Part shown: positions 1 through 64,000 of the stretch, piece by piece
Layout of the letters: the number at the start of each line of letters is the position of its first letter
Numbering within the stretch: position 1 is the stretch's first letter
Sequence record: PQ182779.1
Direction: 5' to 3' (one strand)
DNA length: 64,000 nucleotides
The notes under the pieces: model-generated
The model's input: the letters and a program-made list of their open reading frames with translations, nothing else
Database searches by the model: none
What the model was told of the DNA's origin: nothing
Position numbers and translations under genes: made by a program

Positions 1-1
1 G

Positions 2-205
2 CTCTGGGCGGTTGTGTTTCTGATGATCGTGTGGAAACCTATCGTTAACCCCAAGTATCGCCGCGTCGTCCTCCGTATGGAGATCTGGAAGGTTTTGACA
101 ATTGGTATTGCATGGCCTTTTATCTGCATCGGAATATTCGTCGGGTTGGTTTGGTACCTGAACATCTATAACCCGTTCAAGAAAGACAACAACGATATAC
201 GATAG
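2..205 (+). CDS. small membrane protein, 5'-truncated by window edge
   Basis: Frame is open from base 2 (LWAVVFLMIVWK...); two hydrophobic segments; stop at 205. Confidence 0.6.
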   Translation, partial: LWAVVFLMIVWKPIVNPKYRRVVLRMEIWKVLTIGIAWPFICIGIFVGLVWYLNIYNPFKKDNNDIR

Positions 206-218
206 GAGAAGAAAATTA

Positions 219-611
219 ATGGCGTTAATGAAAACACTATCAGCAATATTGTTTTCTGGGGCAGGGATCAGTTTGAGCTATTACCTCCCATGGGCGGAGA
301 AGCGTTTGTTTCTGATGAAGCTAAACGCTAATCGGAAAAGTCTCCGTCACGCCAGTTACCACGACCAGGTGTTCGCTAAACGCGCAGTGAAACTGCTCTA
401 TCGGAATCTCCGTTCCGCTGAAAAGAAAAGTCTGCCGTTCTCGGCGTTTGTTTCTTTAGCAGAGGTGTACCAGTACGAACCCGCGCACCTGGTTGTTTTT
501 CTCACCCCAACGGCAACAAGTTTAACTGTAGAGGTTTATATCCGTAGCCGTCGTTTTGATAACCGTAAATACAAAGTCCGTACATGGACTTTCCGTCCCT
601 GGACCGAATAA
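219..611 (+). CDS. hypothetical protein with N-terminal hydrophobic anchor
   Basis: SD AGGAG upstream; tight gene packing. Confidence 0.7.
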   Translation: MALMKTLSAILFSGAGISLSYYLPWAEKRLFLMKLNANRKSLRHASYHDQVFAKRAVKLLYRNLRSAEKKSLPFSAFVSLAEVYQYEPAHLVVFLTPTATSLTVEVYIRSRRFDNRKYKVRTWTFRPWTE

Positions 612-624
612 AGGAAACTAAAGC

Positions 625-939
625 ATGTTGAATCAAATTATTGAGATTTGTGGTTTAGATGTCGATGAAGAAGCAGATATGGCGTACGCTGCTGAGTTAG
701 AGAAAACCGTGACGATGTTACTCGAGCGGAACGACGTTGGTCATGTTATCGGTACCATGAACCAGCTGATTGTAGATGGTCCGGTCTACGATGGCGATAT
801 TCATTCTAAGTCAGGACGGGATTTCCTTCTGATGGAAGACTACGCCGTCAAGGTGGTGGTCAAGAATGAGCAGGGCTTCAATGCGATGAATCATAAGGGC
901 TGGGACTTGCATCGTCTTTATCACCATTTCGTAGGCTAA
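625..939 (+). CDS. hypothetical phage protein (GPxxDGDxxSK motif)
   Basis: SD AAGGA; motif recalled from phage hypothetical proteins. Confidence 0.7.
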   Translation: MLNQIIEICGLDVDEEADMAYAAELEKTVTMLLERNDVGHVIGTMNQLIVDGPVYDGDIHSKSGRDFLLMEDYAVKVVVKNEQGFNAMNHKGWDLHRLYHHFVG

Positions 940-957
940 TAAGGAAGGGTATATCAG

Positions 958-2169
958 ATGTTTGACTTAGGCGTAGTAATCGGTAAATTCGCGCCCCTTA
1001 CGTTGGGGCACATCAACTTAATCACAGAGGCTGCTGTGCAGTCTAAGCATGTCCTCGTTATTCTTTCCCACGACCAACGTTGGCTGGATAAACAATCGCC
1101 ACGAGACCAAAAGGTACTCAACTTCAAAAATCGTCTGCGCTGGCTGCAACAGACTTACGCGGATACAGAGCACGTCACGATCGATTTCATTGACGAGGCT
1201 TCTGTACCGGAATACCCGAACGGTTGGAAAGAATACGCTGCTCTGCTCGGCGCTAAGATTTTCAACGAGGCGGGTAGACTGGCAGCTAACCACAGCCAGG
1301 CGCAGAGCATTGCTATTTTCAGTAGCGAGCTAGATTACGATGAAAAATACAAAACGCACCTCGGTTTTGTAGAACATGTCATTGTTGACAGTAACCGTAC
1401 CCGCGTCCCCATCTCTGCGACCATGATCCGTGAAAACCTTTACGACCATTGGGAATATCTCCCGAGCATTGTCCGTAAAGATTATTGTTTGCGGGTGGTG
1501 GTATTAGGTGTTGAGAGTTCTGGGAAAAGTTCCCTCGTCAAGAACCTTGCGAAACTCTACAATACCAGCTGGGTTGAAGAGTACGGGCGTACGTACTGTG
1601 AAACGGTCTTGGCTGGTTCGGAAGCGACTCTCCGTAGTTCTGACTACCCGTTGATTGCGTATCGTCACAAAGAGCTGGAGGAAGAAGCATTACGTACTTC
1701 TAATCGACTCTGTTTCATCGATACGAACGCCTTCATTACGGAATATTACCATCGACTGTACGAGGGTAAACCTAACCCTATTGTTTCTGCTATCGCGGCT
1801 GAAGAGCATTACGATCTCGTATTAGTTCTTTCGCCGGAAGTACCATGGGTTGATGACGGTCTGCGGTTGAACCCTGACCGCGAGAAAACAGAGAGTCTTT
1901 TCCAGCAAATGCTTCGGGAATTTAAAAACCAAATTCCTCGTTATCGTACAGTCTACATTACAGGAGACTCGTACAAAAGACGGTTAGATCAAGCTCGAGC
2001 AGCTGTAGATCAATTGTTGGCGTTTAACGAAGGGTTTAAAGGATGGGATCCACTAAGGGAAGGTGTACCCGGCAAACTTCAACCTGCACCGGCCGGTGAG
2101 TCCTTTGAATCTGACCCTGCATGGATGGCGGTGGAAAGTGTTGAAGCTAAATACTCCATCAATAATTGA
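958..2169 (+). CDS. nadR: NadR-like bifunctional NMN adenylyltransferase / nicotinamide riboside kinase, no HTH repressor domain
   Basis: GKFAPLTLGH (HIGH-like) nucleotidyltransferase domain, ISATMIRE motif, Walker A GVESSGKS, EYGRTY, FIDTN, PWVDDGLR. Confidence 0.93.
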   Translation: MFDLGVVIGKFAPLTLGHINLITEAAVQSKHVLVILSHDQRWLDKQSPRDQKVLNFKNRLRWLQQTYADTEHVTIDFIDEASVPEYPNGWKEYAALLGAKIFNEAGRLAANHSQAQSIAIFSSELDYDEKYKTHLGFVEHVIVDSNRTRVPISATMIRENLYDHWEYLPSIVRKDYCLRVVVLGVESSGKSSLVKNLAKLYNTSWVEEYGRTYCETVLAGSEATLRSSDYPLIAYRHKELEEEALRTSNRLCFIDTNAFITEYYHRLYEGKPNPIVSAIAAEEHYDLVLVLSPEVPWVDDGLRLNPDREKTESLFQQMLREFKNQIPRYRTVYITGDSYKRRLDQARAAVDQLLAFNEGFKGWDPLREGVPGKLQPAPAGESFESDPAWMAVESVEAKYSINN

Positions 2170-2177
2170 GATCTTAA

Positions 2178-2579
2178 ATGAAACCTATCGAACTAGACCG
2201 GATTGAATTCACATTACCGCAATCTGGTAATGTCGAACTTATTTTTTCATTATTGAAGGACCGTGATGATACCGCTCCATACTTTCATCTTTCGTACTTC
2301 TTAAATAAAGAAAAATCTTTTCTGAATACCGATATTCGGTTTACTAAAGAGGAACTAAAATATATAGATACTGGCATTCTAACGTGCTTCGATATTGTAG
2401 TGGGTGAGATTTCAAGAAAGGAAAAAGAGAACAGTATTTCTTACGAAAACCAACCATTCTTTACAATTTCTCAGCTGTTTGAAAAACACATGTTAGGGAT
2501 GGGTGGTTCGATCAATAAAAAGAAATTTGACGAAGTCATCAAATACTGGATAAGTAAAAACCCCGGCTCGATTGAGTAA
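2178..2579 (+). CDS. hypothetical protein (AT-rich)
   Basis: 133 aa ORF, tight packing. Confidence 0.7.
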   Translation: MKPIELDRIEFTLPQSGNVELIFSLLKDRDDTAPYFHLSYFLNKEKSFLNTDIRFTKEELKYIDTGILTCFDIVVGEISRKEKENSISYENQPFFTISQLFEKHMLGMGGSINKKKFDEVIKYWISKNPGSIE

Positions 2580-2591
2580 GAGAGGATATAA

Positions 2592-3062
2592 ATGAAAATT
2601 TCTGAATTAAATACTTTTTTCCGTAAAACTGGACTTTTCCAAAGCGGTGGGCTAGTGATCATCAAAACGATCAATGAAACCGGCCAGGCCGGCGTTGCAC
2701 AAAAGATAGCCGGACTATTCTGCAAAGATGGGGAAGCACCAGAAGATATTCATTTTACCCTGAGCCCTACCTGCGATAACAAAGAAGCTGTGATGAAAAC
2801 ACTCCGCGAAATTCGAGATATCGCCAGAAATAGCGGGGCCATTATGTTTTATCATGAGTCGATGAACAAGAATCGTTTCCCTGATGACGTCGATGGGTAT
2901 TTCAGCAGATACCATACATCGCTGCGCATCGACAACGAAGCTGATATGTCTGTTTTCGTTTATGAGGACGTAGACGGAATCAGTATCTTCATTGATAAGT
3001 TCCGCACCCTGAATCCTTACATCGGCGCATATACCCTTCGCCGTATTAAAATTGAGGAATAA
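2592..3062 (+). CDS. hypothetical protein, possibly degenerate RecA-like fold
   Basis: SD GAGGA; C-terminal AD..V...I.I.KFR pattern. Confidence 0.65.
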   Translation: MKISELNTFFRKTGLFQSGGLVIIKTINETGQAGVAQKIAGLFCKDGEAPEDIHFTLSPTCDNKEAVMKTLREIRDIARNSGAIMFYHESMNKNRFPDDVDGYFSRYHTSLRIDNEADMSVFVYEDVDGISIFIDKFRTLNPYIGAYTLRRIKIEE

Positions 3063-3065
3063 TAA

Positions 3066-3755
3066 ATGAACTCATTGGTAATGAAAACTTTCACTGACTT
3101 TGCGCACTGGAAGAAAGTCGAATACTTTTGGCTGATCGTAGCGTTAATCGTCGTCGGATTGGGGAGCTGGCAAGCCAGTCCGTTAGAATTCACGGCAGCG
3201 CTAACCAACGTTGTCTGCGTGATTCTGGTGGCGAAGGGTCGCGTCTCTAATTATTACTGGGGGACGATTGGTGTAATTACCTACGGTATTGTTTCGTACA
3301 ATACCGGCCTTTATGCCAATGCGGCGTTGAACGCTATTTACCTTCCAATGCAGTTTATCGGTATTTATTACTGGACGAAAGACCTGGGCAAAACTCCAGC
3401 CAAAGCTGACGTAGCGGTTAAAACGATCACTTTACGTGACGTGATAACTTATCTGGTTGTTGGGGTTATCTTCTGGTATGGCCTGACCGAATACCTGAAA
3501 ACGACGCAGGATCCGTTTCCTGCCTTAGACGCATTCTGCTTAGTCGCATCGCTCATCGCCATGTGGATGATGATCAAGCAGCAGCCAGAGCAATGGATTC
3601 TCTGGATCATTATCAACTGCGTCACAATTTATCTGTGGGTGATCCCGGCACTTAATCAACCAGGTTCATGGGCGCAGGTGGCACAGTGGGCAGTATTCTT
3701 GATGAACGCGTTCTACGGTCTTTGGAAATGGTATATCACCAAAACCAATAAATGA
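3066..3755 (+). CDS. pnuC: nicotinamide riboside transporter PnuC
   Basis: Multi-TM; VILVAKGRVSNYYWG, GLYANAALNAIY.PMQFIG.Y.W, PFPALDAF, EQWILWIIIN, A.YGLWKW. Confidence 0.92.
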   Translation: MNSLVMKTFTDFAHWKKVEYFWLIVALIVVGLGSWQASPLEFTAALTNVVCVILVAKGRVSNYYWGTIGVITYGIVSYNTGLYANAALNAIYLPMQFIGIYYWTKDLGKTPAKADVAVKTITLRDVITYLVVGVIFWYGLTEYLKTTQDPFPALDAFCLVASLIAMWMMIKQQPEQWILWIIINCVTIYLWVIPALNQPGSWAQVAQWAVFLMNAFYGLWKWYITKTNK

Positions 3756-3782
3756 TTTAGTTTAACTTAACAGGAAAAAATA

Positions 3783-4217
3783 ATGCGCTATTACGACAAT
3801 AACGACGCCAACAATGAGACAGTGAAAGCATTGTTGAAGAAAGTAGGTAAATGGGTAGCGATAGGGACTGTGGCCTTTATTGTACTGCTCATGGCAGGGT
3901 GCCCCTACTATAACGTATGGCAACAGGGTATGGCGGGAAAAGCGGCGCTGATGAAGGCCACCCAAGACCGTCAGATCGCTGTACAGGAAGCAGAAGCTAA
4001 GAAAGAATCTGCTAAAAGTCTGGCCGAGGCAGAAGTTATTCGTGCAGGTGGGGTAGCGCGGGCTAACAAGATCATCGGTGACAGTCTCAAGAATAACGAA
4101 GCCTACCTTCGTTACCTTTGGGTGGACAGTTTACAGCAAACCAAGAATCAGGTTATCTACGTCCCAACTGAAGCGAACCTTCCGGTGATGGAAGCAACAC
4201 GACTTAAAGGAGAGTAA
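3783..4217 (+). CDS. membrane-anchored SPFH/band-7-like coiled-coil phage protein
   Basis: TM followed by PYYNVWQQGMAGKAALM...EVIRAGGVARANKIIGDSLK..EAYLRYLW...IYVPTEANLP. Confidence 0.75.
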   Translation: MRYYDNNDANNETVKALLKKVGKWVAIGTVAFIVLLMAGCPYYNVWQQGMAGKAALMKATQDRQIAVQEAEAKKESAKSLAEAEVIRAGGVARANKIIGDSLKNNEAYLRYLWVDSLQQTKNQVIYVPTEANLPVMEATRLKGE

Positions 4218-4220
4218 GTC

Positions 4221-4733
4221 ATGGGTAAAATAAAAGAAATGACTGTCTCAGAGATTCACGCACTATTGAAAACTAGTAGTCTTTCTGAGACAGGAGGGAT
4301 TGTACTTAACAAAACGTTTTTGTTACCGAAAGGCGTCGAGTTAGTGAACGAAGATCTGTACAAGGGAATGTTTTCGTGCGACGTCGCCACGTATACACAA
4401 TTCACTCACCAGCCACAAAGCCATCTTTTTGATCAAATCCGTTATGTCGCTGAAATGAATCAGGAAGCTGTAGAAGGTGTGAAATGTGTGACAGTAGTAA
4501 AGGCGATAGGCGGTTACGATACGCTAATGCCAATGGCATTGCGCACCGACCAAGTTCCTACTGGAATTACACAGGGTTGGTTTTATACTGGTTTGGAGGA
4601 TATCGCCGCCATTTCATTTACTGTTATCCCGGACGACAAAGGTAACGAATACGTTTACTTCTACGGTAACAATTTATTAGATGATCCTGTCTTAGTCTCT
4701 GTTAACCAGCGACTAATTAAGATTTTAGGGTAG
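4221..4733 (+). CDS. hypothetical protein
   Basis: SD AAGGAG; ends before terminator. Confidence 0.75.
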   Translation: MGKIKEMTVSEIHALLKTSSLSETGGIVLNKTFLLPKGVELVNEDLYKGMFSCDVATYTQFTHQPQSHLFDQIRYVAEMNQEAVEGVKCVTVVKAIGGYDTLMPMALRTDQVPTGITQGWFYTGLEDIAAISFTVIPDDKGNEYVYFYGNNLLDDPVLVSVNQRLIKILG

Positions 4734-4766
4734 TCTTCACAAAGAGAATGTTCTCTTATTACCATG

Positions 4767-4793
4767 AGGAGAGGCTTCGGTCTCTCCTTTTTT
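4767..4793 (+). terminator. intrinsic terminator with cUUCGg loop
   Basis: AGGAGAGGC-TTCG-GTCTCTCCT followed by T run. Confidence 0.9.
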
Positions 4794-4835
4794 ATTTTCT
4801 CGTCAATTGGTCTGAATGAAAGGAGGGTTTGATTT

Positions 4836-5192
4836 ATGCGCGAAGCAATTATGGTGTTAAAGTCCAACGTTGGCGATGTCAACTTTTACCCCGTTGAAGG
4901 CGGTCCATCCGGAATGGAAGTAGGGAAAGTTTACCTGTTATCCCGTTTAAACGAACCTCTCTCGATAGGAGTTTACGTCAATCCAATGTTTTGTGACGAA
5001 GACCTTGAGATGCCCTTTATGGCGCGGGTGTTAAAGTATATCAACGAGTCTGATTCGGAATATATTTTCACATGGGTTCGGGTCACGGATAAAGACGAAA
5101 CAACGGTGACGCTAGACGCCTTATTCAATAATGACCCACCTATCAAGATGCGGTATAAGTTGACCGAAGACGATAAACGAAAACTGCACTGA
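4836..5192 (+). CDS. hypothetical protein
   Basis: Strong SD AAGGAGG. Confidence 0.75.
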   Translation: MREAIMVLKSNVGDVNFYPVEGGPSGMEVGKVYLLSRLNEPLSIGVYVNPMFCDEDLEMPFMARVLKYINESDSEYIFTWVRVTDKDETTVTLDALFNNDPPIKMRYKLTEDDKRKLH

Positions 5193-5201
5193 GGAAAAAA
5201 G

Positions 5202-6119
5202 ATGGAAAGTATTGAAATTAAATATGGTAATATCCGTGGCAAAAATCCAATTATTCCATTGCTGGAAACGCCAACTTTCGAACTAAAAGAGGATTGGGGA
5301 GATAATTCCCCCATTATTCTTAACGGAGCGGAAACAGTTTTAGACGATGCTAAGCAGTACTTCCTTTACGACGTTCTCGGCTTTTGCGGCTGCGGTATGC
5401 CTTTCGAGGCACAGGTATTTTGGTTAGCTCAGATTAATGCTGTTGTGTCAGGGACAAAAATGGATTACATGGGGTACCCTGGTGGCGTGGAGTTTTTCAC
5501 GGAAACAGCGATTCGTCAGGGTATTATTACCCCCGAAGGGAGCTTAACAAAATTGGGTAAACTCACGATACTTTTTGTCGAAAAACATATTGAGATCTGT
5601 CCGGACGGCGACGACGAAGTCCCCGGGGATTTCACCCCGACTCTCAGTATCCCAGACGCCGCTAAACGTAATAGTAAGTGGTTCTTATTCAAATTCATGA
5701 CCCATCTCGCTTTGCGTAAACGTGTTGTCCCCCCTACTAAAACGGATACAATAGACTTTTATGAAAAACAAGGGGAGATCTGGGCGAGATTACCCCAGCC
5801 GGTGTATTTTTGGGTGGCTTATCAGCTCGGTGATTTAGATTGGGAGGAACATGGCGGGTCAGCGGGCGGATGGTTATCTGTAAAAGGCTATGAGGTATTC
5901 TGGGCTTTGGTCGATGAATTCGGCGTAGGTGAAATAGAAGTCTTTGATCTCTTAGAGAAGGGATACCTTTTTAAAGATGACGATCTTTTAAAAGTAGAGC
6001 TACAGAAACGCCGTAGTGCGTTCATTGCCGTACGACCCGATTTAAATTGGGATGTAATCATTCCTCTCCCAACTATTGATGTTCGTACTGCCATACAACA
6101 ATCTTTTGGGGGAGAATAA
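5202..6119 (+). CDS. hypothetical phage protein (GFCGCGxP ... EHGGSxGGWLSxKG family)
   Basis: SD GAGGA; motif recalled from phage hypotheticals. Confidence 0.75.
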   Translation: MESIEIKYGNIRGKNPIIPLLETPTFELKEDWGDNSPIILNGAETVLDDAKQYFLYDVLGFCGCGMPFEAQVFWLAQINAVVSGTKMDYMGYPGGVEFFTETAIRQGIITPEGSLTKLGKLTILFVEKHIEICPDGDDEVPGDFTPTLSIPDAAKRNSKWFLFKFMTHLALRKRVVPPTKTDTIDFYEKQGEIWARLPQPVYFWVAYQLGDLDWEEHGGSAGGWLSVKGYEVFWALVDEFGVGEIEVFDLLEKGYLFKDDDLLKVELQKRRSAFIAVRPDLNWDVIIPLPTIDVRTAIQQSFGGE

Positions 6120-6120
6120 A

Positions 6121-6525
6121 ATGGAACTGAACCCTAACGAAGTCCCCCTCAATGACAAAGGCGAGCAGGCCAATCTTGTCTTGAAATTTGGTAATGTACT
6201 CATCCCCTTCTGGATTGCCAGCGATCGTTTCACTCACTTAGTTCCAGGTGAACGTTACTTGGCTGTTTTCACGGACACAAAGGACAACGTAGGCGATAAC
6301 GTTTGGTTTATGTCGTCTAACCGTGAGTTGGATATCGTTGAATGGGAAAGTATTGATTTAACGATCAAAAGTCAGAACGAGAAAAGTGGTGTGGTAGATA
6401 TCACCCAAAATGACGCAACAACGACAATCCTGAACTACGCCTTCCGTGAAGAGCTGGGAAACATTTCTTTGGCGCACGACACAGACCCCGAGAAAGCCTC
6501 GGTGGTAGTGAACAATAAACACTAA
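6121..6525 (+). CDS. hypothetical protein
   Basis: Start moved to ATG 6121 (SD GGGGAGA). Confidence 0.7.
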   Translation: MELNPNEVPLNDKGEQANLVLKFGNVLIPFWIASDRFTHLVPGERYLAVFTDTKDNVGDNVWFMSSNRELDIVEWESIDLTIKSQNEKSGVVDITQNDATTTILNYAFREELGNISLAHDTDPEKASVVVNNKH

Positions 6526-6545
6526 CAATACTGGAGAAGTTTAAC

Positions 6546-6737
6546 ATGTCTAAAGTCTATCTGCCCGATAACGATCCTGCTGATGTTTTTCATCAGCGTC
6601 AGTTATTAGCCGAGGCATTATACGATGTCCTCGTCGCAGCCGGTATGTTAAATACCGATACTCAACCGAACGGTGCTGAGCTGATTCAGTTCGCGGGTGA
6701 ATTCGTTGAATTCTCAAAAGGTAAAGTAAATGACTGA
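6546..6737 (+). CDS. small hypothetical protein
   Basis: SD GGAGA; overlaps next start. Confidence 0.7.
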   Translation: MSKVYLPDNDPADVFHQRQLLAEALYDVLVAAGMLNTDTQPNGAELIQFAGEFVEFSKGKVND

Positions 6738-7935
6738 TATTCTTTTTGCGTTAGGGGTCTTGGCATTAATTGGCGCCGGCGTGACTTCGATCTATTTTGT
6801 TTTAGTAAAAAATAAAGGGAAATCTTCTCTTTCTTACTCGGTGATCGATGACAATTTGGTCAAGGAGAAAGTAAACGAAATTCAAGAAGAAATGGCTAAG
6901 CAACTTTATCCCGGTGAAGAGTCTTTAACTTTGTTGCGTGAGCTATTATCGGGTAGTCAAAATATGCTTGTTCAAACGACGAAGGAGGGAATCTTACTGA
7001 GAAATAAAGCGGACTCAATATTCCCAGAAAACAGTGTAAAGTTTTCATTGACGCGGGATTTCATGGGTCTGTGGCGTATTACGGTAGAAATCCCTATGTT
7101 TGGATGGGAATGGGAAGATGCGATTAGGTTTCAGGTTACTCAGTCTTTCCCGGGTCTGAATGGTTCGGATATCCGAACCATTATTCGATCGTCTATTAAC
7201 GATCAGAATAGCTCCGCCATTGAATGGCATTGGAAAAAGTGGATAACAGATACGCTTTCCAACGATCTTGGGTATGTTACCCTTAATTCCCCTTGGGACA
7301 TTTTTTCCAGTAGAGATGAAAAGTCCGAGGAAATCATCTTTTGTTTACCTGATGCTGACGTAAATAAATTCTCGGCAAAAGGAAAACCGGTAGAGGTTTA
7401 TCATCAACTTTTGTCATTCACCAACGAAATGAAGAGGAAGTTGGAAAAAGAGTACGTCGATAGCATCGGCTTTTTCTCGCGGAAAATCTCGGACTACCTT
7501 TCTGAGACAACGTTACAGAACATTTCCGTTATGGAGTTAAAAGGTCAATCGATTATCGATTTAACAATGGATCAATCTTTTGTACTCGATGCTTCTTTAA
7601 CCTTGGACAAGAATGACTTTGTTCTTAACCTTAGATTAACGATACCCGAAGTTGAACTAGACATATCTCGTTTGATCGAGCGTCTCGAAGTCAATCTCCG
7701 TGGTTTCTTTTCTGATTACGGTAAAGACGTAGAAATTTTTGACGAAAGTTTCTTGTCCACGGGTTTGATTCCTAACGTGACTGACTCTTTAGACCGTGAT
7801 CATCTCCGGAGATTTGGCAGAAAGATCAGTTATTGCTACTCGTTTATCATGAGGATAAAGGAAAAAGATGGGAACGTTCATTTTGGGGATTCCGGAGAGA
7901 CTCTCGATGGGTCTGCGGAAGATCAAGGATCCTGA
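6730..7935 (+). CDS. membrane-anchored hypothetical protein
   Basis: N-terminal TM helix; 401 aa. Confidence 0.75.
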   Translation: MTDILFALGVLALIGAGVTSIYFVLVKNKGKSSLSYSVIDDNLVKEKVNEIQEEMAKQLYPGEESLTLLRELLSGSQNMLVQTTKEGILLRNKADSIFPENSVKFSLTRDFMGLWRITVEIPMFGWEWEDAIRFQVTQSFPGLNGSDIRTIIRSSINDQNSSAIEWHWKKWITDTLSNDLGYVTLNSPWDIFSSRDEKSEEIIFCLPDADVNKFSAKGKPVEVYHQLLSFTNEMKRKLEKEYVDSIGFFSRKISDYLSETTLQNISVMELKGQSIIDLTMDQSFVLDASLTLDKNDFVLNLRLTIPEVELDISRLIERLEVNLRGFFSDYGKDVEIFDESFLSTGLIPNVTDSLDRDHLRRFGRKISYCYSFIMRIKEKDGNVHFGDSGETLDGSAEDQGS

Positions 7936-8296
7936 TGACCGCATTTACGTCATGACAGCCCTTTTCTGGGCTGTCATTCTTACCGCTGAAAACGCAGATT
8001 CAAAGTATGCGGGGAAAATTTTACATCAGGCGTTTTCAGAGCAAGCCTACCACCAATTTATCGAGCCCTGTTACCCAGACAGCGCTGAGGATCCCCCGCC
8101 CACTGACAATCCAGATAGGTTATACGAGGTCTTTGAGAAGTTCTCTCAGCATATCGATGTTTATTGCGGGTGGCCAACGATCTATCGATTTTTCTTTGAG
8201 AAAATTGATCTTGGAAGTTACATCTCAGATGACGATGTTCAGTTTGAACTAGAAGTCAATCCCCATCAAAACTTTTTGCAAATAGAGGTATTTTAA
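7907..8296 (+). CDS. hypothetical protein
   Basis: ATG 7907 with SD GGAGA preferred over 7868. Confidence 0.6.
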   Translation: MGLRKIKDPDDRIYVMTALFWAVILTAENADSKYAGKILHQAFSEQAYHQFIEPCYPDSAEDPPPTDNPDRLYEVFEKFSQHIDVYCGWPTIYRFFFEKIDLGSYISDDDVQFELEVNPHQNFLQIEVF

Positions 8297-8314
8297 CTGG
8301 AAGAAAATTAAGAT

Positions 8315-8330
8315 CTATATCTCTTTAATG
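8315..8330 (+). promoter_or_regulatory. phage promoter motif variant CTATATCTC-N5-TG
   Basis: Intergenic, upstream of 8395 ORF; matches recurrent motif. Confidence 0.65.
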
Positions 8331-8394
8331 AATGAATGACAGAAAAGTCCTGATCACATTGCTGTTATGATCTTTTAATCAAGGGGAACGTAAA

Positions 8395-9033
8395 ATGACG
8401 TTAGTGGAAGAATTTGATATGGCGCTGACATTGTGCGATAAGTCTATATTGACGCCGCGTGTCAATGATGAAAATAACGAATTGTGTTTTAAAGTGGTGG
8501 GAAACGACATTTGGCCAGCGACGTCGTTAGTGGAGGATTTGGTGGATTTCTCGATCCCTGACTTTTTCCACTTTTACCAACGTTTTGGTTGGGACGGTTT
8601 ACAAGCCTTCTTCTCTCGGTTGTATGGACAAAAGCCATACTTTATTGAGGACGGTAATAACTTTAATGAAGCGATGAATTTTTTGAATACGCGCACCCCT
8701 TCTGGCTCTATTGAATACTCGCCTACATCCAATGCAGACGCAATAAAAGAAAAGGAATTGCGTTGTTTCTTTTGGTTAAAAGCAAAAGGGGTCATTGATT
8801 TTTGTTTCATCGATGAAGACGAAGAACAAACCGAAACCGACTACAGCGTTTATCAGAATCTATCAGGAAAACCCGCCTATATTCTTTTCGTGAAAGAAAT
8901 GTTGGCACAAACATCGTCCCGTAAACGGCATCAATTCCGCAACCTAAAAGAGATTTATTTAGCGGGTGGGTACTCTGCATTGGTCAAAGACGAATGCGCA
9001 GTTAAAACATATCCTTTCCCGAACTTCGTTTGA
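8395..9033 (+). CDS. hypothetical protein
   Basis: SD AAGGGG; follows promoter motif. Confidence 0.75.
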   Translation: MTLVEEFDMALTLCDKSILTPRVNDENNELCFKVVGNDIWPATSLVEDLVDFSIPDFFHFYQRFGWDGLQAFFSRLYGQKPYFIEDGNNFNEAMNFLNTRTPSGSIEYSPTSNADAIKEKELRCFFWLKAKGVIDFCFIDEDEEQTETDYSVYQNLSGKPAYILFVKEMLAQTSSRKRHQFRNLKEIYLAGGYSALVKDECAVKTYPFPNFV

Positions 9034-9047
9034 AAATAATTTAACAT

Positions 9048-9063
9048 CTATATCACTTGATTG
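9048..9063 (+). promoter_or_regulatory. phage (likely early) promoter CTATATCAC-N5-TG
   Basis: Recurrent intergenic motif; resembles phiKZ early promoter TATATTAC. Confidence 0.75.
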
Positions 9064-9127
9064 CATATACGACAGATAAGTCTTGTAAAATCATTTAACA
9101 ACAACCTTTAACTAAGCGAGTAATAAA

Positions 9128-9532
9128 ATGTCCCAGAACACTATTGAAACAGAAATCCAATACCAAAACGCGAACGGTTACACTTTCTTCAAGAAAGGCA
9201 CTAAGCCTCAGCTGATGACGCCGTTCTTCATGCTTTTCATCATTTTCTCACAGCCGATCTTCACTGCGATTCAGGTCGCCTTACCAACCATTGGCTGGCT
9301 GATCTCACTGATGCTGTTTACGGGTTGGTTCATCACCGACCGTGAAATGCTGAAGAAAGAAGGGGCCTTTGTCCCATCGGGTTGGTGGTGGCTGCTCTCT
9401 CCGGTTTATGTCTATAAACGCCAAAACCGCAACGGTAACTCCCGCCTGTGGTTTGTCTGGTATATTCTTTCCGGTGTTGTTTCGATCTTCGTTGCAGTGA
9501 TTGTAGCGGCGGCCATGGGTCAGCAACTATAG
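9128..9532 (+). CDS. multi-pass membrane protein (WWxxxxPxYxxKR family)
   Basis: Several hydrophobic helices; paralog at 25880. Confidence 0.75.
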   Translation: MSQNTIETEIQYQNANGYTFFKKGTKPQLMTPFFMLFIIFSQPIFTAIQVALPTIGWLISLMLFTGWFITDREMLKKEGAFVPSGWWWLLSPVYVYKRQNRNGNSRLWFVWYILSGVVSIFVAVIVAAAMGQQL

Positions 9533-9539
9533 TTTGACG

Positions 9540-9575
9540 CTTCCTCTCTCCTTCGGGAGAGAGGAAGGTTCTATG
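9540..9575 (+). other. 12-bp perfect hairpin (UUCG loop) followed by CTATG
   Basis: CTTCCTCTCTCC-TTCG-GGAGAGAGGAAG then GTT-CTATG. Confidence 0.7.
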
Positions 9576-9608
9576 TTCTCTTTTTTTCTTTTGGATTTGT
9601 TTTCAAGT

Positions 9609-9624
9609 CTATATCACCAGTATG
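9609..9624 (+). promoter_or_regulatory. phage promoter CTATATCAC-N5-TG
   Basis: Recurrent motif upstream of 9652 ORF. Confidence 0.75.
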
Positions 9625-9651
9625 TAACAATTATTACTAAAGGAGACTAAC

Positions 9652-10158
9652 GTGTTAATTGACGATATCAAACGCGTATTAGGGAGTATGGCTTCCGACA
9701 CTGTTAAAGTCAAAGAGATTCAGCGACTGGTCGAAAAACAAACTGAAACAGCCGATTACCCGTTCTTCGATCTGATTATTACTGACGATCGAATTAAGAA
9801 GTTCAAACACCTTATCCCCGAAAATAAAGTGTTGACCAAAGTCGATCTGCTCTCAGTTAAACGCCTTGTGGATTCATCCGATCAAAAAGAACCTGTCGAA
9901 AGAGAATTTGAGATATTGGTCAATGATACGATTTACCCGGACAATTCTAATACCGTATTAAAGACCGATTTTACGGCCACCTTTATTAATGCCTTAGTGG
10001 ACTTTAAAGTGTTAATCGGGTTTAATCTGAAAGCAGTAAGGATCGAAATCATTGATTCGTTACCGCTCATTCACTCAGATGAACCTGCACCGTTCCCTAC
10101 CTTTAAACTGCGTTTTCATCTCGAGGACAAACCATGCAACTCATCGAACGTTTCCTGA
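9652..10158 (+). CDS. hypothetical protein
   Basis: GTG start with SD AAGGAG. Confidence 0.7.
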   Translation: MLIDDIKRVLGSMASDTVKVKEIQRLVEKQTETADYPFFDLIITDDRIKKFKHLIPENKVLTKVDLLSVKRLVDSSDQKEPVEREFEILVNDTIYPDNSNTVLKTDFTATFINALVDFKVLIGFNLKAVRIEIIDSLPLIHSDEPAPFPTFKLRFHLEDKPCNSSNVS

Positions 10159-10850
10159 ACCAGAAACCGGAGTTCACTTTCTTTATTCAACGTTTAAAAA
10201 GGGATGAGGTTCATCTCCGTGACTTTTGGTCTGATGAAGAATGGGCTCCTCCGGGTACCTTTAAGCCCTACGGCTGGGTAGCGGGGATCGCTACCACTGA
10301 ATTCGTTTCTTACCTCGTTAATCACGGCGTAGACCCCCGTTTCTTCTGTCTGCTGAATAAATGGTTTCCGATGTCCATGGTCCGGTCAGATGAAGCCGAT
10401 ACCGCGGTACTGATTGATAAACTCACCGAGAAACTCTCGGCAGTACCTGAAGCGTTGATTGCGACGTATTGCGATCGGGTAGAAGAGTATTGTCAGGATG
10501 CCGTTAAACTGTATCGCGGACCGACGGATTCCTCTAACGGCGAAATGAATATTCTCCCGTTTAAAGGGACAGTTGAGTCCTTCTTAAACAACCCATTAAT
10601 CAACCCAGACAAACTAAAATCAATTGGGGAGAAAGCAGGGTGTCGGGTTCATTACAATATCGCCATTAATCGGCTTTCTGCGGAAGTGAACGTTGATCAT
10701 AAATTCTTTATTGACTTCGCTCCTGGCGAGAACGAATATTACATCAACATGCATCCTAGCTGGCCGCTTACCCTCCGAGACAATGAAGCGGTAAGCAAAA
10801 CGTTGGTGGCGGTAAACAACGCGTATAACGAGGTTAAAAATGCACACTGA
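10134..10850 (+). CDS. hypothetical protein
   Basis: SD GAGGA; overlaps both neighbours. Confidence 0.75.
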   Translation: MQLIERFLNQKPEFTFFIQRLKRDEVHLRDFWSDEEWAPPGTFKPYGWVAGIATTEFVSYLVNHGVDPRFFCLLNKWFPMSMVRSDEADTAVLIDKLTEKLSAVPEALIATYCDRVEEYCQDAVKLYRGPTDSSNGEMNILPFKGTVESFLNNPLINPDKLKSIGEKAGCRVHYNIAINRLSAEVNVDHKFFIDFAPGENEYYINMHPSWPLTLRDNEAVSKTLVAVNNAYNEVKNAH

Positions 10851-11568
10851 CTTTTCAAGCTTCTGGGCCACGTATGCGTTAGAGGATTTCAGCCCGATCT
10901 GGGGACGTCAATTCTTTAACCAGTACGGTAAAATCATGCAATGGGTAGAGGAGCAGAATATTAGCCGTCCGTACCACTCTACACGCCATTTAATTGGCGT
11001 AGGGGTACTGGTGAGTCACTTACTTTCAAATGTCAGCTTGACCTATTATAGGCTCACTGAGAAGGATCGTGAATCCGCTGTTATTGCTGGACTTCTTCAT
11101 GACTTCTGTCATCAAGGAGAAAAGAACGACTGGAAGAATATTGAACACGCGTTTCAACGCCTTGAGCAACTCGGGTTCTGGCGTCAATTTCCGACAGTAG
11201 ACAAAACGTTAGTCACGCTTTTGATCGGGTTCACGCATTACGACTTCGATGACCCATTCCCACAGTACCCTGGCGGGTCCGTATTGCGCTATTTGTTTGG
11301 CATCATTCGTGATGCTGACCAACTGTACGCAATGACCTATTTGGACGAAGAGATTTTCGATGGACTCTATCAGGAAATCGGGGTTCGTTTCGGACAGACC
11401 AGAGAAGAGTTTACAGAGCGAAACGTTCGATACATTAAAGGTCTTAACTTTTATACGGCAGTCGGCGCTGAGCACGTAGAAAAGTATAAAGAGACGGCTA
11501 TCAATAAGTGTCAACAATTTCTTTTGAATAAACAGGGGGATGAACATGAAACTGTTTCTGGCCAGTGA
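10840..11568 (+). CDS. HD-domain metal-dependent phosphohydrolase
   Basis: PYHSTRH...AGLLHDFCH...IIRDAD: H-HD-D signature. Confidence 0.8.
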   Translation: MHTDFSSFWATYALEDFSPIWGRQFFNQYGKIMQWVEEQNISRPYHSTRHLIGVGVLVSHLLSNVSLTYYRLTEKDRESAVIAGLLHDFCHQGEKNDWKNIEHAFQRLEQLGFWRQFPTVDKTLVTLLIGFTHYDFDDPFPQYPGGSVLRYLFGIIRDADQLYAMTYLDEEIFDGLYQEIGVRFGQTREEFTERNVRYIKGLNFYTAVGAEHVEKYKETAINKCQQFLLNKQGDEHETVSGQ

Positions 11569-12064
11569 GAAGTTTTACGATGTTCCCGATTCTCAGGAAG
11601 CAACTGTTCTTTTAATCATGGCACCGGACAAAGACGCTGCAATGAGAAACGCGACTTACAGTTGCTGCCCGGATGAACCGCGCTCTGTCTTGACGCCGAT
11701 GTTTGACATCTGGGAATTGGGGGACTTCGTTCCTCTTCCTGCCGTATGGGAAGGGCTGAAATATTATCCCGAAAATGAAACAGGCGGGGTGACAATTCTT
11801 ACCGGTTATGAGCCGGTTGAGTACAACGAGCTCGAGTCCGATTATCGTAGTATGCTTTATGCGAAATACAAAGCTGAAGCGACTGACCATAAAATGTTTG
11901 GGTACTACGACGACCTAAAAAAGAGCAGGGATCGTTTCTTTTCATTTACCGAGAAAGAGGACTGGGGTTATCGAGAAGAAGAACATCTCGGTTTTAAAGT
12001 ACCGGTTTGGGTGAGCCCTGCATGGAATATTTACATCAACAAGAGTGTTCATGTCAGTGAATAA
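11546..12064 (+). CDS. hypothetical protein
   Basis: SD GGGGG; overlapping gene chain. Confidence 0.7.
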   Translation: MKLFLASEKFYDVPDSQEATVLLIMAPDKDAAMRNATYSCCPDEPRSVLTPMFDIWELGDFVPLPAVWEGLKYYPENETGGVTILTGYEPVEYNELESDYRSMLYAKYKAEATDHKMFGYYDDLKKSRDRFFSFTEKEDWGYREEEHLGFKVPVWVSPAWNIYINKSVHVSE

Positions 12065-12620
12065 TCCGATTAAACTTTCTAAAACGTTGTGTTTCATTCT
12101 ACGTCATCGTCCTCAGGCTTTGAAATTAACGCCTGATGAACTTGGCTATGTCAGACTCGACGACCTGATTGCAGCATTCTCTGAACAGAATAAGTCAGTT
12201 ACGTTACAGGAAATTATGCACGTTGTAGAGACGGACGATAAGAAACGATTTGGGTTATCCGATGATCTTTCTTCTATCCGTGCTGTACAGGGACATTCAT
12301 TCCCAGTAAGTGAAATGGCCTTCAATGAAGAGGTACCGCCTGAGGTACTTTACCACGGCACTGCATCGGGGAATTTAGAGAGCATTTTTCAGGAAGGGTT
12401 AACGCCGGGGTCGCGTCAGTTCGTTCATTTAACTGACCACATTGAGACCGCGCGTTTAGTGGGTATACGGTACGCTAAGAAAGGGTCGCTCGTAGTCTTG
12501 AGTATTGATACCCAGAAACTATTGGAACGCGGCTACGTGTTCTACAAAGCGTTGAACGGGGTTTGGCTGGTCGAACATGTTCCGGTAGGTTGTTTCAAAA
12601 TAGAGGAGAAAAAAGAATGA
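12051..12620 (+). CDS. kptA: RNA 2'-phosphotransferase Tpt1/KptA (NAD+-dependent)
   Basis: LSKTLCFILRH.P, DKKRF, IRAVQGHS, LYHGT, RQFVHL, NGVWLVEHVP. Confidence 0.93.
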   Translation: MSVNNPIKLSKTLCFILRHRPQALKLTPDELGYVRLDDLIAAFSEQNKSVTLQEIMHVVETDDKKRFGLSDDLSSIRAVQGHSFPVSEMAFNEEVPPEVLYHGTASGNLESIFQEGLTPGSRQFVHLTDHIETARLVGIRYAKKGSLVVLSIDTQKLLERGYVFYKALNGVWLVEHVPVGCFKIEEKKE

Positions 12621-13162
12621 AATTTAAGTTTGAACGTGGCGCTTATGCGGCTGACGTCTACGGTTTAGTGGAAGGAGAGAAGGTCGCTCTTGGTAAAAAT
12701 GCCGCAGGGGAAACTGTTCTCATACCGGCCCTTGCAGAAATGATTCATGAAGCCATAGCAGGGAAAGAATTGGAGATCCTTGATCACGGCTCTATGTACC
12801 AACCGGGGTATCTCAAATGGGAGCAATATCAAATTCCTTATCGTTTTCGAGGGGAGGCGATAGTAGCCGCAGACGGAATTATCTGGCAGTGGCCGCTGCG
12901 TGGTCACGACGGGGAAACGTATAAAGATTATCTCGAACGGTTAGCGGATAAACCGCGCAAACTGGTCAGCCATTTCAGATGTCAAAAGGCGATTACCTTC
13001 GAAATTCCGCTTGGTGCGGTGGCGTATAACCTCAAGCGATTATTATCCACCGGGTTAGTTGTCAATTTACTCGATATGAAAGATATCGAAGAGATCGACA
13101 ATCTCCCCTCGGGAATCCATGCTATTCCATTTTACGACGTTTATTGGGTTTTTACAAAATGA
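12617..13162 (+). CDS. hypothetical protein
   Basis: ATG 12617 with SD GAGGAG, ATGA overlap with kptA. Confidence 0.7.
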   Translation: MKFKFERGAYAADVYGLVEGEKVALGKNAAGETVLIPALAEMIHEAIAGKELEILDHGSMYQPGYLKWEQYQIPYRFRGEAIVAADGIIWQWPLRGHDGETYKDYLERLADKPRKLVSHFRCQKAITFEIPLGAVAYNLKRLLSTGLVVNLLDMKDIEEIDNLPSGIHAIPFYDVYWVFTK

Positions 13163-13521
13163 AACGAATCCAGTCTATTAAAGTGTTAGGTACCTTCAAC
13201 GAATCCGCGATGTTGCATTATTCCGCTTTCATTGCGAACAACCTGATGAAAGGTAAGACCGTAAAGGTATACGGTGACCCGCGAACTCGCGCGAAATTCA
13301 AAGAGGTCATTGCTGATTACCTCGGGCCGAAATTGATCGCTTCGATCAAGGTCATTCCGTTACCGAACACCTTAGCAATGGCGCAGCGGATAAATCGGGG
13401 TCAAGTAGACTGCGCGTGTTTATTCATCAGTTCGGAAGGTAAATTCTTCCCTACGTTAAAAGAGTCGCTTACGCCAGTCCGTTCGATGTCGGCGCTGTTT
13501 GTAGACGCGGTCATTTGTTAA
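13159..13521 (+). CDS. hypothetical protein
   Basis: ATGA overlap; ends at terminator. Confidence 0.65.
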   Translation: MKRIQSIKVLGTFNESAMLHYSAFIANNLMKGKTVKVYGDPRTRAKFKEVIADYLGPKLIASIKVIPLPNTLAMAQRINRGQVDCACLFISSEGKFFPTLKESLTPVRSMSALFVDAVIC

Positions 13522-13527
13522 TTTATC

Positions 13528-13559
13528 AGACGGAGGATTTCCTCCGTCTTTTTATTTTT
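13528..13559 (+). terminator. intrinsic terminator
   Basis: AGACGGAGG-ATTT-CCTCCGTCT then T runs. Confidence 0.85.
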
Positions 13560-13572
13560 CAAGGAGTAGTGA

Positions 13573-13986
13573 ATGCCCTTTATCAAAGTCCCTTATTCAC
13601 AAGTGAAAGATATTCACCGGGAACGCAGTTATCACGTAGAGTACGTACGCCTCTCTCGGGATTCCGATTGTTCTTTATCGAAAACATTTTTGAATCAATT
13701 TGACATAGGCGACGATACGATTGATTTTGAATACGATACTGAAACAGGTCATTTTCGTTTTCAGGTTGGCCCTTATTTCGATCGTCCGCTGTCAGGGAGT
13801 GGTACGTTTCTTCTCCCAACAACAGTATTACGTACAATCTGGAATAAACAACTCTTGACAGAAGGTCAACACGCAAAAGGTTTCGCCAGACGATCGGCGT
13901 ACTTTAAACCCGTCTTAAAAGAAGACGGATGGTGGTACGGCGAATTCAAAAGTTTTATTCTCCCGATTGACACTTGGGTTAAATAA
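13573..13986 (+). CDS. hypothetical protein, paralog family A
   Basis: SD AAGGAG; similar to 15173 and 32234. Confidence 0.75.
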   Translation: MPFIKVPYSQVKDIHRERSYHVEYVRLSRDSDCSLSKTFLNQFDIGDDTIDFEYDTETGHFRFQVGPYFDRPLSGSGTFLLPTTVLRTIWNKQLLTEGQHAKGFARRSAYFKPVLKEDGWWYGEFKSFILPIDTWVK

Positions 13987-14004
13987 GTAACTAGGGGAAA
14001 ATAT

Positions 14005-14484
14005 ATGGCATCCAGTGACCCGCTCGCTAAACTATTTCAGGCACTTGAAGAACCAAAACAAGAAGAAAAGGTTTTTTCGGAAGGGGAATTGATTTTAGTA
14101 ATCTCAAAAGTAATCGATGAGGTTACTGAGTATTTACGAAGCAACGCAGAAAGTACCACTTTCCAAGAAAAACTGAAGAAGGGTATCGGAGAGAAAGGGG
14201 AAGTTAAGGTTACTACACCACTACTTTCTATCGACTTCCAACTGGCCATTCGAACTAATTCCGAAGGAGAAATCCGAGTAAGGCTGGAAAGCGACTACGT
14301 AATTAATGAGAAGTCTGAAAAAGTTCTTGGCCTTTACCGAAAAAAGAAGATAACAAATACGCATTACATTTCTGACGTGCTTCTTCTCACCTCAAAAGCA
14401 GGGGCTAAGTTAACGATTGAAATCGTCTATCGCGACTACAAGAAAAAGTCAATGCTTCCATTCCCTAATTTCTTTTTTAATTAA
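14005..14484 (+). CDS. hypothetical protein
   Basis: SD AGGGG. Confidence 0.7.
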   Translation: MASSDPLAKLFQALEEPKQEEKVFSEGELILVISKVIDEVTEYLRSNAESTTFQEKLKKGIGEKGEVKVTTPLLSIDFQLAIRTNSEGEIRVRLESDYVINEKSEKVLGLYRKKKITNTHYISDVLLLTSKAGAKLTIEIVYRDYKKKSMLPFPNFFFN

Positions 14485-14498
14485 AGAGGTAACCAAAA

Positions 14499-15095
14499 AT
14501 GTTTAATCTAAAGATAATTGATTTATCTGGCTTTGATAGCTGGCCAAATTTTGAAAAACGGGATTTCAGAACGATGATCCCGGGTAAGGATTACGACTGC
14601 ATTATTACACCTGGTAACTCGTTTGGTATTATGGACGGTGGTTTTGACAAAGTAGTAAGGGACAAGTTTCCTCGCTCCCAAGAAACTGTCCAAACGGTCA
14701 TCAAACAATTCTGGGGTAAAGAAATGCCAGTGGGGCAGGCTATCACCGTTTCACTAAGTGAAGCAGTTCAATTGTGCTATGCACCGACGATGCGATTCCC
14801 TGGCCCGTTAAAAAGTAAAGACACCGCATATCTTGCAGCGCTGGCGGCTTTTTGTCAGATAAAATGCTTCAACAAGTTATCTCCAAATCTGGCGATAAAA
14901 AACGTCGTTATGCCGTTATTCTGCACAACGACAGGCGGAATGCCTGTAGAGGTTTCTTACGAGCAAATTATGTATGCTTATCAGAGAGTTACTTCTAGTG
15001 ATAACTCTCCCGAAAAAGATTGGGGTGATTTATTGGTTCATCGGGATAATTTGAAACGATTGTCTTCTTGGACAAATAAGCGTACAGGTAGATAA
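14499..15095 (+). CDS. macrodomain (ADP-ribose-binding/hydrolase) protein
   Basis: IITPGNSFGIMDGGFD and YAPTMR.P motifs. Confidence 0.85.
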   Translation: MFNLKIIDLSGFDSWPNFEKRDFRTMIPGKDYDCIITPGNSFGIMDGGFDKVVRDKFPRSQETVQTVIKQFWGKEMPVGQAITVSLSEAVQLCYAPTMRFPGPLKSKDTAYLAALAAFCQIKCFNKLSPNLAIKNVVMPLFCTTTGGMPVEVSYEQIMYAYQRVTSSDNSPEKDWGDLLVHRDNLKRLSSWTNKRTGR

Positions 15096-15097
15096 AT

Positions 15098-15127
15098 AAA
15101 GAGAGAGGGTACCCCCTCTCTCTTTTT
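15098..15127 (+). terminator. intrinsic terminator
   Basis: AAAGAGAGAGGG-TACC-CCCTCTCTCTTT then T run. Confidence 0.85.
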
Positions 15128-15172
15128 ATTCCGTCTTGATTTTATTTGATTAAATTAATAAGAGAGAACAAA

Positions 15173-15565
15173 ATGGCCTTTGAAAAGTTTGTTCCGAAGA
15201 CCAATAAACTTCCTAACCTAAAACCGGTCTATCTCCGTATTGCACCAGGCGGGAGTTGTTACCTCTCCGCAGGGTTCAGGGACTTACAGCCTGAGCCTTA
15301 TTCGTCACTCGAATTCGAATACGATCCTGTCACGTTAGAGTTTCGATTTCGGGTAGGGAAGGGTTACCCGTATAAAGTGCTCTCGGGTGCGTTTTCGCTT
15401 CCGGCCGAATTAACCCGGTTGATTACTTCCCGGAGCGGAACGAGGTATAACCGGATGTTTTATTACCGCATTATTGAACAATCGGAAGGTTGGTTTACCG
15501 GGGAATTTGTAAGTGTCAATAAAGCCCCTAAACACTATAAAATCGCTAAAGAGGAAAAAGAATAG
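15173..15565 (+). CDS. hypothetical protein, paralog family A
   Basis: ATG 15173; LEFEYD..T.EFRFRVG motif shared with 13573. Confidence 0.75.
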   Translation: MAFEKFVPKTNKLPNLKPVYLRIAPGGSCYLSAGFRDLQPEPYSSLEFEYDPVTLEFRFRVGKGYPYKVLSGAFSLPAELTRLITSRSGTRYNRMFYYRIIEQSEGWFTGEFVSVNKAPKHYKIAKEEKE

Positions 15566-16944
15566 TGAAACAGTATCTCGATCTATTGCGTGAAATTATC
15601 GAAACCGGTCGTCAGCGAGGAGACAGGACGGGAACGGGGACGATTTCTATTTTCGATGCGAAACTGAAGTACGACCTTTCGACCGGGGAATTCCCTCTGC
15701 TCACAACGAAGTTCGTTCCGCGTAAAGCGGCGTGGTTTGAGTACAAGGCAATGTTAAACGGGGAACTCCACCTCGATACCATGGTGGAGAATAATGTCAA
15801 GTTCTGGGATCCGTGGCGTTTAGAAGCTGACGTGGTGAAAGAAGTTCCTCTGGAAAACTACGAGCGCCTGAAGTGGCTTGAAGAGAACAACAAAGAAGCT
15901 CACATCGAGTTTTACAGCAAAGGGATCTCCATTCAGCCTGTTGAAGACGGCCATCGTTGGCTAGATGAAAAAGGTGTACCGCGTACTCGCCAGGTCACCG
16001 TGAACAAAGCGGGTGATCTTAATGCCCCTTACGGGTCAGCATGGCGAAACTTCTCCGAGAATCCATTGGAGAAGAAGGGCGTTGACCAAATCGCGTATGC
16101 GCTCGGTCTCCTACGGAACAATCCGGAATCGCGTCGTATCCTGATCTCGGCGTGGAACCCGCTTTGGATGCCGGAAGAAACGAAAGAAGTTACTCTCAGT
16201 AGTGACGAGATGTGGGAACATTTAAAAACTCACAGTCCGGACCTTTATGCTATTTTCTGGCCGCGCCTGGAATATCATGGTAAGACCGATAACTGCGAAG
16301 AGTTCTTAGCAAGTCATGGTGTACCACGCACTAAGACCGTTAAGGTTACGCCGCAGGAAAATATTGTGGAGGGTAAACCATGCCTTACCCCGTGTCATTT
16401 CCTGGTAGAGTTCTACGTAGAAGAGATGACGTTGAACGAGCGGTTAAAATGGTGCAGGAACAACGCTAACCCGTACTTCCAGGATCTCTGGGAAGACCAC
16501 ATGTCTGACTACTACAGCGAAGAACATTGTGACCAGCCGAAAATGTCCCCTGAGCGTAAAGCGGAATGGTTGACGGAGAACCATGTACCGACGCAGTGGC
16601 TGAGTTTGAAATACAGTATGCGGAGCTGTGACACAATGACCGGCGAGCCCTTTAACCAGGTTTTCTACGCCTTCATGTTGCTGTCATTTGCTCATGAGCT
16701 CGGTATGGCGCCCAATAAGCTGGTTGGTAATCTGACTAACGTCCATATCTACAATAATCAGTTAGAGGAAGCGAAGTTACAGTTAACTCGCGAGCCTTAC
16801 AAACCGGTTGAGTGTTACGTTCGCTCTGAGCACTACTATAACTCAGAGGTGCCGAAGAAAGGGTTGTTTGAACTCACCTATGAAGATTTCGTCTTCACCG
16901 AGTACAAGCATCACCCGGCCATTAAATTACAGGTGTCGGTATGA
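15565..16944 (+). CDS. thyA: thymidylate synthase with three large insertions
   Basis: MKQYLDL, DRTGTGT, FPLLTTK, WDPW, DQI, SRRILISAWNP, PCH, RSCD..G.PFN, HIYNNQ, Y.HHPAIK. Confidence 0.95.
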   Translation: MKQYLDLLREIIETGRQRGDRTGTGTISIFDAKLKYDLSTGEFPLLTTKFVPRKAAWFEYKAMLNGELHLDTMVENNVKFWDPWRLEADVVKEVPLENYERLKWLEENNKEAHIEFYSKGISIQPVEDGHRWLDEKGVPRTRQVTVNKAGDLNAPYGSAWRNFSENPLEKKGVDQIAYALGLLRNNPESRRILISAWNPLWMPEETKEVTLSSDEMWEHLKTHSPDLYAIFWPRLEYHGKTDNCEEFLASHGVPRTKTVKVTPQENIVEGKPCLTPCHFLVEFYVEEMTLNERLKWCRNNANPYFQDLWEDHMSDYYSEEHCDQPKMSPERKAEWLTENHVPTQWLSLKYSMRSCDTMTGEPFNQVFYAFMLLSFAHELGMAPNKLVGNLTNVHIYNNQLEEAKLQLTREPYKPVECYVRSEHYYNSEVPKKGLFELTYEDFVFTEYKHHPAIKLQVSV

Positions 16945-17255
16945 CAACGTGCGTTTTAGAAACGTGTCTTGTGGTTGGTCACGCTCGTCACTCCGGTGTT
17001 ACTTCAACGGAGTTTAATGATTCCGTAGAATTGTTACAGGGGCTACCTAAACATCGTTCGGAGTCGCTTTCTCCGTCCTTTGCGTTTACGAATGAAGAAA
17101 CGGCGATTATCGAGAAGCTCTTCGTTATTTTCGAAAGGGAGATTTACTTCTACGCGTACGGCGGAGAAATAGGAATCTGGCGGAGTCTCTCATTTGATGA
17201 AACTAGCGGTGACGATTTATCGATTAAACTCGAACTCCGTATCAGGCAAAAATAA
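16941..17255 (+). CDS. hypothetical protein
   Basis: ATGA overlap with thyA. Confidence 0.65.
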   Translation: MTTCVLETCLVVGHARHSGVTSTEFNDSVELLQGLPKHRSESLSPSFAFTNEETAIIEKLFVIFEREIYFYAYGGEIGIWRSLSFDETSGDDLSIKLELRIRQK

Positions 17256-17260
17256 GGTAA

Positions 17261-17287
17261 AAGGTGAGGGGTCTTTCCTCTCACCTT
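17261..17287 (+). terminator. hairpin, possible weak terminator
   Basis: AAGGTGAGGGG-TCTTT-CCTCTCACCTT; no strong U tract. Confidence 0.55.
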
Positions 17288-17309
17288 GTGTTTAATAAGG
17301 GGGATACTA

Positions 17310-17633
17310 ATGAAAATTTATTTAGCAGTTATTTACACTCGAATGGACTTACTGGACAGAAAAGTCGCGGCGGTTACAGTAACACCAGAAGATCGGGATG
17401 TTACAACTATTAACTATAGGCTATCTATCGGTGTCGCCAATCTGATGTCTCAACTTAAAGAGTGGATGAATGAGACCGACAACGACACTCTCTTCAGTCT
17501 TCTCAAACGTCTACAAGGAGTCACTGCCTCAGAAGAAGGGCTCCCTGTAAACGATAATTGCTGGCACAGTCTCTCTTTGATACATCCTTTCGAATACGGT
17601 CTTACTCTTTACTACAAGGTAGAGGAAAAATAG
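17310..17633 (+). CDS. hypothetical protein
   Basis: ATG 17310 with SD AAGGGGG. Confidence 0.7.
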   Translation: MKIYLAVIYTRMDLLDRKVAAVTVTPEDRDVTTINYRLSIGVANLMSQLKEWMNETDNDTLFSLLKRLQGVTASEEGLPVNDNCWHSLSLIHPFEYGLTLYYKVEEK

Positions 17634-17634
17634 A

Positions 17635-18039
17635 ATGGGCGCTTACATTTACGGGCGGTTTGAAAAGAAAAATAAAAATGGGAAGTGGGAAAGAATCTCT
17701 GGCGGTGTAGATTGGTTTGATTTCCGATCTTATTTCATTTACGGTTGGTTTGCTGATGTCCGGAACCACGCCGGAGTCCCTCCGCTACCTTACAAGTGGG
17801 AAAAGGCAGGAGAGCCAATTAATTACGACTGCGACTATAATTACACGCTGGAAACAAAATATCTGTTCGAGTTTGATTACGATCAGTTAGTGGAGGATCG
17901 CCGAGACAGTCACGATACTCTACCTGAGGGACAAGGGACAACAGCGACTTGGCGAGAACATCTTGGAGAAGAGTGGTTTGAGAAATTAAATATTCTTAAA
18001 TCAAAAGGTGTTGAGCGTTTAGTGTTTAATTTCAATTAG
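17635..18039 (+). CDS. conserved-type phage hypothetical protein (RSYxxxGWxADVRN)
   Basis: Motif recalled from phage hypotheticals; SD GAGGA. Confidence 0.75.
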   Translation: MGAYIYGRFEKKNKNGKWERISGGVDWFDFRSYFIYGWFADVRNHAGVPPLPYKWEKAGEPINYDCDYNYTLETKYLFEFDYDQLVEDRRDSHDTLPEGQGTTATWREHLGEEWFEKLNILKSKGVERLVFNFN

Positions 18040-18141
18040 GCTGATTACCCAGAACAAAACTCGGTTTTTATTCGTTCAAATCAAACATTTTTATTCAAGT
18101 TAAAAAGAAGATCATTCCGATCTACTACAGGAGTCAAATTA

Positions 18142-18756
18142 ATGCATACGTCTTCAAGTCCTATTTTTATCATTACTAACAAGTTCGGTACCGCCGTGCA
18201 CCTGACTTTAGTCCAAGCGGTACAGCTCGCACAGTTTATTGGTTTCAGACGCGGGCAGCCTTTGGAGCCAGGTGCCTATCGTTACGACTCTGAGACGGCA
18301 CAAACCTATCGCAACCGCACTGTCGCCGAGAATGGTCTGTACGGTTATTATTCTCGTTTTATCATCGACTGGCATCGTAATCTGGACGGTCATGACGTCA
18401 AGATCATTTTCCGTTTTGGCGATGAAGAAGAACGACTGACAGTGAGCGAACTGGGTAAAATTTATACCACTCTGATTCGTTTTGTCGCCGCGCACGTTAA
18501 AGGGTTGAAATTCCCAGGCTGGCGAAATCTCTCTTTTCATTCTCATGTAAAGTTGAAATTCTCAGGGTTTGGCTTTTCCCAAGAACACCCAGGGAAACTC
18601 GTCGAATACAACAAAGGGAAAATAATTAACAAGTCATTAGTTTCCCATAATGCCTACATGGACAACGTTAATCTTCCTCGTCCTGACTACGTTAAGAAAC
18701 TTTGTTTTGGCGGGCGAGAATACCATCTCGAAGATTGCAAGTTTATTATCAATTAA
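18142..18756 (+). CDS. hypothetical protein
   Basis: SD AGGAG. Confidence 0.7.
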   Translation: MHTSSSPIFIITNKFGTAVHLTLVQAVQLAQFIGFRRGQPLEPGAYRYDSETAQTYRNRTVAENGLYGYYSRFIIDWHRNLDGHDVKIIFRFGDEEERLTVSELGKIYTTLIRFVAAHVKGLKFPGWRNLSFHSHVKLKFSGFGFSQEHPGKLVEYNKGKIINKSLVSHNAYMDNVNLPRPDYVKKLCFGGREYHLEDCKFIIN

Positions 18757-18774
18757 ATACGGAGAGTTTGGGTA

Positions 18775-19248
18775 ATGACCTATACCGAAATTAAAGGGGA
18801 TTTGATTGAAGCTTTCTTTAATAAGGAAGTCGACGTCATTGCCCACCAAGTAAACTGTTTTGGGATTGCAAAGAGCGGTATCGCCGTTAAGATCTTCGAA
18901 GTCTTTCCCTGGATAGCCGAGCCTTACTTTGCCGACAAACGCCCTGTCAAAAACAGATTGGGGAAATTAACCGCCGCCAAAAAGGATGAGCAGTGGGGTT
19001 TCAATCTTTGTGGCCAATTTCACCACGACCATTCAGATCCAGGATATAAAACGCATTATAGCGCACAGTATCTGGCGATGAAAATAATGGCCTCGATTCT
19101 CAAAAAGGAAGAGAAACCGTTAAAGGTGGGTTTTCCTTTAATCGGATGCGGGCTGGCCGGTGGTGATTGGGAAATGGTCCGCCAAAATATTGAGCGGGCT
19201 TTTAAGGATACCAATCTTGAAATCATTGTTTATCGGTTCGAGGGTTAA
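18775..19248 (+). CDS. macrodomain protein (short Poa1p/TARG1/DarG-like class)
   Basis: IKGDLIE, VIAHQVNC.G....GIA, FPLIGCGLAGGDW. Confidence 0.88.
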   Translation: MTYTEIKGDLIEAFFNKEVDVIAHQVNCFGIAKSGIAVKIFEVFPWIAEPYFADKRPVKNRLGKLTAAKKDEQWGFNLCGQFHHDHSDPGYKTHYSAQYLAMKIMASILKKEEKPLKVGFPLIGCGLAGGDWEMVRQNIERAFKDTNLEIIVYRFEG

Positions 19249-19251
19249 ACT

Positions 19252-19617
19252 ATGTTTGTTGAACTGAGGGAATTTCAGCGTGACTGTGTGATACCCGAAA
19301 AGATAGACAATTACGAAACAGAAGCAGGGAAAACACGGCAATACTTAACCTACGGACATAACCTTGGTCCGACGTTAGCGGTACGTGGAATCAGCGGAAA
19401 AAGCGCGGAGTCTTTCCATAAACTGGTACAGGCCAAGTATAATTTCCCTCGACCCGGAATTCATTTTGTTTTAACGGGTGATGAGATCAGGGAACTGTTG
19501 GATACCTGGATAGTAGAGGGTTCTTCCGACATTATTGATTCTTGGATTGAGCTAGATACCTTCTGGTGCATCGCTGACTTCGATTCAATCTTAACTTATT
19601 ATTGGGGAGGGGAATAG
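19252..19617 (+). CDS. hypothetical protein
   Basis: SD GAGGG; packed. Confidence 0.7.
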   Translation: MFVELREFQRDCVIPEKIDNYETEAGKTRQYLTYGHNLGPTLAVRGISGKSAESFHKLVQAKYNFPRPGIHFVLTGDEIRELLDTWIVEGSSDIIDSWIELDTFWCIADFDSILTYYWGGE

Positions 19618-20001
19618 ATGGGATTTTTTCTCACGTTTTATTCGGTCGATAAAGACACGGTATTGGAACCGGTTACAGGCGAAGGCGGTATAGGGAAAAC
19701 CTTTGAATACGATGAAGTCTTTAATAATGATGCTGTCTCACCAAAGAGAATAGCATCCTGGAAGAATCAGCATACATTAGCCGAAATTATGGCTGCTGCG
19801 AACCTCTGCTCTAACGATGACTTGGGGCCGTGGGTTATTACTAAGGATGATATCCCATTAATCATCTCTGAGATTACTGCGCGTAATAACGAGCAAAACG
19901 ACGATCGATGGAACGATTATGAGGGATTAAAACTCTTTTTAATTCTTAAAAATAAATCATTTGATTTTGATAAAGACTGGTTTATTTTTACTGCGGGGTA
20001 A
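19618..20001 (+). CDS. hypothetical protein
   Basis: SD GGAGGGG; abuts previous stop. Confidence 0.7.
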   Translation: MGFFLTFYSVDKDTVLEPVTGEGGIGKTFEYDEVFNNDAVSPKRIASWKNQHTLAEIMAAANLCSNDDLGPWVITKDDIPLIISEITARNNEQNDDRWNDYEGLKLFLILKNKSFDFDKDWFIFTAG

Positions 20002-20060
20002 AAAATGCATTATTTTCAAGTCCGTCCTCGATTACCTAATTTAACTCGAGGACTCAAATC

Positions 20061-20225
20061 ATGGCAAGAACCAAACGCGGTTCTAAGGCTCAAAGTCAAG
20101 AATTCTGGAGCGCCCGGCCAGGTAATCCAACAATCCCCGGTCCATACTCTAAACTCTTGACTCATCGCGCTGAACGTCGTATCAGTAAAAAGATCGTACG
20201 TCAGGAACTCAACGATTTAGACTAA
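20061..20225 (+). CDS. 54-aa basic protein missing from ORF track (MARTKRGSKAQSQEFWSARPGNPTIPGPYSKLLTHRAERRISKKIVRQELNDLD)
   Basis: SD GAGGA at 20048-20052, stop at 20225 directly before terminator. Confidence 0.75.
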   Translation: MARTKRGSKAQSQEFWSARPGNPTIPGPYSKLLTHRAERRISKKIVRQELNDLD

Positions 20226-20228
20226 TCT

Positions 20229-20261
20229 AAAAGAGGAGGGGTTTCCCTCCTCTTTTTTTTT
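20229..20261 (+). terminator. intrinsic terminator
   Basis: AAAAGAGGAGGG-GTTT-CCCTCCTCTTTT plus T run. Confidence 0.9.
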
Positions 20262-20322
20262 GCTTTTTACGGCAGAGAGTAAGAATATGGTACGACTTTA
20301 ATCACCGTAACGGGGAATAATA

Positions 20323-21702
20323 ATGCTCGAACAACTAATGTCATTTTACGACCATATTTTGTCTAACTTTAAAGACTACCCCATGGCACAGAATGCGATT
20401 GTCGCCGCTAGCTCTATCGCGGTATCAGGGGCGATTGGTTGGGGGTTAATCAAAACGCCCAAGGCGGTAGTACAATGGGTCAAACGTCAATTTGTTACCA
20501 GTTTGGTCTTTAACACCTCAGGAACCAACTGGAGTAATTATAACTCCGAACAATACGGGGCATTTCTGAAATGGTTTGCTAAGAATAGCTGGTTCCATTG
20601 GAGTAGGACGATAACTATTGATGGCGATGTGAACGGAGAGTCCGCTGCCGTCGGCCCTGGTGTAGGCTCACATTTCTTTCTCCATAAGGGCACTGTGTTT
20701 GTTTTCTCTATCACGGAAATCGACGCTAACGCTGCGAGTAATTCGAAATACCGTCTTAGTATCAGTAAATTCGGTCGCAGTCATAAACCTATCTTAAACC
20801 TGATGGATGAGTTTATGCTGAAAGATACGGGTAAAGACAACATACGGACATTTGTCAATACCACCGACAGTTGGAATTATTTGTGCCGACTGAAGAAAAG
20901 AGACCTTAAAACCATAGTCGTTACGGATAAAGTCCAGCGCGAGTTAATCGACCCTATCTTTGATTTTAATAAGAGTAAAGACTGGTACGAATCACGAGGA
21001 CTGGCTTATAAGTTCACGGTGTTGTTATACGGTTTACCGGGCACCGGAAAAAGCAGTTTGATTTCGGCATTAGCGGCGGCGTTAGGGCGCGATATTCATA
21101 TCCTCAAACCCGCCGGTGGATTACAGTACCAGGCGCTTTTCCAACGGGCAGCGGGCGGGGTTGTGATTATCGAGGATATTGACACGTATTCATTCACGAA
21201 AGCGCGGAGTAAAGAAAAGGTTATCATTGACTTAAAAGAGGGAAAGAAACCAGAAAGCCCTGAGGAACTTAAAAACGCGCCTTTCGTCGTTGAAGAACAA
21301 AGTTCTGACGATAAAGCGATGGACGAGTACCTAAACGGTAGCTTGTCAGATTTCCTCAACGCGTTAGACGGCGTCTTGCGGTTGAATGATGTTATCGTTT
21401 TCCTGACGACTAATCACCCTGAGAAACTTGACGATGCGCTGCTGCGGGACGGAAGAATAGATGTCAGGGCTGAAGTAGAGGTACTAGGCGATAAAGAAAT
21501 TCGACAGTTCTTCAGTATGGCGTTTCCTGATACGGAACCTACCAGTAATCTTCCTTTCTCTCCTTTACCCGGTGCATCTGTTCAAGCGCTTTTCATGCTG
21601 AACAAACATGACCCAGTAGCCTATGAAAATGCGCTACGGACGTACGACGTCACTAAACCTGTCGAAGCCGTAAGCCAAAACGTGTTAAAAGCTGTAAGTT
21701 AA
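20323..21702 (+). CDS. BCS1-like membrane-anchored AAA+ ATPase
   Basis: N-terminal TM, BCS1_N-like region, WYESRGLAYK, Walker A GLPGTGKS, Walker B IIEDID, FLNALDG, TTNHPEKLD.ALLRDGRID. Confidence 0.85.
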   Translation: MLEQLMSFYDHILSNFKDYPMAQNAIVAASSIAVSGAIGWGLIKTPKAVVQWVKRQFVTSLVFNTSGTNWSNYNSEQYGAFLKWFAKNSWFHWSRTITIDGDVNGESAAVGPGVGSHFFLHKGTVFVFSITEIDANAASNSKYRLSISKFGRSHKPILNLMDEFMLKDTGKDNIRTFVNTTDSWNYLCRLKKRDLKTIVVTDKVQRELIDPIFDFNKSKDWYESRGLAYKFTVLLYGLPGTGKSSLISALAAALGRDIHILKPAGGLQYQALFQRAAGGVVIIEDIDTYSFTKARSKEKVIIDLKEGKKPESPEELKNAPFVVEEQSSDDKAMDEYLNGSLSDFLNALDGVLRLNDVIVFLTTNHPEKLDDALLRDGRIDVRAEVEVLGDKEIRQFFSMAFPDTEPTSNLPFSPLPGASVQALFMLNKHDPVAYENALRTYDVTKPVEAVSQNVLKAVS

Positions 21703-21712
21703 ACGTACTATG

Positions 21713-21739
21713 GAAACAGGGTCAAGTCGACCCTGTTTC
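21713..21739 (+). terminator. hairpin preceded by CTATG
   Basis: GAAACAGGGTC-AAGTC-GACCCTGTTTC. Confidence 0.6.
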
Positions 21740-21743
21740 ACAC

Positions 21744-21759
21744 CTATATCACCTTAGTG
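21744..21759 (+). promoter_or_regulatory. phage promoter CTATATCAC-N5-TG
   Basis: Recurrent motif upstream of 21799 ORF. Confidence 0.75.
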
Positions 21760-21798
21760 AAAGAATGTAAACAAAATCGTTTATAAGGAGTTCCTACC

Positions 21799-22044
21799 AT
21801 GACTGACGCAGAAATTAAAAGTGTTATTATCAACGATCATGTCATTGACTTTGGCGAATTGGTACATGTTACTCCGCCTATTTCAAAACTCAATACAAAC
21901 TGGGGCGGCGCTAAACCTTCAATTGGGCTGCTCTATACGTCTAACCCGGGCAAGATGGGTTGGTTAGTATTTCATGACCAAGAAACGGCCATTGAGAAAT
22001 ACGAAGAAATTATTGTACAATGGAATTTGAGGAATAAAAAATGA
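21799..22044 (+). CDS. small hypothetical protein
   Basis: SD AAGGAG. Confidence 0.7.
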   Translation: MTDAEIKSVIINDHVIDFGELVHVTPPISKLNTNWGGAKPSIGLLYTSNPGKMGWLVFHDQETAIEKYEEIIVQWNLRNKK

Positions 22045-22424
22045 AAAAAGAATCTTTGTCCGATCTCGTAAAATCGATCCAGGAATTTTGTACTTCTCGT
22101 CCAAATTTAATTATCCTGGTGCCAAATAGCGACGATTTATCCTCTTTACAGTACACACGACTTGGGGTAACAGATAAAACTATTAGCCTCCAGCGTCAGA
22201 CGGAACTCCAAGACAATATTTTAGCAAGTCTCAATCGCCGCAAAGAATACAAAATGGTGATTAAAAAAGGGAGAGGGAAGTTCGTTCCGCTAACTGATCA
22301 AGAACGACGGTATCGCGATTTTCGCAGTTATCAAATGTCAGGGTCTATGGACTTACAAACTACGTTTGAAGAGTTTTTAGAACTTGATAAAATTGTTCAA
22401 GGCGTAATGAATTCCGGAGAATGA
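22041..22424 (+). CDS. hypothetical protein
   Basis: ATGA overlap. Confidence 0.7.
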   Translation: MKKESLSDLVKSIQEFCTSRPNLIILVPNSDDLSSLQYTRLGVTDKTISLQRQTELQDNILASLNRRKEYKMVIKKGRGKFVPLTDQERRYRDFRSYQMSGSMDLQTTFEEFLELDKIVQGVMNSGE

Positions 22425-22428
22425 AATA

Positions 22429-22941
22429 ATGATTCTGGCCTCTTTCGTCTCTAGTGAACACGGTAAAATGTTAATCGTTGGTAATCGAACGTTTTACCGT
22501 CGTGGAATCTCCCCAGCGGCCTCGTTCGCTTCTGAAAACGGTAAAGTCTTACTGATCGAAACCACAGGGATTTATTTTGCCTGGGGGAGTAAATGCCGTT
22601 GGGAAATAAACTTCAAAGAGAAATGGGTAGGGAGTATTACTGAAGAGTATTCCCCTATTGGGGAACCTGAAGAGATCACCACCGGAAGAGGCCGATTCGT
22701 TGTTCAAGAGGTTCAACTTCACGAAGGAAAACGTTTCGGGAAGAAAAAGAAATCGGAAGCGAGGTGGTGGGAGATACTAGAAGTTCCTGAGACCGACGCT
22801 GAGTGGTTTGAACGTCATCGCGAAACCGTGTCTCGATTACGGGCGGATAACCCACTAGAAGCGATCGAGGGTCTTTATACGTTGAAACCCTTGTTGGATG
22901 AAATAGAATTGATAGGAAGGAAATTGCGAAATGAAAAATAA
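22429..22941 (+). CDS. hypothetical protein
   Basis: Packed operon member. Confidence 0.7.
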   Translation: MILASFVSSEHGKMLIVGNRTFYRRGISPAASFASENGKVLLIETTGIYFAWGSKCRWEINFKEKWVGSITEEYSPIGEPEEITTGRGRFVVQEVQLHEGKRFGKKKKSEARWWEILEVPETDAEWFERHRETVSRLRADNPLEAIEGLYTLKPLLDEIELIGRKLRNEK

Positions 22942-23200
22942 TTTGTTCTCGGGAGATAAATTGTTCTTCTTGGTCGCTACTCACGGACTGCCCTTAGATA
23001 TTGCAGTAGGTAAGATATTTAACGCAGGATTCGGTATTGATTGGACGGGGTTCATTGATGCTGCGCTAACAGGAGGGTGGCAACCAAGAAGAATTCTTAC
23101 GGCCATCGAATGTTCCGCTTTAGAAGCGATATCCGATGAAGAATATTGCCATGAAGTCATCGTCCGAGTGAAGTTGTACTTGATTAATAAGGTTCTCTGA
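22931..23200 (+). CDS. stand-alone alanyl-tRNA-synthetase-like fragment protein
   Basis: FSGDKLFFLVATHGLPLDIA...GFGIDWTGF resembles AlaRS LSGEDAFKLYDTYGFPxDL...VDxxGF. Confidence 0.55.
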   Translation: MKNNLFSGDKLFFLVATHGLPLDIAVGKIFNAGFGIDWTGFIDAALTGGWQPRRILTAIECSALEAISDEEYCHEVIVRVKLYLINKVL

Positions 23201-23202
23201 AA

Positions 23203-23766
23203 ATGTTAAACGATAAAGTAGTTGTACTCACTCGTGAACTCGTAGACGAGATCTTGACCGTGTTGTCTGACAGCACAGAACGTTGGGATCTCACCGGGGC
23301 AATCCGTGAACAGATGAATCGGAAAGATGAACCGCTTTTCAATAGCCCTACATTTGCCGAAGAACCCCTTACCCGTAAAGTATTTCTCGAGAAAGTAGGA
23401 CGTTGCTTAGACCGCTGGCAATTTTCTTTTGATGATTTTGCCGATAGGGCAATGCGGGACTTAGATGAAAGCGGTCCTTGGGTGAAAACCTTCTGGGAGA
23501 ATGGGATTTCTGGACTGAATGAGGAAGGTTGTAAACTTCCGTGTAGTACAGGGACATATTGGGGCGAGTCGTCACAAACCGGACTGATCTATTTCTCCCT
23601 ACCCCAACACGAAATCGTCACCAACCACGATCTCAGCGTTATCAAAGTCAGGAAAGACTGTAGTCTCCTTGACGTCGTTCACCCTTGGGTAGAGTGGACA
23701 GACGAGAGTCAGTGGTTGAGCAGTAGTGTAAACGACTTAGAACGCGCTATTGAAGATTGGTTTTAA
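23203..23766 (+). CDS. hypothetical protein
   Basis: Packed operon member. Confidence 0.7.
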   Translation: MLNDKVVVLTRELVDEILTVLSDSTERWDLTGAIREQMNRKDEPLFNSPTFAEEPLTRKVFLEKVGRCLDRWQFSFDDFADRAMRDLDESGPWVKTFWENGISGLNEEGCKLPCSTGTYWGESSQTGLIYFSLPQHEIVTNHDLSVIKVRKDCSLLDVVHPWVEWTDESQWLSSSVNDLERAIEDWF

Positions 23767-23785
23767 CTAATTAAAGAGGTAACGA

Positions 23786-25114
23786 ATGTCAGGTGATACT
23801 CTGGATAAAATGCACATTGCATTAGTGGGTGAGTTTAGTCGGTTCAGCCGTGAACAGTATGCTAAGCGTATTGAAGCACTCGGCGGGGTTATTTGCGAAC
23901 CGTGTAACGGTATCGATTATATCTTTTACGGTAAATTACCCATCGAACAAATTCACGAGTACAAGTATGGCTTAGATACCGTATTTGGCGCTTACAACGA
24001 AATCGCTTTATTAGACAAACTGACCGAGGTTGAAATGGACAAGCAAGATCGCATCCCGCTGAATCGTATCGAATATTATCAAACTCTTCCTACTCAACCT
24101 GACGGCTGTACGGTATTCATGTACGAAGTCCGGCGTATGGCGCAAGAGCTGGCTGAGCTTCGTCGTCAATCGGTTATTGAACCCAATAAACCTGGGCGGG
24201 AGATTCACGAGATAATCGAATGGGATTTTGGACTTCAGGAACCGGGGATGACTAAACCTTACCCGAAAGCGCAGTTTAGCGAAGATGTTGAAACGGAAAT
24301 CCGGGCGCTGTATGAAACTCTAAGCGGTTCCGATTATAACGGCCCTATCAATGACGTCCGCATCCAGAACGACAACAATACCGTGTTGATCACCTTCCGT
24401 AATGGCCGGAACAACCTGCTCGGTTTTAACCTGAAACCAGTCCCTGACGTCAACGATCGTTTCGCTATCCCCGTCACTGAAACGTCTGATGAACTTCAGG
24501 CTTTTATCCGCGGTGAATTAGCGAAAAAGGTAAATATTGAGTTACCCGCATCCGGGGCATCAGTTACACTAAAAACCCCGAGCACCGATGAAATTAAAAA
24601 CCTCGGTTTTAAAGAGACCTTCACTAATGGCGCTAACACCATCGATGAGCACAACGAGCTAGTACGCGACGCGTTACGTTGGCGTGGCCTGATGGCCTCT
24701 CCGGCTATCCGTTTATTTGGCTCTGCTGGGCTTAAAGACGGGGACGTTAAGAAGAGCGGCTATGCGCATTTTGGCGGGGAATTCTGGACCATCCACAGCG
24801 GGCGTGTATCGAGTTCTGAGGAGACAGTGCGTAATCGTAAACTGATTACTCAATACGCGGATATCATGGCGGAGAATGAAGCACGCAGAGCCGATCAATG
24901 GATTATGCTCAACATCGAAGAGAATCTCAGTGCGGATGCTATTACAGAGGTCTACTTCGAAGGGGAAGAGCTGCGTATGACTATTCCTGCTAATGAGGTC
25001 GTTCCTAAAAACGGCGACCTTTCTGATCAGGTCGTACTTTTACAGAACGCCCAGATTGCGGCTTGGGAACGCGGTATCTGGCAATCGTGCACATTGGTGA
25101 TGAAAGGTAAGTGA
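23786..25114 (+). CDS. multidomain protein with N-terminal BRCT-like domain
   Basis: IALVGEFSRFSREQYAKRIEALGG...DYIFYG fits the BRCT pattern; SD GAGGT. Confidence 0.6.
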   Translation: MSGDTLDKMHIALVGEFSRFSREQYAKRIEALGGVICEPCNGIDYIFYGKLPIEQIHEYKYGLDTVFGAYNEIALLDKLTEVEMDKQDRIPLNRIEYYQTLPTQPDGCTVFMYEVRRMAQELAELRRQSVIEPNKPGREIHEIIEWDFGLQEPGMTKPYPKAQFSEDVETEIRALYETLSGSDYNGPINDVRIQNDNNTVLITFRNGRNNLLGFNLKPVPDVNDRFAIPVTETSDELQAFIRGELAKKVNIELPASGASVTLKTPSTDEIKNLGFKETFTNGANTIDEHNELVRDALRWRGLMASPAIRLFGSAGLKDGDVKKSGYAHFGGEFWTIHSGRVSSSEETVRNRKLITQYADIMAENEARRADQWIMLNIEENLSADAITEVYFEGEELRMTIPANEVVPKNGDLSDQVVLLQNAQIAAWERGIWQSCTLVMKGK

Positions 25115-25416
25115 TGAAACAACTTCCGTATTATCGCGCGATAGAAGGGCTGCCCGAATGGGCAGCCTCTATTAATTCCTTGTTCGGTATTCTCCCGCTT
25201 AAAGGTTATTTCACGTTAGACGGGAAACCGACAGGGTCGCCGTTCTTGATTAATACTGCAATCGAGTCTATCAAGAAACGTATCGAGTATCTGAACAAGT
25301 TCGATTACCACTTACCAGAGAAACTGGTACTTGAAGTCGCCTGTTCAGGAAAAGCAAGAGCAAAATTGAAGCACTTGAAAATACCTGTGCGTTTTGAAAT
25401 CAGACTCATCTTTTAA
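25111..25416 (+). CDS. hypothetical protein
   Basis: GTGA overlap. Confidence 0.65.
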   Translation: MMKQLPYYRAIEGLPEWAASINSLFGILPLKGYFTLDGKPTGSPFLINTAIESIKKRIEYLNKFDYHLPEKLVLEVACSGKARAKLKHLKIPVRFEIRLIF

Positions 25417-25883
25417 TGGTAAAAGAAAACGCAATGGAATTTAAACTCAACACTCCGCTTAGTCGGTCTTTAAAAGGCATCTACGATTTAGATCTTCCTT
25501 GGCTAAGGACTGATCTTTACTTGCAGGCGCTAGAGCGCACCGCGTATTCTCTTTTCGACGTTAACGATATTACCAAAGCCAATTACGTCGATCCGTGGAG
25601 TTCGGCTAAAGTCTACCGTATTCCCGATTCCAATAACCAAGGGATTATGCGAAAGAATAATTTCAGTATTCATATCCCGCTGAAGTTACCCAAAGTACCC
25701 CCTAGCCGGTTGGTCGGTTTACGACTAGTTATTAAAGTAGAAGGTTATTCTAGTTATGTTGACTGTCGTAGCATTGAAATGCAGTTTTTTAAAGACGGCC
25801 CATGGGAGGAATTAAAAGGAAAATATAACCTTAAACAGCTCAAGGCTCTAATCTCAACCTACAGTACGGATATGCTACAATGA
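25416..25883 (+). CDS. hypothetical protein
   Basis: TAATG overlap. Confidence 0.65.
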   Translation: MVKENAMEFKLNTPLSRSLKGIYDLDLPWLRTDLYLQALERTAYSLFDVNDITKANYVDPWSSAKVYRIPDSNNQGIMRKNNFSIHIPLKLPKVPPSRLVGLRLVIKVEGYSSYVDCRSIEMQFFKDGPWEELKGKYNLKQLKALISTYSTDMLQ

Positions 25884-26233
25884 AAATAGCGTGGTGGTTA
25901 ATCGGTTATCTACTTACCTTCGGCTATTACTCGATTTGCTTTTCCCAGTCAGAAAATCATTCGTTCCCGTTTGATAACCTTTGGGCAATCAGTTTCCTTT
26001 ATATCGTCTGGTTGTTCTTCTCGATGTTCCTGGATAAATTTCAATTAGGTACCGGGAAAAACGATCAATCACCTAGTTACTGGTGGATAATATTCTATCC
26101 GGGTTATCTTTTTAAACGTTACCAGTTTACGAAAGAACCGGTAGTATTGGTAGCGGCGGTGTTATTGACCTTTTATTTTATCGTGGGCTGCTCTGTTTAT
26201 CTCGGACTGATCAGCTACGACTGGTTTCATTAA
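25880..26233 (+). CDS. membrane protein, paralog of 9128
   Basis: PSYWWIIFYPGYLFKR vs PSGWWWLLSPVYVYKR. Confidence 0.7.
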   Translation: MKIAWWLIGYLLTFGYYSICFSQSENHSFPFDNLWAISFLYIVWLFFSMFLDKFQLGTGKNDQSPSYWWIIFYPGYLFKRYQFTKEPVVLVAAVLLTFYFIVGCSVYLGLISYDWFH

Positions 26234-26235
26234 TC

Positions 26236-26263
26236 GAGAGAGGGGGCGCTTGCTCCCTCTCTC
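26236..26263 (+). terminator. hairpin/terminator
   Basis: GAGAGAGGGGGC-GCTT-GCTCCCTCTCTC. Confidence 0.65.
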
Positions 26264-26286
26264 CTGTTTTCTAATAGTTTTAAGAT

Positions 26287-26302
26287 CTATATCACGTTAT
26301 TG
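26287..26302 (+). promoter_or_regulatory. phage promoter CTATATCAC-N5-TG
   Basis: Recurrent motif upstream of AAA gene. Confidence 0.75.
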
Positions 26303-26344
26303 AAATAAACTCACCCTGATACAAACAACGTTAAGGAACTTTAA

Positions 26345-27661
26345 ATGGACAAGCACGCTTTTTTCTCTGGATCTCTCTCTGATAACGCACCTATTAAATC
26401 ATTGAATGATATCTTCGAATCGTTCGGCGAAGCTTACGGGAGCTACGCACGTTTCGTAGGCAATAACGAGGAAGAAATTCGTGTCAATAAAATGGTACGT
26501 CATTTCCTGACTGCAAATCGACTCCCTATCTTCAACATCGATACTGATCGAATGTTCGATCAGAATAAATACTATTTCGAATCCACGCAGTGGTTAACTA
26601 CGTTCCTGGAAAAGCATCGCTTCTTCCAGCACGACGACGACCAGTTCATTGGACTGGATAAATACAATCGTCCGATCGCCTGTATCCGCGTTCAAAGCGA
26701 CATTAGGTCTAACCTCTCTATCGAAGGTATGATGGCGAAAGATATCTACGACGATCTGTTGATTCAGATCCAAGAAAATATCAAACTCGATCACCGCACT
26801 GACGACATGAAAGAGGAATTTTATTATTCTGAAGTCGTTATTCGGAAAACGCCAATGGGTGAAATGACACACCTTGAACCCAGAGTTATGCGCCATAGCG
26901 GCGAAACGAAGAAGGAGTTCTATCCGTTCCTGAACGGCGGTGTGGAAGCGCTCATCGAAGACTTTATTCAGTCTGACGAATCGGTTCTGATTCTCATGGG
27001 CGAACCGGGCACCGGGAAATCGACCGCTATTTCCGCTGCCTGCGTGGCGCTGAACCTTTTCCCGATCTACGCGAAGAAAACTGAGGTCCTCGAAAACCCA
27101 GAATTCATCTCTAAGATCTTCGCGTTCAGCGACGACAAAATGGAAAGGGTTGAAATATCCAGTGGTGAAAATGCGCGTTATGAGCTTTTCAAAGACCGTT
27201 CGCATTTTGAAAATACCCGTAATGTGCTGACGCTGCCAGATCGTCATAGTGCGAAAAGTCGTAAAGAACCTACCTTCCCAATCGTGATTGTGGAAGATGG
27301 GGATATCCTCTTACGTCCGCGTGCTGACGGTAACTCGATGATGGCGGAACTGCTGAACGAAACTGATGGCGTAGGGAGCGCCACTACGCGTAAAATCATT
27401 ATCACGACTAACCTGACCGACAAATCGAAAATCGAACCGGCACTGATGCGCGATGGCCGTCACTATCTTGGCGAGCCGTTACACTTCCGTATGCTGACCC
27501 CGATGGAGGCCGTTGAAGCTCGCGCTGCTGCGGGTTTACCGAAGTTTGATGTCGTTCCTAAGAGCGATATCCCGCTGGCAACGGCGCTGCGTAAGCCACG
27601 CAAGAAAATCTACCTGAAAGAAGGTGAGGTTGTCGTACAAGAAGGACGTTCTCTGAACTAA
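26345..27661 (+). CDS. AAA+ ATPase with unknown N-terminal domain
   Basis: Walker A GEPGTGKS, Walker B VIVEDGD, LLNETDG, IITTN, ALMRDGR. Confidence 0.85.
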   Translation: MDKHAFFSGSLSDNAPIKSLNDIFESFGEAYGSYARFVGNNEEEIRVNKMVRHFLTANRLPIFNIDTDRMFDQNKYYFESTQWLTTFLEKHRFFQHDDDQFIGLDKYNRPIACIRVQSDIRSNLSIEGMMAKDIYDDLLIQIQENIKLDHRTDDMKEEFYYSEVVIRKTPMGEMTHLEPRVMRHSGETKKEFYPFLNGGVEALIEDFIQSDESVLILMGEPGTGKSTAISAACVALNLFPIYAKKTEVLENPEFISKIFAFSDDKMERVEISSGENARYELFKDRSHFENTRNVLTLPDRHSAKSRKEPTFPIVIVEDGDILLRPRADGNSMMAELLNETDGVGSATTRKIIITTNLTDKSKIEPALMRDGRHYLGEPLHFRMLTPMEAVEARAAAGLPKFDVVPKSDIPLATALRKPRKKIYLKEGEVVVQEGRSLN

Positions 27662-27668
27662 GCCTAAT

Positions 27669-27705
27669 AAAAGAAAGAGGAGTGTTTCCCTCTTTCTTTT
27701 TTTTT
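27669..27705 (+). terminator. intrinsic terminator
   Basis: AAAAGAAAGAGG...CCTCTTTCTTTT plus T run. Confidence 0.85.
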
Positions 27706-27725
27706 GTTTCGATTCGTTTTAAAGC

Positions 27726-27741
27726 CTATATCACTTGAGTG
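27726..27741 (+). promoter_or_regulatory. phage promoter CTATATCAC-N5-TG
   Basis: Recurrent motif right after terminator. Confidence 0.75.
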
Positions 27742-27798
27742 AAGGTAACAAAAATTACTCGGTCTTTAAATAGTTTGTACTTAACACGGAGATAAAAA

Positions 27799-28299
27799 AT
27801 GTCCACTGAATTTCGTTCTGCTGCAGTTTTAAAAAGCTTTGTTTCTTCAGACGTCGCTTTCAATGCGATTATGTCTCATGTTGAAGGACAAAAAGAAGCT
27901 GTAGAGAAAATGAAAACCAACGTTGTTCATTTAGTCAAAGAACACGTCAATCTTGTCCTTTCGCTTCTTGAGAAATGTAACAAGACGGGAGAAATCCCTG
28001 AGGAATTCTGTATCCATAATTCAGGCAATAATAACTACCGCTTCCAGTTGGAGTATGAAAGAGACAACGTCAGTGTCATGGCGTGTGTCGATGCTGACTG
28101 TGACCTTGTCATGAAGCTCACACTTGACTCGACCGCCACTAAAGAAATCACTGGCGGTATTTGTCCGTGTGTGAGGGGCGACATCGATATTGAGAAAGTG
28201 ATGGCGGATGCCTTAGACGAACTGTATCCTGCGGAAAGCAAGGTGATGATCTCCATCAAGGGTTCTTTCTTTCGCTTTGAGAACAGCTATGGCAGTTAA
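27799..28299 (+). CDS. hypothetical protein
   Basis: SD GGAGA. Confidence 0.75.
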   Translation: MSTEFRSAAVLKSFVSSDVAFNAIMSHVEGQKEAVEKMKTNVVHLVKEHVNLVLSLLEKCNKTGEIPEEFCIHNSGNNNYRFQLEYERDNVSVMACVDADCDLVMKLTLDSTATKEITGGICPCVRGDIDIEKVMADALDELYPAESKVMISIKGSFFRFENSYGS

Positions 28300-28630
28300 A
28301 GAATACCGTATCCCCACGTTAGAGGAATCCGTTCCTCTTAGCAATTGGTTAGAAGCGGTCATTGAGGAGCGGTCTCTGGCCGCTCCTAACACCTACCCTG
28401 TTCAAATTTGTATCGAGAGTTTGGTTGGGAAAAACGCTGTTGCTATCCTGGGATGGAGCCCAATAACCAAAAGAGACTTTGTTACTTTACTCTCTACCCT
28501 CTCTCACTTACGTTTCGTTGGAGAGACTGGAATTCGAGTACGCTCCTTTGGGGTTTCTAATCAGCGCTATAAAATCAACAACATTAAATCGATCGAAGTT
28601 CCCTTAGTTAAGGTAAGAAAACATGCCTAA
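28289..28630 (+). CDS. hypothetical protein
   Basis: Overlapping chain; ATG 28289. Confidence 0.65.
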   Translation: MAVKEYRIPTLEESVPLSNWLEAVIEERSLAAPNTYPVQICIESLVGKNAVAILGWSPITKRDFVTLLSTLSHLRFVGETGIRVRSFGVSNQRYKINNIKSIEVPLVKVRKHA

Positions 28631-28883
28631 GTTTAGTATCGTAGGTAATAAAGTCATTGTTGACGATAACGATAAGAATTACATTTTCTTTCTTCGTGAT
28701 GTCAGAAACGTCCGTAAGGAAGAAGAGTACCGCAAATTCAAAGAGATGATTGGCGACGTCATTTTTATCAAGTTAACGATTGAGTTCTACGGAACGCAGG
28801 AACCGATTGTCATCAGCCGGGGAAAAATCATCGCCGATCAAGTCGGTTTACTTTACATGGCACTCAGAGAGAAACTCGCATGA
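28623..28883 (+). CDS. small hypothetical protein
   Basis: SD AAGGT; overlap. Confidence 0.7.
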   Translation: MPKFSIVGNKVIVDDNDKNYIFFLRDVRNVRKEEEYRKFKEMIGDVIFIKLTIEFYGTQEPIVISRGKIIADQVGLLYMALREKLA

Positions 28884-29146
28884 AAAAATTGATATATGTT
28901 CTTCTTGGTCTGGTTATTCTAATGCTGTTGGCAACGCCTTATTTTCTTTCTAAAAAGAAAGAATACGATTTAGAGCAGTGTAAACTAACGAAACGACTTT
29001 ATTCACAAGTAGAAGTCATTTATAGCGATGGCTGCTACATCAATTTCGGTAACGGCGTTTTTATCTCATCTACGGGTTTTGATAATCAACTCTACACTCG
29101 TGAACAGATCCTCAAGAAAAGCGACAACGCCATTATTATCCAATAA
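28880..29146 (+). CDS. small membrane-anchored protein
   Basis: MKK plus hydrophobic helix; ATGA overlap. Confidence 0.7.
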   Translation: MKKLIYVLLGLVILMLLATPYFLSKKKEYDLEQCKLTKRLYSQVEVIYSDGCYINFGNGVFISSTGFDNQLYTREQILKKSDNAIIIQ

Positions 29147-29160
29147 CAGAGAACCAAACA

Positions 29161-29349
29161 ATGAAAGAATCACTACGTAAGAAAATCGATAACCTGGTCA
29201 CTTACGATCTGTCCACCTGTATGACCACGGTAAAAAGCGCAAAACGCCGAGTCGCAAGAAAGTATCGTATTCCTGCACGACAGGCAGCGAAAGTTGTCAA
29301 AGAGCTGGACGGCCTGGCTACTTGGTGGAACCCCACTTTAGATATTTAA
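29161..29349 (+). CDS. small basic hypothetical protein
   Basis: 62 aa, packed. Confidence 0.65.
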   Translation: MKESLRKKIDNLVTYDLSTCMTTVKSAKRRVARKYRIPARQAAKVVKELDGLATWWNPTLDI

Positions 29350-29378
29350 TTTCTACTCACTAAAAGAGGAAATAATAC

Positions 29379-29741
29379 ATGAAAACCCTGAAGACTTTCG
29401 ACCCTGAATTGTTTGCACAGTTTCAAAAATCAAAATTTGTGGTTGGCTATCACATCGGCGCGATCGGTAATATTATTACCGCTCGTAAACCAGTCACTAT
29501 CAACAAACTCTTCGACGTAAGTCAAACCAACGAACTGAGCTTACTAGAGGCGGCAGCCGTACTTCACCGTGACGAAATCATCACGCTGGGGAAAAAAGAC
29601 TCGCCGGAAACGGATATCCCGTTCGAGACACTCGATGAGCTTTATACCACGCTCAAAACAGAAATGACAGGGACTGATTTCGGCACGAATATCGATCTTG
29701 TTTTGAACAAAATCGAGTCCTTACGTCCCACAGCCCATTAA
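29379..29741 (+). CDS. hypothetical protein
   Basis: SD GAGGA. Confidence 0.75.
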   Translation: MKTLKTFDPELFAQFQKSKFVVGYHIGAIGNIITARKPVTINKLFDVSQTNELSLLEAAAVLHRDEIITLGKKDSPETDIPFETLDELYTTLKTEMTGTDFGTNIDLVLNKIESLRPTAH

Positions 29742-29753
29742 TAAGGAATCGAG

Positions 29754-30317
29754 ATGGAAAACAGCATTGCAGAAAAAGTCATTGCGTTAGAAATAGAGTA
29801 TGGTAAGTGGGTAAACGAAAATTTATTTCTTCGGGATAACTCTATCATCGCGTTTGTTTACTCTGAAAAAATGGGGGTAAAAATAAATACCCCTGACCAA
29901 GATGGTACGACTTTAACGCAAAAGGAAATGTACGAAGCTATCTCTTACCATACGGGAAGAAACCTTAATGATGCTCACTGGTTTATCCCAGTGAGTCTTT
30001 GGTGGAATTTCTTCAAAAATCGTCAAGGGAGTTGGATTGTCCCTTGCCATAAAGCCGGGCTGCGCATAGGTCAAGGAATTGTCGGGTTACGAATAAAAGA
30101 TGGCAAACAAATTCAAAAGATGTATGGTCACGAAATTGTTTCAGTTAGAGTTACTAAGAATCATTTTATCGTCGCCCTATCAAACAAGAAAAAATACAAT
30201 ATCGTCACCCCTGCGAATTTTTCAATGAAACCCCAGAGTATAGAGGAACACTTTTTCTCTCTGTTTTGCTGGCATGTAGACGAAGGAATGGAGAAAAGAT
30301 TCTGTGAACATTCTTGA
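29754..30317 (+). CDS. hypothetical protein
   Basis: SD AAGGA. Confidence 0.7.
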   Translation: MENSIAEKVIALEIEYGKWVNENLFLRDNSIIAFVYSEKMGVKINTPDQDGTTLTQKEMYEAISYHTGRNLNDAHWFIPVSLWWNFFKNRQGSWIVPCHKAGLRIGQGIVGLRIKDGKQIQKMYGHEIVSVRVTKNHFIVALSNKKKYNIVTPANFSMKPQSIEEHFFSLFCWHVDEGMEKRFCEHS

Positions 30318-31278
30318 AGTCGTAGAAAAAACCTTACTCCCGCGTCTGAGGGCATGGGACGCGAAGGATTTCTTCAATCGGATCCTCACGGAGAAGAAAG
30401 GGGAAATTCCACCGTATTTCTACCCTATCGAAATATGGGGAGAGAATCGTAACTGGAACAATAATATCGATTTCACTAACCCGTATTATCGTGAAATCTT
30501 TTGCCATATGAGCATGGCGTATTGCTGGCAAATTACTAAACCTGAATATCAGATTCCAGCTGAATTATTACCCGATGTATTGGACTCTGAATTCAACGGT
30601 AAATTGCCGCTCAGTGTTTTGAAAACTATCCCTCATTGGACCGGGTACGTCGACCTTTCAGCGTGCCCTATCAAACACCCTCTCCCGGAGGAACCGACTA
30701 TCGAAGGGATTTTCCTTTCTACGGTTACACACTGGAGCGGGAAAGAGGGTCTAACGATCGTTTACCCGTATAATGATAACGGCTTCCCGCAAACGTTATT
30801 CTTCCCGTTTGATGAAGGTTTGACACTGGAGGAGGTCATTGCTTCTGACCCTACTATTGTACGGGCTGCAAAAGAATACAATATCGATACGGTTAAAGCT
30901 GTCGATATTCTAATGCGTGACGGGTACCGTGAAACGTACACTAAGCTACTCAACGTGGCATTGTTTGTTGCGCAGGAATACGAGTTGCAAGACCGCGCTG
31001 ACTTCCGTAATACCTTTCGACTTACCCAGATGAAACGGTCGGGTAAACACTATAGCCTACGGTTCCTGAACGCACACCGTAAGTTTCCGGTAGGGGTCGA
31101 TTACCTCGAAGAAATCGAGAAGCGAAAGAAAGGACAGAAGACGACCGGGCGAGCAGCGCATATCAGACGGGCACACTGGCACGGCTATTGGACCGGTGCT
31201 CGTAATAGCCCTAATCGCCAACTGAAAATAAAGTGGATTCGTACTAGCGTAGTTTCTGGGAGCAGTAAGGAAGACTGA
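30304..31278 (+). CDS. hypothetical protein with C-terminal HxRRAHWHxYWxG motif
   Basis: AHIRRAHWHGYWTG...LKIKWI motif recalled from phage/plasmid hypotheticals. Confidence 0.75.
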   Translation: MNILEVVEKTLLPRLRAWDAKDFFNRILTEKKGEIPPYFYPIEIWGENRNWNNNIDFTNPYYREIFCHMSMAYCWQITKPEYQIPAELLPDVLDSEFNGKLPLSVLKTIPHWTGYVDLSACPIKHPLPEEPTIEGIFLSTVTHWSGKEGLTIVYPYNDNGFPQTLFFPFDEGLTLEEVIASDPTIVRAAKEYNIDTVKAVDILMRDGYRETYTKLLNVALFVAQEYELQDRADFRNTFRLTQMKRSGKHYSLRFLNAHRKFPVGVDYLEEIEKRKKGQKTTGRAAHIRRAHWHGYWTGARNSPNRQLKIKWIRTSVVSGSSKED

Positions 31279-31306
31279 TGTATAAAATTCAGAAAGAGGT
31301 GAAAAT

Positions 31307-31612
31307 ATGACAAAAGAAAAAGAGGAAGAAAGAGAAATCGATCGATTATGGTGGAATGGTTACCAGTTGCTCAAAACTGCCTCTTATCACGATAACGGTC
31401 TTTCTAGTCACTTTTTAGGAATGTGGGAAAACGGGTTTGATTACGAAAGTATAGCGGCGGCCTTTGCCGTGCCCGTAAATGACGTTATTTCCGACATTGA
31501 AATTTACAATGAAGGAAAGAAAATGATGGCAGAGGCAGGTACACGTGCTAAAGTTTGGGTTGCTAAGAACGGTCCCAGTGTAATACTGGCAGGATGCGGT
31601 GAAAATTTATAA
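31307..31612 (+). CDS. small putative HTH protein
   Basis: GFDYESIAAAFAVPVNDVISDI helix-turn-helix pattern; SD GAGGTG. Confidence 0.6.
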   Translation: MTKEKEEEREIDRLWWNGYQLLKTASYHDNGLSSHFLGMWENGFDYESIAAAFAVPVNDVISDIEIYNEGKKMMAEAGTRAKVWVAKNGPSVILAGCGENL

Positions 31613-31668
31613 TCGCATCGCAAAAGAACAGACCTGACTTCTCTCACTAAAAATAAAGGTGTCTAAGT

Positions 31669-31902
31669 ATGCAGCGTGACAAATATCTGGCTTACCTGGC
31701 CGAGTTTGACGAACTGATGTCACAACTCGAAAATCCGCAGATCGCCCGAACGATGGAGAACGCTGCCAGTCATGGTATGCGAGTAGAAGAGATCGCTTTC
31801 TTTTACAATATCCCGGTGGCCTCGGTCGAAAAAGACATTGCGACCCTGAATAAAGTCAGGAATTTAACCACGATGATTACTGGAGATTTAAACGAATGCT
31901 AA
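31669..31902 (+). CDS. small putative HTH protein, paralog of 31307
   Basis: GMRVEEIAFFYNIPVASVEKDI. Confidence 0.6.
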   Translation: MQRDKYLAYLAEFDELMSQLENPQIARTMENAASHGMRVEEIAFFYNIPVASVEKDIATLNKVRNLTTMITGDLNEC

Positions 31903-32222
31903 AGAAAATCAAAGACATTTTGTTTGGTGAGTTACGTTACAGCGACCAGTTTGTACGTTTAGTGGTGGTTCAGAGTAACAAAGGCCCTTTGCATCTCTAT
32001 CTGAAACAACCCGTCACGTCCCGAAAACGCTTCTCTAAGAAGCGGAAAAACGGTAACTGTTTCTGGGAGCTACAAAATACTATCGCTAATCCCTTTTTCG
32101 GGAGAAGTCAGCAAGAAACTCCCGCAAGTGCGTTGAACGAGATCTTAAAAGAAATAGGGTTACCCTTCCTGGTTAACTGGCATCGCAACGAAGGAACTTT
32201 TTCAATTACCTTTACCGATTGA
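31896..32222 (+). CDS. hypothetical protein
   Basis: Overlapping chain. Confidence 0.65.
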   Translation: MLKKIKDILFGELRYSDQFVRLVVVQSNKGPLHLYLKQPVTSRKRFSKKRKNGNCFWELQNTIANPFFGRSQQETPASALNEILKEIGLPFLVNWHRNEGTFSITFTD

Positions 32223-32233
32223 CAGGTATTAAC

Positions 32234-32569
32234 ATGAAACTTGATTTGGATAATTTGCGTTTTCTTTCTGTCCCTAAAAATGTAGGTAATTCCAGACAAA
32301 CCAGTCGGGCAGGGTGCCTTTACAAAAGCGGCTATTTTCGCTTTACGTCCGCAGTAGACGAATTAGAAGATGGTCATTTCCTGGACATTGAGATAAACCC
32401 GGAGAAGCAACGCTTCTCTTTCCGGCTGAACGGGGACGACGTTGAAATTGTACGGCGTGGGTTTTGGGTCGGTACTAAGGTCTACCAAGAGTTCGCTAAA
32501 CGCAATAAAACGGTCAGTTTTAAATTCCCCGAGGAACCAGACGAAAACGGTTGGTTCCATTCTTTGTAA
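32234..32569 (+). CDS. hypothetical protein, paralog family A
   Basis: ATG 32234 (SD AGGT); LDIEINPE..RFSFR...ENGWF. Confidence 0.65.
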   Translation: MKLDLDNLRFLSVPKNVGNSRQTSRAGCLYKSGYFRFTSAVDELEDGHFLDIEINPEKQRFSFRLNGDDVEIVRRGFWVGTKVYQEFAKRNKTVSFKFPEEPDENGWFHSL

Positions 32570-32599
32570 ACGTTAAAACGTTAAAAGGTTAAAGACGTC

Positions 32600-33073
32600 A
32601 TGGCTAAGAAAGTTGATTTCGAATTGATAGCGCAGACACTAGAGAAAACGTTGATTTCTGAGACCTCGGAAATAGCGAAACGAATTGATTGGCGACGTGG
32701 TACCATTCTCCGCGAATGTCGGACAATCGGGTTTAAAATACCGCGTCAAACCGGTAAGACGAAATGGGTACTCGATCGAGTGAAGAAAAACCCTAAGTAC
32801 TCGATGGTCTTTCTCCCGACAGAAACGCTTCTGGATGACTTTGAGGCGCGTCTCTACGGTGACGCTAATCCACCGACGGAAAAGGTCAGGGCTATTGCCG
32901 GGAAACCGTATGAACGCGGTTACACTCAGTTTTACCGTGAAGCGCCGATTACGCACGTCTACGTTGACGAAGCGTATTTCTACTTTACGCGCGTTCGCAA
33001 AGAAAAGTTCTACGACGCGTTACTGACCAACTTTACGTTGTCAGAAGATGTGATCATTTATTTCGTTAATTAA
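32600..33073 (+). CDS. miniature P-loop protein with terminase/SF2-type Walker motifs
   Basis: KIPRQTGKT and VYVDEAYF. Confidence 0.65.
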   Translation: MAKKVDFELIAQTLEKTLISETSEIAKRIDWRRGTILRECRTIGFKIPRQTGKTKWVLDRVKKNPKYSMVFLPTETLLDDFEARLYGDANPPTEKVRAIAGKPYERGYTQFYREAPITHVYVDEAYFYFTRVRKEKFYDALLTNFTLSEDVIIYFVN

Positions 33074-33077
33074 CGTT

Positions 33078-33115
33078 AATGAGAGAGAGGACGAACCTCT
33101 CTCTCATTATTTTTT
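33078..33115 (+). terminator. intrinsic terminator
   Basis: AATGAGAGAGAGG-ACGAA-CCTCTCTCTCATT then T run. Confidence 0.85.
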
Positions 33116-33170
33116 AGGCGCGTGACGTATCTGTGAACAGAATCCTCTAACGCCTCTGGAGAACGCCACC

Positions 33171-33503
33171 GTGAAAGAACGGGTAAAGAATACACTCTCT
33201 GCGCGCGTTCAGGGACATGCTCTTCATCACACCATGTTCCGTGATGCCGTAGATCCAAAAACATCCACTATCAATTTCGATATCCTTGCAGACATTTTTA
33301 AGAAACACTTTCCGTTATTAAAAGTAAAAGCAAAGAATATCGAGATCACTGTACTTAATCGTATTCTGGATGAGAATGGAAAAACGATTGATCATGAGAT
33401 CGAACGACTGGAAGCAATCCGTGTTTCTAAACACGCTAAAGGTCGGACGGTGACAAAGAAGAAAGTGCGCAGTAAACCGATTAAAATTAAACGCCGTCGT
33501 TAA
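33171..33503 (+). CDS. basic hypothetical protein
   Basis: GTG start, SD GGAGA; K/R-rich tail. Confidence 0.7.
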   Translation: MKERVKNTLSARVQGHALHHTMFRDAVDPKTSTINFDILADIFKKHFPLLKVKAKNIEITVLNRILDENGKTIDHEIERLEAIRVSKHAKGRTVTKKKVRSKPIKIKRRR

Positions 33504-33528
33504 TCATTTTCTTAAAAAGGAAAATAAA

Positions 33529-34149
33529 ATGGAAAGTAAAAAAATCGAAGTTACAGAAACTGCTATCACCACCGAAACGCCCGCGGAGAAACATGAAGTT
33601 CTCGGTCGAGGACATACGCGATTCACTACTCCGGTAGACGACCCTGCCTTTATTTCTGAAGAAAAAATACAGTTAATGGCAGCAGAAACCCCGATAGAAA
33701 AAAGTCAACTTGCTTACTTAGATGAGCCAGCTTTTATCCCTGATCTGCGTAAAGCTCAAAACTATTCGCAGTCTGGAGACACTGTCGAAATAGACAGTAT
33801 GTCTCAGCTCAGCGATGAGAAACCGGCAATCGAACATCCCGTTGTCAGCGTCGTTGTTAACCAAGAAGAGAACAGCGTTACTGCGAGCTACGGCGGGAAA
33901 ACGCTGATCGAACGTAACCCCGGTGACTGGTTTGTTCCGGGTAGTTTCCAGGTGATTCAGTCAGCGCTGCGGTTGGCGTGGAAAACCAAATTCAAAGAAG
34001 CGTTACCGGCTGAATTCCAAACCAGTTTCTCTTTCAACGGGGGTTTCAGTATGGGCGGAAAACGCAATCTCTTTACTTCGCCATGGAAACCTCAGAAACA
34101 CGTCTCTAAACACGCCGGTGGGCGTTCCAAAAAGAAAAAGCGTAAATAG
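33529..34149 (+). CDS. hypothetical protein (acidic N-term, basic C-term)
   Basis: SD AAGGA. Confidence 0.75.
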   Translation: MESKKIEVTETAITTETPAEKHEVLGRGHTRFTTPVDDPAFISEEKIQLMAAETPIEKSQLAYLDEPAFIPDLRKAQNYSQSGDTVEIDSMSQLSDEKPAIEHPVVSVVVNQEENSVTASYGGKTLIERNPGDWFVPGSFQVIQSALRLAWKTKFKEALPAEFQTSFSFNGGFSMGGKRNLFTSPWKPQKHVSKHAGGRSKKKKRK

Positions 34150-34154
34150 TATTG

Positions 34155-34189
34155 TCTCCTGAGGTGAAAGCCTCAGGAGAGCTTCTATG
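34155..34189 (+). other. hairpin (GAAA loop) followed by CTATG
   Basis: TCTCCTGAGGT-GAAA-GCCTCAGGAGA then GCTT-CTATG. Confidence 0.7.
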
Positions 34190-34212
34190 GACTTTTAATA
34201 AGGAGATACGGT

Positions 34213-34518
34213 ATGCAGTTAGAACATCGTTTTGAGTTATTTGAAATCAAGTCGTTTGGTTTCTTCCCAGAAAACAGCCAGATGACTGTGAAGGATTATC
34301 TGCGTGCTGTATTCGGCGCAGGTGAGTATAACACCTCTGCGTGGTTTAATGACTTCTACGCAGCGGATCGAAAAGGACTGATCCTGCACGTCAAACATCG
34401 CCATGAAAACGGAATGCTTTACGATTATTATTTCATCGGGGATTCGGTTGGAACCTGTATGGAAATGTTAGCGAACCGTTTTCCGTTTACTAACGAAGTT
34501 ATCGATTACGAGGATTAA
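34213..34518 (+). CDS. hypothetical protein
   Basis: SD AGGAG. Confidence 0.75.
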   Translation: MQLEHRFELFEIKSFGFFPENSQMTVKDYLRAVFGAGEYNTSAWFNDFYAADRKGLILHVKHRHENGMLYDYYFIGDSVGTCMEMLANRFPFTNEVIDYED

Positions 34519-34520
34519 AA

Positions 34521-34889
34521 ATGGCCAGAACAATGATCTTAGAAGAAATGGATTTTGTGGATTTTCAGCCTATGCGCGATGCCGACGCCACTTTCTATAT
34601 TCGTGACGGGAAACGTTTTTATTACGTAGGTGACACGAAGATCGTCGTTACCAGTGAAACCGAAGCAGAATGTAAAAAATCAACCGGCGATTCAGTGTTT
34701 GATTTTGATACGGTTTTCACTGCCGTTGTGTGGGAAGGGAAAGACATCAAAGCAGAAGGGAAAATTGTTCAGCTGATGCAAGAAGAACGTTATTTTTGTA
34801 TTGCTTTTGTACCGTTCGATAGAGAAAATCACGCTGTCACGGTACTGAAAGTGGGTGACCTGACACCGGAGCTGCCGCATGAAAACTGA
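34521..34889 (+). CDS. hypothetical protein
   Basis: SD GAGGA. Confidence 0.75.
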   Translation: MARTMILEEMDFVDFQPMRDADATFYIRDGKRFYYVGDTKIVVTSETEAECKKSTGDSVFDFDTVFTAVVWEGKDIKAEGKIVQLMQEERYFCIAFVPFDRENHAVTVLKVGDLTPELPHEN

Positions 34890-35391
34890 GTTTAAAAGCG
34901 ATACCCCCAACGAGACGGGTTCTGTTGAGGGTCTCCTTCCGCTCCCGTTTGACAAAATGCTGAAAACATTTAGTGCCCGCTATTGGGTGATTGTTGATAA
35001 CGGCCAAGGACTGGAAATCTTAGGTGACAGCGCGACGTTTGTTATTCCGTCCAGGTGTTTAAACCTGGTCACCGACGAAATAAATGAAGCGGGTGAGGGT
35101 TACACGATCCAATTACAAGGCGTCGATAACAACAGTGTCAGAAACTATAGGGTTTATTACGACAGTAAAGGACGAGCGATAGAAGCGCAAGAAAGTTTCC
35201 GTGACTTTATTCGCAATAAAAACGTTTATCTCGGTAACGAGTACCTGACCCGGTCAATGACCGAAAAACGGTTTAAAAATGTTGGGGCCGCAGAAGAAAG
35301 TACTGAAGCGGTTGTGATAGAGAAAAACATTATTCCGGAAGAGAAGAAACCGAGTCTTTTTAAACGTTTCTTCTCACTGTTCCGAAAATAA
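34879..35391 (+). CDS. hypothetical protein
   Basis: SD GGAG; overlap. Confidence 0.7.
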   Translation: MKTEFKSDTPNETGSVEGLLPLPFDKMLKTFSARYWVIVDNGQGLEILGDSATFVIPSRCLNLVTDEINEAGEGYTIQLQGVDNNSVRNYRVYYDSKGRAIEAQESFRDFIRNKNVYLGNEYLTRSMTEKRFKNVGAAEESTEAVVIEKNIIPEEKKPSLFKRFFSLFRK

Positions 35392-35443
35392 ACCTCTTCT
35401 CATTTGTTTGAATAGAACCTATTTCACTGTAAAGGATAAAAGA

Positions 35444-37135
35444 ATGACTGATCAAATTGTTGCTGTTAATACCGTCACCGAAGCTTCTGATCGTTTCTAC
35501 GAAACCTTAGTAGACGTTATTGAACACAATCTTTCCCTGCACGATATCAACGATGACATTTATCGTGTCGATGTTGAACACAGCACAGGGAAAAGTTTAT
35601 ACCAGCACTACCTGGAACTTTTCCCGGAAGAAGAACGTCAGCAGTACCGCTGCAAAACCTGTGAGCGTTGGTTGAACAAATACGGTCAGTACGTAACGAT
35701 TGTCGACGGGTTAGTGAAGTCGATGGCGTTCAACGTTGACGTGGAAGCAGAAGGCGAACCAACGAACAACGTCTACGCTTTCGTGAGCGCGTTAAATAAA
35801 GTGATCTCAAAATGTCCGGTGGCGAACATCGTGGTTGAAAACGTCGCTGACTATTCTTTCCCGCATTCCGGTAAATTCCGCCATTTCAACGGTACCCTGA
35901 ACTGCGCGTCGAAAGAACTGATCTTCGTTTATCAGAACGACGAAGAGCGTCTGGGTAAAGAAGCAGAGGCACGTGAGTTGGTTCGTATTCTTCAAAGCGG
36001 TCTGTTGCGCTGGGGTGCAGATACCGTCCGCGCCGCTTATGAACTGTTTGAATACGGTGAACTGAAACATCTCACCAAGTTCAAAAACCAATTCATGAAG
36101 TGGCACAAACTCTACACAGCCTTCCATGAAACGAAAAACAACAATATCAAAAGCAACCTGGTTTGGGAAGCGATGGACTTTGATAACAAAGATATCATCC
36201 ATTTCCACACTACGGCGGTTGGGGTGTTGCTCGACGATATTAAAGACGGTAATCTGCGTTACGGGATTAACCAATTCCGCATCCGTACCGAAGGCGTCAA
36301 CTACATGCGGGCAACCGAAGCCCCAACTGAAGAACAGCTGGAAAAAGCGAAAAAACTCGTCGCTGAATTAGGGATTGAGTCGGCGTTCCGTCGCCGTTTC
36401 GCTACGCTTGCTGACATTCAGGAATGGTTCTGGCAGCCGAAAGAAACAGAAGCGGCTACTGAAGCTAAGGGAAGTATTTTCGATGGCCTGAAAACCAAAG
36501 AGAATAAAACAGAACCTCAGCGCTCGGTGGTAAGTGGCGGGGATATTTCACTGATGCAATTTATCGCGGAGGTGTTACCGAAGGCGAAGGCACTGTTCGT
36601 TGAGTTAAGAGGCGGGCACTACGGCCGTTATAACTTCGCACAATTCACCGCGCAGGCCGACCCGGATGCGAAACCGATCTATCGTTGGGACAGCGAAGAG
36701 AAACGTAACAGCGTAGCGAGCTACAGCTATCAAAACGGAAGCCCGATTGGTCAGTGGTCGGAGACAGCGGGTCAACGTGTCAAGGTAGTGGGTATTTCGC
36801 TCACGCCAGCAGTATGGGGCGGGAAAGAAACTTTCAGCTATCAGACACCAGATCGCGGAATGCTCCTGGTACTTGAGGGCTGGAAAGATAACGTAGCGAA
36901 ACAATCCGCATTGTTTGCTGAAGACCTCAGTCACGAACTTCGTGACGTTCGTCGGGTTGTCGAAGCATTCTCTCAGGCGAATCCGCTGGAGCAGGTCGAA
37001 GGGCAGGTTGTAGCCGGTCTGCAGATTCCGGGAAACACCGGTGTGGAGATCTACCGCAGTACGGGTGATTTCCAGCTGCTTGCGGAAAACGAAGACGGGG
37101 TAATGGTTCGCTATTCCCTGACGCGTCACTTCTAA
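35444..37135 (+). CDS. large conserved-type phage hypothetical protein with CxxC motif
   Basis: ATG 35444 (SD AAGGA); YRCKTCERWLNKYG, FRHF, LGIESAFRRRFATLADI; strong codon bias. Confidence 0.8.
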   Translation: MTDQIVAVNTVTEASDRFYETLVDVIEHNLSLHDINDDIYRVDVEHSTGKSLYQHYLELFPEEERQQYRCKTCERWLNKYGQYVTIVDGLVKSMAFNVDVEAEGEPTNNVYAFVSALNKVISKCPVANIVVENVADYSFPHSGKFRHFNGTLNCASKELIFVYQNDEERLGKEAEARELVRILQSGLLRWGADTVRAAYELFEYGELKHLTKFKNQFMKWHKLYTAFHETKNNNIKSNLVWEAMDFDNKDIIHFHTTAVGVLLDDIKDGNLRYGINQFRIRTEGVNYMRATEAPTEEQLEKAKKLVAELGIESAFRRRFATLADIQEWFWQPKETEAATEAKGSIFDGLKTKENKTEPQRSVVSGGDISLMQFIAEVLPKAKALFVELRGGHYGRYNFAQFTAQADPDAKPIYRWDSEEKRNSVASYSYQNGSPIGQWSETAGQRVKVVGISLTPAVWGGKETFSYQTPDRGMLLVLEGWKDNVAKQSALFAEDLSHELRDVRRVVEAFSQANPLEQVEGQVVAGLQIPGNTGVEIYRSTGDFQLLAENEDGVMVRYSLTRHF

Positions 37136-37154
37136 GTTTAGGAACATAAAGCCG

Positions 37155-37184
37155 GTATAGGGGAGAAATCCCCTATGCTTTTTT
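37155..37184 (+). terminator. intrinsic terminator (GAAA loop)
   Basis: GTATAGGGGA-GAAA-TCCCCTATGC then T run. Confidence 0.85.
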
Positions 37185-37194
37185 ATTTTGATTA

Positions 37195-37452
37195 ATGAAA
37201 TATAAAGAAGAGGTGATTGAATTGACCACATTAGAAACTATGCTCAACGCCGCAAAATACCCTTATGATAGTGGCGAAAGATTGACTTCAAGCCCTGCCA
37301 GATTAGCTGCGCTGGCGATAATAGACGATCTCCTTGACCGTAGGGGAATCGGACATGCGCTTACTGATGTTGACTTGGATATTAAGGAAGAGATAGTAGG
37401 CACCATGGTAGAATTCATCGAAGTTGCCATGGAATTGAACCAAAAATTATAG
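37195..37452 (+). CDS. small phage hypothetical protein (DLLDRRGI...IKEEI family)
   Basis: Motif recall; packed. Confidence 0.7.
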   Translation: MKYKEEVIELTTLETMLNAAKYPYDSGERLTSSPARLAALAIIDDLLDRRGIGHALTDVDLDIKEEIVGTMVEFIEVAMELNQKL

Positions 37453-37461
37453 GGGTACAAA

Positions 37462-37842
37462 ATGGAATTCAAATTCAAAGAAGCGGAACTTACTGAACGT
37501 TGGTTGAAACATTGCCAAAAAGAATTGGGAGAGGGAGAGAAAGTAGCAGCGGCTTTCCATTTTCAAAGGGAGAGTGTCTATAACGGGAAGAATCCCTTCG
37601 ACGGACTAATTCTTGCCACTGGGCCGGAATTGACGTTTCACGCGTTTCTCGATCGAGGGCAGACAAAGATATACCTCGGTAAACTAGAGCTCTCTACTGT
37701 CGGTCTGAAGCCTCCTCATATAGGGCTCGAAAGACTGCGACAAACCGATGACCAATTGTCTCTATTACAGTTGGTTTCTGACTTTGGTCCATTAGCGGAG
37801 GGAATACGTGAATATTTTCTTACACAGGAGAAACGTACGTGA
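37462..37842 (+). CDS. hypothetical protein
   Basis: SD AGGGG. Confidence 0.7.
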   Translation: MEFKFKEAELTERWLKHCQKELGEGEKVAAAFHFQRESVYNGKNPFDGLILATGPELTFHAFLDRGQTKIYLGKLELSTVGLKPPHIGLERLRQTDDQLSLLQLVSDFGPLAEGIREYFLTQEKRT

Positions 37843-38303
37843 AACCAATAGAACCTGGTTGTCGCGCTATCGTCATTAGCGATAACGAAAATCCCGATAA
37901 CGTAGGGAAAGAAGTAGTCGTTCAGTTTAAAGTTATGGAGAAAGAATCGGTAAGAATTCTCCTTAACTTGGATGGACAGGGCATTATGGCGACGGGGTCA
38001 TTGGCAGCGACAGGGTGGATAGTCAACGGTAATGTTAGAACCTTCGTCAGTTTATCGGGAAACAGAAGCGAGGATGGTACCTATTTTACCTTTAAAGGAT
38101 TAGCGGAATCCTTCTTGGATCAAGAAGGCAAGAATTTCAGTGCGTTTTTTGAATCACGCCAATTAATGCGTATCGACGGGTTCTCGGACGAAGACCAGAA
38201 GAAAGACCATGAACAAGAAATCGGCCGAGGGATATTAACAACCGTTGGGTTTGTAGAATGGGGACGTACCGATATTTACACCGGCGCTGGCCGAGGGGTA
38301 TAA
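37839..38303 (+). CDS. hypothetical phage protein (MKPIEPGCRAIV family)
   Basis: GTGA overlap; motif recall. Confidence 0.7.
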   Translation: MKPIEPGCRAIVISDNENPDNVGKEVVVQFKVMEKESVRILLNLDGQGIMATGSLAATGWIVNGNVRTFVSLSGNRSEDGTYFTFKGLAESFLDQEGKNFSAFFESRQLMRIDGFSDEDQKKDHEQEIGRGILTTVGFVEWGRTDIYTGAGRGV

Positions 38304-38346
38304 TAAGCTTTACGTAAAGGATACCGAAACCCAATCCAGTTAATGC

Positions 38347-38383
38347 CTATATCACTCTAGTGTAGAGACAACATCTCTACACT
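38347..38383 (+). promoter_or_regulatory. phage promoter CTATATCAC-N5-TG overlapping a 5' stem-loop
   Basis: Motif 38347-38362; AGTGTAGAGA-CAACA-TCTCTACACT at 38359-38383. Confidence 0.7.
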
Positions 38384-38456
38384 TTATATCTGAGAATCTA
38401 AAATTCTCTTACTTAACGTAACAGACCACTAACTGGTCATGAAAAGGAAATGTACG

Positions 38457-39263
38457 ATGATTATTTTACCAAACGAAGTCCAAAACACCAATGATGCTGC
38501 TCTGGTGCACCCTTATACCCCAGAGTTCCGTATTAGGCTCGGCGAAGAACGTCCTGGGCTTAAAAATTATATTATGCCGGAACGGGATAATGAGAATTAT
38601 AAAATTATCCCGGTGATTACCCATGACAAAACAACCGATATGCGTTGGTTATCGATTGCGGAACGCGTGGATGACGATAACTTAATTATTCGTTTTATCA
38701 ATCAGAAACCCTATAGACTTTACTCAAATGTTGAAGATCAAGGAGAGAAGTTCGTCTCTCAACTTGGGCGGGTTATGAATTGGTTCGGCGAATATATTTA
38801 TTATTTTCTTGTAAACCGTCATGGTATTGGTTTCAAGAATGATAAGGTTATCGATGTTTATAATCAGTTGCCGGTTAAGGTTGTTACTTTAAACCCGTTC
38901 TTCGACGTAATTGCAGAATTCTGTCACGAACGTAAAATAAATGTTCCTATTTTCGATGGAAGAAAATTCGAAGGTGGGGTCGTCCTGAAACCAAAAATCT
39001 CCGTCGTCTTCTATGCGCTTTTTGCCGGAATTAAAACGAGGGTAATGTTAAAGGCGGGTGTTAGTTTTAACTCAGAAAACGGGCCTTCGTTTGGTTTTAA
39101 TTCAAACCGAGTTTATACGATTTCCCCTGCCGTAGGAGTGGATAACCTCGACCAGAATTATCGGTTGCACATCGTTGAACCAGGGTTTGGTAGCAATGAA
39201 CTTTCTTTGCTGAATCAGGACATCGTTAAAGCTTGGTTAAAAGCTGTGGTAGAGAGAATTTAA
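38457..39263 (+). CDS. hypothetical protein
   Basis: ATG 38457 with SD AAGGA. Confidence 0.75.
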   Translation: MIILPNEVQNTNDAALVHPYTPEFRIRLGEERPGLKNYIMPERDNENYKIIPVITHDKTTDMRWLSIAERVDDDNLIIRFINQKPYRLYSNVEDQGEKFVSQLGRVMNWFGEYIYYFLVNRHGIGFKNDKVIDVYNQLPVKVVTLNPFFDVIAEFCHERKINVPIFDGRKFEGGVVLKPKISVVFYALFAGIKTRVMLKAGVSFNSENGPSFGFNSNRVYTISPAVGVDNLDQNYRLHIVEPGFGSNELSLLNQDIVKAWLKAVVERI

Positions 39264-39317
39264 TTTCTCTTGGGCAGGAAGTAATAGCAGTTCAAAAGAA
39301 AAAATAAAAACTTCATC

Positions 39318-39354
39318 GCCCTGGGAGATAACCTCTCCCAGGGCCCGCACTATA
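39318..39354 (+). other. hairpin followed by CTATA
   Basis: GCCCTGGGAGA-TAACC-TCTCCCAGGGC. Confidence 0.6.
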
Positions 39355-39367
39355 AAGGATAAAATGA

Positions 39368-39736
39368 ATGGCTTTTTTATTTCAGTTTGGGGAATTAAAA
39401 CAAGACGCCGAAGATAACAATAATTACTACGCTGAAATTCCGAAATGTCACGGGAAAGAATCGAGTTTCTTTATAAATAATCTGGTATGGTACAACGTTA
39501 ACGTATACACTCAAAATTTCCTTAATGGGACTTTCATCGGTAAAAATCACGAAGGTACTCGTTACGGACCAATCAATGACGTATTTCTTTATCGTCTCAA
39601 TACATTAGTTGGCTGGCCACCTTTCGACCAAGACGAAAGAGGTTACTGGCCGAAAGATGAATTAGTCGAAATGTTGGCGGCAGCGAAGTGGGCCGCTGAA
39701 AATATTCCGGATGCGCATTGGGTTGTCATGCCCTAA
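39368..39736 (+). CDS. hypothetical protein
   Basis: SD AAGGA. Confidence 0.7.
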   Translation: MAFLFQFGELKQDAEDNNNYYAEIPKCHGKESSFFINNLVWYNVNVYTQNFLNGTFIGKNHEGTRYGPINDVFLYRLNTLVGWPPFDQDERGYWPKDELVEMLAAAKWAAENIPDAHWVVMP

Positions 39737-39750
39737 AGGGAGGGGGCTAA

Positions 39751-40161
39751 ATGAATATCAGGAGTATCTTTGGTTTAAACGTTGTACCAGGCGTACAAGA
39801 AGGAACGTATGATCTTACGCTGATAAGTAGCGACCGTACTTTCACCGTTAAGCCCTACAATAAGCCGAATCCAATCAGTCATTTATCAACAGGGGCTTCC
39901 TTCATTATAGGCAATATAGACGAAAGTATGGTCTTGGTCGAGTACCTATCTTCTTTGGAGGATATTCGGGAAAATACGGGTAAACTGTCATATTTGATAC
40001 GCAAATCCCATCCGGGTGTACATGTCTCTTTGTGCTGCATCGAAGTGATCGATGTCGGAGTAAATGAAGCTGTGATTAAATTTATTCAGCACGATGAAAG
40101 ACTTTTCAAATTATCTTATTCTGATGGACTTATTGATTTAAGAGATTTAAAAGGAGAATAA
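39751..40161 (+). CDS. hypothetical protein
   Basis: SD GGAGGGG. Confidence 0.7.
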   Translation: MNIRSIFGLNVVPGVQEGTYDLTLISSDRTFTVKPYNKPNPISHLSTGASFIIGNIDESMVLVEYLSSLEDIRENTGKLSYLIRKSHPGVHVSLCCIEVIDVGVNEAVIKFIQHDERLFKLSYSDGLIDLRDLKGE

Positions 40162-40162
40162 A

Positions 40163-40888
40163 ATGATTCACTACGTTAATAATGACATTACAGACGAAGA
40201 GCTCAACCGATTCATTCTCGATAAAGAGGGTAATTTGAAAACGGTAGTTTCATTGCCGTATCGGATCTTAGTCCATAAGTTAAAATTCCCTCTTCAGATG
40301 GCGATGGTACAGGAGAAGAAGATCAGTTTTACAGAAGCTGAAGCACTGCTCTTCCGCGATCTGAATAACCCGCCAGATTATCACGTTAATTTGCTCATTG
40401 ATCTTCTGCAGAAAAATAAAAATCAGGTCTCCCTTTTCCGTAATACACCAGACGGCGTAAAGCAGTCGATTTTCACTGTTGGCTCGATTCTGTTCCTCGG
40501 TAATCTTTCACGTCAAGAAGTAGTATTATGCAATAACAGTAATGGTACACAACCCCCTGAAAAACCAAAGGAAAAACCGAAAATGGCAAAAGCACGCAAA
40601 CCTTCTACGCCAGGCGAAATTCTTTTGAAAGAATACCTGGAACCGAAAGAAATTTCCCCGACTGATTTCGCTGCGCATATCGGCCTGGCGACAGCAACGC
40701 TGTCTCGCCTGATCAACGGTAAAACCAAACTGACGATCCGCACCGCGCACCGCCTGGCAAAGGCTACCAAAACCACCGTCGAATTCTGGGTTAATCTCCA
40801 GCAGGCGGTTGACCTCGCTGAAGCCAAAGCTGATAAAGAGCTGGCCGCCGAAGTGAAAGCGATCAAACTGCACCCGGCGTTTAAATAG
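40163..40888 (+). CDS. higA: unknown N-terminal domain in frame with a HigA/VapI-family antitoxin HTH; probable internal start at 40583
   Basis: C-terminal 101 aa: PSTPGEILLKEYLEP..IS...FA..IG.....LSRLINGK..LT...A.RLAKA..TTVEFWVNLQQ.VDL; ATG 40583 has SD AAGGA. Confidence 0.8.
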   Translation: MIHYVNNDITDEELNRFILDKEGNLKTVVSLPYRILVHKLKFPLQMAMVQEKKISFTEAEALLFRDLNNPPDYHVNLLIDLLQKNKNQVSLFRNTPDGVKQSIFTVGSILFLGNLSRQEVVLCNNSNGTQPPEKPKEKPKMAKARKPSTPGEILLKEYLEPKEISPTDFAAHIGLATATLSRLINGKTKLTIRTAHRLAKATKTTVEFWVNLQQAVDLAEAKADKELAAEVKAIKLHPAFK

Positions 40889-40912
40889 TTGTATTTATCT
40901 TCTCGAAATAAA

Positions 40913-40944
40913 TCCCTGGAGAATCCATTCGGATTCTCCAGGGA
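40913..40944. terminator. 14-bp hairpin between convergent genes
   Basis: TCCCTGGAGAATCC-ATTC-GGATTCTCCAGGGA. Confidence 0.75.
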
Positions 40945-40969
40945 ATGTGATTATTTTATTTTTTTTCTT

Positions 40970-43528
40970 TTAGAGGTAGTTTAACTTAATGTACGTCATT
41001 GTAAAACCAAAATATGACGTACCTGTTAAATCGCTACCTTTTAAAAATACCGCTTGTGACGGCCAATAACCACTACCGAATCTCACGTAATATTTATTGT
41101 CATCACCTTTCAAAATTTGCACCGAGGTAGGAACAAAACCCGCAGCGGCTGTCGCGCTAGGAAGGAACCGGTAAAGATTAAAAATAGGCGCGTACGGACC
41201 GACATGTTTATCTTGAATCGTCAATAGTGGCGTAGGAAAAAGATCCAAGGGGAAATATAAAGTCCCCGTGTAAGGGGCGGTATTGTTGGGAAGTTGAAGT
41301 AGGACGTTTATCGTGAACTTACTTCGTTCTTCTTCGGTATTTATAAGATAACTAATAGGCGAAAAAGTCGAAGATCCGTCCGTAACTCCATTGCCTAAAA
41401 GTATAGTCTTCCCAGAATACTGATCCCCAGAGAAAGCGAGGCTCGTAAAAAACTTCTCGCGGTTATCAGCAGCTGGCGTTCCTGATGTCCTGAATGTTAA
41501 TGGGTTAGTGTAATTACGGTCATTAAAACAACGTAACATGACCTCGACATTACCACTACTATCAGAAGCCATAAAGTCAGCAGCAGGAGTTCCGTTGAAA
41601 TCCGACATTTTTGGAGAAACTGCAAACTGTGTAAGTCTTCCATTTGTCCCGAAAACTCCGAGGGAAGAACCTTTAGCCACGATACTGTTTACAGGCGAGC
41701 ATTTTTGGACAGACATAATACCTTGAATAGCCAATCCAGGCGCTGATGTATAAAGCGTCGCATTGACAGATTCATAAGGGAACACTACGTTCCAATTGTT
41801 CTGTGGCATCGTATAAAAATCATTGCTTACGGTAGCCCCAGATGAATTAGTTACCGTTTTAGATGTAGTGGAAGTATCATAATACGGTGTTCTTTCAACG
41901 TAGGCATAGTGTATGTTTCCGTACATGATTTTATCCCCTGTATCCGGGGTAAGGATGGGTATACGATGTGAGCCATAAATTTTGACTCTTAAAATTTCAT
42001 TGCCCTGATTGTCCCTTGGATGACGCATGAAATCAACGAACGCCCTTGACGCAACTCCGCGATATAAGAGAGAGGCATACTTCGCATAGGCGTCACTTGT
42101 CAGGTCCTGTAAGGTGCTGGACAACCTTCCGGTACCACCATCCGATGTTTTAATCGTATTAGCACTTTTGTAAAAGTACGTATCGAAGAAATTATCAATT
42201 TTTTCCCAGATAGACCCAGCGTCCCATTTACCTAATGGCGGGTTAAAGAATAATTCTTTTATACTTAAGAAATCTGTCCAACCCAAGGATTGAATATCTC
42301 CACCAGACGAAGGGTACGGCGGTAACGCGGTTCCCGGATAAGCCCCGCCGTTCCTTTGCAGCCACCACCCGCCAGAAACCAGTCCACAATAAGACGCTTT
42401 AATGGAAAGATATTCGATTTTTGATAAGTCAATACCTTGAAAAAGCGCACAATATGCGCACTGCTCAAAACCAACTCTACCCCAATCAAAGAACTGACTA
42501 ATCCCATCGGATATGTAACCAATGAATGCCGACTTAATAGTGAAACCGTTAAAATTGTTTCTCGTCACTCCGCCATACATTCTGTTTTTACTACCTAAAG
42601 CAGCGACGTATGTTCCATCCCACCCTTTCACTCTCCCAACAATAGCTACTGATTGCTGAGTGTTAACGGTGCTTTTATCCCAACCGAACGTAATGGAATT
42701 ACTACTAATATCTTTAGAGGTAATGTTAATTCCGTAAGGCAGGCTAATGTGAATTGACATTTTTATTTGTTCTTCTGACGGAAGAACACTGTCTAGCCCT
42801 TGTGCGATTAACGCAGCCCTTGAAGGAGATAATGTACCATCATCGAATGGAAGAATCCATCCGGTGTCATCCGTAGAGGTGATCAAATAGTTCCCGATGA
42901 AAGAGACTTCTGATCTGGCTAACCTTACTGCGGCTTTGATAGCATTTCTAAAGGCTGGACCTGAGTCATAAGTACTATTAACCGAAACGTCAACAGCCCC
43001 AAAATCAACAGGGTCGACATAATCTTTATCGTTAACCCTTTCCCAATAGTACCCATTGCCTGCGGCAATGTACCCGCCATCATCAGTCGCAGTACCTTTT
43101 CTGCCGATAAAAATTCCGCCGCCTTTAATTGACCCGGTATTCCATCCGACTAACTTAACCTCTTGGCCTTCGTAGATTACGGGCAAATTTCGGAGGGCGG
43201 CAAAACTCCCTATCTCTTTAATGAAAAGTGCGGCGATGTTTTGTTGTAGTTTACCGTACGCATCAAAGACAGCTAGACTATAGTGCGTTTCTACTGAGAG
43301 AGTAATGACGTTTCCGGAACTGTCCATCGGCAGTCCATTACTGTCTAGCGCAATGGGTTGAGAAATAGAGGATGTAGTCCCATCTGCTTTCAGTGCAGTT
43401 ACAGGTAATTGATTGCTTAACACCGTGGGGTCAGTATTAATCTTACCGATATACAAAGAGCCTGAGTTAGCTACCCTTCCGCTATCAATCAATCTAAACT
43501 GATTGGATGGCATCGAAATAATATTCAT
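40970..43528 (-). CDS. tailspike/depolymerase-like protein with P22-type head-binding N-terminal domain
   Basis: N-term GSLYIGKINTDPTVLSNQLPV...ISQPIALDSNG...YSLAVFDAYGK matches the P22 tailspike head-binding pattern; then tailspike linker FAALR...GGGIF...DDGG...GNGYYWER and VDPVDFGA. Confidence 0.8.
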   Translation of the reverse strand: MNIISMPSNQFRLIDSGRVANSGSLYIGKINTDPTVLSNQLPVTALKADGTTSSISQPIALDSNGLPMDSSGNVITLSVETHYSLAVFDAYGKLQQNIAALFIKEIGSFAALRNLPVIYEGQEVKLVGWNTGSIKGGGIFIGRKGTATDDGGYIAAGNGYYWERVNDKDYVDPVDFGAVDVSVNSTYDSGPAFRNAIKAAVRLARSEVSFIGNYLITSTDDTGWILPFDDGTLSPSRAALIAQGLDSVLPSEEQIKMSIHISLPYGINITSKDISSNSITFGWDKSTVNTQQSVAIVGRVKGWDGTYVAALGSKNRMYGGVTRNNFNGFTIKSAFIGYISDGISQFFDWGRVGFEQCAYCALFQGIDLSKIEYLSIKASYCGLVSGGWWLQRNGGAYPGTALPPYPSSGGDIQSLGWTDFLSIKELFFNPPLGKWDAGSIWEKIDNFFDTYFYKSANTIKTSDGGTGRLSSTLQDLTSDAYAKYASLLYRGVASRAFVDFMRHPRDNQGNEILRVKIYGSHRIPILTPDTGDKIMYGNIHYAYVERTPYYDTSTTSKTVTNSSGATVSNDFYTMPQNNWNVVFPYESVNATLYTSAPGLAIQGIMSVQKCSPVNSIVAKGSSLGVFGTNGRLTQFAVSPKMSDFNGTPAADFMASDSSGNVEVMLRCFNDRNYTNPLTFRTSGTPAADNREKFFTSLAFSGDQYSGKTILLGNGVTDGSSTFSPISYLINTEEERSKFTINVLLQLPNNTAPYTGTLYFPLDLFPTPLLTIQDKHVGPYAPIFNLYRFLPSATAAAGFVPTSVQILKGDDNKYYVRFGSGYWPSQAVFLKGSDLTGTSYFGFTMTYIKLNYL

Positions 43529-43677
43529 GTAGTTGGCGCTCCAAATCGTGAGGATATAGCTTGTTTCTTGTCACAAGAAACACACTGTTGGGATGCTAAT
43601 TGGAAAACAATACCAACATCGAATTCCATTATCACGTCTATACCTTTTAGTTTGAACTCACTAACAGGTAACCTATT

Positions 43678-44217
43678 ATGATTTTTTCTCTCATCGTTGC
43701 GCATGATCTTGATTTCATTATCGGTCAAGACGATAAACTCGCGTGGAAGTCCAAAGAAGACCTTTCGTGGTTTGTACGGAAAACCAAAAACAAAGCCATC
43801 GTCATGGGATCGACCACGGCTAAAGGTATTGGACGGGCTTTACCCGGACGAGCCCATTATGTTCTGACCTCTAACCCCGGTCAGTTTGAAAACATCCCCG
43901 AAATCCTCGCCTATAGCTCATTTGAAGATATCGCTGTAGATGCTTCTAGAAAAGGCTACAACGAGATTGTTATTTGCGGAGGGGTAAGTATCTACAAACA
44001 ACTATTAGATCGGGTACAGAAGCTTTACGTGACGGAAATCCCTATTCGCTCCAAAGGGAATGTTCCGCTCGACATTGATCTTATCCAAGAACTCAGTAAA
44101 CTATTCTCTTATACTACCGTTCACCGTGGTTGGGCCCTTGAGTCGCATGAATTCGGGGAAGACGAGGGATGTCGTTTCTCTACGTTCGTGAAAATACAGA
44201 ATCCAATAACACGCTGA
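43678..44217 (+). CDS. folA: dihydrofolate reductase
   Basis: SLIVAHD...IIGQDDKLAW...EDL.WF...T....IVMG.TT...IGRALPGR, ICGGVSIY. Confidence 0.92.
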   Translation: MIFSLIVAHDLDFIIGQDDKLAWKSKEDLSWFVRKTKNKAIVMGSTTAKGIGRALPGRAHYVLTSNPGQFENIPEILAYSSFEDIAVDASRKGYNEIVICGGVSIYKQLLDRVQKLYVTEIPIRSKGNVPLDIDLIQELSKLFSYTTVHRGWALESHEFGEDEGCRFSTFVKIQNPITR

Positions 44218-44265
44218 TAATATTTATTTTGAAGATTAAGTTTTAACACTTTGAAAGGGGTTACA

Positions 44266-45129
44266 ATGTTTAAAGTTACGTTTGATGACCAACCGGTCCT
44301 TTATGAGAATATGACTTTTCCGGGTGGCGAGGAACATATCACAATTAACCGTCATGGGCTACCGCCCCATGATATCGGCGTTGTTAAAATAGAAGGAAGT
44401 ATCAAATCTTCCACCGAGGCAGTGCGTCTACTGTTACTGGTCGACGCTATTCGTCGTATTGGGAAATACACTGCGAAAACAGAACTCCATTTAGTTGTGC
44501 CTTATTTCCCGTACGCGCGACAAGACCGTGTCTGTAATGCAGGCGAATCGTTTTCACTCGGCGTTTTTGCTGAACTGTTCAACAGCCTGAAAGCAGACCG
44601 AGTGTTGATACACGATCCGCACTCTAACGTTACTCCGGCACTGATCAAAAACCTCGTCGTCCTGGAACAGTCCAAAATTGTCTACAATTTATTGGCTAAT
44701 TGGATTCGGGAAAATAACGTCGTATTAGTCTCCCCTGACGGTGGTGCGGCGAAGAAAACTGAAGAGTTGGCAAAACTACTCGGCGGGGTGCCTATCGTTT
44801 ACGCAAACAAAAAGCGCGATACTAAAACCGGCAACATTCTCGACATTACGTTATTGGACAATGACAATATCGAAGGTCGTAATTTGTTGGTTGTCGACGA
44901 CATCTGCGATGGTGGGTGGACTTTCACTGAACTGGCGAAAAAACTCAATACCCAAAACCCGAAATCGCTCAGTCTCTTCGTGACCCATGGAATTTTTTCT
45001 AAGGGCCTGGGCGAACTCTCTATCGCATTTGATCAGATTTTCTCAACCAACGTGTGGTGGGAAAATATCACTGACGACGGGTTACCAACCCAATCTTATT
45101 TAACTGCTAAAGATGGACGCGTGAAATGA
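44266..45129 (+). CDS. prs: ribose-phosphate pyrophosphokinase-like protein (candidate ADPR-PP synthetase Adps of NARP1)
   Basis: FPGGEEH, PYFPYARQDR, DPHS, VSPDGGA, K.RD..TG, VVDDICDGGWTF, VTHGIFSKG. Confidence 0.9.
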   Translation: MFKVTFDDQPVLYENMTFPGGEEHITINRHGLPPHDIGVVKIEGSIKSSTEAVRLLLLVDAIRRIGKYTAKTELHLVVPYFPYARQDRVCNAGESFSLGVFAELFNSLKADRVLIHDPHSNVTPALIKNLVVLEQSKIVYNLLANWIRENNVVLVSPDGGAAKKTEELAKLLGGVPIVYANKKRDTKTGNILDITLLDNDNIEGRNLLVVDDICDGGWTFTELAKKLNTQNPKSLSLFVTHGIFSKGLGELSIAFDQIFSTNVWWENITDDGLPTQSYLTAKDGRVK

Positions 45130-46883
45130 CCAATCCTTTACTGAAAGACCCAAAATTCTATACCGAAGATCCGCTGGTATTCCTGCTCTGCGATGCCTAT
45201 AAAACCGGGCACATCAACCAACAACCGTTGGGTACTGACAGCTTCTTTGAAAACCTGACGGCCAGAAGTCACACGTACTTCAATACCCCACTGGACTTTG
45301 ACGGTTCTGTATTCATGGGTCTACAGCGTTTAGTACTCCGCTGGTTGGTAGGGAGTTTTGATAACTTCTTCAAAACACCGTTTAATCAGGTAGAGGCTGA
45401 ATACCTCGAATACATGGACGGGGTTCTGGGTAAAGGCGTGGTGAAATCGGCGCATCTGAAGGAGCTGCACGAACTGGGCTATATCCCGCTCGAAATCCGC
45501 GCGGTACCAGAGGGTTCGTTGGTACCTATCCGTGTTCCATTCCTGACGATTGAAAATACCGTCGACGGCTTTGGGTGGCTGACCGGTTACTTCGAAGACC
45601 TCTGGAGTAACGAACTCTGGAAACCGTGCGTACTGGCAACGAAAGCGTTACACTTCCGCCGTGTACTGGAGCAGTACGCTAACGAGACGGGGGCGGCGCA
45701 AGCGTTCATTGACTACCAGGCACATAACTTCGCGTTACGTGGAATGTCGGGGATGTTTGACGATGCGAACAGCTCGGTAGGTCAGTTGATCTATTTCAAA
45801 GGGAGTGACAGTTTCCCTTCGGTCTGGACTGCGAATCGCTTCTATAATCCGGAAGGAGACGTATCGGTCTCGGAAATCGCAAATTCTGTACCGGCCACAG
45901 AACACAGCGTAACCTGTCTGAATATTGCGGTTTACGCAGAGGAACTGAAGGCGACCCCTGAATACGCTAATGTCACAGAAGCGGAGTTACTCTCGAAGGC
46001 GGAGGAATTATTCCAACGACGCCTGATCACGGAAGTTTACCCTTCTGGCGTTTTCAGCTTCGTCAGTGATACGAATGACTTCTTTGACACCATCACCACC
46101 AAGGCCATTGCAAACAAAGATGCGATTATGGCGCGTGACGGTAAACTGGTCTATCGCCCAGATTCCGGGAACCCGTATCATATCCTCTGTGGATACACCT
46201 GGGACGGCGATAATCACAATTCCCAAGAGATGACCGTTTTAGGGGGAGCTTCTGCTTTAGATGCTACGAAATTTGTCGCGATTCAAAATGCTACGTCTGG
46301 TAATTTCGAATCTTTCTGTGTTGATGGTCAATTCTATTCGACTAAAACAGGGAAACCTATTTCTATCGAAGAGCAGAAGGGTGCAGTACAGATACTCTGG
46401 GAAATCTTCGGCGGAACCACAAATGCCGCTGGGTATAAAGAACTGGATTCTCATGTCGGCCTGATCTATGGCGATGCGATCAACATCAACACCATGACGC
46501 GGATCCTTTCTCGTTTGAAAGCGAATGGGTTCTGTAGTTCCAACGTGGTCTTTGGTGTGGGCAGTTTCGAATTCCAGTTTGTTACCCGTGACACCCTGGG
46601 TATCGCTATGAAGGCGACCGCTGGTAAGGTTAAAGGTAAACATTACTCCATCGCGAAAAACCCGAAAACCGATGACGGCACCAAGAAATCGGCAAAAGGT
46701 TACCTGATCGTTGCGAAGGGCGAGAACGGAAAACTCGAACTGCGTGATAACCTGACCCGTGAAGAGTATGAAGCGCTTCGTGGTAGTGAGGTTGACGCGA
46801 TGCGGACTGTGTACCTGAACGGCGACGTGAAAGTACTGGAAAGTCTTCGTACTATTCGTCAACGTGCGACGCAGTGGTTGTAA
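45126..46883 (+). CDS. nadV: nicotinamide phosphoribosyltransferase-like protein (candidate Namat of NARP1)
   Basis: DAYKTGH, HNFALRG, SVPATEHSV, VSDT.D, RPDSGNP, LIYGDAI, NVVFGVGSF, TRDTLG.AMKAT, KNPKTDDGTKKSAKG; ATGA overlap with prs-like gene. Confidence 0.92.
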   Translation: MTNPLLKDPKFYTEDPLVFLLCDAYKTGHINQQPLGTDSFFENLTARSHTYFNTPLDFDGSVFMGLQRLVLRWLVGSFDNFFKTPFNQVEAEYLEYMDGVLGKGVVKSAHLKELHELGYIPLEIRAVPEGSLVPIRVPFLTIENTVDGFGWLTGYFEDLWSNELWKPCVLATKALHFRRVLEQYANETGAAQAFIDYQAHNFALRGMSGMFDDANSSVGQLIYFKGSDSFPSVWTANRFYNPEGDVSVSEIANSVPATEHSVTCLNIAVYAEELKATPEYANVTEAELLSKAEELFQRRLITEVYPSGVFSFVSDTNDFFDTITTKAIANKDAIMARDGKLVYRPDSGNPYHILCGYTWDGDNHNSQEMTVLGGASALDATKFVAIQNATSGNFESFCVDGQFYSTKTGKPISIEEQKGAVQILWEIFGGTTNAAGYKELDSHVGLIYGDAININTMTRILSRLKANGFCSSNVVFGVGSFEFQFVTRDTLGIAMKATAGKVKGKHYSIAKNPKTDDGTKKSAKGYLIVAKGENGKLELRDNLTREEYEALRGSEVDAMRTVYLNGDVKVLESLRTIRQRATQWL

Positions 46884-46899
46884 TTTAAAGACATAACCT

Positions 46900-46934
46900 T
46901 TCCCTACAGCACCTGCGTGCTGTAGGGAATTATG
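46900..46934 (+). other. 13-bp hairpin followed by TATG
   Basis: TTCCCTACAGCAC-CTGC-GTGCTGTAGGGAA-T-TATG. Confidence 0.7.
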
Positions 46935-46965
46935 CAATTTGTTTCATGTATATATCTCCGTTATG
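46935..46965 (+). promoter_or_regulatory. promoter variant CAATTTGTTTCATGTATATATCTC-N5-TG
   Basis: 20/21 identical to 56766-56786; keeps N5-TG spacing. Confidence 0.6.
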
Positions 46966-47027
46966 CAAGATAGTTGAATGTATTAAATTCGATTTCATTT
47001 TTGTCAGTCTACTATAGGAGAAATACA

Positions 47028-47399
47028 ATGAAACTTTATTCTAAAGAAGAATTTCTTAAATTGCCTTCCGGGACACTTTTTGTATTTGGACCGGTGGATT
47101 GGACGGAGGGGCAACTAGAGCCGGGTTATCTAGCTCTAAATGTTAAATACGAATCGCTACGCGATGACTTTGTGTTTAGACCCTTAATTGACATTGAAGT
47201 CAGATCCTCAGAAGAACGAGATGAACTCAATGATTTCATCCAGGGGGAAATGAAAACGTGTGACATTTCCTCTGATATTCCCATGGATCTTTTCGCAACG
47301 AGCCGCGATGGCTTATTTGAAAAAGACTCGACCTACCTTGTTCTCAGTAATGAGGAACTGAAAGCAGTTATTGCCTCATTACAAATGTTAGTCAAATAA
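47028..47399 (+). CDS. phage hypothetical protein (MKxxxKEEFLKLPxGT family)
   Basis: ATG 47028 with SD AGGAG. Confidence 0.75.
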   Translation: MKLYSKEEFLKLPSGTLFVFGPVDWTEGQLEPGYLALNVKYESLRDDFVFRPLIDIEVRSSEERDELNDFIQGEMKTCDISSDIPMDLFATSRDGLFEKDSTYLVLSNEELKAVIASLQMLVK

Positions 47400-47430
47400 C
47401 TAAACCAGTAAAAGAAGAAGGAGAAATACA

Positions 47431-48918
47431 ATGATCCGTTTACAAGAAAACTTATATCTGCCGTATGAAGAACTGAGCCGCTTTTTGGAGCGTTTGCCCG
47501 AAGGAATGACCTATGACCTGCTCCAGTCTAAAATTCCTTCTCTACGCTCACTGAAGAAGAAAGAACTGGATATCTTACTCAAGTACGTCATTGAGAAAAA
47601 CAGAATCGTCGTAACGGAGATAACGCAAAAGGGCGTCAAGTGTGCACCTCTCCTTCGTCACAAAATGTTTACGGCGCCGATTAACGTCCTCGCACAGCCA
47701 GAGAAAGAACGTCCATCTGGTTCGGTGGTTCATATCACCGGCGCAGGTAAACAGACCATTGTCACTAAGAAACGCAGTCGTCTGGAACGCATTATCCCGC
47801 CTATCAAAGAGGAGAAAGAAATGGCCACCCAAGAAAAACCGGTTACAACCAAAGCTGTCGTTGATTTTGAATCTCTCCGCGCCGAACACCTGGTCGATGT
47901 AAAACTGATTAACGCGGCCGATAAAATCAAAGCCTTTCTCCTCACTGACCCGAAAGGTTTTACCCGTACTGAGATTGATGAGTCGGTCAAAGAGTATCGT
48001 TACCTGAAAGGCGCGCCTCGTCAACAAGTTCTTTCCTACCTGAAAACCTACGAAGGTGTAGTAGAGAAAGAATGGCAGCCGGAGAAATATAAGTACCCGG
48101 TCGGGCGCTTTGTTCACCCTGACTTCATTAACGCTGAAACAGCGGTGTTACCGGAAGCGGTAAAAGACTATACTTTCGCTAATAAAGAAGAAGCGAGACC
48201 GCAGGTAAAAGTTAACGAATCCGCTATCCGCGGTATGGTCGTTGAGTTACTGAAGGCATCTAAGCGATTACTGCCGCTGTATCAAGTTTGGAACTATCTC
48301 CCTAACCTGCCGGAACTGAGTAAAGAAACGCGTTTCGCCATTTTGAACCCGTTAGTAGAAAAGGGTATTGTCTCCATCTACAGCGATGAACACCCTAATA
48401 AACCGGGTTGTGACGTTAACTGGATTAAACTCAATGAGGAAGGAGATACGGTAGGGATTGTTCATCGGACGAAAACTGAAGCACCGACTGCAATGGCAGT
48501 GGCGGTGATGGAAGCGTTACAAAAAGGGGCGAAAGAAGGGGAACCTACTGTGGAAACTAATGCTTCGAAATACCCTAACCGGTTGGCGCATTTAGAGGCT
48601 AGACCGGTGAACTTAGCAACACTCCCTGAAATGGCCAACTCTGTACCAGACCCTATCACACCGATCGAGTTTAAAGAGCAAACTATGGCACCCGCAACAT
48701 CCACTGACGTACGTAAACAGATTCTGGAACTCGAACGCGTTGCAATTGAGCTGGAACAGAAAGAGCGTAACGAGGCGTTGATTGCTGCTATCAAACCGTT
48801 ACGTGATGAAATCGTCGTGCGTTTCGCCGAAGCGCAGAAAGCCATTGACGCGCAGATTGACGCGCAGGCGGCGTTGGGGCTGGTGATTGAGAAACTGAAC
48901 CAGGCTATTGGTCAGTAA
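47431..48918 (+). CDS. hypothetical protein with C-terminal coiled coil
   Basis: SD AAGGAG; 495 aa. Confidence 0.8.
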   Translation: MIRLQENLYLPYEELSRFLERLPEGMTYDLLQSKIPSLRSLKKKELDILLKYVIEKNRIVVTEITQKGVKCAPLLRHKMFTAPINVLAQPEKERPSGSVVHITGAGKQTIVTKKRSRLERIIPPIKEEKEMATQEKPVTTKAVVDFESLRAEHLVDVKLINAADKIKAFLLTDPKGFTRTEIDESVKEYRYLKGAPRQQVLSYLKTYEGVVEKEWQPEKYKYPVGRFVHPDFINAETAVLPEAVKDYTFANKEEARPQVKVNESAIRGMVVELLKASKRLLPLYQVWNYLPNLPELSKETRFAILNPLVEKGIVSIYSDEHPNKPGCDVNWIKLNEEGDTVGIVHRTKTEAPTAMAVAVMEALQKGAKEGEPTVETNASKYPNRLAHLEARPVNLATLPEMANSVPDPITPIEFKEQTMAPATSTDVRKQILELERVAIELEQKERNEALIAAIKPLRDEIVVRFAEAQKAIDAQIDAQAALGLVIEKLNQAIGQ

Positions 48919-48922
48919 CGAT

Positions 48923-48950
48923 AAAGGGCGGTTTCCGCCCTTTTCTTTTT
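48923..48950 (+). terminator. intrinsic terminator
   Basis: AAAGGGCGG-TTT-CCGCCCTTT then T run. Confidence 0.85.
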
Positions 48951-48971
48951 AGATGAATTGGAGTAAATCAA

Positions 48972-49613
48972 ATGGGTAAGTTTAATTTAAAGTGGGAAGA
49001 GGTGCGCTTTGAATTGGTCGAAGGAAATCTTTCTTTGGCATTCGAATTCAATCGTTTAACGAAAGGGAAGTACATTTCTAAACTGTTAGAATTCTTATCT
49101 ATCAACGAAGAAAATGTAACAGGTTCATTTGCGTTTCGTATTTTCGCGCACTTAAAAGTCGAAAATAACACTCAAATATTTACACCGGGTGATCTGACGG
49201 TAGAGATCAAAGATGGAATTATCCTCTTCCAATCGGCGATATTCAAAGGTATAGTTCCAAATATCGCCGTATCCGACTTCATTCAGTTCTTCGTCGATTT
49301 GGGGTACAGTGACCCTCGACCAGAAATACAATGGAGAATTACTGAAATTTCACTTGATAATTTAGCAGCTCGGAAAGGTTACGTTCGTGAACCGAGCTGG
49401 CGTGAATTTCTTTACCCGCGTGATGGTCTTGAAGAACGTCGTTTCGTTAAAGATGGAGTTGTTCTTTATTTTGATACAGACGAAGACCGACGATATCATT
49501 TTAACGAAGAAGGATCTTTTTCCTTCAATTCTTCTCGTAGACCACTAGGTGAAACTTATAAAGAAACCATCGAAGAAATTTGTAAAGGAATTAATTGGGA
49601 GTTTTGGGAGTAA
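48972..49613 (+). CDS. hypothetical protein
   Basis: SD GGAG. Confidence 0.7.
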   Translation: MGKFNLKWEEVRFELVEGNLSLAFEFNRLTKGKYISKLLEFLSINEENVTGSFAFRIFAHLKVENNTQIFTPGDLTVEIKDGIILFQSAIFKGIVPNIAVSDFIQFFVDLGYSDPRPEIQWRITEISLDNLAARKGYVREPSWREFLYPRDGLEERRFVKDGVVLYFDTDEDRRYHFNEEGSFSFNSSRRPLGETYKETIEEICKGINWEFWE

Positions 49614-49618
49614 CAAAC

Positions 49619-49981
49619 ATGAAAAAGATGATTTTAGCAGTTTTACTGGCGGGTGTTTCTCTTAATGCGGTCGCTGTCGATTGCCGTGGCCATCTCAAAT
49701 CTGTGATGGGTGAATATTTCTCAGAGAAACTTCTTAACGGGGGTTCTGTGGAAAACCTTGCCTACCACAAATGGGTAGAGGTAACGGGTCCTCTCGAACC
49801 GGTAGGGGCCTATTACCAGGGCGGTGTCAGGGTGAAAGAACACGTTAAAGTGTTGCCACTGGGATTATTGGCAATGGACAGGAATAGTAATAGCTTCACT
49901 GTCAATGCGGCCGTAGCATACAACGAAATCAGTTGCGAAGTTTACGGAATCGAAATTAATGAATTTAAGGCGGGGAAATGA
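49619..49981 (+). CDS. exported protein with signal peptide
   Basis: MKKMILAVLLAGVSLNAVA; SD GGGAG. Confidence 0.7.
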   Translation: MKKMILAVLLAGVSLNAVAVDCRGHLKSVMGEYFSEKLLNGGSVENLAYHKWVEVTGPLEPVGAYYQGGVRVKEHVKVLPLGLLAMDRNSNSFTVNAAVAYNEISCEVYGIEINEFKAGK

Positions 49982-50556
49982 CCATTTCTATCGGGCAGGT
50001 ATATAGGCATTATAAAGGCGAAATTTACATTGTTAATAACGTAGCAACCTGCGCCGATAATTGTCGCAATGGGAAGACTACCGTTATTTACGCTAAAGCT
50101 TCTGAACCTGATAAAATCTATTCTCGTTTAGAAGAAGAGTTTTTTGAAATCCTATTGAGTCAAGATAAAATAGTTCCGCGTTTTACCTTGATCGAAAAAA
50201 CAACGGCGTTCTACAAACGCCTACATTTTATCCCTTCTAACAATATGATCCTTCCAATTTTCAATATTAATGAATTGAAAGAGTATTTTAGCGCGTTGGA
50301 AGAAATGGGGTATTCTTACACCCCCGAAGTTAAAAGCGCAGCGGAAGAAAAGCTACTTTCCCTGCGGTCGAAGAAAAATCCGTCTCTTCTTGAATCATTT
50401 ACGGGTCCGAGAAATGCGGAGGCCATTCTTTTCAATCTAGACGGTGTTATTTCTCTGGTGGCGTTAAATGACGTGAAACAAGCTGTCGCTTTGGCGGAAA
50501 GGAATAGAATTAACAACGTTATGGAAATAGCCCTGTTGAACAATAAAGGAGTTTAA
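49978..50556 (+). CDS. DUF1653-like N-terminal domain protein
   Basis: GQVYRHYKGEIYIV...VIY...YSR.EEEFFE. Confidence 0.65.
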   Translation: MTISIGQVYRHYKGEIYIVNNVATCADNCRNGKTTVIYAKASEPDKIYSRLEEEFFEILLSQDKIVPRFTLIEKTTAFYKRLHFIPSNNMILPIFNINELKEYFSALEEMGYSYTPEVKSAAEEKLLSLRSKKNPSLLESFTGPRNAEAILFNLDGVISLVALNDVKQAVALAERNRINNVMEIALLNNKGV

Positions 50557-51459
50557 ATGTTTCACGACTTTATTTACGACAATGAATGGCATCCTGCGGG
50601 GATAGAAGGGATTAAAGTCACCGATGGAATGTTTTTGGGTGAGTATAACGGGGTGAATGTCTATTATAACGATCGCCGGTTTACTTTATTCAAGACTTCG
50701 GAAACAGGGGTACTGTTACGGTCCTACTTTTATTTAACGACTTTAATGTTTTATCAGAAAATATCCAAGGAGGGTTTCCCCGAATGGTTCTCTGGAATTC
50801 TGGATATAGCGGTGGCCAAACTCTGGCATATTTTTGATGTGCCATTGTTGATAGACCTTTATGCGGACGGCGAGTTCCCTTCTAAAAAGGAAATTACTGA
50901 AGTTTATCCTGAAGGGTATTGTTTAGACAACTACGAATTTAGAAGGGCTCAACGAGATTTATTTATTGAGCTCTATGGGTTCGTCCCTTTCAGTAAAGAA
51001 ACGGAGGTTCAATTAGTTAATATTTTAAAAGGGAAGAAAGTCTGTGAAGTGGGCGCTGGTAAAGGTTTGTTATCAAAGAAACTTTTTGATAATGGTATCA
51101 GCATTATTGCAGTGGATAACTGCGAAGGGAATTATTCTTCTCGGTGGTGGGCCGATGAATTACCAGAGTGGTTTTTGAAAGCATCCGTAGACGATATCGA
51201 GATCGGTCCTTACGATGCGATCATCTCAGTTTGGGCACCGCTTGGCTCGCCTATGTTGACGAATGTCGCCAAACGAATGCACGCCGGACAACTTCTTTTC
51301 TGCCAAGGGGAATATCGGGGTTGTACGGCGGATGACGATTTCTTCCAGTTAGTCGATGAGGAATTTGAAGAGGATGAAGAACTAACGAAACTTCTTCGTC
51401 AGGGAAATGTCTCTTTTGAGGGCATTCACGACGACTGGTATGTTTACCGTAAACTCTAG
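50557..51459 (+). CDS. protein with C-terminal class I SAM-dependent methyltransferase-like domain
   Basis: KVCEVGAGKGLLS, IAVDN, IISVWAP. Confidence 0.65.
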   Translation: MFHDFIYDNEWHPAGIEGIKVTDGMFLGEYNGVNVYYNDRRFTLFKTSETGVLLRSYFYLTTLMFYQKISKEGFPEWFSGILDIAVAKLWHIFDVPLLIDLYADGEFPSKKEITEVYPEGYCLDNYEFRRAQRDLFIELYGFVPFSKETEVQLVNILKGKKVCEVGAGKGLLSKKLFDNGISIIAVDNCEGNYSSRWWADELPEWFLKASVDDIEIGPYDAIISVWAPLGSPMLTNVAKRMHAGQLLFCQGEYRGCTADDDFFQLVDEEFEEDEELTKLLRQGNVSFEGIHDDWYVYRKL

Positions 51460-51580
51460 CAAGAAGGTCGCTATGGAACTCAACGAAAAAAAAAATCGTA
51501 ATCTGGTAATTGAAAAAGCGAAAAAGGAATCTCCTTCTCTGTCTGACGAAACAAATTTGGTATCTCGGGGGTAATGTTAA

Positions 51581-51880
51581 GTGAATAAAATTTTTCTTGT
51601 TCTAGTATTGTTGTTCTCGCACGGGGCGTTAGCTGACACTATTACAGTGTGGGATGACCCCGATAATAACTATGCAGGGCGCTTCGAGAAGAAGTCTATG
51701 GATGATGGTTATTTACGGATTATCATCGATCACGCGACTGGTTGTGAGTACTTCTACGTAGAAGGGAGAAGCATTACGCCTGTCTTAGGAGGGAGTTATG
51801 CCGCCCGTGATCCGTATTGCCCTTCTGAGAACAAGTATACTCAGCAGACAGACAACGGCACGAAAGCGTATCGCAAATAA
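51581..51880 (+). CDS. small exported protein
   Basis: Signal peptide ending ALA; IIIDHATGCEYF motif. Confidence 0.7.
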   Translation: MNKIFLVLVLLFSHGALADTITVWDDPDNNYAGRFEKKSMDDGYLRIIIDHATGCEYFYVEGRSITPVLGGSYAARDPYCPSENKYTQQTDNGTKAYRK

Positions 51881-51884
51881 AACG

Positions 51885-51908
51885 GTAAGGGGTATAAATA
51901 CCCCTTAC
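51885..51908 (+). terminator. hairpin/terminator
   Basis: GTAAGGGGTAT-AA-ATACCCCTTAC. Confidence 0.65.
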
Positions 51909-51935
51909 TTATATTTTAAACAGAGGAGAAACATC

Positions 51936-52385
51936 ATGAATATCGAGACATTGAAAACTTTAATAAGTAACACTAATGAAAAATTCGTTCTCGTTACAGG
52001 TAATAATGAAAAAGCGTTGTTGATGGGATTAAAGGAATTGGGGTTAGATCCTATAGACCATAATCGTAAAAATCAGCTCATTGAACGCCATGCCGGTTTT
52101 GGCATGGCGATCTATTATAATCCGGACGATCGTTTCATTAGTACATCGAGACAGCTTTCACAGATTTTCCCTTCTATTGGTAAGAGAAAAGGGTCGGTAT
52201 TATTTCTCTCCGAGGGTTCATTTGCGCAGGGGTTCTATCAAGATTACGCTTTCCCGGCCAAAACATTATTTGTAGCGGACATCATCACGCATTTCGAGTT
52301 AAGTAACGGGCGCTTAACGACTTTCGGTTTTGACCGCTCTGAAAGAAAAAGCGGCTTAGCTAAACTTAGTGGAGAAAACGAATGA
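51936..52385 (+). CDS. hypothetical protein, possible degenerate RecA-like fold
   Basis: ATG 51936 with SD GAGGAG. Confidence 0.7.
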   Translation: MNIETLKTLISNTNEKFVLVTGNNEKALLMGLKELGLDPIDHNRKNQLIERHAGFGMAIYYNPDDRFISTSRQLSQIFPSIGKRKGSVLFLSEGSFAQGFYQDYAFPAKTLFVADIITHFELSNGRLTTFGFDRSERKSGLAKLSGENE

Positions 52386-52750
52386 CTTGTCAAGATGCGT
52401 TGAATGCAGTAATGTGGCAGGAAAATAAAATTGTCCTGGTCATCGGGGAGCTTGAGGATGATCTACTCACCTTCGCAGAAGACCAATTTGGACCGATCAC
52501 GAGAAGATCTGTAAAGAAACTTTTTTCTGATTCTTTACCTGAGATACCGTCAACGGGAACGTTCGATAGTGTGACTCTGTTGTCACACCCCTCTAAACCA
52601 CAACCGGTACTCGCTGCCAATCGCCAATTATGGTTGACGTTAGATGTAAGGGCACTCACTAACAAAACAAAATTCGCTGCCGATATTGTTATCAAAGTAC
52701 AAAAAGGTAGCGGGGGTTTTGCCTGGACGGTCGCGCGACGTTCTGACTGA
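52382..52750 (+). CDS. hypothetical protein, possible degenerate RecA-like fold
   Basis: ATGA overlap; FAADIVIKV. Confidence 0.7.
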   Translation: MTCQDALNAVMWQENKIVLVIGELEDDLLTFAEDQFGPITRRSVKKLFSDSLPEIPSTGTFDSVTLLSHPSKPQPVLAANRQLWLTLDVRALTNKTKFAADIVIKVQKGSGGFAWTVARRSD

Positions 52751-52777
52751 TCGCCTACGTTAACAAACTATTACACT

Positions 52778-52808
52778 ATAGACAGGGTTACTCCTGTCTA
52801 TTTTTTTT
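52778..52808 (+). terminator. intrinsic terminator
   Basis: ATAGACAGG-GTTACT-CCTGTCTAT then T run. Confidence 0.85.
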
Positions 52809-52853
52809 ATACTGTTTAATTTATTTGATTATTTACTTTTAAAGGATGGGGTA

Positions 52854-53381
52854 ATGAAAAGAACAAAAAATATTTCTAAGGCGAGATTCCGTAAAAGAAT
52901 TATTCTGGCGGGTGGGGTGATTATCGCCAGCGCTTTCTTATCCGGGTGCGACGTCTCTGACGACACTTATCGCCCATACGGTTCGATCTCAGAATGTCAG
53001 AAGACACTCAACGACTATTCTGCTAATTGCACCAACGCGTATAAGTCAGCAGTTGATAACGCAAAGGTGACAGGAAAACCCTATCGTACCAAAGAAGAAT
53101 GTGAGAAAGATAACGACAACAATCGCTGTGAATACACGTCCCATGGTGGGTCGCATTTCTACCCATATCCGCATTATTATTCCTATGGCGGTACAGGGAG
53201 CTACGCACAGCCTTTCTATCGATCACGAAATAGCGAAACCTTTCGTTCTCGTAGCGGTACAGAATTCGCGCCTACACGAACCTCTAACGGTTTCTCAGGC
53301 GTGAAAACAGTGACCCGTTCGGGATTTGGTTCGACATCTCGTTCGCATTCTTCTTTTTCCTCCCATTCTTTCGGAGGATAA
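52854..53381 (+). CDS. DUF1190/YgiB-like lipoprotein
   Basis: Lipobox FLSGC, paired Cys, Y/G-rich middle, TVTRSGFGS tail. Confidence 0.7.
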   Translation: MKRTKNISKARFRKRIILAGGVIIASAFLSGCDVSDDTYRPYGSISECQKTLNDYSANCTNAYKSAVDNAKVTGKPYRTKEECEKDNDNNRCEYTSHGGSHFYPYPHYYSYGGTGSYAQPFYRSRNSETFRSRSGTEFAPTRTSNGFSGVKTVTRSGFGSTSRSHSSFSSHSFGG

Positions 53382-53399
53382 AATCGTGGGGTAAAGCCA

Positions 53400-53867
53400 A
53401 TGTCAGAATTGATACGGAATTTAGAGTTAATGAATTTCAATGCGCCCAGTGATTTTCGTAATGCTGATCAGTACAACATTACACTTGATCGACTGGAAGC
53501 CCAAATGCAGAAGATCCTGAACTTTGGCAGCATTGGTTACGTCACGTTCGCACAAGCCGATGATTGGGAAAAATCCTTTTCGCGGAATCAAAGTGCAGGG
53601 TATCTAGTAGGCTACGAGATCGTTAACAATTGTTCCAGTGGCGCCATCTGGCTTTATGCTGACATTGCGCTTTCCCCCGAGGCGATCGGATTCAGAAATC
53701 TTTTTCCAGACCTTTCTGGTTTTGCTATGCGCAGTCAGTCCCTTATCATTAATTCTGACTACGGCAGAATCGCCCAGATAGAATCAATCGAAGCGTTTGA
53801 CTTCACCTTTACCAAAGACAGTTCAATAAGGAACGAACCCGTTGAAAAATACAAAAGACGTCGCTAA
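53400..53867 (+). CDS. hypothetical protein
   Basis: SD GGGGT. Confidence 0.7.
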   Translation: MSELIRNLELMNFNAPSDFRNADQYNITLDRLEAQMQKILNFGSIGYVTFAQADDWEKSFSRNQSAGYLVGYEIVNNCSSGAIWLYADIALSPEAIGFRNLFPDLSGFAMRSQSLIINSDYGRIAQIESIEAFDFTFTKDSSIRNEPVEKYKRRR

Positions 53868-54006
53868 AATGTTAGGCATCTCCCAATCCGCTGTTCGTAT
53901 TCGCGTCAGTAAAGGGAAACTCCCTGCTCCCGATAAACGAGAGGGGAAAGAATTATTCTGGAAACTCGAAACCATTACCGGGGCTGTTGATGGCATACGT
54001 CCTTAA
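53842..54006 (+). CDS. 54-aa AlpA/excisionase-like HTH protein missing from ORF track
   Basis: TTG start, SD AAGGA; MKNTKDVAKMLGISQSAVRIRVSKGKLPAPDKREGKELFWKLETITGAVDGIRP. Confidence 0.7.
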   Translation: MKNTKDVAKMLGISQSAVRIRVSKGKLPAPDKREGKELFWKLETITGAVDGIRP

Positions 54007-54184
54007 TACCTTACTTTGGTTACTGGTCTTATTGAGCGGTAACCTGATTTTCGCTTTTCTGTGGATTGCAATACGGGACGGTCTGAAAAAGAAAACGATG
54101 GCAGTTCTACAGTCGTTAGTCTGTGTCGTTGTCTTCGGCTGGTTGCATTATCTAAGCTTAATTACGTTTATCAAGGATTTCTAG
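53990..54184 (+). CDS. small two-TM membrane protein
   Basis: Two hydrophobic helices. Confidence 0.65.
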   Translation: MAYVLNTLLWLLVLLSGNLIFAFLWIAIRDGLKKKTMAVLQSLVCVVVFGWLHYLSLITFIKDF

Positions 54185-54598
54185 ATGACCCCCGTTAAAC
54201 AGCTACTTATTCAGTTCTTAAAATCTCAACATACCTTATCGATTATCGCTGAGACGTCGGATGCAGCGGAGCTTTTTCTGAAAGCGGTCGCCCCTGAATT
54301 GAAAGAGGAAGTCATCCTTTTCATTCACAGCGAGTACGGCGATTTAAACGCGAAAGACTTGATGGAGAAAATCAAGTCAGCGAAAAAGGACGCGGAACTT
54401 TCTGGGAAACGTATTGTCTTTGTCGCGGAAAAGAAAATGCCGGTTTACACTTTTGAAGCGTCGTGCGTAATCGAAGTTGAACAAATCGACTTAGGCGACG
54501 CACTCTTTAACTTAGGAAAAATCGCTTTCGATATCACCTTCGTTAAATGTCGCGGTTACACGGTGGATGGCTTTGAAGGCGTCACGTTAGTAGAATAA
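54185..54598 (+). CDS. hypothetical protein, possible degenerate RecA-like fold
   Basis: Abuts previous stop; FDITFVKCRG. Confidence 0.7.
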   Translation: MTPVKQLLIQFLKSQHTLSIIAETSDAAELFLKAVAPELKEEVILFIHSEYGDLNAKDLMEKIKSAKKDAELSGKRIVFVAEKKMPVYTFEASCVIEVEQIDLGDALFNLGKIAFDITFVKCRGYTVDGFEGVTLVE

Positions 54599-54600
54599 TC

Positions 54601-54640
54601 CTCTCCCTTCCTGCCAAAGCAGGAAGGGAGAGACTCTATG
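54601..54640. other. 14-bp perfect hairpin followed by CTATG, between convergent genes
   Basis: CTCTCCCTTCCTGC-CAAA-GCAGGAAGGGAGAG-ACT-CTATG. Confidence 0.75.
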
Positions 54641-54655
54641 TCGCAACTTTCTTTT

Positions 54656-55246
54656 TTAGTACATCAAATTACCGTCCAAGAAGCGCGCTACGCGTTTCCC
54701 TGAACTTTTCCTACCGTCAGTATGCTTTTCCACTGAACGACCGTCACGGTGTTCTACTAGCGATTTAATGGGGTAATAGACGGGGTCACCCCACGCACTC
54801 CCGATAGCGAAGTCCGCCGGTTTTCGGTTATCAATTCCCTTTAGGATCTTTTCAATAGAACCCGGGGCGGGTGAATAACAGACACCATGAATCAATTGAT
54901 TTAATCGGATCACTTCACGTCCTAACCGTTTAGCGTTAAGAATTGAGTGCGTTACTAATTCCTGGTACTGCGGTGGTCGGCTCGTCCCTAGATAAAAACT
55001 GACGAATTGTTCCGGGTAAACAGTAAACCACTTTTCTGCTTTTTCAATAAAGCCCTCAACCGGAATAGCATCGTCTTCCATGATAACAACGCGTTCATCC
55101 TGTTGGACTGCCCATTCCAAAGCCTTGATGTGGTTAGCCAACGCCCCTGTCCCTACTGTGTCAAGAAACACTTCGCAAGGGAGCACGCTCGTGAGCTTCT
55201 CAATAGCCATCTTCCTTGATACGTGGCCTACTACCGCAATACGCAT
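54656..55246 (-). CDS. GT-A fold glycosyltransferase (EDDA type)
   Basis: VVIMEDDAIP.EGF, VSFYLG..RP..YQ, PADFAI, SLVEHRD; SD GAGGT. Confidence 0.75.
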   Translation of the reverse strand: MRIAVVGHVSRKMAIEKLTSVLPCEVFLDTVGTGALANHIKALEWAVQQDERVVIMEDDAIPVEGFIEKAEKWFTVYPEQFVSFYLGTSRPPQYQELVTHSILNAKRLGREVIRLNQLIHGVCYSPAPGSIEKILKGIDNRKPADFAIGSAWGDPVYYPIKSLVEHRDGRSVEKHTDGRKSSGKRVARFLDGNLMY

Positions 55247-55257
55247 ATTAGTTACCT

Positions 55258-56715
55258 CTACTTGTGCTGCCAGAAAGCGATGTCATTGCCGTGACCGTTT
55301 CCTTTGAAGACGGTGTTGACGATCGGACCGTGTACCAGGTTCTCACCAAATTTGAAGACTTCGATCCCGAACATTACCATATCTGTCGCTGATTCAGGAC
55401 CGGTTTCTTCTCGCCAGAAAATTTCTGATTTCATTTTCCAGACTTGCGCGATCATCCCGTGTGCCACTTTCATGACGTCTTCACGTGAACCACCAATAAT
55501 CCCAGCGTTGACAACCTGCTGATCTTTATTTTCCTGAATAAACTTTTTCAGGGACTTCTGGTGATTGACTTTATCAAACCACGGGTTGCTGTAAGTGGTG
55601 TGTTCATTACCGACATACAGTTTACCGGGTTCCATGCTTTCCCATGGTTCTCTCAACATGATAACGTCAGTTCCGTCTGTGCACCAGACCTGTTCAATAT
55701 CCGGGTTATCGCGGAGGTATTGGTAGATGTGCAGCCAGCGTAAGAAGTAAGGGGAAAGATTGCTGACTTCGGGAACCTTAATTAGATTCACACCCGTCAT
55801 CGCTGAGAGTTGATCAGCAAAGACAATTTTCTCTGCGCCCTTAATACTGTTCGCCCACGCTTGTAATAAAGCGGGGGTCGCCTGCATGTGCTGATTACGC
55901 TGCGGGTCTACACAACCAGTGAGCAGACAAGTCATTACCACCCGACGCGGTTTACGGTACGGAGCGAAACCACTATAACGCGCTCTCCGCCTGGCGCTAT
56001 AAATCTTGACGTTACGTTCGACCTGTTGTTGGCGATCAGCTGGCGGGACTGAACGCGTCACTTCTTCATGTTCATCGAGTGAGTAGATGAGTTTGTTACT
56101 ACCAACGACGTCGCCGAAAGGAAATGTTGTTAATCCAGCATTGTGAATTCTTAATGCTAAGTCAACGTGTTCGTACATTCCCCGTTGATAAATAGGATCA
56201 AAACCACCGACTTTATCAATTGCGGATTTATGGTAGTACAACATTACACCACGCTGGCCCGAAAGCGCGAAGTGTTTACCGTCATTGAAGACCTCGATAG
56301 TATCGTTGATTTTCCTTTTACCGGCGAGGTCTTTAAATTGATAACCCAGATGCGGTTCAGGGGATTCCATATACGGCACCCACCAATTCTCTGCGATAGG
56401 GAAGGCGTCGTCGTCCCAAAGATAAAGATGCTCACAGCCGGCATCAATCAAAAGCTGAAGCGAAGTATTCTTTACCGCAACAATCCCTTCACTTTTCTCG
56501 TGACGGTGCACCCGAGCCCATTCAGGACCTTTAACTGGGGTATCGGACCCGTCGTCGACAATGTAAACCACGGCATTAGGCGGTAGAAACTTTTCGTGTT
56601 GTTCTAACGTTCGTTTAAGGACGTCGTGGCGGTTACGTGTGGAGATCGCTATCCCAATTTTCTTCTCAGCTTGTTCTTCTGGTATATAACGTTTACCATC
56701 AATGATTACGTCCAT
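55258..56715 (-). CDS. two-domain glycosyltransferase (GT2-like plus second DxD domain)
   Basis: IGIAISTRNR, IVDDGS, KNTSL, LWDDD, VGGFD, YEHVDLA; C-terminal VWCTDGTDV. Confidence 0.85.
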   Translation of the reverse strand: MDVIIDGKRYIPEEQAEKKIGIAISTRNRHDVLKRTLEQHEKFLPPNAVVYIVDDGSDTPVKGPEWARVHRHEKSEGIVAVKNTSLQLLIDAGCEHLYLWDDDAFPIAENWWVPYMESPEPHLGYQFKDLAGKRKINDTIEVFNDGKHFALSGQRGVMLYYHKSAIDKVGGFDPIYQRGMYEHVDLALRIHNAGLTTFPFGDVVGSNKLIYSLDEHEEVTRSVPPADRQQQVERNVKIYSARRRARYSGFAPYRKPRRVVMTCLLTGCVDPQRNQHMQATPALLQAWANSIKGAEKIVFADQLSAMTGVNLIKVPEVSNLSPYFLRWLHIYQYLRDNPDIEQVWCTDGTDVIMLREPWESMEPGKLYVGNEHTTYSNPWFDKVNHQKSLKKFIQENKDQQVVNAGIIGGSREDVMKVAHGMIAQVWKMKSEIFWREETGPESATDMVMFGIEVFKFGENLVHGPIVNTVFKGNGHGNDIAFWQHK

Positions 56716-56765
56716 AGAGTATTCAACCTGGTTATGTTCAGTGAAAAAGTCATAAGATTAATCTC

Positions 56766-56796
56766 CAATTTTTTTCATGTATATATTGCCCGAGTG
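56766..56796 (+). promoter_or_regulatory. promoter variant CAATTTTTTTCATGTATATATTGC-N5-TG
   Basis: Near-identical to 46935; upstream of 56856 ORF. Confidence 0.6.
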
Positions 56797-56855
56797 ATAA
56801 AAGAAAAGAATAACCCTTTTATCATACTTTTAACTAAACCAATAAGGAATATATC

Positions 56856-57488
56856 ATGACCACTTTCACTATTACTGTTTTCGCTAAAGACGCTAACTTT
56901 GATTTGACCCCGGACACCCTGTCCGAGAATTTCGCCACATTCACGCCGCGCTTCGATTTTGAAAATTCTATCCCGGAAACGGCAGATTTAATCGTGGAAA
57001 CTCGTATGAGTACAGGTGATCGTTTTTGGCTGTACCGCGAAAATGGAGAGGCGTTTTCCACGATGTGCGACGAGCCAGAATTCCTGGCCAACTGGCCGTA
57101 CAAACGCGAATACCTCGACAGCACGATTCTTACTCCTGATGAACTCGCAGACTTCGAAGAAGAGACGGATATTCTTTCTATCGTCTACGGGGTAGAAGAA
57201 GTTATCGTTAATGTTAAGCGTTATCGCGAACAGAACCCTGTGAAAGTTATGCCGAGCGACTTCAGTTTTAATCCGGAAACGGATATCTTCATTGACGAAG
57301 TGGCTAAAGTACAAAGCGGGGAACGTGAGCATTACCACATGATCATCCGTGACAACGTTATCTACCTCGATAAAACGTTGTCGATTGTTAACATGGCCGA
57401 CTACGAACCGATCACTGTTACAACGATCAAATTCAAACACGCTGAAGATATTAAATTCAGTGCGAACATGGCGCCGTTCTTTAACTAA
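56856..57488 (+). CDS. acidic hypothetical protein
   Basis: SD AAGGA; strong codon bias. Confidence 0.8.
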   Translation: MTTFTITVFAKDANFDLTPDTLSENFATFTPRFDFENSIPETADLIVETRMSTGDRFWLYRENGEAFSTMCDEPEFLANWPYKREYLDSTILTPDELADFEEETDILSIVYGVEEVIVNVKRYREQNPVKVMPSDFSFNPETDIFIDEVAKVQSGEREHYHMIIRDNVIYLDKTLSIVNMADYEPITVTTIKFKHAEDIKFSANMAPFFN

Positions 57489-57501
57489 TCAAACACTTAC
57501 C

Positions 57502-57523
57502 TGGCAGGGGAGTTCCCCTGCCA
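57502..57523 (+). terminator. hairpin
   Basis: TGGCAGGGG-AGTT-CCCCTGCCA. Confidence 0.6.
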
Positions 57524-57555
57524 TTTATACAACTAAACCTATAGAGGAAAGTCAA

Positions 57556-58023
57556 ATGTCATTTTTAAAATCTACTTCTTTAAGCGTTTTTGCTAATCTG
57601 AAATACAGCCGTGAAGAACGCGAACAGAAATTCCGTGACGCCGCGGCGGCAATGGTCAATGCCGTTAACGATATCGTCCTTCATCATGCCGGAGTTCTGC
57701 TTGAAGAGTTAGAAAATTTCGATGAAGATAACTGGATCCTCGGCGATGAATGCGGTTCAGCTATCCTGATATTACGTGATCTGGGTCTTGAGCGCATCAA
57801 TGACCTGGGTAAGTCGGAAGTCTGTATGAAAGAGACCGGTGAGATTTGGATGTTGATTCATCTGGACGGTGTCTTCAGTGATGACTTCGAACCTATGTTC
57901 TTACGCGGTAGGGAACATACGGTTATTGAAAAGCTGGCGACAGGCGTCGATGAAGCCGTAGAGAAACTCGGTCTCGCTGGACTGAGACTCTACTTTAACG
58001 GTAGTGACATTTTAAAGAAATAA
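57556..58023 (+). CDS. hypothetical protein
   Basis: ATG 57556 with SD GAGGA. Confidence 0.75.
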   Translation: MSFLKSTSLSVFANLKYSREEREQKFRDAAAAMVNAVNDIVLHHAGVLLEELENFDEDNWILGDECGSAILILRDLGLERINDLGKSEVCMKETGEIWMLIHLDGVFSDDFEPMFLRGREHTVIEKLATGVDEAVEKLGLAGLRLYFNGSDILKK

Positions 58024-58030
58024 TACAGCC

Positions 58031-58068
58031 GGAGGAGGGGTGGTGACCCCTCTTCTTATTTTGTTTTT
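58031..58068 (+). terminator. intrinsic terminator
   Basis: GGAGGAGGGGT...ACCCCTCTTCT then T runs. Confidence 0.7.
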
Positions 58069-58087
58069 TAATAAAAGGAGAATCAAT

Positions 58088-58387
58088 ATGTCATTTTCTG
58101 ATAACGACGCTACAATCAACGAACTCTCAACGGTCTTCCAGTCGCTCTTTTCGATTAAAGACGAACATGACCTCATTGAACGTCCTCTGTTAACGAGTCG
58201 CGCCATTGAACTCCTTGATCGTACGATTCAGAGTTTAACTTTTCTGGCGGAACTGGCAGAAGTTCTTGATCCTGAAATCGCCAGTAAACATCGTGACGAC
58301 ATCAAATGTTTCACTGAGATGAAAACCAAGCTAGAAGCAACGCAGCAAGACGAATGCCGTTTCTGGCTCTCTAATTCTTTCCATTAA
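58088..58387 (+). CDS. hypothetical helical protein
   Basis: ATG 58088 with SD AAGGAG. Confidence 0.75.
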   Translation: MSFSDNDATINELSTVFQSLFSIKDEHDLIERPLLTSRAIELLDRTIQSLTFLAELAEVLDPEIASKHRDDIKCFTEMKTKLEATQQDECRFWLSNSFH

Positions 58388-58401
58388 TTGGTGTTATAAA
58401 C

Positions 58402-58758
58402 ATGAAAAAGATCATTCTTATTTTAACGTTGGTTTTCCCTTTCTTCGCTAATGCAACAGCGATTATGTTCGAGGATCAAAACTCTAAATGGACGATCACT
58501 GATAACCGCGCGGTCATCTTTGCGAACGGCAAGAAGTACATCTGCACCGATCCAGAAATCGTCAATGACCAGGTCGATAACGATGGTTTTGTTTACTCCG
58601 CCGACACTTACGTTTGCGGGGATCGTTTTTACTTCGCATTGAAAAGCTATAACAAAACCAATTTATTCCTTTTACGTATCTACGACGGTAAACGTGAAAA
58701 AGTGGTTATTGAAAAGCTGGTAAACAAAAATCAATTCCGTTCTCTCTCCAGTTCTTAA
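58402..58758 (+). CDS. exported protein with signal peptide
   Basis: MKKIILILTLVFPFFANA; two Cys. Confidence 0.7.
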   Translation: MKKIILILTLVFPFFANATAIMFEDQNSKWTITDNRAVIFANGKKYICTDPEIVNDQVDNDGFVYSADTYVCGDRFYFALKSYNKTNLFLLRIYDGKREKVVIEKLVNKNQFRSLSSS

Positions 58759-58770
58759 AAGGCGCTCAAC

Positions 58771-59109
58771 ATGAAAAAGATTTTTCTCATTTGTTCGGCA
58801 GTTCTCTTATCCGTTTTCACTATCTTCTCTGCACGGGCGGTGACTGAAACTTTTCGTAGCGGTCATAATCGTGTAACGGTATCTGGCGACAAGGCTTTCG
58901 GTGTTTTTGGCGGGACTAATATAGGCTGCCAGTATATGGGCCAGCAAGGTAGTCAATATAAATGGAGTTGTAACAGCGATGACTACCAGTTGGTCTTAGA
59001 AAACCATGACAACGAGCAGGTGGCGGTATTAGGGTTATTCTACAACCGTATGGGTAAATACGTTTCTACAATGGAAGTCCCGTATACCCAAATTAAAACG
59101 GTAAGATAA
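58771..59109 (+). CDS. exported protein with signal peptide
   Basis: MKKIFLICSAVLLSVFTIFSARA; Cys pair. Confidence 0.7.
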   Translation: MKKIFLICSAVLLSVFTIFSARAVTETFRSGHNRVTVSGDKAFGVFGGTNIGCQYMGQQGSQYKWSCNSDDYQLVLENHDNEQVAVLGLFYNRMGKYVSTMEVPYTQIKTVR

Positions 59110-59117
59110 AACATCTA

Positions 59118-59155
59118 CTGAAGGAGGCGCTTGCCTCCTTCAGACCATCTCTATG
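59118..59155 (+). other. 11-bp hairpin followed by CTATG
   Basis: CTGAAGGAGGC-GCTT-GCCTCCTTCAG-ACCATCT-CTATG. Confidence 0.7.
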
Positions 59156-59188
59156 TAATTTCTTTTTTTGCCTCGAGGGTTTTAAACG

Positions 59189-59530
59189 ATGGAAAAACAA
59201 CACGTTCTTGAAATCTTGATCGAGGATAAGGACCGTCTCGTCCTCAACAAGCAATACAAACTGGAACATTATGACCCCAATATCCTTTATACTGATTTCC
59301 TCAATCGGCTGATCGATAACGACCCTGAACTAGAACCTTATCGTGAAACCATCGATTACTGGTTACAGGACATTTTCACTGAGGTAAAAAGTAATTGGTT
59401 TAAAACCGTCCGTTATTACGGCTGGTTATCGGGGATCAAACTCTTTTATCGTTATAAACCAAAAGCTCCCTTCTGGATACGAATTTTCTCTGGGTTCAGT
59501 TGGGGATTTAAACCCCTCATTCGAAAATAA
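59189..59530 (+). CDS. hypothetical protein
   Basis: SD GAGGG. Confidence 0.7.
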   Translation: MEKQHVLEILIEDKDRLVLNKQYKLEHYDPNILYTDFLNRLIDNDPELEPYRETIDYWLQDIFTEVKSNWFKTVRYYGWLSGIKLFYRYKPKAPFWIRIFSGFSWGFKPLIRK

Positions 59531-59635
59531 AGATTCCGTTGACTTTTTATGAACGTACAACTGTGCTTTATTTTGCATACCAAGAAAAAGCTCACTATCC
59601 GGTGAGCCTCTTTAAACTCTGCTAAGGTGGTATCG

Positions 59636-60448
59636 ATGGGACGTCAAAAGAGTAACGCTAAATTGGATCGCGAAGTTCGTCGTGAGTCTCGCCGTAAACT
59701 CAATCAGCAACGCTCGCTATCGAATGAAGAAACAGCGGAACTTTTTCAGTTTGATAACAGAGGGAACAGCTTCCCTGTTACTCATATTGGGATGGAGAAG
59801 GAAAAGCGTGATCGTAGCCCGATAGAAGCCCGTAACGTCAATCAGGGTCTCTATATGGATGCATTACAGAGTCGGGATTTGATCGTCGCTACAGGATCTG
59901 CAGGGTCGGGTAAAACGCTTTTGGCCACAGTCTATGCGGTCGATCAGCTCAGCGAGAAAAGCGTTGAAAAAATCGTTGTGACCCGGCCGATGTTGACAGC
60001 GGAGGAAGAGATGGGTTTCCTTCCGGGAACGCAATACGAGAAGTTCCTGCCCTACTTCCGTCCGGTCTATGATATTCTCCGTCGTCGGATGGGACCAAGC
60101 TTCCTTCAGTATTGTCTTCGTCCTGAGATCGAGAAGATCGAAGTTGCACCATTCAGTTTTATGCGCGGACGAACCTTTGACGATGCAGTGATTATTCTTG
60201 ACGAAGCCCAGAACGTTACTGTCAACCAGATGCGTCTCTTCCTGACCCGTGTTGGTGACAATTCCACAGTCATCATTAACGGCGACTTAAAGCAGTGCGA
60301 TCTTCCTAAAGGCGTCAAGTCGGGGTTAGCAGACCTACTTGAACGGATAGAGCGTAAACAGTTAGATATCCCGGTGATTAACTTTACCGATGACGATTGT
60401 GTGCGTTCCCCTATCTGTCAAACTGCGTTGGCGATCTACGCAGAATAA
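59636..60448 (+). CDS. phoH: PhoH family ATPase
   Basis: RNVNQ..Y, GSAGSGKT, IVVTRP, MGFLPG...EK..PY, FMRGRTF, ILDEAQN, LTRVG, GDLKQCD, VRS. Confidence 0.95.
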   Translation: MGRQKSNAKLDREVRRESRRKLNQQRSLSNEETAELFQFDNRGNSFPVTHIGMEKEKRDRSPIEARNVNQGLYMDALQSRDLIVATGSAGSGKTLLATVYAVDQLSEKSVEKIVVTRPMLTAEEEMGFLPGTQYEKFLPYFRPVYDILRRRMGPSFLQYCLRPEIEKIEVAPFSFMRGRTFDDAVIILDEAQNVTVNQMRLFLTRVGDNSTVIINGDLKQCDLPKGVKSGLADLLERIERKQLDIPVINFTDDDCVRSPICQTALAIYAE

Positions 60449-60452
60449 ATCT

Positions 60453-60482
60453 ATGGTGGGTGGTTTTACCACCCACCATTTT
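60453..60482 (+). terminator. hairpin/terminator starting within CTATG
   Basis: ATGGTGGGTGGT-TTT-ACCACCCACCAT-TTT. Confidence 0.75.
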
Positions 60483-60500
60483 ATTAAAGGAACCTGGCGT

Positions 60501-60905
60501 ATGTTTAAAAGTAAAAACAATACCCCTGCTACTTTTATCAAGGACAATACACTTGGAGATATTTTCTTATACTTACGCAGCGGAGATTTCGACGGGGGTT
60601 GTAAGTTGCATTATTTGTTTTCTTTGGTGGAGAAGAAAGTAAAGGCTATACCGGATGATTTGTACCAATTAACCTATAGCCCAGAAAAAAACTTACGGTT
60701 GAAAGAAACAAAAGATTTGGACCCCAAAGCGTATTATTACTCGATTAAAGAAGGTCGTCTTTTTCAAGGGTTTAATCGAGTAATGACTAACAACTTCCCT
60801 GTGGAATGGTCTATCGTTGGAAGTTTTGTTTCTATTGAAAGGGAAACAAAAACAATACCGGAACGTGAATTCTTCTCTGAGTTTAAAGAGGTAACCTGGC
60901 AATGA
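60501..60905 (+). CDS. hypothetical protein
   Basis: ATG 60501 with SD AAGGA. Confidence 0.7.
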   Translation: MFKSKNNTPATFIKDNTLGDIFLYLRSGDFDGGCKLHYLFSLVEKKVKAIPDDLYQLTYSPEKNLRLKETKDLDPKAYYYSIKEGRLFQGFNRVMTNNFPVEWSIVGSFVSIERETKTIPEREFFSEFKEVTWQ

Positions 60906-61162
60906 TTAAATATACTCGTGTCAATGTGACCTATATTCCAGGTAATAAATTGAGTGATATGAAAGAATGGGATTTTCCGTATAACGATGATGAATTTCGT
61001 TTGGTGGAAGACTTTCACTCATTAGACCTTAGTGCATTATCGGACGCAGAGAAGCATCGCATTACACAACTGATATTAGAGTTACCGCGCCACGGGGTAG
61101 CGAGAACAGATTCAATGGATCCTGTATTAGGGTTGGTGATTGTGGCACTGAAAAGAAAATAA
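60902..61162 (+). CDS. small hypothetical protein
   Basis: ATGA overlap. Confidence 0.7.
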   Translation: MIKYTRVNVTYIPGNKLSDMKEWDFPYNDDEFRLVEDFHSLDLSALSDAEKHRITQLILELPRHGVARTDSMDPVLGLVIVALKRK

Positions 61163-61192
61163 ACAGAGAGGAGCCGTCTGGCTCCTCTCTGT
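61163..61192. terminator. 13-bp hairpin between convergent genes
   Basis: ACAGAGAGGAGCC-GTCT-GGCTCCTCTCTGT. Confidence 0.8.
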
Positions 61193-61194
61193 AT

Positions 61195-63840
61195 TTACGC
61201 GGCTATATTACCAAACGTTTTCCATCCTTGTGCTGTATATATTTCCCCTTCTGCTCCGTTAGCATTAGGGAGAATGTAATACATCTTCATTCCAACATAA
61301 GCTGTCACTTTAGACGAAAGGTTAGCACCTGTATTTTTTTCTGTCGCCAGGGTGGTAAATAACCCTGTGCATTTATTACGCTCGAGCGTAATAGGAGAAT
61401 AAATAGTGGTACCAAAAATATAGATCAGATTACCGCTATTGACGTTTCCAATAAAGGTCGGGGCATGTGGGCTATTCAGGTAGAATAAAGCGGTATTAAA
61501 CGGGTTTTGCGTCACTAAATTACCATCAAAGATTTGGTTTGCGCCAGCAGACTCAGAAGATACCAAACCATTCAATGTCGGCGTTCCCGTATTTTGTACA
61601 TGAATAGTGTTCCGCTCAAATACACTATTATCTGAGGAAACTACAATTTGTGAACTGGTTGCAGAAGAGTTAATCCTGAATTCGTTCCTTGATATTACCG
61701 CTCTCGCCGTAGCCTGGAAAACATTACCTAAATGATAATTATTAGCGATAGGTTGATTCTGAACATCCATAATGTTCTTATCGAAAATGCCCGTGCATTG
61801 TAATGCTACGAAAAACCAACCCTCGAAAAAGTTATTTTCTACTTTCACATTTTTCGAGCTATTCCTGAATGCAATCGTAACCAACGAGTTCGATTTATTG
61901 ACAAACCTATTACCGCTGAATACAAGTCCATCGTGGTAAGCGATATTAGAAGTCACTGTACTGCTGATTGTACTATCAAAGAAGAAGGTATTATCTTTAA
62001 TAATAACGCCCTTAACCAATGTACTAATAGTCGCATCAATTGCAAATGCCGAGCCTCGGGAAAATCTGAACATATTCCCGACGAACATTGACCCTGACCG
62101 GTTACTTCTGAAAGCAGGGTATGATACACAGTAGCATTTATTACCCCTGAATTCAACTCCCCTACGAGCGCCATCGTCAACGGTACTGTAGTTATGGCAC
62201 ACGAGATGACCGCGAATACTTTGATAGCCGCCTTGTGGACATGTTCTATTATCGCAGTAGAGCATATCTGTAAAATTATCAGCTACTGTCGCGCGAGTAC
62301 TAGCCGGGAAAATAGGAAGATAACAATTAAGAACCATGTTGTGAACAATGTTTGTTTCACTAAATCCTTCCGATTTAATTCCAATGGTGTATCCATATAC
62401 AGTACAATTTTGGATAGTGCAACCTTTGGCTTCGTTGTCCCAATTACTCGTCAAGTTACCCGCCGAGATTATAGAAGTCATTCTTGGTGGCGCTGTCTCT
62501 GGCGCGGCACTAGTCATATTTTGATCCCACGGGTATTCTGTCCAAATACCAATGTAACCGCATAACGTGTTATAAACATCTGTGCCGTTGTCTGTTGAAT
62601 TAACGTGAACTTGATACGTCCGTTGATTCCATGCCGTGACATTATCAATAAGTCCCCCAACACAGGCCCAAAAGAAAATAGCACCGCCGTTAGAATCCGA
62701 AGCCATATTACCGTCGGTTCTGGCAATGATATTTCCAGCGGAGACATTATAGAACTGGCAACTCTTTACTGTCGGCTCAAACGACTTCCTGACAATTATC
62801 CCGTCACCATAGATGTTATTTAACGTTACATTTTCAATCGTTGGGCTATCGGCGTAGAAGAAATAAATCCCCCAAACCCCGAGAGAGTATGGAGTAGGAT
62901 GAGTTGTCCCTAAAGTTGCCAAATCAGTCCCGCCTTTGTTTTTTTGGCGAGAATAATCCATCGAAAAGTTTTTGAGGACCACTTTAGGAATAAACTGATT
63001 TCCGTTAACGCCAATAAAGGAAATTAAAGGAGGTTCTTTTACCCAGTTAGCGCCGGCTTGTAATACAGGGGGCGCAACATCATCAAATGTAAAGACCGTA
63101 CTGTCTCCGTTACCAGATATAGTAAACGGTTTCAAATTGGCAGAATAGTTAAATACCTTTCTGAGCGTACCCCAATTTATTTCGCCATTGGGAAATTTTA
63201 ATTCTCCCCCACGAACGGAAATGAAATTGAGCGCTTTGTCGATATTATTTCCTCTATCTCCGCCGTCAGCGATAACACCGAACCATTGAGCATCTACAAT
63301 GTTTTCGCTATTATACCGTTGCCAGTAAAACCCGTTACCGGCCGCAGTGACACCACCGTCATCTGTAGCAGTTCCTAAATGCCCAACAAATTCCCCGCCG
63401 CCAGTCACCCCATCAGAATAGTACCCTTTCAAGTAAACCACCTGACCTTCCCGCCATGGTTTGAACTGCCGCAGTGCGGCAAAACTATCCACCTGTACTT
63501 TGACATGTTTCAAAAGTTCCGGGATATAAATGGTTTTCTTCGTGCCGCTATTACCAATAACCGCATTTGCGCCGATGTTTGTTCTGATATACTCATTAAC
63601 CGATAATTTGTTACTGTCGACATAAACGTAGAAGAGTTGGTTTTCTACCGTTGCAGCAATCCCCTCCTCCACTGTCTCAAAGGCATGGTCAAAATCAAAA
63701 AGATCCCGAACCTGGCTCAATGTGATTTTGTTCGTTGCCAAAGTACCGCTAGATAACGTCAAACTTAGCGGTAACTCTCCTGCCATATTCCCGCTAGTCA
63801 AACTGTTTAATTCACTGATCTTATTCCCGAAGTCACTCAT
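61195..63840 (-). CDS. tailspike/depolymerase with right-handed beta-helix (pectate-lyase-like) domain
   Basis: Start at ATG 63840 (SD AAGGT); [12 protein letters not shown] particle-binding motif, FAALR...GGGEF...DDGG linker, VDAQWFG, repeated I.N....N beta-helix rungs. Confidence 0.85.
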   Translation of the reverse strand: [881 protein letters not shown]

Positions 63841-63920
63841 TACCGTTACCTTTCTCATGGGGTTATTGTCATAGGAAAATTACCGTTCTCTTTTCACTAC
63901 CGTTCCAATTAGTTTGATAA

Positions 63921-63936
63921 CTATATCACCCTATTG
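63921..63936 (+). promoter_or_regulatory. phage promoter CTATATCAC-N5-TG
   Basis: Recurrent motif upstream of ORF starting at 63975. Confidence 0.75.
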
Positions 63937-63974
63937 CAGTTAACATCATTAACAAAAAATAAGGTGATTAAACA

Positions 63975-64000
63975 ATGTCTGATTTACTCGATTTACTGGT
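63975..64000 (+). CDS. start of a gene running off the window (MSDLLDLL...)
   Basis: SD AAGGTG and ATG after promoter motif. Confidence 0.55.

Follow-up and report, generated by a model that had tools for sequence, protein, structure and literature searches.

The genome of the Klebsiella jumbo phage vB_kp_MJ359 (PQ182779.1) encodes an Adps-Namat gene pair that very probably constitutes a NARP1 module, predicted from its sequence to regenerate NAD+ after attack by host NADases. The window analyzed here is a stretch of 64,000 nucleotides from this record, to which all coordinates refer. The first gene of the pair, adps (ORF1; 44266 to 45129, +), encodes a 287-amino-acid Prs-like homolog of ADP-ribose pyrophosphate synthetase, and the second, namat (ORF2; 45126 to 46883, +), encodes a 585-amino-acid NAMPT-like homolog of nicotinamide ADP-ribose transferase. 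ORF1 starts with an ATG at 44266, with AAAGGGG just upstream, and the stop codon of adps overlaps the start codon of namat in an ATGA (45126 to 45129, +), which confirms the translationally coupled Prs and NAMPT homologs described in the initial annotation. The GenBank coding sequences kpMJ359_330 and kpMJ359_331 match the coordinates of ORF1 and ORF2 exactly. ORF1 matches Pfam PF00156 and PF13793, PHROG 619 (E value, 2e-88), and TIGR01251 (131.6 bits), and ORF2 matches PF04095 and PF18127, PHROG 448 (E value, 1e-163), and NF006629 (417.6 bits); these E values exclude chance similarity. Both genes are under strong purifying selection relative to the sister phages, with dN/dS values of 0.02 to 0.03 in ORF1 and close to 0.08 in ORF2. 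The pair lies in the order DHFR-adps-namat, and the junction between the two genes is identical in Kuttervirus Se-G (GRVK-stop, ATGA). A 13-bp GC-rich hairpin (46900 to 46929, +; -25.2 kcal/mol; z score, -5.7) lies 17 nucleotides past the namat stop codon and may mark the end of the operon, a terminator role that is tentative because the hairpin has no U-tract. It is the only element that stands out near the operon, where scans for promoters and terminators gave no excess over the shuffled expectation; a promoter-like site at 47001 to 47029, 3' of the hairpin, comes from a promoter scan that was overall not above chance.

As judged by phylogeny and diagnostic motifs, the two genes group with Adps and Namat and not with the Prs and Nampt subfamilies. 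In a tree built from a small sample, comprising 12 Adps proteins linked to Namat and five Prs proteins of cellular origin, the split between Adps and Prs is supported at 100/100, and ORF1 falls on the Adps side. Its closest partner is the Adps of Kuttervirus Se-G (99/96), within the starred group that also holds the ICP1 and Gary Adps proteins. ORF1 shares 52% amino acid identity with Se-G Adps, 37% with ICP1 Adps, 32% with Bas63 Adps, 27% with SPbetaL1 Adps, and 24% with Escherichia coli Prs. Its TIGR01251 score passes the cutoff of 113 bits and compares with 98 to 138 bits for characterized Adps proteins and 423 bits for E. coli Prs. ORF1 fails all the curated Prs equivalog and narrow NCBIfam models, scoring 103.5 bits on NF002320 (cutoff, 297; E. 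coli Prs, 532) and 107.7 bits on NF002095 (cutoff, 296). In a PDB set without the ICP1 Adps structures, ORF1 matched canonical Prs proteins best by sequence, at no more than 76 bits.

The criteria for the Adps features, namely, the donor loop and the C terminus, were taken from PMC13586617. The pyrophosphate donor loop of ORF1, DDICDGGWTF (44896 to 44925, +), was located by alignment and is of the Adps type. It is identical in the sister phages FBKp24 and KpLz-2_45, and it compares with DDICDGAASF in ICP1, DDICDGGRTF in Bas63, and DDMIDTGGTL in E. coli Prs; the general patterns are DD[IL][CST][DS][GFY]G..F for Adps and DD[MI][IV]D[TS][GA]GT[LI] for cellular Prs. The DT(G/A)GT ribose-5-phosphate loop of Prs was not found in ORF1, which has CDGGWT at that position. 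Together with the failed Prs models, this speaks against a canonical ribose-phosphate pyrophosphokinase. Phe220 and Ile191 are Adps specific in an 11-sequence alignment in which E. coli Prs is the single Prs, and the contrast in the donor loop and Phe220 holds against four of the five cellular Prs proteins, the divergent Rhizobium paralog departing from the loop pattern. In addition, the alignment shows that ORF1 is missing the C-terminal module of Prs (the α11-α12 filament/regulatory module) of about 25 to 30 residues, being 287 amino acids long versus 311 to 330. The acceptor and catalytic residues K182, H119, D158, D211, D212, D215, R85, and F18 are present. The Lys182 codon (44809 to 44811, +; by alignment) encodes the counterpart of the ICP1 Adps catalytic residue Lys185, whose replacement in K185A abolished the formation of ADPR-PP (PMC13586617). 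Since K182 and the acidic and histidine acceptor residues are also conserved in Prs, as are most of the ADPR-contacting residues of Adps, they point to an active enzyme rather than to its specificity. The Adps of Vibrio phage ICP1, for which structures with ADPR/ATP and ADPR-PP/AMP are available (PMC13586617), shares with ORF1 the DDICDG loop, the equivalents of Lys185, Phe18, Arg87, His121, Asp161, and Asp212/213, and the truncated C terminus. The two proteins differ in Phe92 (Cys90 in MJ359), the lid residue Phe223 (Glu222), and the loop residues GAAS (GGWT).

ORF2 falls inside the Adps-associated Namat clade, which is separated at 100/100 from seven phage and bacterial Nampt proteins in a tree built from few sequences; its neighbors are Fifi106 (99/98) and then Bas63 (100/99). 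The best PDB sequence match is the SPbetaL1 Namat (9w5x; 391 bits), followed by Haemophilus ducreyi NadV (301 bits) and human NAMPT (about 140 bits). The AF2 model of ORF2, whose underlying alignment holds only proteins from the protein search, has a pLDDT of 91, and its top fold match is also 9w5x (TMt, 0.93). The closest PDB relative is insufficient as a sole criterion, with the true Nampt H. ducreyi NadV standing second, and that protein is told apart only by its SCH-equivalent sequence GAQTYQRNTRD, in which neither position 3 nor position 7 is aromatic. NF006629 was likewise dropped as a criterion because its scores do not tell Namat proteins apart from Nampt proteins (594 for SPbetaL1 Namat, 507 for KVP40-type NadV, 693 for Ralstonia Nampt, and 418 for ORF2).

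The Namat motif criteria were taken from PMC12774641, in which the SCH consensus of Namat is GS-X-phi1-X-phi2-X-phi3-TRD. The aligned SCH motif of ORF2, GSFEFQFVTRD (G479 to D489; 46560 to 46592, +), which represents the conserved half of the clamp selective for ADPR-PP, fits this consensus, with aromatic residues at F481 (position 3) and F485 (position 7). The phi1 residue, most often Thr or Ser, is Glu in ORF2, a variant found in 13 database sequences of the same phage group. A motif with a GS start and a TRD end is present in 118 of the best 120 database homologs, nearly all of which have an aromatic residue at position 3. Nampt proteins instead carry GGGLLQxxxRD at this site (KVP40 type; GGGLLQQLDRD in NadV) or the H. 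ducreyi sequence. The SCL β1-β2 loop, the half of the adenine clamp that varies, aligns to S48-H49-T50-Y51-F52 (45267 to 45281, +). In Namat proteins, this loop is expected to contribute a third residue that stacks on the adenine, from either its third or its fourth position. The third residue is Thr in ORF2 and usually Arg, Lys, or Tyr elsewhere, and Tyr51 is aligned with Trp43 of Bas63, described as stacking on the adenine in the Bas63 model (PMC12774641). The codon of His260 (45903 to 45905, +), which aligns with the catalytic phosphorylated His of the Nampt/Namat fold, lies in an ATEHS motif; the sequence at this site is A-T-E-H in all the Namat clade sequences and A-R-E-H in KVP40-type Nampt. 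The catalytic core of ORF2 is intact (D23, Y25, F202, R205, D228, H260, R344, and D346), retaining the SPbetaL1 reference residues F189, R192, D215, R306, and D308 and the catalytic His. Relative to SPbetaL1 Namat, alignment places two insertions in ORF2. Insertion 1 (amino acids 268 to 290; 45927 to 45995, +) is helical in the AF2 model and is common to Bas63, Fifi106, and VEcB. Insertion 2 (amino acids 357 to 404; 46194 to 46337, +) forms a small α/β subdomain in the model and is hypervariable among the sister phages, with an unrelated sequence longer by 8 amino acids in its place in KpLz-2_45; Bas63, Se-G, PAK_P1, VEcB, and Fifi106 also have insertions at this site.

The NARP1-type architecture proposed in the initial annotation is supported by the gene order and coupling, the placement of ORF1 in the Adps clade and of ORF2 in the Adps-associated Namat clade, the Adps pyrophosphate loop, the missing C-terminal part of Prs, and the SCH motif; aligned with characterized Adps/Namat and Prs/NadV proteins, the pair shows the Adps-type loop and the Namat SCH clamp. 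The substrates, products, and antidefense role are predicted by analogy with the characterized homologs of SPbetaL1, Bas63, ICP1, Gary, and FADO, and the nearest tested homologs are only 32% to 44% identical. A host NADase, such as SIR2-HerA, DSR1/2, type I Thoeris, SEFIR, Kongming, or a similar system, would split NAD+ into ADP-ribose and nicotinamide. Adps would transfer the β,γ-pyrophosphate of ATP to the distal ribose of ADP-ribose, yielding ADPR-PP, and Namat would then replace the pyrophosphate of ADPR-PP with nicotinamide, forming NAD+ directly. The restored NAD+ would enable the phage to replicate.

The MJ359 pair shares its gene order, the two subfamilies, the SCH clamp motif, the catalytic core, and the donor loop type with the NARP1 systems of Escherichia phage Bas63 (bas63_0079/0080) and Bacillus phage SPbetaL1, described by Osterman et al. 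(2024) and represented by the Namat structures 9w5w and 9w5x. Bas63 belongs to Felixounavirus (MZ501086; MZ501111 is Bas51) and VEcB to Justusliebigvirus. The 593-amino-acid Bas63 Namat has both insertions, and ORF2 is 43% identical to it and 44% identical to SPbetaL1 Namat. The differences lie in the junction, which is an ATGA overlap in MJ359 but a 45-nucleotide gap in Bas63, and in the SCH phi1 Glu and the SCL Thr, which set MJ359 apart from both systems. Closer orthologs are found in the sister phages vB_KpM_FBKp24 (Maaswegvirus) and KpLz-2_45 (Siatvirus), which have the same DHFR-adps-namat context and ATGA overlap and show identities of 96% to 99% for Adps and 86% to 96% for Namat. KpLz-2_45 differs in F485Y within the SCH motif (GSFEFQYVTRD) and in its replaced insertion 2, whereas the other diagnostic motifs match. 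The supplementary tables of Osterman et al. include the pairs of FBKp24, KpLz-2_45, and KpLz_1_41, with the Namat proteins classed as "Adps-associated" and the Adps proteins as Namat-linked (for FBKp24 and KpLz-2_45, Tables S1 and S2). Because these orthologs are already tabulated as NARP1, the finding represents known biology, and to NARP1 itself the MJ359 pair adds nothing scientifically new. As a new side observation, the two NARP1 genes have discordant ancestries: synonymous divergence from the sister phages differs several-fold between adps and namat, which indicates recombination, and a sliding-window search for a breakpoint inside namat found no sharp switch.

The NadR-like NMN adenylyltransferase that had been noted in the initial annotation is a real gene (958 to 2169, +), but its presence does not argue for the PRPP-NMN-NAD route through the pair that the initial annotation considered possible. 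It encodes an NMN adenylyltransferase/ribosylnicotinamide kinase of the NARP3 type without a helix-turn-helix domain (PF01467 and PF13521, cytidylyltransferase-like and AAA_28/RNK), and it matches PDB 9x6f at 482 bits and an Epseptimavirus homolog at 62% identity. About 900 bp downstream lies a gene for a NARP3-type PnuC-like nicotinamide riboside transporter (3066 to 3755, +; PF04973; E value, 3e-43), which shares 48% identity with the PnuC of Epseptimavirus. Because of this 62% identity to a NARP3 enzyme and the PnuC-like gene nearby, the NadR-like gene is considered part of a separate, described pathway (PMC13464706). The domain makeup is the same as in NARP3 (Bas30_86, NadR-like, and Bas30_87, PnuC-like; PMC13464706), with two differences: the PnuC gene directly adjoins the NadR-like gene in Epseptimavirus, whereas two unknown ORFs separate the two in MJ359, so that they are not strictly adjacent, and the MJ359 NadR-like protein is extended at its C terminus by about 45 amino acids. 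From these sequence similarities, the NadR-like/PnuC-like pair, located 41 kb from the Adps-Namat pair, is a predicted second, independent NAD+ supply that would use imported nicotinamide riboside in a NARP3-like manner.

An unlinked Adpp homolog is a further new side observation. The gene at 18775 to 19248 (+) encodes a putative Macro-domain phosphatase (PHROG 335; E value, 8e-41) homologous to the NARP1-associated ADPR-1''-phosphate phosphatase Adpp, with a possible functional link to the pair. Its Pfam Macro match is weak (17.8 bits, under the 22-bit cutoff), and it is 40% identical to the Macro protein of the PAK_P1 operon (E value, 1e-29) and 33% identical to the validated Adpp of Vibrio phage Gary (E value, 3e-21). 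MJ359 has homologs of the Adps, Adpp, and Namat of NARP1-AP (Adps-Adpp-Namat, Vibrio phage Gary; aRES preprint 2026), and its Macro protein shares the AHQxNCF and PLIGCGLAGGDW motifs with Gary Adpp. However, the Macro gene is not in the operon and, at a distance of 25 kb, lies outside the ±2-gene definition of NARP1-AP, and T4-like phages also encode related Macro proteins. No Macro- or RyR-type accessory gene was found with Pfam and PHROGs in the upstream DHFR gene and the five downstream genes, a scan that ended short of the tail spike gene two genes upstream (40970 to 43528, −), so the locus corresponds to core NARP1 rather than to NARP1-AP as published. The sister phages do not appear in the table of Macro proteins given in the aRES preprint. 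It is conceivable, though rather doubtful, that the MJ359, FBKp24, and KpLz jumbo phages combine NARP1, the unlinked Adpp-type Macro phosphatase, and the split NARP3-like module as three NAD+-restoring layers in which the Macro protein feeds NARP1. In that case, the phosphatase would convert ADPR-1''-phosphate, arising from aRES-type RES NADases or from phage Tpt1, into ADP-ribose for NARP1.

The generic Pfam, PHROG, and NCBIfam names of the two proteins, Prs and Nampt, and the NMN adenylyltransferase encoded in the same genome would fit a classical salvage route resembling NARP2, in which ORF1 is a true PRPP synthetase, ORF2 is a true Nampt that produces NMN, and the NadR-like enzyme completes NAD+. 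Namat enzymes retain PRPP-dependent NMN formation in vitro (PMC12774641), which would lend this route some plausibility and may allow some flux through NMN. Nevertheless, such a route is highly improbable, given that ORF1 has neither the DT(G/A)GT loop nor the Prs C terminus, scores below the Prs equivalog cutoffs, and falls in the Adps clade and that ORF2 carries the adenine clamp and lies outside the Nampt clade. An assay of SPbetaL1 Adps for PRPP synthetase activity yielded no Prs-type product, Bas63 NARP1 is functional in a host without pncC and nadR, and the MJ359 NMN adenylyltransferase is fused to a ribosylnicotinamide kinase and lies near a PnuC-like gene, the two proteins being 62% and 48% identical to the NARP3 pair. 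NARP2 itself (KVP40 NadV Nampt and NatV Nmnat) has the Nampt/Namat fold in common with ORF2, and an NMN adenylyltransferase is likewise present in MJ359, but NARP2 has no Prs-like partner, and its NadV carries GGGLLQQLDRD in place of the aromatic clamp. In NARP2, the Nampt-clade enzyme prefers PRPP and no Adps is present; the position of ORF2 off the Nampt side of the tree (100/100) and the presence of the Adps gene speak against a NARP2 identity for the MJ359 pair.

A single network, in which NARP1 is the main activity and the NadR-like enzyme adenylylates NMN both from Namat and PRPP and from imported nicotinamide riboside, appears unlikely. SPbetaL1 Namat deprived of ADPR-PP forms NMN about half as fast as human Nampt does, the NadR-like, PnuC-like, Adps, and Namat genes are all kept across about 13 sister phages as judged by identity bands, and Aeromonas phage AhSzw-1 likewise has NARP1 and a NadR-like gene. 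Against this, Namat supplied with both donors produces only NAD+, the two modules are 41 kb apart with nothing indicating coregulation, and Osterman et al. found no surplus NAD+ from NARP1 without a defense system. Housekeeping recycling of NAD+ used by the phage's own enzymes, which is compatible with a NARP1 function, is a most improbable primary role. The window encodes a Tpt1/KptA RNA 2'-phosphotransferase (12051 to 12620; PF01885; E value, 2e-43), an HD phosphohydrolase, and the Adpp-like Macro protein, and the product of Tpt1 could reach ADP-ribose via a cyclic phosphodiesterase and a Macro phosphatase; the yeast homolog Poa1p works downstream of Tpt1. The NAD+ use of tRNA repair is, however, stoichiometric and small compared with NADase-driven depletion, and in every tested phage, the NARP1 deletion phenotype is confined to defense-carrying hosts. 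Regeneration of NAD+ by a NARP1 module remains the preferred reading of the pair.

The practical point concerns annotation. GenBank, PHROGs, Pfam, and NCBIfam currently name these proteins "ribose-phosphate pyrophosphokinase" and "nicotinamide phosphoribosyltransferase," which imply nucleotide and NMN metabolism and mask a counterdefense function. The small leads that are left are the dispersed three-layer layout and the discordant gene ancestry. If the distant Macro protein does feed NARP1, operon proximity rules (±2 genes) would undercount NARP1-AP, and large phages would be expected to run dispersed, multiroute NAD+ economies. For Klebsiella phage therapy, the NARP1, NARP3-like, and Adpp-like content of a jumbo phage would predict the NAD+-depleting defenses that it should tolerate, such as SIR2-HerA, DSR, Thoeris, and possibly aRES.

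The gene pair and its flanks (2.9 kb) are 100% identical to vB_kp_MJ359 (PQ182779.1, 300.8 kb), in which record position 236817 corresponds to window position 1, and 12 more Klebsiella jumbo phage records, including FBKp24, KpLz-2_45, Centimanus, LPKP23, and entries named 'Serratia phage Kp…', match at 89-91% over the 2.9 kb. ORF1 (adps; 44266-45129, + strand) encodes a protein of 287 aa with matches to Pribosyltran, Pribosyltran_N, PHROG 619, and TIGR01251, and ORF2 (namat; 45126-46883, + strand) encodes a protein of 585 aa with matches to NAPRTase, NAMPT_N, PHROG 448, and NF006629. The two ORFs overlap at ATGA and have the same coordinates as the GenBank CDSs kpMJ359_330 ('ribose-phosphate pyrophosphokinase') and kpMJ359_331 ('nicotinamide phosphoribosyl transferase'). 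Compared with FBKp24 and KpLz-2_45, ORF1 has a dN/dS of 0.02-0.03 and ORF2 one of about 0.08, and these low values indicate that both are functional genes. The ORF coordinates, family matches, GenBank CDSs, and dN/dS thus confirm the initial annotation of a Prs-like gene coupled through ATGA to a NAMPT-like gene. At 46900-46929, 17 nt past the namat stop codon, there is a GC-rich hairpin with a perfect 13-bp stem and a loop of 4 nt (-25 kcal/mol, z -5.7). No U-tract accompanies it, and further downstream, at 47001-47029, there is a promoter-like site. In addition, the first 222 of the 547 positions of PHROG 12872 match ORF1 and positions 258-537 match ORF2, a pattern suggesting that, in some phages, Adps and Namat are fused or chimeric or that gene calls have been mis-joined.

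NARP1, which rebuilds NAD+ from ADP-ribose and nicotinamide, is defined by an Adps-clade Prs homologue adjoining a Namat-clade Nampt homologue; a survey of 20,185 phage genomes found it in 859, with a Namat gene beside 97% of the Adps genes (Osterman et al., bioRxiv 10.1101/2024.02.11.579819). The structures of ICP1 Adps reveal a Prs-inherited acceptor groove, a remodelled PP/donor loop, and a catalytic Lys185, and the C-terminal alpha11-alpha12 module is consistently lost in Adps (PMC13586617). ORF1 was compared with the characterised or genetically tested Adps of SPbetaL1, FADO, Bas63, ICP1, and Gary, other Namat-linked Adps, and five cellular Prs. Of these, the Adps of SPbetaL1 and Bas63 proved insoluble. 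In the maximum-likelihood tree, the split between Adps and Prs has a support of 100/100, and MJ359 Adps is sister to that of Kuttervirus Se-G (99/96) within the starred group holding ICP1, Gary, and VEcB. The donor loop of ORF1, DDICDGGWTF, resembles those of ICP1 (DDICDGAASF) and Bas63 (DDICDGGRTF), while cellular Prs have DD[MI][IV]D[TS][GA]GT[LI]. In an 11-sequence alignment with E. coli as the sole Prs, all Adps have Phe220 and Ile191 but E. coli Prs does not; at Phe220, the contrast with the Leu or Ile of Prs extends to four of the five cellular Prs in the tree set. The aligned C terminus of ORF1 is about 25-30 residues short of the Prs end. ORF1 retains the acceptor residues and Lys182, but since they are conserved in Prs as well, they indicate only an intact enzyme. 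ORF1 fails all of the narrow Prs models of NCBIfam, and its TIGR01251 score (131.6 bits) is close to those of the ICP1, SPbetaL1, and Bas63 Adps (98, 106, and 138 bits, respectively), with E. coli Prs scoring 423 bits.

The signature of Namat is a conserved Nampt catalytic core together with a 'selectivity clamp' (PMC12774641), the two halves of which are termed SCH and SCL. By sequence, the best solved structure for ORF2 is SPbetaL1 Namat (9w5x/9w5w, 391 bits), followed by Haemophilus ducreyi NadV (301 bits) and mammalian NAMPT (about 140 bits). When 11 Adps-associated proteins and 7 Nampt from phages or bacteria are placed in one tree, MJ359 falls within a 100/100 Namat clade as the sister of Erwinia phage Fifi106 (99/98), with Bas63 next (100/99). 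The catalytic core of ORF2 is complete (D23, Y25, F202, R205, D228, H260, R344, and D346). Its SCH, GSFEFQFVTRD, has Phe as both the third and the seventh residue, and the corresponding motif of KVP40-type Nampt is GGGLLQxxxRD. H. ducreyi NadV, although fairly near ORF2 overall, has GAQTYQRNTRD at this site, so that the SCH motif, and not overall similarity, separates Namat from Nampt; judged by its residues, ORF2 carries the Namat version. This NadV (PDB 9ke8/9keo) is a bona fide bacterial Nampt that lies far nearer to the Namat clade (301 bits) than mammalian NAMPT does (140 bits), with Gln and Arg at the sites of the two adenine-stacking aromatics of Namat, and it looks useful as a natural control for the clamp hypothesis. 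Among the 120 best homologues in a collection of 5.8 billion proteins, 118 have a motif that starts with GS and ends with TRD, nearly all with an aromatic residue at position 3; Glu at the phi1 position of SCH is a mark of the jumbo phage group of MJ359. The SCL of ORF2 is S-H-T-Y-F; it has Thr in place of Arg, Lys, or Tyr as its third residue, and its Tyr51 corresponds in the alignment to the stacking Trp of the Bas63 model.

Two insertions, at aa 268-290 and aa 357-404, distinguish ORF2 from SPbetaL1 Namat. Both sites also carry insertions in Bas63 (593 aa) and in other Namats of Gram-negative phages, and the insertions are therefore no departure from the family. The AlphaFold2 model of ORF2 (pLDDT 91, pTM 0.90) predicts both insertions as ordered elements, and its top fold matches are Namat crystal structures (TMt 0.93). 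The second insertion (46194-46337), modelled as a small ordered alpha/beta element, is a variable cassette; KpLz-2_45 Namat has in its place an unrelated sequence that is 8 aa longer, with conserved flanks. A metagenomic Namat, P0005 (903 aa, 91% identity), has a 318-aa intein-like insertion placed precisely between Ala257 and Thr258, two residues ahead of the catalytic His. The first residue of the insertion is Cys and its last two, preceding Thr, are Gly-Asn; Pfam detected neither a Hint nor an endonuclease domain in it at an E value below 0.01.

The initial annotation had also noted that, given a NadR-like gene, a PRPP-NMN-NAD route through the pair was possible. This gene (958-2169) encodes NMNAT and ribosylnicotinamide kinase (AAA_28) domains without an HTH and has a C-terminal extension of about 45 aa; its product matches PDB 9x6f (482 bits) and shares 62% identity with the enzyme of Epseptimavirus. 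The PnuC-like transporter encoded at 3066-3755 (PF04973, E 3e-43) has 48% identity to the one encoded directly 3' of the NadR-like enzyme in Epseptimavirus. The NadR-like plus PnuC-like architecture is that of NARP3 (PMC13464706), although the genes, adjacent in Epseptimavirus, are split in MJ359 by two ORFs without a family match (2178-2579 and 2592-3062). The NadR-like enzyme is thus NARP3-like, and with its own partner and its own substrate, imported nicotinamide riboside, it gives no argument for a PRPP-NMN route via ORF1 and ORF2. Bas63 NARP1 functions in a host without pncC and nadR (Osterman et al., bioRxiv 10.1101/2024.02.11.579819). SPbetaL1 Adps gave no product in a PRPP synthetase activity test, and SPbetaL1 Namat made NAD+ alone with both donors on offer. 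Because Namat retains PRPP activity in vitro, a minor side-flux of NMN into the NadR-like NMNAT is possible by analogy. MJ359 combines NARP1 with a NARP3-like route, and Aeromonas phage AhSzw-1 also has NARP1 alongside a NadR-like gene.

The initial reading of the pair as NARP1 is supported by the Adps/Prs and Namat/Nampt trees, the donor loop, the loss of the Prs C terminus, and the SCH motif, and alignment to characterised Adps and Namat versus Prs and NadV places ORF1 with Adps and ORF2 with Namat. The pair is very probably NARP1, and its mechanism would follow by homology from tested enzymes with 32-44% identity. In their supplementary tables, Osterman et al. list MW394391_00203/204 (FBKp24), MN871446_00358/359 (KpLz-2_45), and MN871447_00088/89 (KpLz_1_41) as 'Adps-associated' Namat and Namat-linked Adps, with identities to the proteins of the window of 96-99% (Adps) and 86-96% (Namat). 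With such near-identical sister pairs tabulated, the finding is the correct recognition of something catalogued, and the MJ359 NARP1 pair is already known. The names Adps and Namat were absent from every source in the protein collection and GenBank among all database hits; all homologues, including those of experimentally characterised phages, are labelled Prs or Nampt/NAPRTase.

The nearest relatives of the two genes differ, with Adps grouping with Kuttervirus Se-G and Namat with Ounavirinae (Fifi106 and Bas63). The AU test rejects the grouping of Adps with Fifi106 and Bas63 (p = 0.0006) and that of Namat with Se-G (p = 0.0002). Among the sister jumbo phages, the synonymous divergence of the adjacent adps and namat differs up to six-fold, being 0.17 and 1.0, respectively, between MJ359 and KpLz-2_45 and 0.87 and 0.33 between MJ359 and FBKp24. 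The NARP1 module has evidently been reshuffled by recombination, and no sharp breakpoint was seen within namat.

The window also encodes a 157-aa Macro-domain 'phosphatase' (18775-19248; PHROG 335, E 8e-41), for which the Pfam Macro match is below the threshold. It has 40% identity with the Macro protein within the PAK_P1 NARP1 operon, which is tabulated as NARP1 associated in the aRES preprint, and 33% identity (E 3e-21) with Vibrio phage Gary Adpp, a biochemically validated ADPR-1''-phosphate phosphatase, with which it shares the motifs AHQxNCF and PLIGCGLAGGDW. The gene lies 25 kb from adps-namat, beyond the +/-2-gene rule for NARP1-AP (NARP1 with Adpp); the aRES preprint counted solely genes at most two positions from NARP1, and the sister phages of MJ359 are absent from its table. 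With tblastn, the Macro protein matches some 2,800 phage records, T4-like phages among them. We hypothesize that this distant Macro protein serves NARP1. In addition, a Tpt1/KptA RNA 2'-phosphotransferase (12051-12620; PF01885, E 2e-43), which consumes NAD+, and an HD-type phosphohydrolase (10840-11568) are encoded, and the ADP-ribose cyclic phosphate produced by Tpt1/KptA could be routed back to ADP-ribose. The only leads worth following are the dispersed Adpp-like gene and the stacking of NARP1 with a NARP3-like route.

Follow-up and report, generated by a model that had tools for sequence, protein, structure and literature searches.

Sequence evidence of several kinds suggests that a pair of glycosyltransferase (GT) genes in Klebsiella phage vB_kp_MJ359 (MJ359) sugar-coats the phage's own particle. 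We consider it probable, at roughly 0.6, that the pair is a late operon of soluble cytoplasmic GTs which attach a short O-linked glycan to structural proteins of the phage. Both genes are clearly full-length relatives, in the same order, of the pair carried by cluster-F mycobacteriophages (Cheoctovirus), and a predicted late promoter together with Ser-ended capsid tails points to a virion-directed role.

The gene pair and its predicted transcription unit

The window analyzed here is the last 64 kb of MJ359, a lytic, nucleus-forming jumbo phage (a 300-kb myovirus). The two genes appear in the ORF list exactly where the first-pass annotation had placed them: the large two-domain GT (kpMJ359_348, 485 aa) at 55258..56715 (-) and the small single-domain GT-A enzyme with a GT25-like fold (kpMJ359_347, 196 aa) at 54656..55246 (-). 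They are adjacent and co-oriented, with the large gene upstream of the small one and a gap of 11 nt, and hundreds of homologs were found for the pair, so these are more than chance ORFs. The minus strand had been described as rare, and only four of the ~105 annotated genes in the window do lie on it: the GT pair, a tail spike gene and a tail depolymerase gene. In the large protein, the N-terminal GT2-like GT-A domain (approximately residues 1-254; 55954-56715, minus strand) carries VDDGS and LWDDD, and the C-terminal GT-A-like domain (residues 255-485; 55261-55953, minus strand) carries TDGTDV. The acidic motif of the small protein is MEDDA. Every signature noted earlier is present in the translations, namely ISTRNR, VDDGS, LWDDD, YEHVDLA, YFLRW and CTDGTDV in the 485-aa protein, and MEDDAIPVEGF, VSFYLG and SLVEHRD in the 196-aa protein.

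A single promoter motif lies ahead of the pair and a single putative terminator hairpin behind it. A late-promoter-like TATGAC lies at 56749..56754 (-), 39 nt upstream of the start codon of the 485-aa gene, and the predicted transcription start is the G of TATG at 56751 on the same strand. This hexamer emerged from an unbiased k-mer test, in which it was found upstream of 10/45 virion genes versus 4/287 others (p = 5e-7, uncorrected). Oriented intergenic copies are found upstream of genes for the capsid, the sheath, internal head proteins, tail fiber/spike and depolymerase as well as upstream of the GT operon. In the same test, TATGAC occurs at two of the three minus-strand units, and the tail spike gene of the window lacks it; no promoter common to all three units is evident by eye. 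FBKp24 retains the TATG core and a T-rich run downstream of it. The late promoters of phiKZ are 5'-TATG-3', with the G as the start site (PMC4666361), and by this analogy the GT operon is predicted to have a phiKZ-type late promoter in common with the head and tail genes. The promoter reading draws on the one hexamer and the phiKZ analogy. At the other end, a hairpin with a perfect 14-bp stem and a 4-nt loop (54601..54632) lies between the stop codon of the 196-aa gene and a convergent plus-strand gene, and is likely to be the terminator that closes the two-gene unit. The corresponding sequence of FBKp24 differs but again folds into a perfect 13-bp stem, which indicates compensatory changes in the hairpin.

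Folds and relatives of the two enzymes

In the predicted models both enzymes adopt a Rossmann-like GT-A fold with a DxD-type acidic motif after a β-strand. The acidic residues (D101-D103, D347 and D350, and E57-D59) show no variation among the 32 and 34 homologs aligned, and the motifs are also retained in the orthologs of mycobacteriophage Rita. The AF2 model of the 196-aa protein has a pLDDT of 91; that of the 485-aa protein reaches ~90 in the C-terminal domain, and residues 106-254 of the N-terminal domain are poorly modelled. Foldseek searches with both models return GT-A enzymes only, with E values of 4e-6 (196 aa) and 2e-8 (485 aa). The earlier proposal of three GT-A domains thus holds at the level of the fold, with the poorly modelled segment of the large enzyme as a qualification. 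The 485-aa model matches retaining GT-A enzymes of family GT6 and polymerases with two domains, for example PmHS2 and K4CP; given the model confidence, the GT6-like matches probably belong to the C-terminal domain. For the 196-aa model, the PDB matches are mimivirus R655/R699, the GT domain of LH3, POMGnT1, ppGalNAc-T2 and PBCV-1 A64R, so that its nearest solved structures are mostly enzymes that glycosylate proteins or capsids. Its viral matches are headed by Ardmore Gp87 (TM 0.85), followed by GT25-family viral GTs; the best named viral match is a protein of the cluster-F cassette.

Among the PHROG profiles, the 485-aa protein matches positions 2-482 of the 482-position phrog_1579 at 1e-202, its N-terminal half is also matched by phrog_2456, and its C-terminal half alone matches positions 254-482 of phrog_1579 at 1.4e-80; the 196-aa protein matches phrog_854 at 9e-48. 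The Pfam gathering cut-offs are not reached for GT2 (14.9-15.8 bits versus 23.3), for GT25 (13.6 versus 24) or for TAGT on the N-terminal domain (13.1-15.0 bits versus 27.5; E 0.024-0.095), and the 485-aa protein's C-terminal domain matches no Pfam family. Sequence searches of the PDB with single proteins and with profiles yield matches at chance level only. The Kyte-Doolittle maximum over a 19-residue window is only 1.0-1.2 in both enzymes, which indicates that they have no membrane segment and are soluble.

The first-pass annotation had proposed a likeness of the motifs to Che8/Corndog-type GTs, and the comparison extends this to homology over the full length of both proteins. Identity to Rita gp101 is 45% across 485 aa for the large protein (E 2e-142), and identity to Rita gp103 is 30% across 172 aa for the small one (E 2e-20). 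The large-then-small order is common to Rita, HK542, ECP1, ENT47670 and FBKp24, and the cassette is kept in 358 cluster-F records. By synteny the 196-aa protein is the counterpart of Che8 gp110, the Che8 gene numbers (gp108/gp110) being mapped through gene order only. Later papers that quote Freeman 2023 describe Che8 gp110 as essential for capsid glycosylation (PMC12363180), place the mycobacteriophage glycans at the C-termini of the capsid and tail-tube subunits (PMC12619734) and list Rita as glycosylated (PMC11256854). MJ359 resembles the cluster-F cassette of Che8 and Rita in both genes, their order and the acidic catalytic motifs, and its capsid protein ends in Ser, as do the cluster-F capsid proteins. 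However, a cluster-F phage is a 58-kb temperate siphovirus and MJ359 is a 300-kb nucleus-forming myovirus on a Gram-negative host. The MJ359 pair also lacks the HNH/cos neighbourhood and the small ORF or kinase that separates the two genes in cluster F, and its operon has a predicted phiKZ-type late promoter of its own.

Other known systems are more distant. Corndog (cluster O), likened here by description only, has three tandem GTs and an O-methyltransferase, whereas no methyltransferase adjoins the MJ359 pair; glycans are reported on its capsid and tail tube, and its gp38 is grouped structurally with Che8 gp110 (PMC12363180). PBCV-1 A64R and mimivirus R655/R699, GT-A enzymes encoded by viruses, work in the cytoplasm and decorate virion proteins, but their likeness to the 196-aa enzyme is one of fold only (8-16% identity, TM 0.34-0.61), and their acceptors and glycans are unrelated to the MJ359 pair. 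The GT25 family, with LPS-core galactosyltransferases and ColGalT1, is the fold neighbourhood of the 196-aa enzyme, although the Pfam match is below the cut-off and the protein is far shorter than most members of the family. The T4 α- and β-glucosyltransferases have a GT-B fold and use hydroxymethylcytosine DNA as substrate, and GtrB is a membrane enzyme that works with the flippase GtrA and with GtrC; the MJ359 pair has neither a GT-B fold nor a membrane segment or such partners, in keeping with the earlier judgement that it is of neither the T4 nor the GtrB type.

Cassette carriage and the C-termini of virion proteins

The closest sequence relatives of the pair are in enterobacterial siphophages and prophages, whose large GT is 52-58% and whose small GT is 42-50% identical to that of MJ359. 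Carriers include HK542, mEp390, ECP1, ENT47670, ENT39118, FSL SP-016 and AsXd-1, and the cassette is also present in many Salmonella, Citrobacter, Enterobacter, Klebsiella and E. coli prophages. Compared with MJ359, the enterobacterial carriers are temperate siphophages of 37-48 kb that hold the cassette inside the late operon or tail cluster and have Gly-Ser or Ser tags on the ends of both the capsid and the tail-tube proteins. In HK542 and ECP1 the cassette is located in the late operon, flanked by lysis genes and HNH/terminase genes. In ENT47670 it is directly 3' of the major tail gene, and a separate GtrABC set adjoins the integrase. This late or tail-gene position in enteric phages points to a virion-directed role; a literature search found no experimental characterization of these siphophage cassettes.

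The capsid proteins and the tail-tube proteins of Rita and HK542 all terminate in Gly-Ser, and in AsXd-1 these two proteins are the only Gly-Ser-ended ORFs. Among HK97-like loci, the Gly-Ser end is found on the capsid protein in 58/58 and on the tail-tube protein in 54/58 of those with the cassette, and on each of the two proteins in 1/23 of those lacking it, giving Fisher p values of 6e-19 (capsid) and 9e-15 (tail tube) that ignore shared ancestry. The tail-tube proteins of the cassette-positive loci share a mutual identity of only ~48%. HK97- and HK022-like isolates retain the Gly-Ser capsid end without a cassette, so the tag is at best necessary and not sufficient. The ENT47670-type loci served as a replicate: with the cassette, the tail-tube protein ends in Ser in 22/22 and the capsid protein in 21/22, but cassette-negative relatives are Ser-ended as well in 36/54 and 33/46, which rules out a terminal Ser as a sufficient marker.

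In MJ359, the major head protein (132823-135108 of the record, outside the window) ends in ...NETQVVPAS; across MJ359, KpLz and phiKp24 this end reads ...NETQV[V/T]PAS. The capsid tail ...PAS occurs in 3/3 cassette-bearing jumbo phages, and a Ser end is found in 0/5 of their cassette-lacking relatives. A Ser-ended capsid protein alone is nevertheless weak evidence because ~7% of the MJ359 ORFs end in Ser. A small clade-specific virion protein, kpMJ359_172, ends in ...DGFGS, and FBKp24 gp048, its counterpart, in ...DGFSAGS; the protein is restricted to the 13 cassette-bearing records, and its terminal Gly-Ser survives a 2-residue indel. Ser ends occur on ~8/50 virion-annotated proteins of MJ359, one tail spike among them, versus 17/286 of the rest (p = 0.02). 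A genome-wide Gly-Ser tag was considered and rejected, with four such ends observed against 1.5 expected and hence no clear enrichment. Neither the tail tube (...GVAI) nor the sheath (...ANG) is Ser-ended; the tube is also buried, so the acceptor set of MJ359 must differ from that of cluster F. In the phiKp24 structure the last capsid residues, of which the final one is S597 in the numbering of the cryo-EM paper, sit at the center of each hexamer. The phiKp24 papers do not mention glycosylation, and the cryo-EM paper does not mention glycan density.

Proposed function, alternatives and significance

In the mechanism that we propose, the glycan would be added prior to or during assembly. The 196-aa GT25-like enzyme would start it on a Ser residue at or near the flexible C-terminus of the acceptor, and the 485-aa enzyme would extend it, with one transfer by the GT2-like (inverting-type) domain and one by the GT6-like (retaining-type) domain. 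The donors would be host nucleotide sugars, since the phage annotation contains no sugar-nucleotide synthesis genes. The major head protein and kpMJ359_172 are the best candidate acceptors, and by analogy with the mycobacteriophages the effect may be a shielded particle surface. Our observations comprise homology, folds, conserved catalytic motifs and gene order, together with the promoter motif and the co-occurrence of the cassette with the C-termini; the identity of acceptor and sugars, the sequence of the enzymatic steps and the biological effect are what we infer.

Modification of other proteins is an unlikely alternative, in which the capsid is not a target of the pair, or not the main one, and glycosylation falls on host proteins, on non-structural phage proteins or on further parts of the virion such as the many tail fibers. 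The lack of a clear Gly-Ser enrichment in MJ359, the untagged sheath and tube and the Ser ends on several other virion-annotated proteins are compatible with it, as is the fact that the minus strand of the window is common only to the operon, the tail spike and the depolymerase. Against this, the tagged proteins are capsid and tail-tube subunits in every other lineage examined, and the Ser-ended jumbo capsid tail occurs only in cassette-bearing phages. We regard it as distinctly improbable that the pair instead modifies a host envelope glycan (LPS core or capsule precursor) at the cytoplasmic face, during infection or during lysogeny of the temperate relatives, where altered receptors would block superinfection or the loss of progeny. 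The host is heavily capsulated, enterobacterial phage GTs are classically seroconversion enzymes, and the fold family of the small enzyme includes soluble LPS-core galactosyltransferases, with a weak Pfam GT25 match (E 0.061) and many GT25-named viral neighbours. However, the orthologs are active in phages of mycobacteria, which lack LPS; the lambdoid cassettes are in the late operon or tail cluster, away from immunity or integrase genes, and ENT47670 has its separate GtrABC set. Both enzymes lack a membrane segment, MJ359 is a lytic jumbo phage whose operon has a predicted late promoter, and envelope modification leaves the tight link between the cassette and the Gly-Ser virion ends unexplained.

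Glycosylation of phage DNA at hydroxymethylated or otherwise modified bases, as a protection against restriction, seems very improbable. GTs of lytic enterobacterial phages are best known for this role, and the N-terminal domain weakly matches the TET-associated glycosyltransferase family (TAGT), but at about half of the cut-off score, and the GT-B (T4-type) fold is absent from the structural matches. No DNA-hypermodification pathway was found among the 369 annotated features, which include neither TET/JBP-like nor hydroxymethylase genes. The 459-aa thymidylate synthase of the window was considered as a hydroxymethylase and rejected as a candidate, since it scores 183 bits against a curated ThyA equivalog cut-off of 108 and is a canonical ThyA. 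In addition, the 40-kb HK97-like carriers of the cassette have no base-modification genes, and in MJ359 a nucleus (annotated shell protein and PhuZ) walls the replicating DNA off from cytoplasmic enzymes.

Beyond glycosylation of the MJ359 particle itself, it is possible, though we put it forward tentatively, that the pair represents a mobile 'particle-coating' module of Che8 type that has passed from actinobacteriophages to enterobacterial siphophages, prophages and the jumbo clade and that acts through a portable acceptor tag. The tag may be a flexible C-terminal tail, Ser-ended and often Gly-Ser, that capsid and tail proteins acquire or retain alongside the cassette. The cryo-EM study of phiKp24 described an unprecedented and unexplained 2-nm 'pore' in the hexamer's middle. 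At this point six tagged capsid C-termini would converge in the phiKp24/MJ359 clade, and a cluster of six glycans could make up the 'pore' or be borne by it. The link between tag and cassette thus offers a new reading of this feature, and the co-occurrence of Gly-Ser ends with the cassette predicts which residues bear the glycan.

To our knowledge, glycosylation of phage particles has been documented so far only in actinobacteriophages, where it blunts antibody recognition. As the first-pass annotation had supposed, the papers surveyed here that cite Freeman et al. 2023 report no virion glycosylation for Gram-negative jumbo phages. If the reading proposed here is true, it would lend itself readily to study, since natural isolates of HK97-like coliphages with and without the cassette exist, and it would matter for the immune recognition of therapeutic Klebsiella phages. 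Its occurrence in a Klebsiella jumbo phage and in common enterobacterial phages and prophages would make particle glycosylation a general phage trait and not a mycobacterial oddity.

Glycosyltransferase pair and its relatives

The large glycosyltransferase (GT; kpMJ359_348, 485 aa) and the small GT (kpMJ359_347, 196 aa) are encoded on the minus strand at 55258–56715 and 54656–55246, respectively, with 11 nt between the two ORFs. The coordinates in the first-pass annotation match the ORF listing exactly, and every motif that it quoted is present in the translations. Its description of the minus strand as rare also holds, with only four of ~105 annotated window genes on this strand: the two GT genes and those for a tail spike and a tail depolymerase. 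Sequence identity to the terminal 64 kb of PQ182779.1 (Klebsiella phage vB_kp_MJ359; window position = record position minus 236816) is 100% across the window. Since the record annotation includes a nuclear shell protein, PhuZ tubulin and split RNA polymerase subunits, vB_kp_MJ359 is a nucleus-forming, phiKZ-like jumbo myovirus. Its nearest relatives are KpLz-2_45 and similar phages (96–98% DNA identity), followed by FBKp24 (phiKp24) and Centimanus, with 84–85% protein identity in the large GT.

Other plus-strand genes in the window include a scattered NAD-salvage set (958–2169, 3066–3755, 44266–45129 and 45126–46883) with the annotations NMN adenylyltransferase, PnuC transporter, ribose-phosphate pyrophosphokinase and nicotinamide phosphoribosyltransferase, which resembles phage NAD-reconstitution sets countering NAD-depleting defences. 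The 158-aa ORF annotated as 'terminase large subunit' (32600–33073) is probably a fragment, paralog or mis-annotation; the full-length terminase lies at record positions 30141–32315. A 175-aa ORF (52854–53381) combines a lipoprotein-like N-terminus (...LSGCDV) with a Ser/Gly-rich C-terminal half, and its FBKp24 counterpart is annotated as a DUF1190 protein.

The Pfam GT2, TAGT and GT25 families all score under cut-off against the GT pair, and no Pfam family matches the C-terminal half of the large GT. The large GT matches phrog_1579 over its full length (1e-202) and phrog_2456 in its N-terminal half, and the small GT matches phrog_854 (9e-48). The AlphaFold model of the small GT has a pLDDT of 91; that of the large GT has a C-terminal domain at ~90, moderate values for the first 105 residues and poor values for residues 106–254. 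GT-A enzymes are the sole fold-search matches for both proteins. The small GT resembles mimivirus R655/R699, the glycosyltransferase domain of human LH3, POMGnT1, ppGalNAc-T2, STIV A197 and PBCV-1 A64R. In a viral fold library, Ardmore Gp87 (TM 0.85) comes ahead of many GT25-family enzymes for the small GT. For the large GT, the matches are retaining transferases of family GT6 and two-domain polymerases, e.g. PmHS2 and K4CP, and we infer that the GT6-like ones belong to its C-terminal domain. The three acidic motifs are invariant across 32 and 34 aligned homologs; together with the uniform GT-A matches, this makes 'three GT-A domains with DxD-type motifs' a fair description. No hydrophobic segment was found in either enzyme.

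Among 50,697 phage records searched by tblastn, the large GT is found in 605 and the small GT in 678, overwhelmingly from mycobacteriophages (mainly cluster F, plus cluster C and Gordonia phages). The cassette, i.e. both GT genes, is kept in 358 cluster-F records. Identity to the large GT is 44–46% over the whole length for cluster-F counterparts and 52–55% for those of the small enterobacterial siphophages HK542, mEp390, ECP1, Fraca, ENT47670, ENT39118, FSL SP-016 and AsXd-1. In the cluster-F phage Rita (Cheoctovirus), the order is large GT (gp101), a 70-aa ORF, small GT (gp103) and, at the genome end, an HNH endonuclease, with pairwise identities of 45% (gp101/large) and 30% (gp103/small). 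Among the matches listed, many cluster-F mycobacteriophages carry a gene annotated as a Ser/Thr kinase between the GT genes, in the position of the Rita 70-aa ORF, whereas the enterobacterial cassettes have no such gene. In a large protein database, Enterobacterales genomes hold 715 clusters for the large GT and 342 for the small GT (E ≤ 1e-5); these copies are presumably prophage-borne. Passages citing Freeman et al. 2023 describe glycans on the Che8 and Rita capsids (PMC11256854), name Che8 gp110 and Corndog gp38 as essential glycosyltransferases (PMC12363180), place the glycans on capsid and tail-tube subunits, at their C-termini (PMC12619734), and assign three tandem GTs and a methyltransferase to cluster-O phages (PMC11600133).

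Gene placement and a candidate late promoter

HK542 and ECP1 (Hendrixvirinae) carry the cassette 3′ of the Q antiterminator and lysis genes and directly 5′ of the HNH and terminase genes, a late-operon position. In Cronobacter phage ENT47670, it lies within the tail cluster, right after the major tail gene, and a separate GtrABC set adjoins the integrase (the two systems occupy ENT47670 4622–7334 and 40111–42143); thus, this phage has two separate, differently placed sugar-transfer systems. These placements and the separate GtrABC set argue for a role linked to virion production and against one in seroconversion.

An unbiased k-mer comparison of 90-nt upstream regions found TATGAC before 10/45 virion-annotated genes and 4/287 others (p = 5e-7, uncorrected). 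Genes with an oriented intergenic copy 11–121 nt upstream are those for the major head protein, the sheath, an internal head protein, a head structural protein and the terminal depolymerase, together with five genes of the tail fiber/spike/tail group and three that lack an annotation. Across the record, roughly twelve genes for head and tail proteins, in addition to the terminal depolymerase, have a late-promoter-like TATGAC site upstream. The large GT gene has TATGAC 39 nt upstream, in T-rich surroundings as at the other sites. Apart from start codons, TATGAC stands in the window only upstream of the GT operon and, as a late-promoter-like site at 63868–63873 (minus strand), ahead of the depolymerase; the tail spike gene at 40970–43528 has no TATGAC. 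In phiKZ, the non-virion RNA polymerase uses late promoters that are defined by 5′-TATG-3′ and whose start site is the G (PMC4666361). TATGAC appears to serve as late-promoter core in this phage clade. FBKp24 keeps the TATG core upstream of the GT operon, and a terminator-like hairpin 3′ of the small GT gene is kept there via compensatory changes. On sequence grounds, we read the GT pair as a putative self-contained late operon.

C-terminal serine on virion proteins

In Rita, both the capsid protein and the tail-tube protein end in Gly-Ser; in HK542, both have the ending ...SGS, and in AsXd-1 they are the sole two Gly-Ser-ended ORFs. A natural experiment is provided by 160 HK97-like loci from IMG/VR. 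The Gly-Ser end is present on the capsid in 58/58 and on the tail tube in 54/58 cassette-positive loci, compared with 1/23 each in cassette-negative loci (Fisher, p = 6e-19 and 9e-15, respectively, for loci related by descent), and removing identical protein pairs leaves the result unchanged. The tail-tube proteins of positive loci are of several types, only ~48% identical, and yet have the ending in common. The cassette co-occurs near-perfectly with Gly-Ser on both proteins in HK97-like phages; the pattern breaks in two positive loci, whose tail protein ends in ...TLTVN, and in one negative locus that bears both tags. HK97- and HK022-like isolates have the Gly-Ser capsid end and lack the cassette. 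In the independent ENT47670-type lineage, Ser-ended proteins are found in 22/22 (tail tube) and 21/22 (capsid) positive loci, with distinctive short extensions (...SEPSS, ...GEATS), and in 36/54 and 33/46 negative loci. Since many cassette-negative loci of this lineage and the HK97- and HK022-like isolates also bear the tag, a C-terminal Ser looks necessary but not sufficient.

Genome-wide, Gly-Ser ends are not enriched in vB_kp_MJ359 (4 observed, 1.5 expected). Its major head protein ends in ...NETQVVPAS and those of FBKp24 and Centimanus in ...TPAS; the capsids of the five nearest cassette-lacking relatives end in KP (Moabite), GG (2050HW, SPLA10), AP (PhiEaH1) and GE (PCH45). The capsid tail beyond the conserved helix is hypervariable in all these jumbo phages. 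The phiKp24 structure paper describes a 'C-terminal loop Q582-S597', which is exactly the last 16 residues of the major head protein; six such loops twist into a ~2-nm 'pore' at each hexamer centre, called unprecedented, and are disordered in pentamers. Glycans are not discussed in that paper. The 178-aa virion protein kpMJ359_172 (DUF7941, phrog_2935; record 146520–147056, outside the window) is a second acceptor candidate beside the major head protein. It is restricted to 13 phage records, the same that carry the GT pair, and ends in ...DGFGS; the FBKp24 ortholog ends in ...DGFSAGS, the terminal Gly-Ser thus being kept despite an indel. Neither sheath nor tube ends in Ser, as fits a myovirus with a buried tube, but this would make the set of acceptors different from the siphophage one.

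Possible acceptors of the glycosyltransferase pair

Glycosylation of phage DNA is unlikely. The first-pass annotation judged the motifs closer to the mycobacteriophage enzymes than to T4 DNA glucosyltransferases or GtrB; the GT-B fold is absent from both proteins, and the TAGT match is below threshold. No hydroxymethylase is among the annotated genes, and the 40-kb phages with the same cassette have no base-modification genes. The annotated thymidylate synthase (15565–16944, plus strand, 459 aa) has canonical ThyA halves at residues 1–202 and 345–459, separated by an insertion of ~140 aa that no family matched; despite the insertion, its score exceeds the ThyA equivalog cut-off, and a canonical ThyA likewise counts against DNA modification. 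We consider it improbable that the pair modifies an envelope glycan: the small GT does sit in the GT25 fold neighbourhood, but gene context, soluble enzymes, the mycobacteriophage orthologs and the association of the cassette with the C-terminal tag all misfit. The pair may instead glycosylate other proteins.

Within the reach of sequence and predicted structure, the first-pass proposal that the phage glycosylates its own particle is supported, and homology, gene order and fold point to kinship with the Che8-type enzymes. The proposal also took particle glycosylation not to be established for Gram-negative jumbo phages, and none of 24 papers citing Freeman et al. 2023 describes it for any Gram-negative phage. 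Judged from its genes, the GT pair belongs to the virion glycosylation cassettes of Che8 type, in a setting new for them: the host is Gram-negative, and the phage is a nucleus-forming jumbo myovirus.
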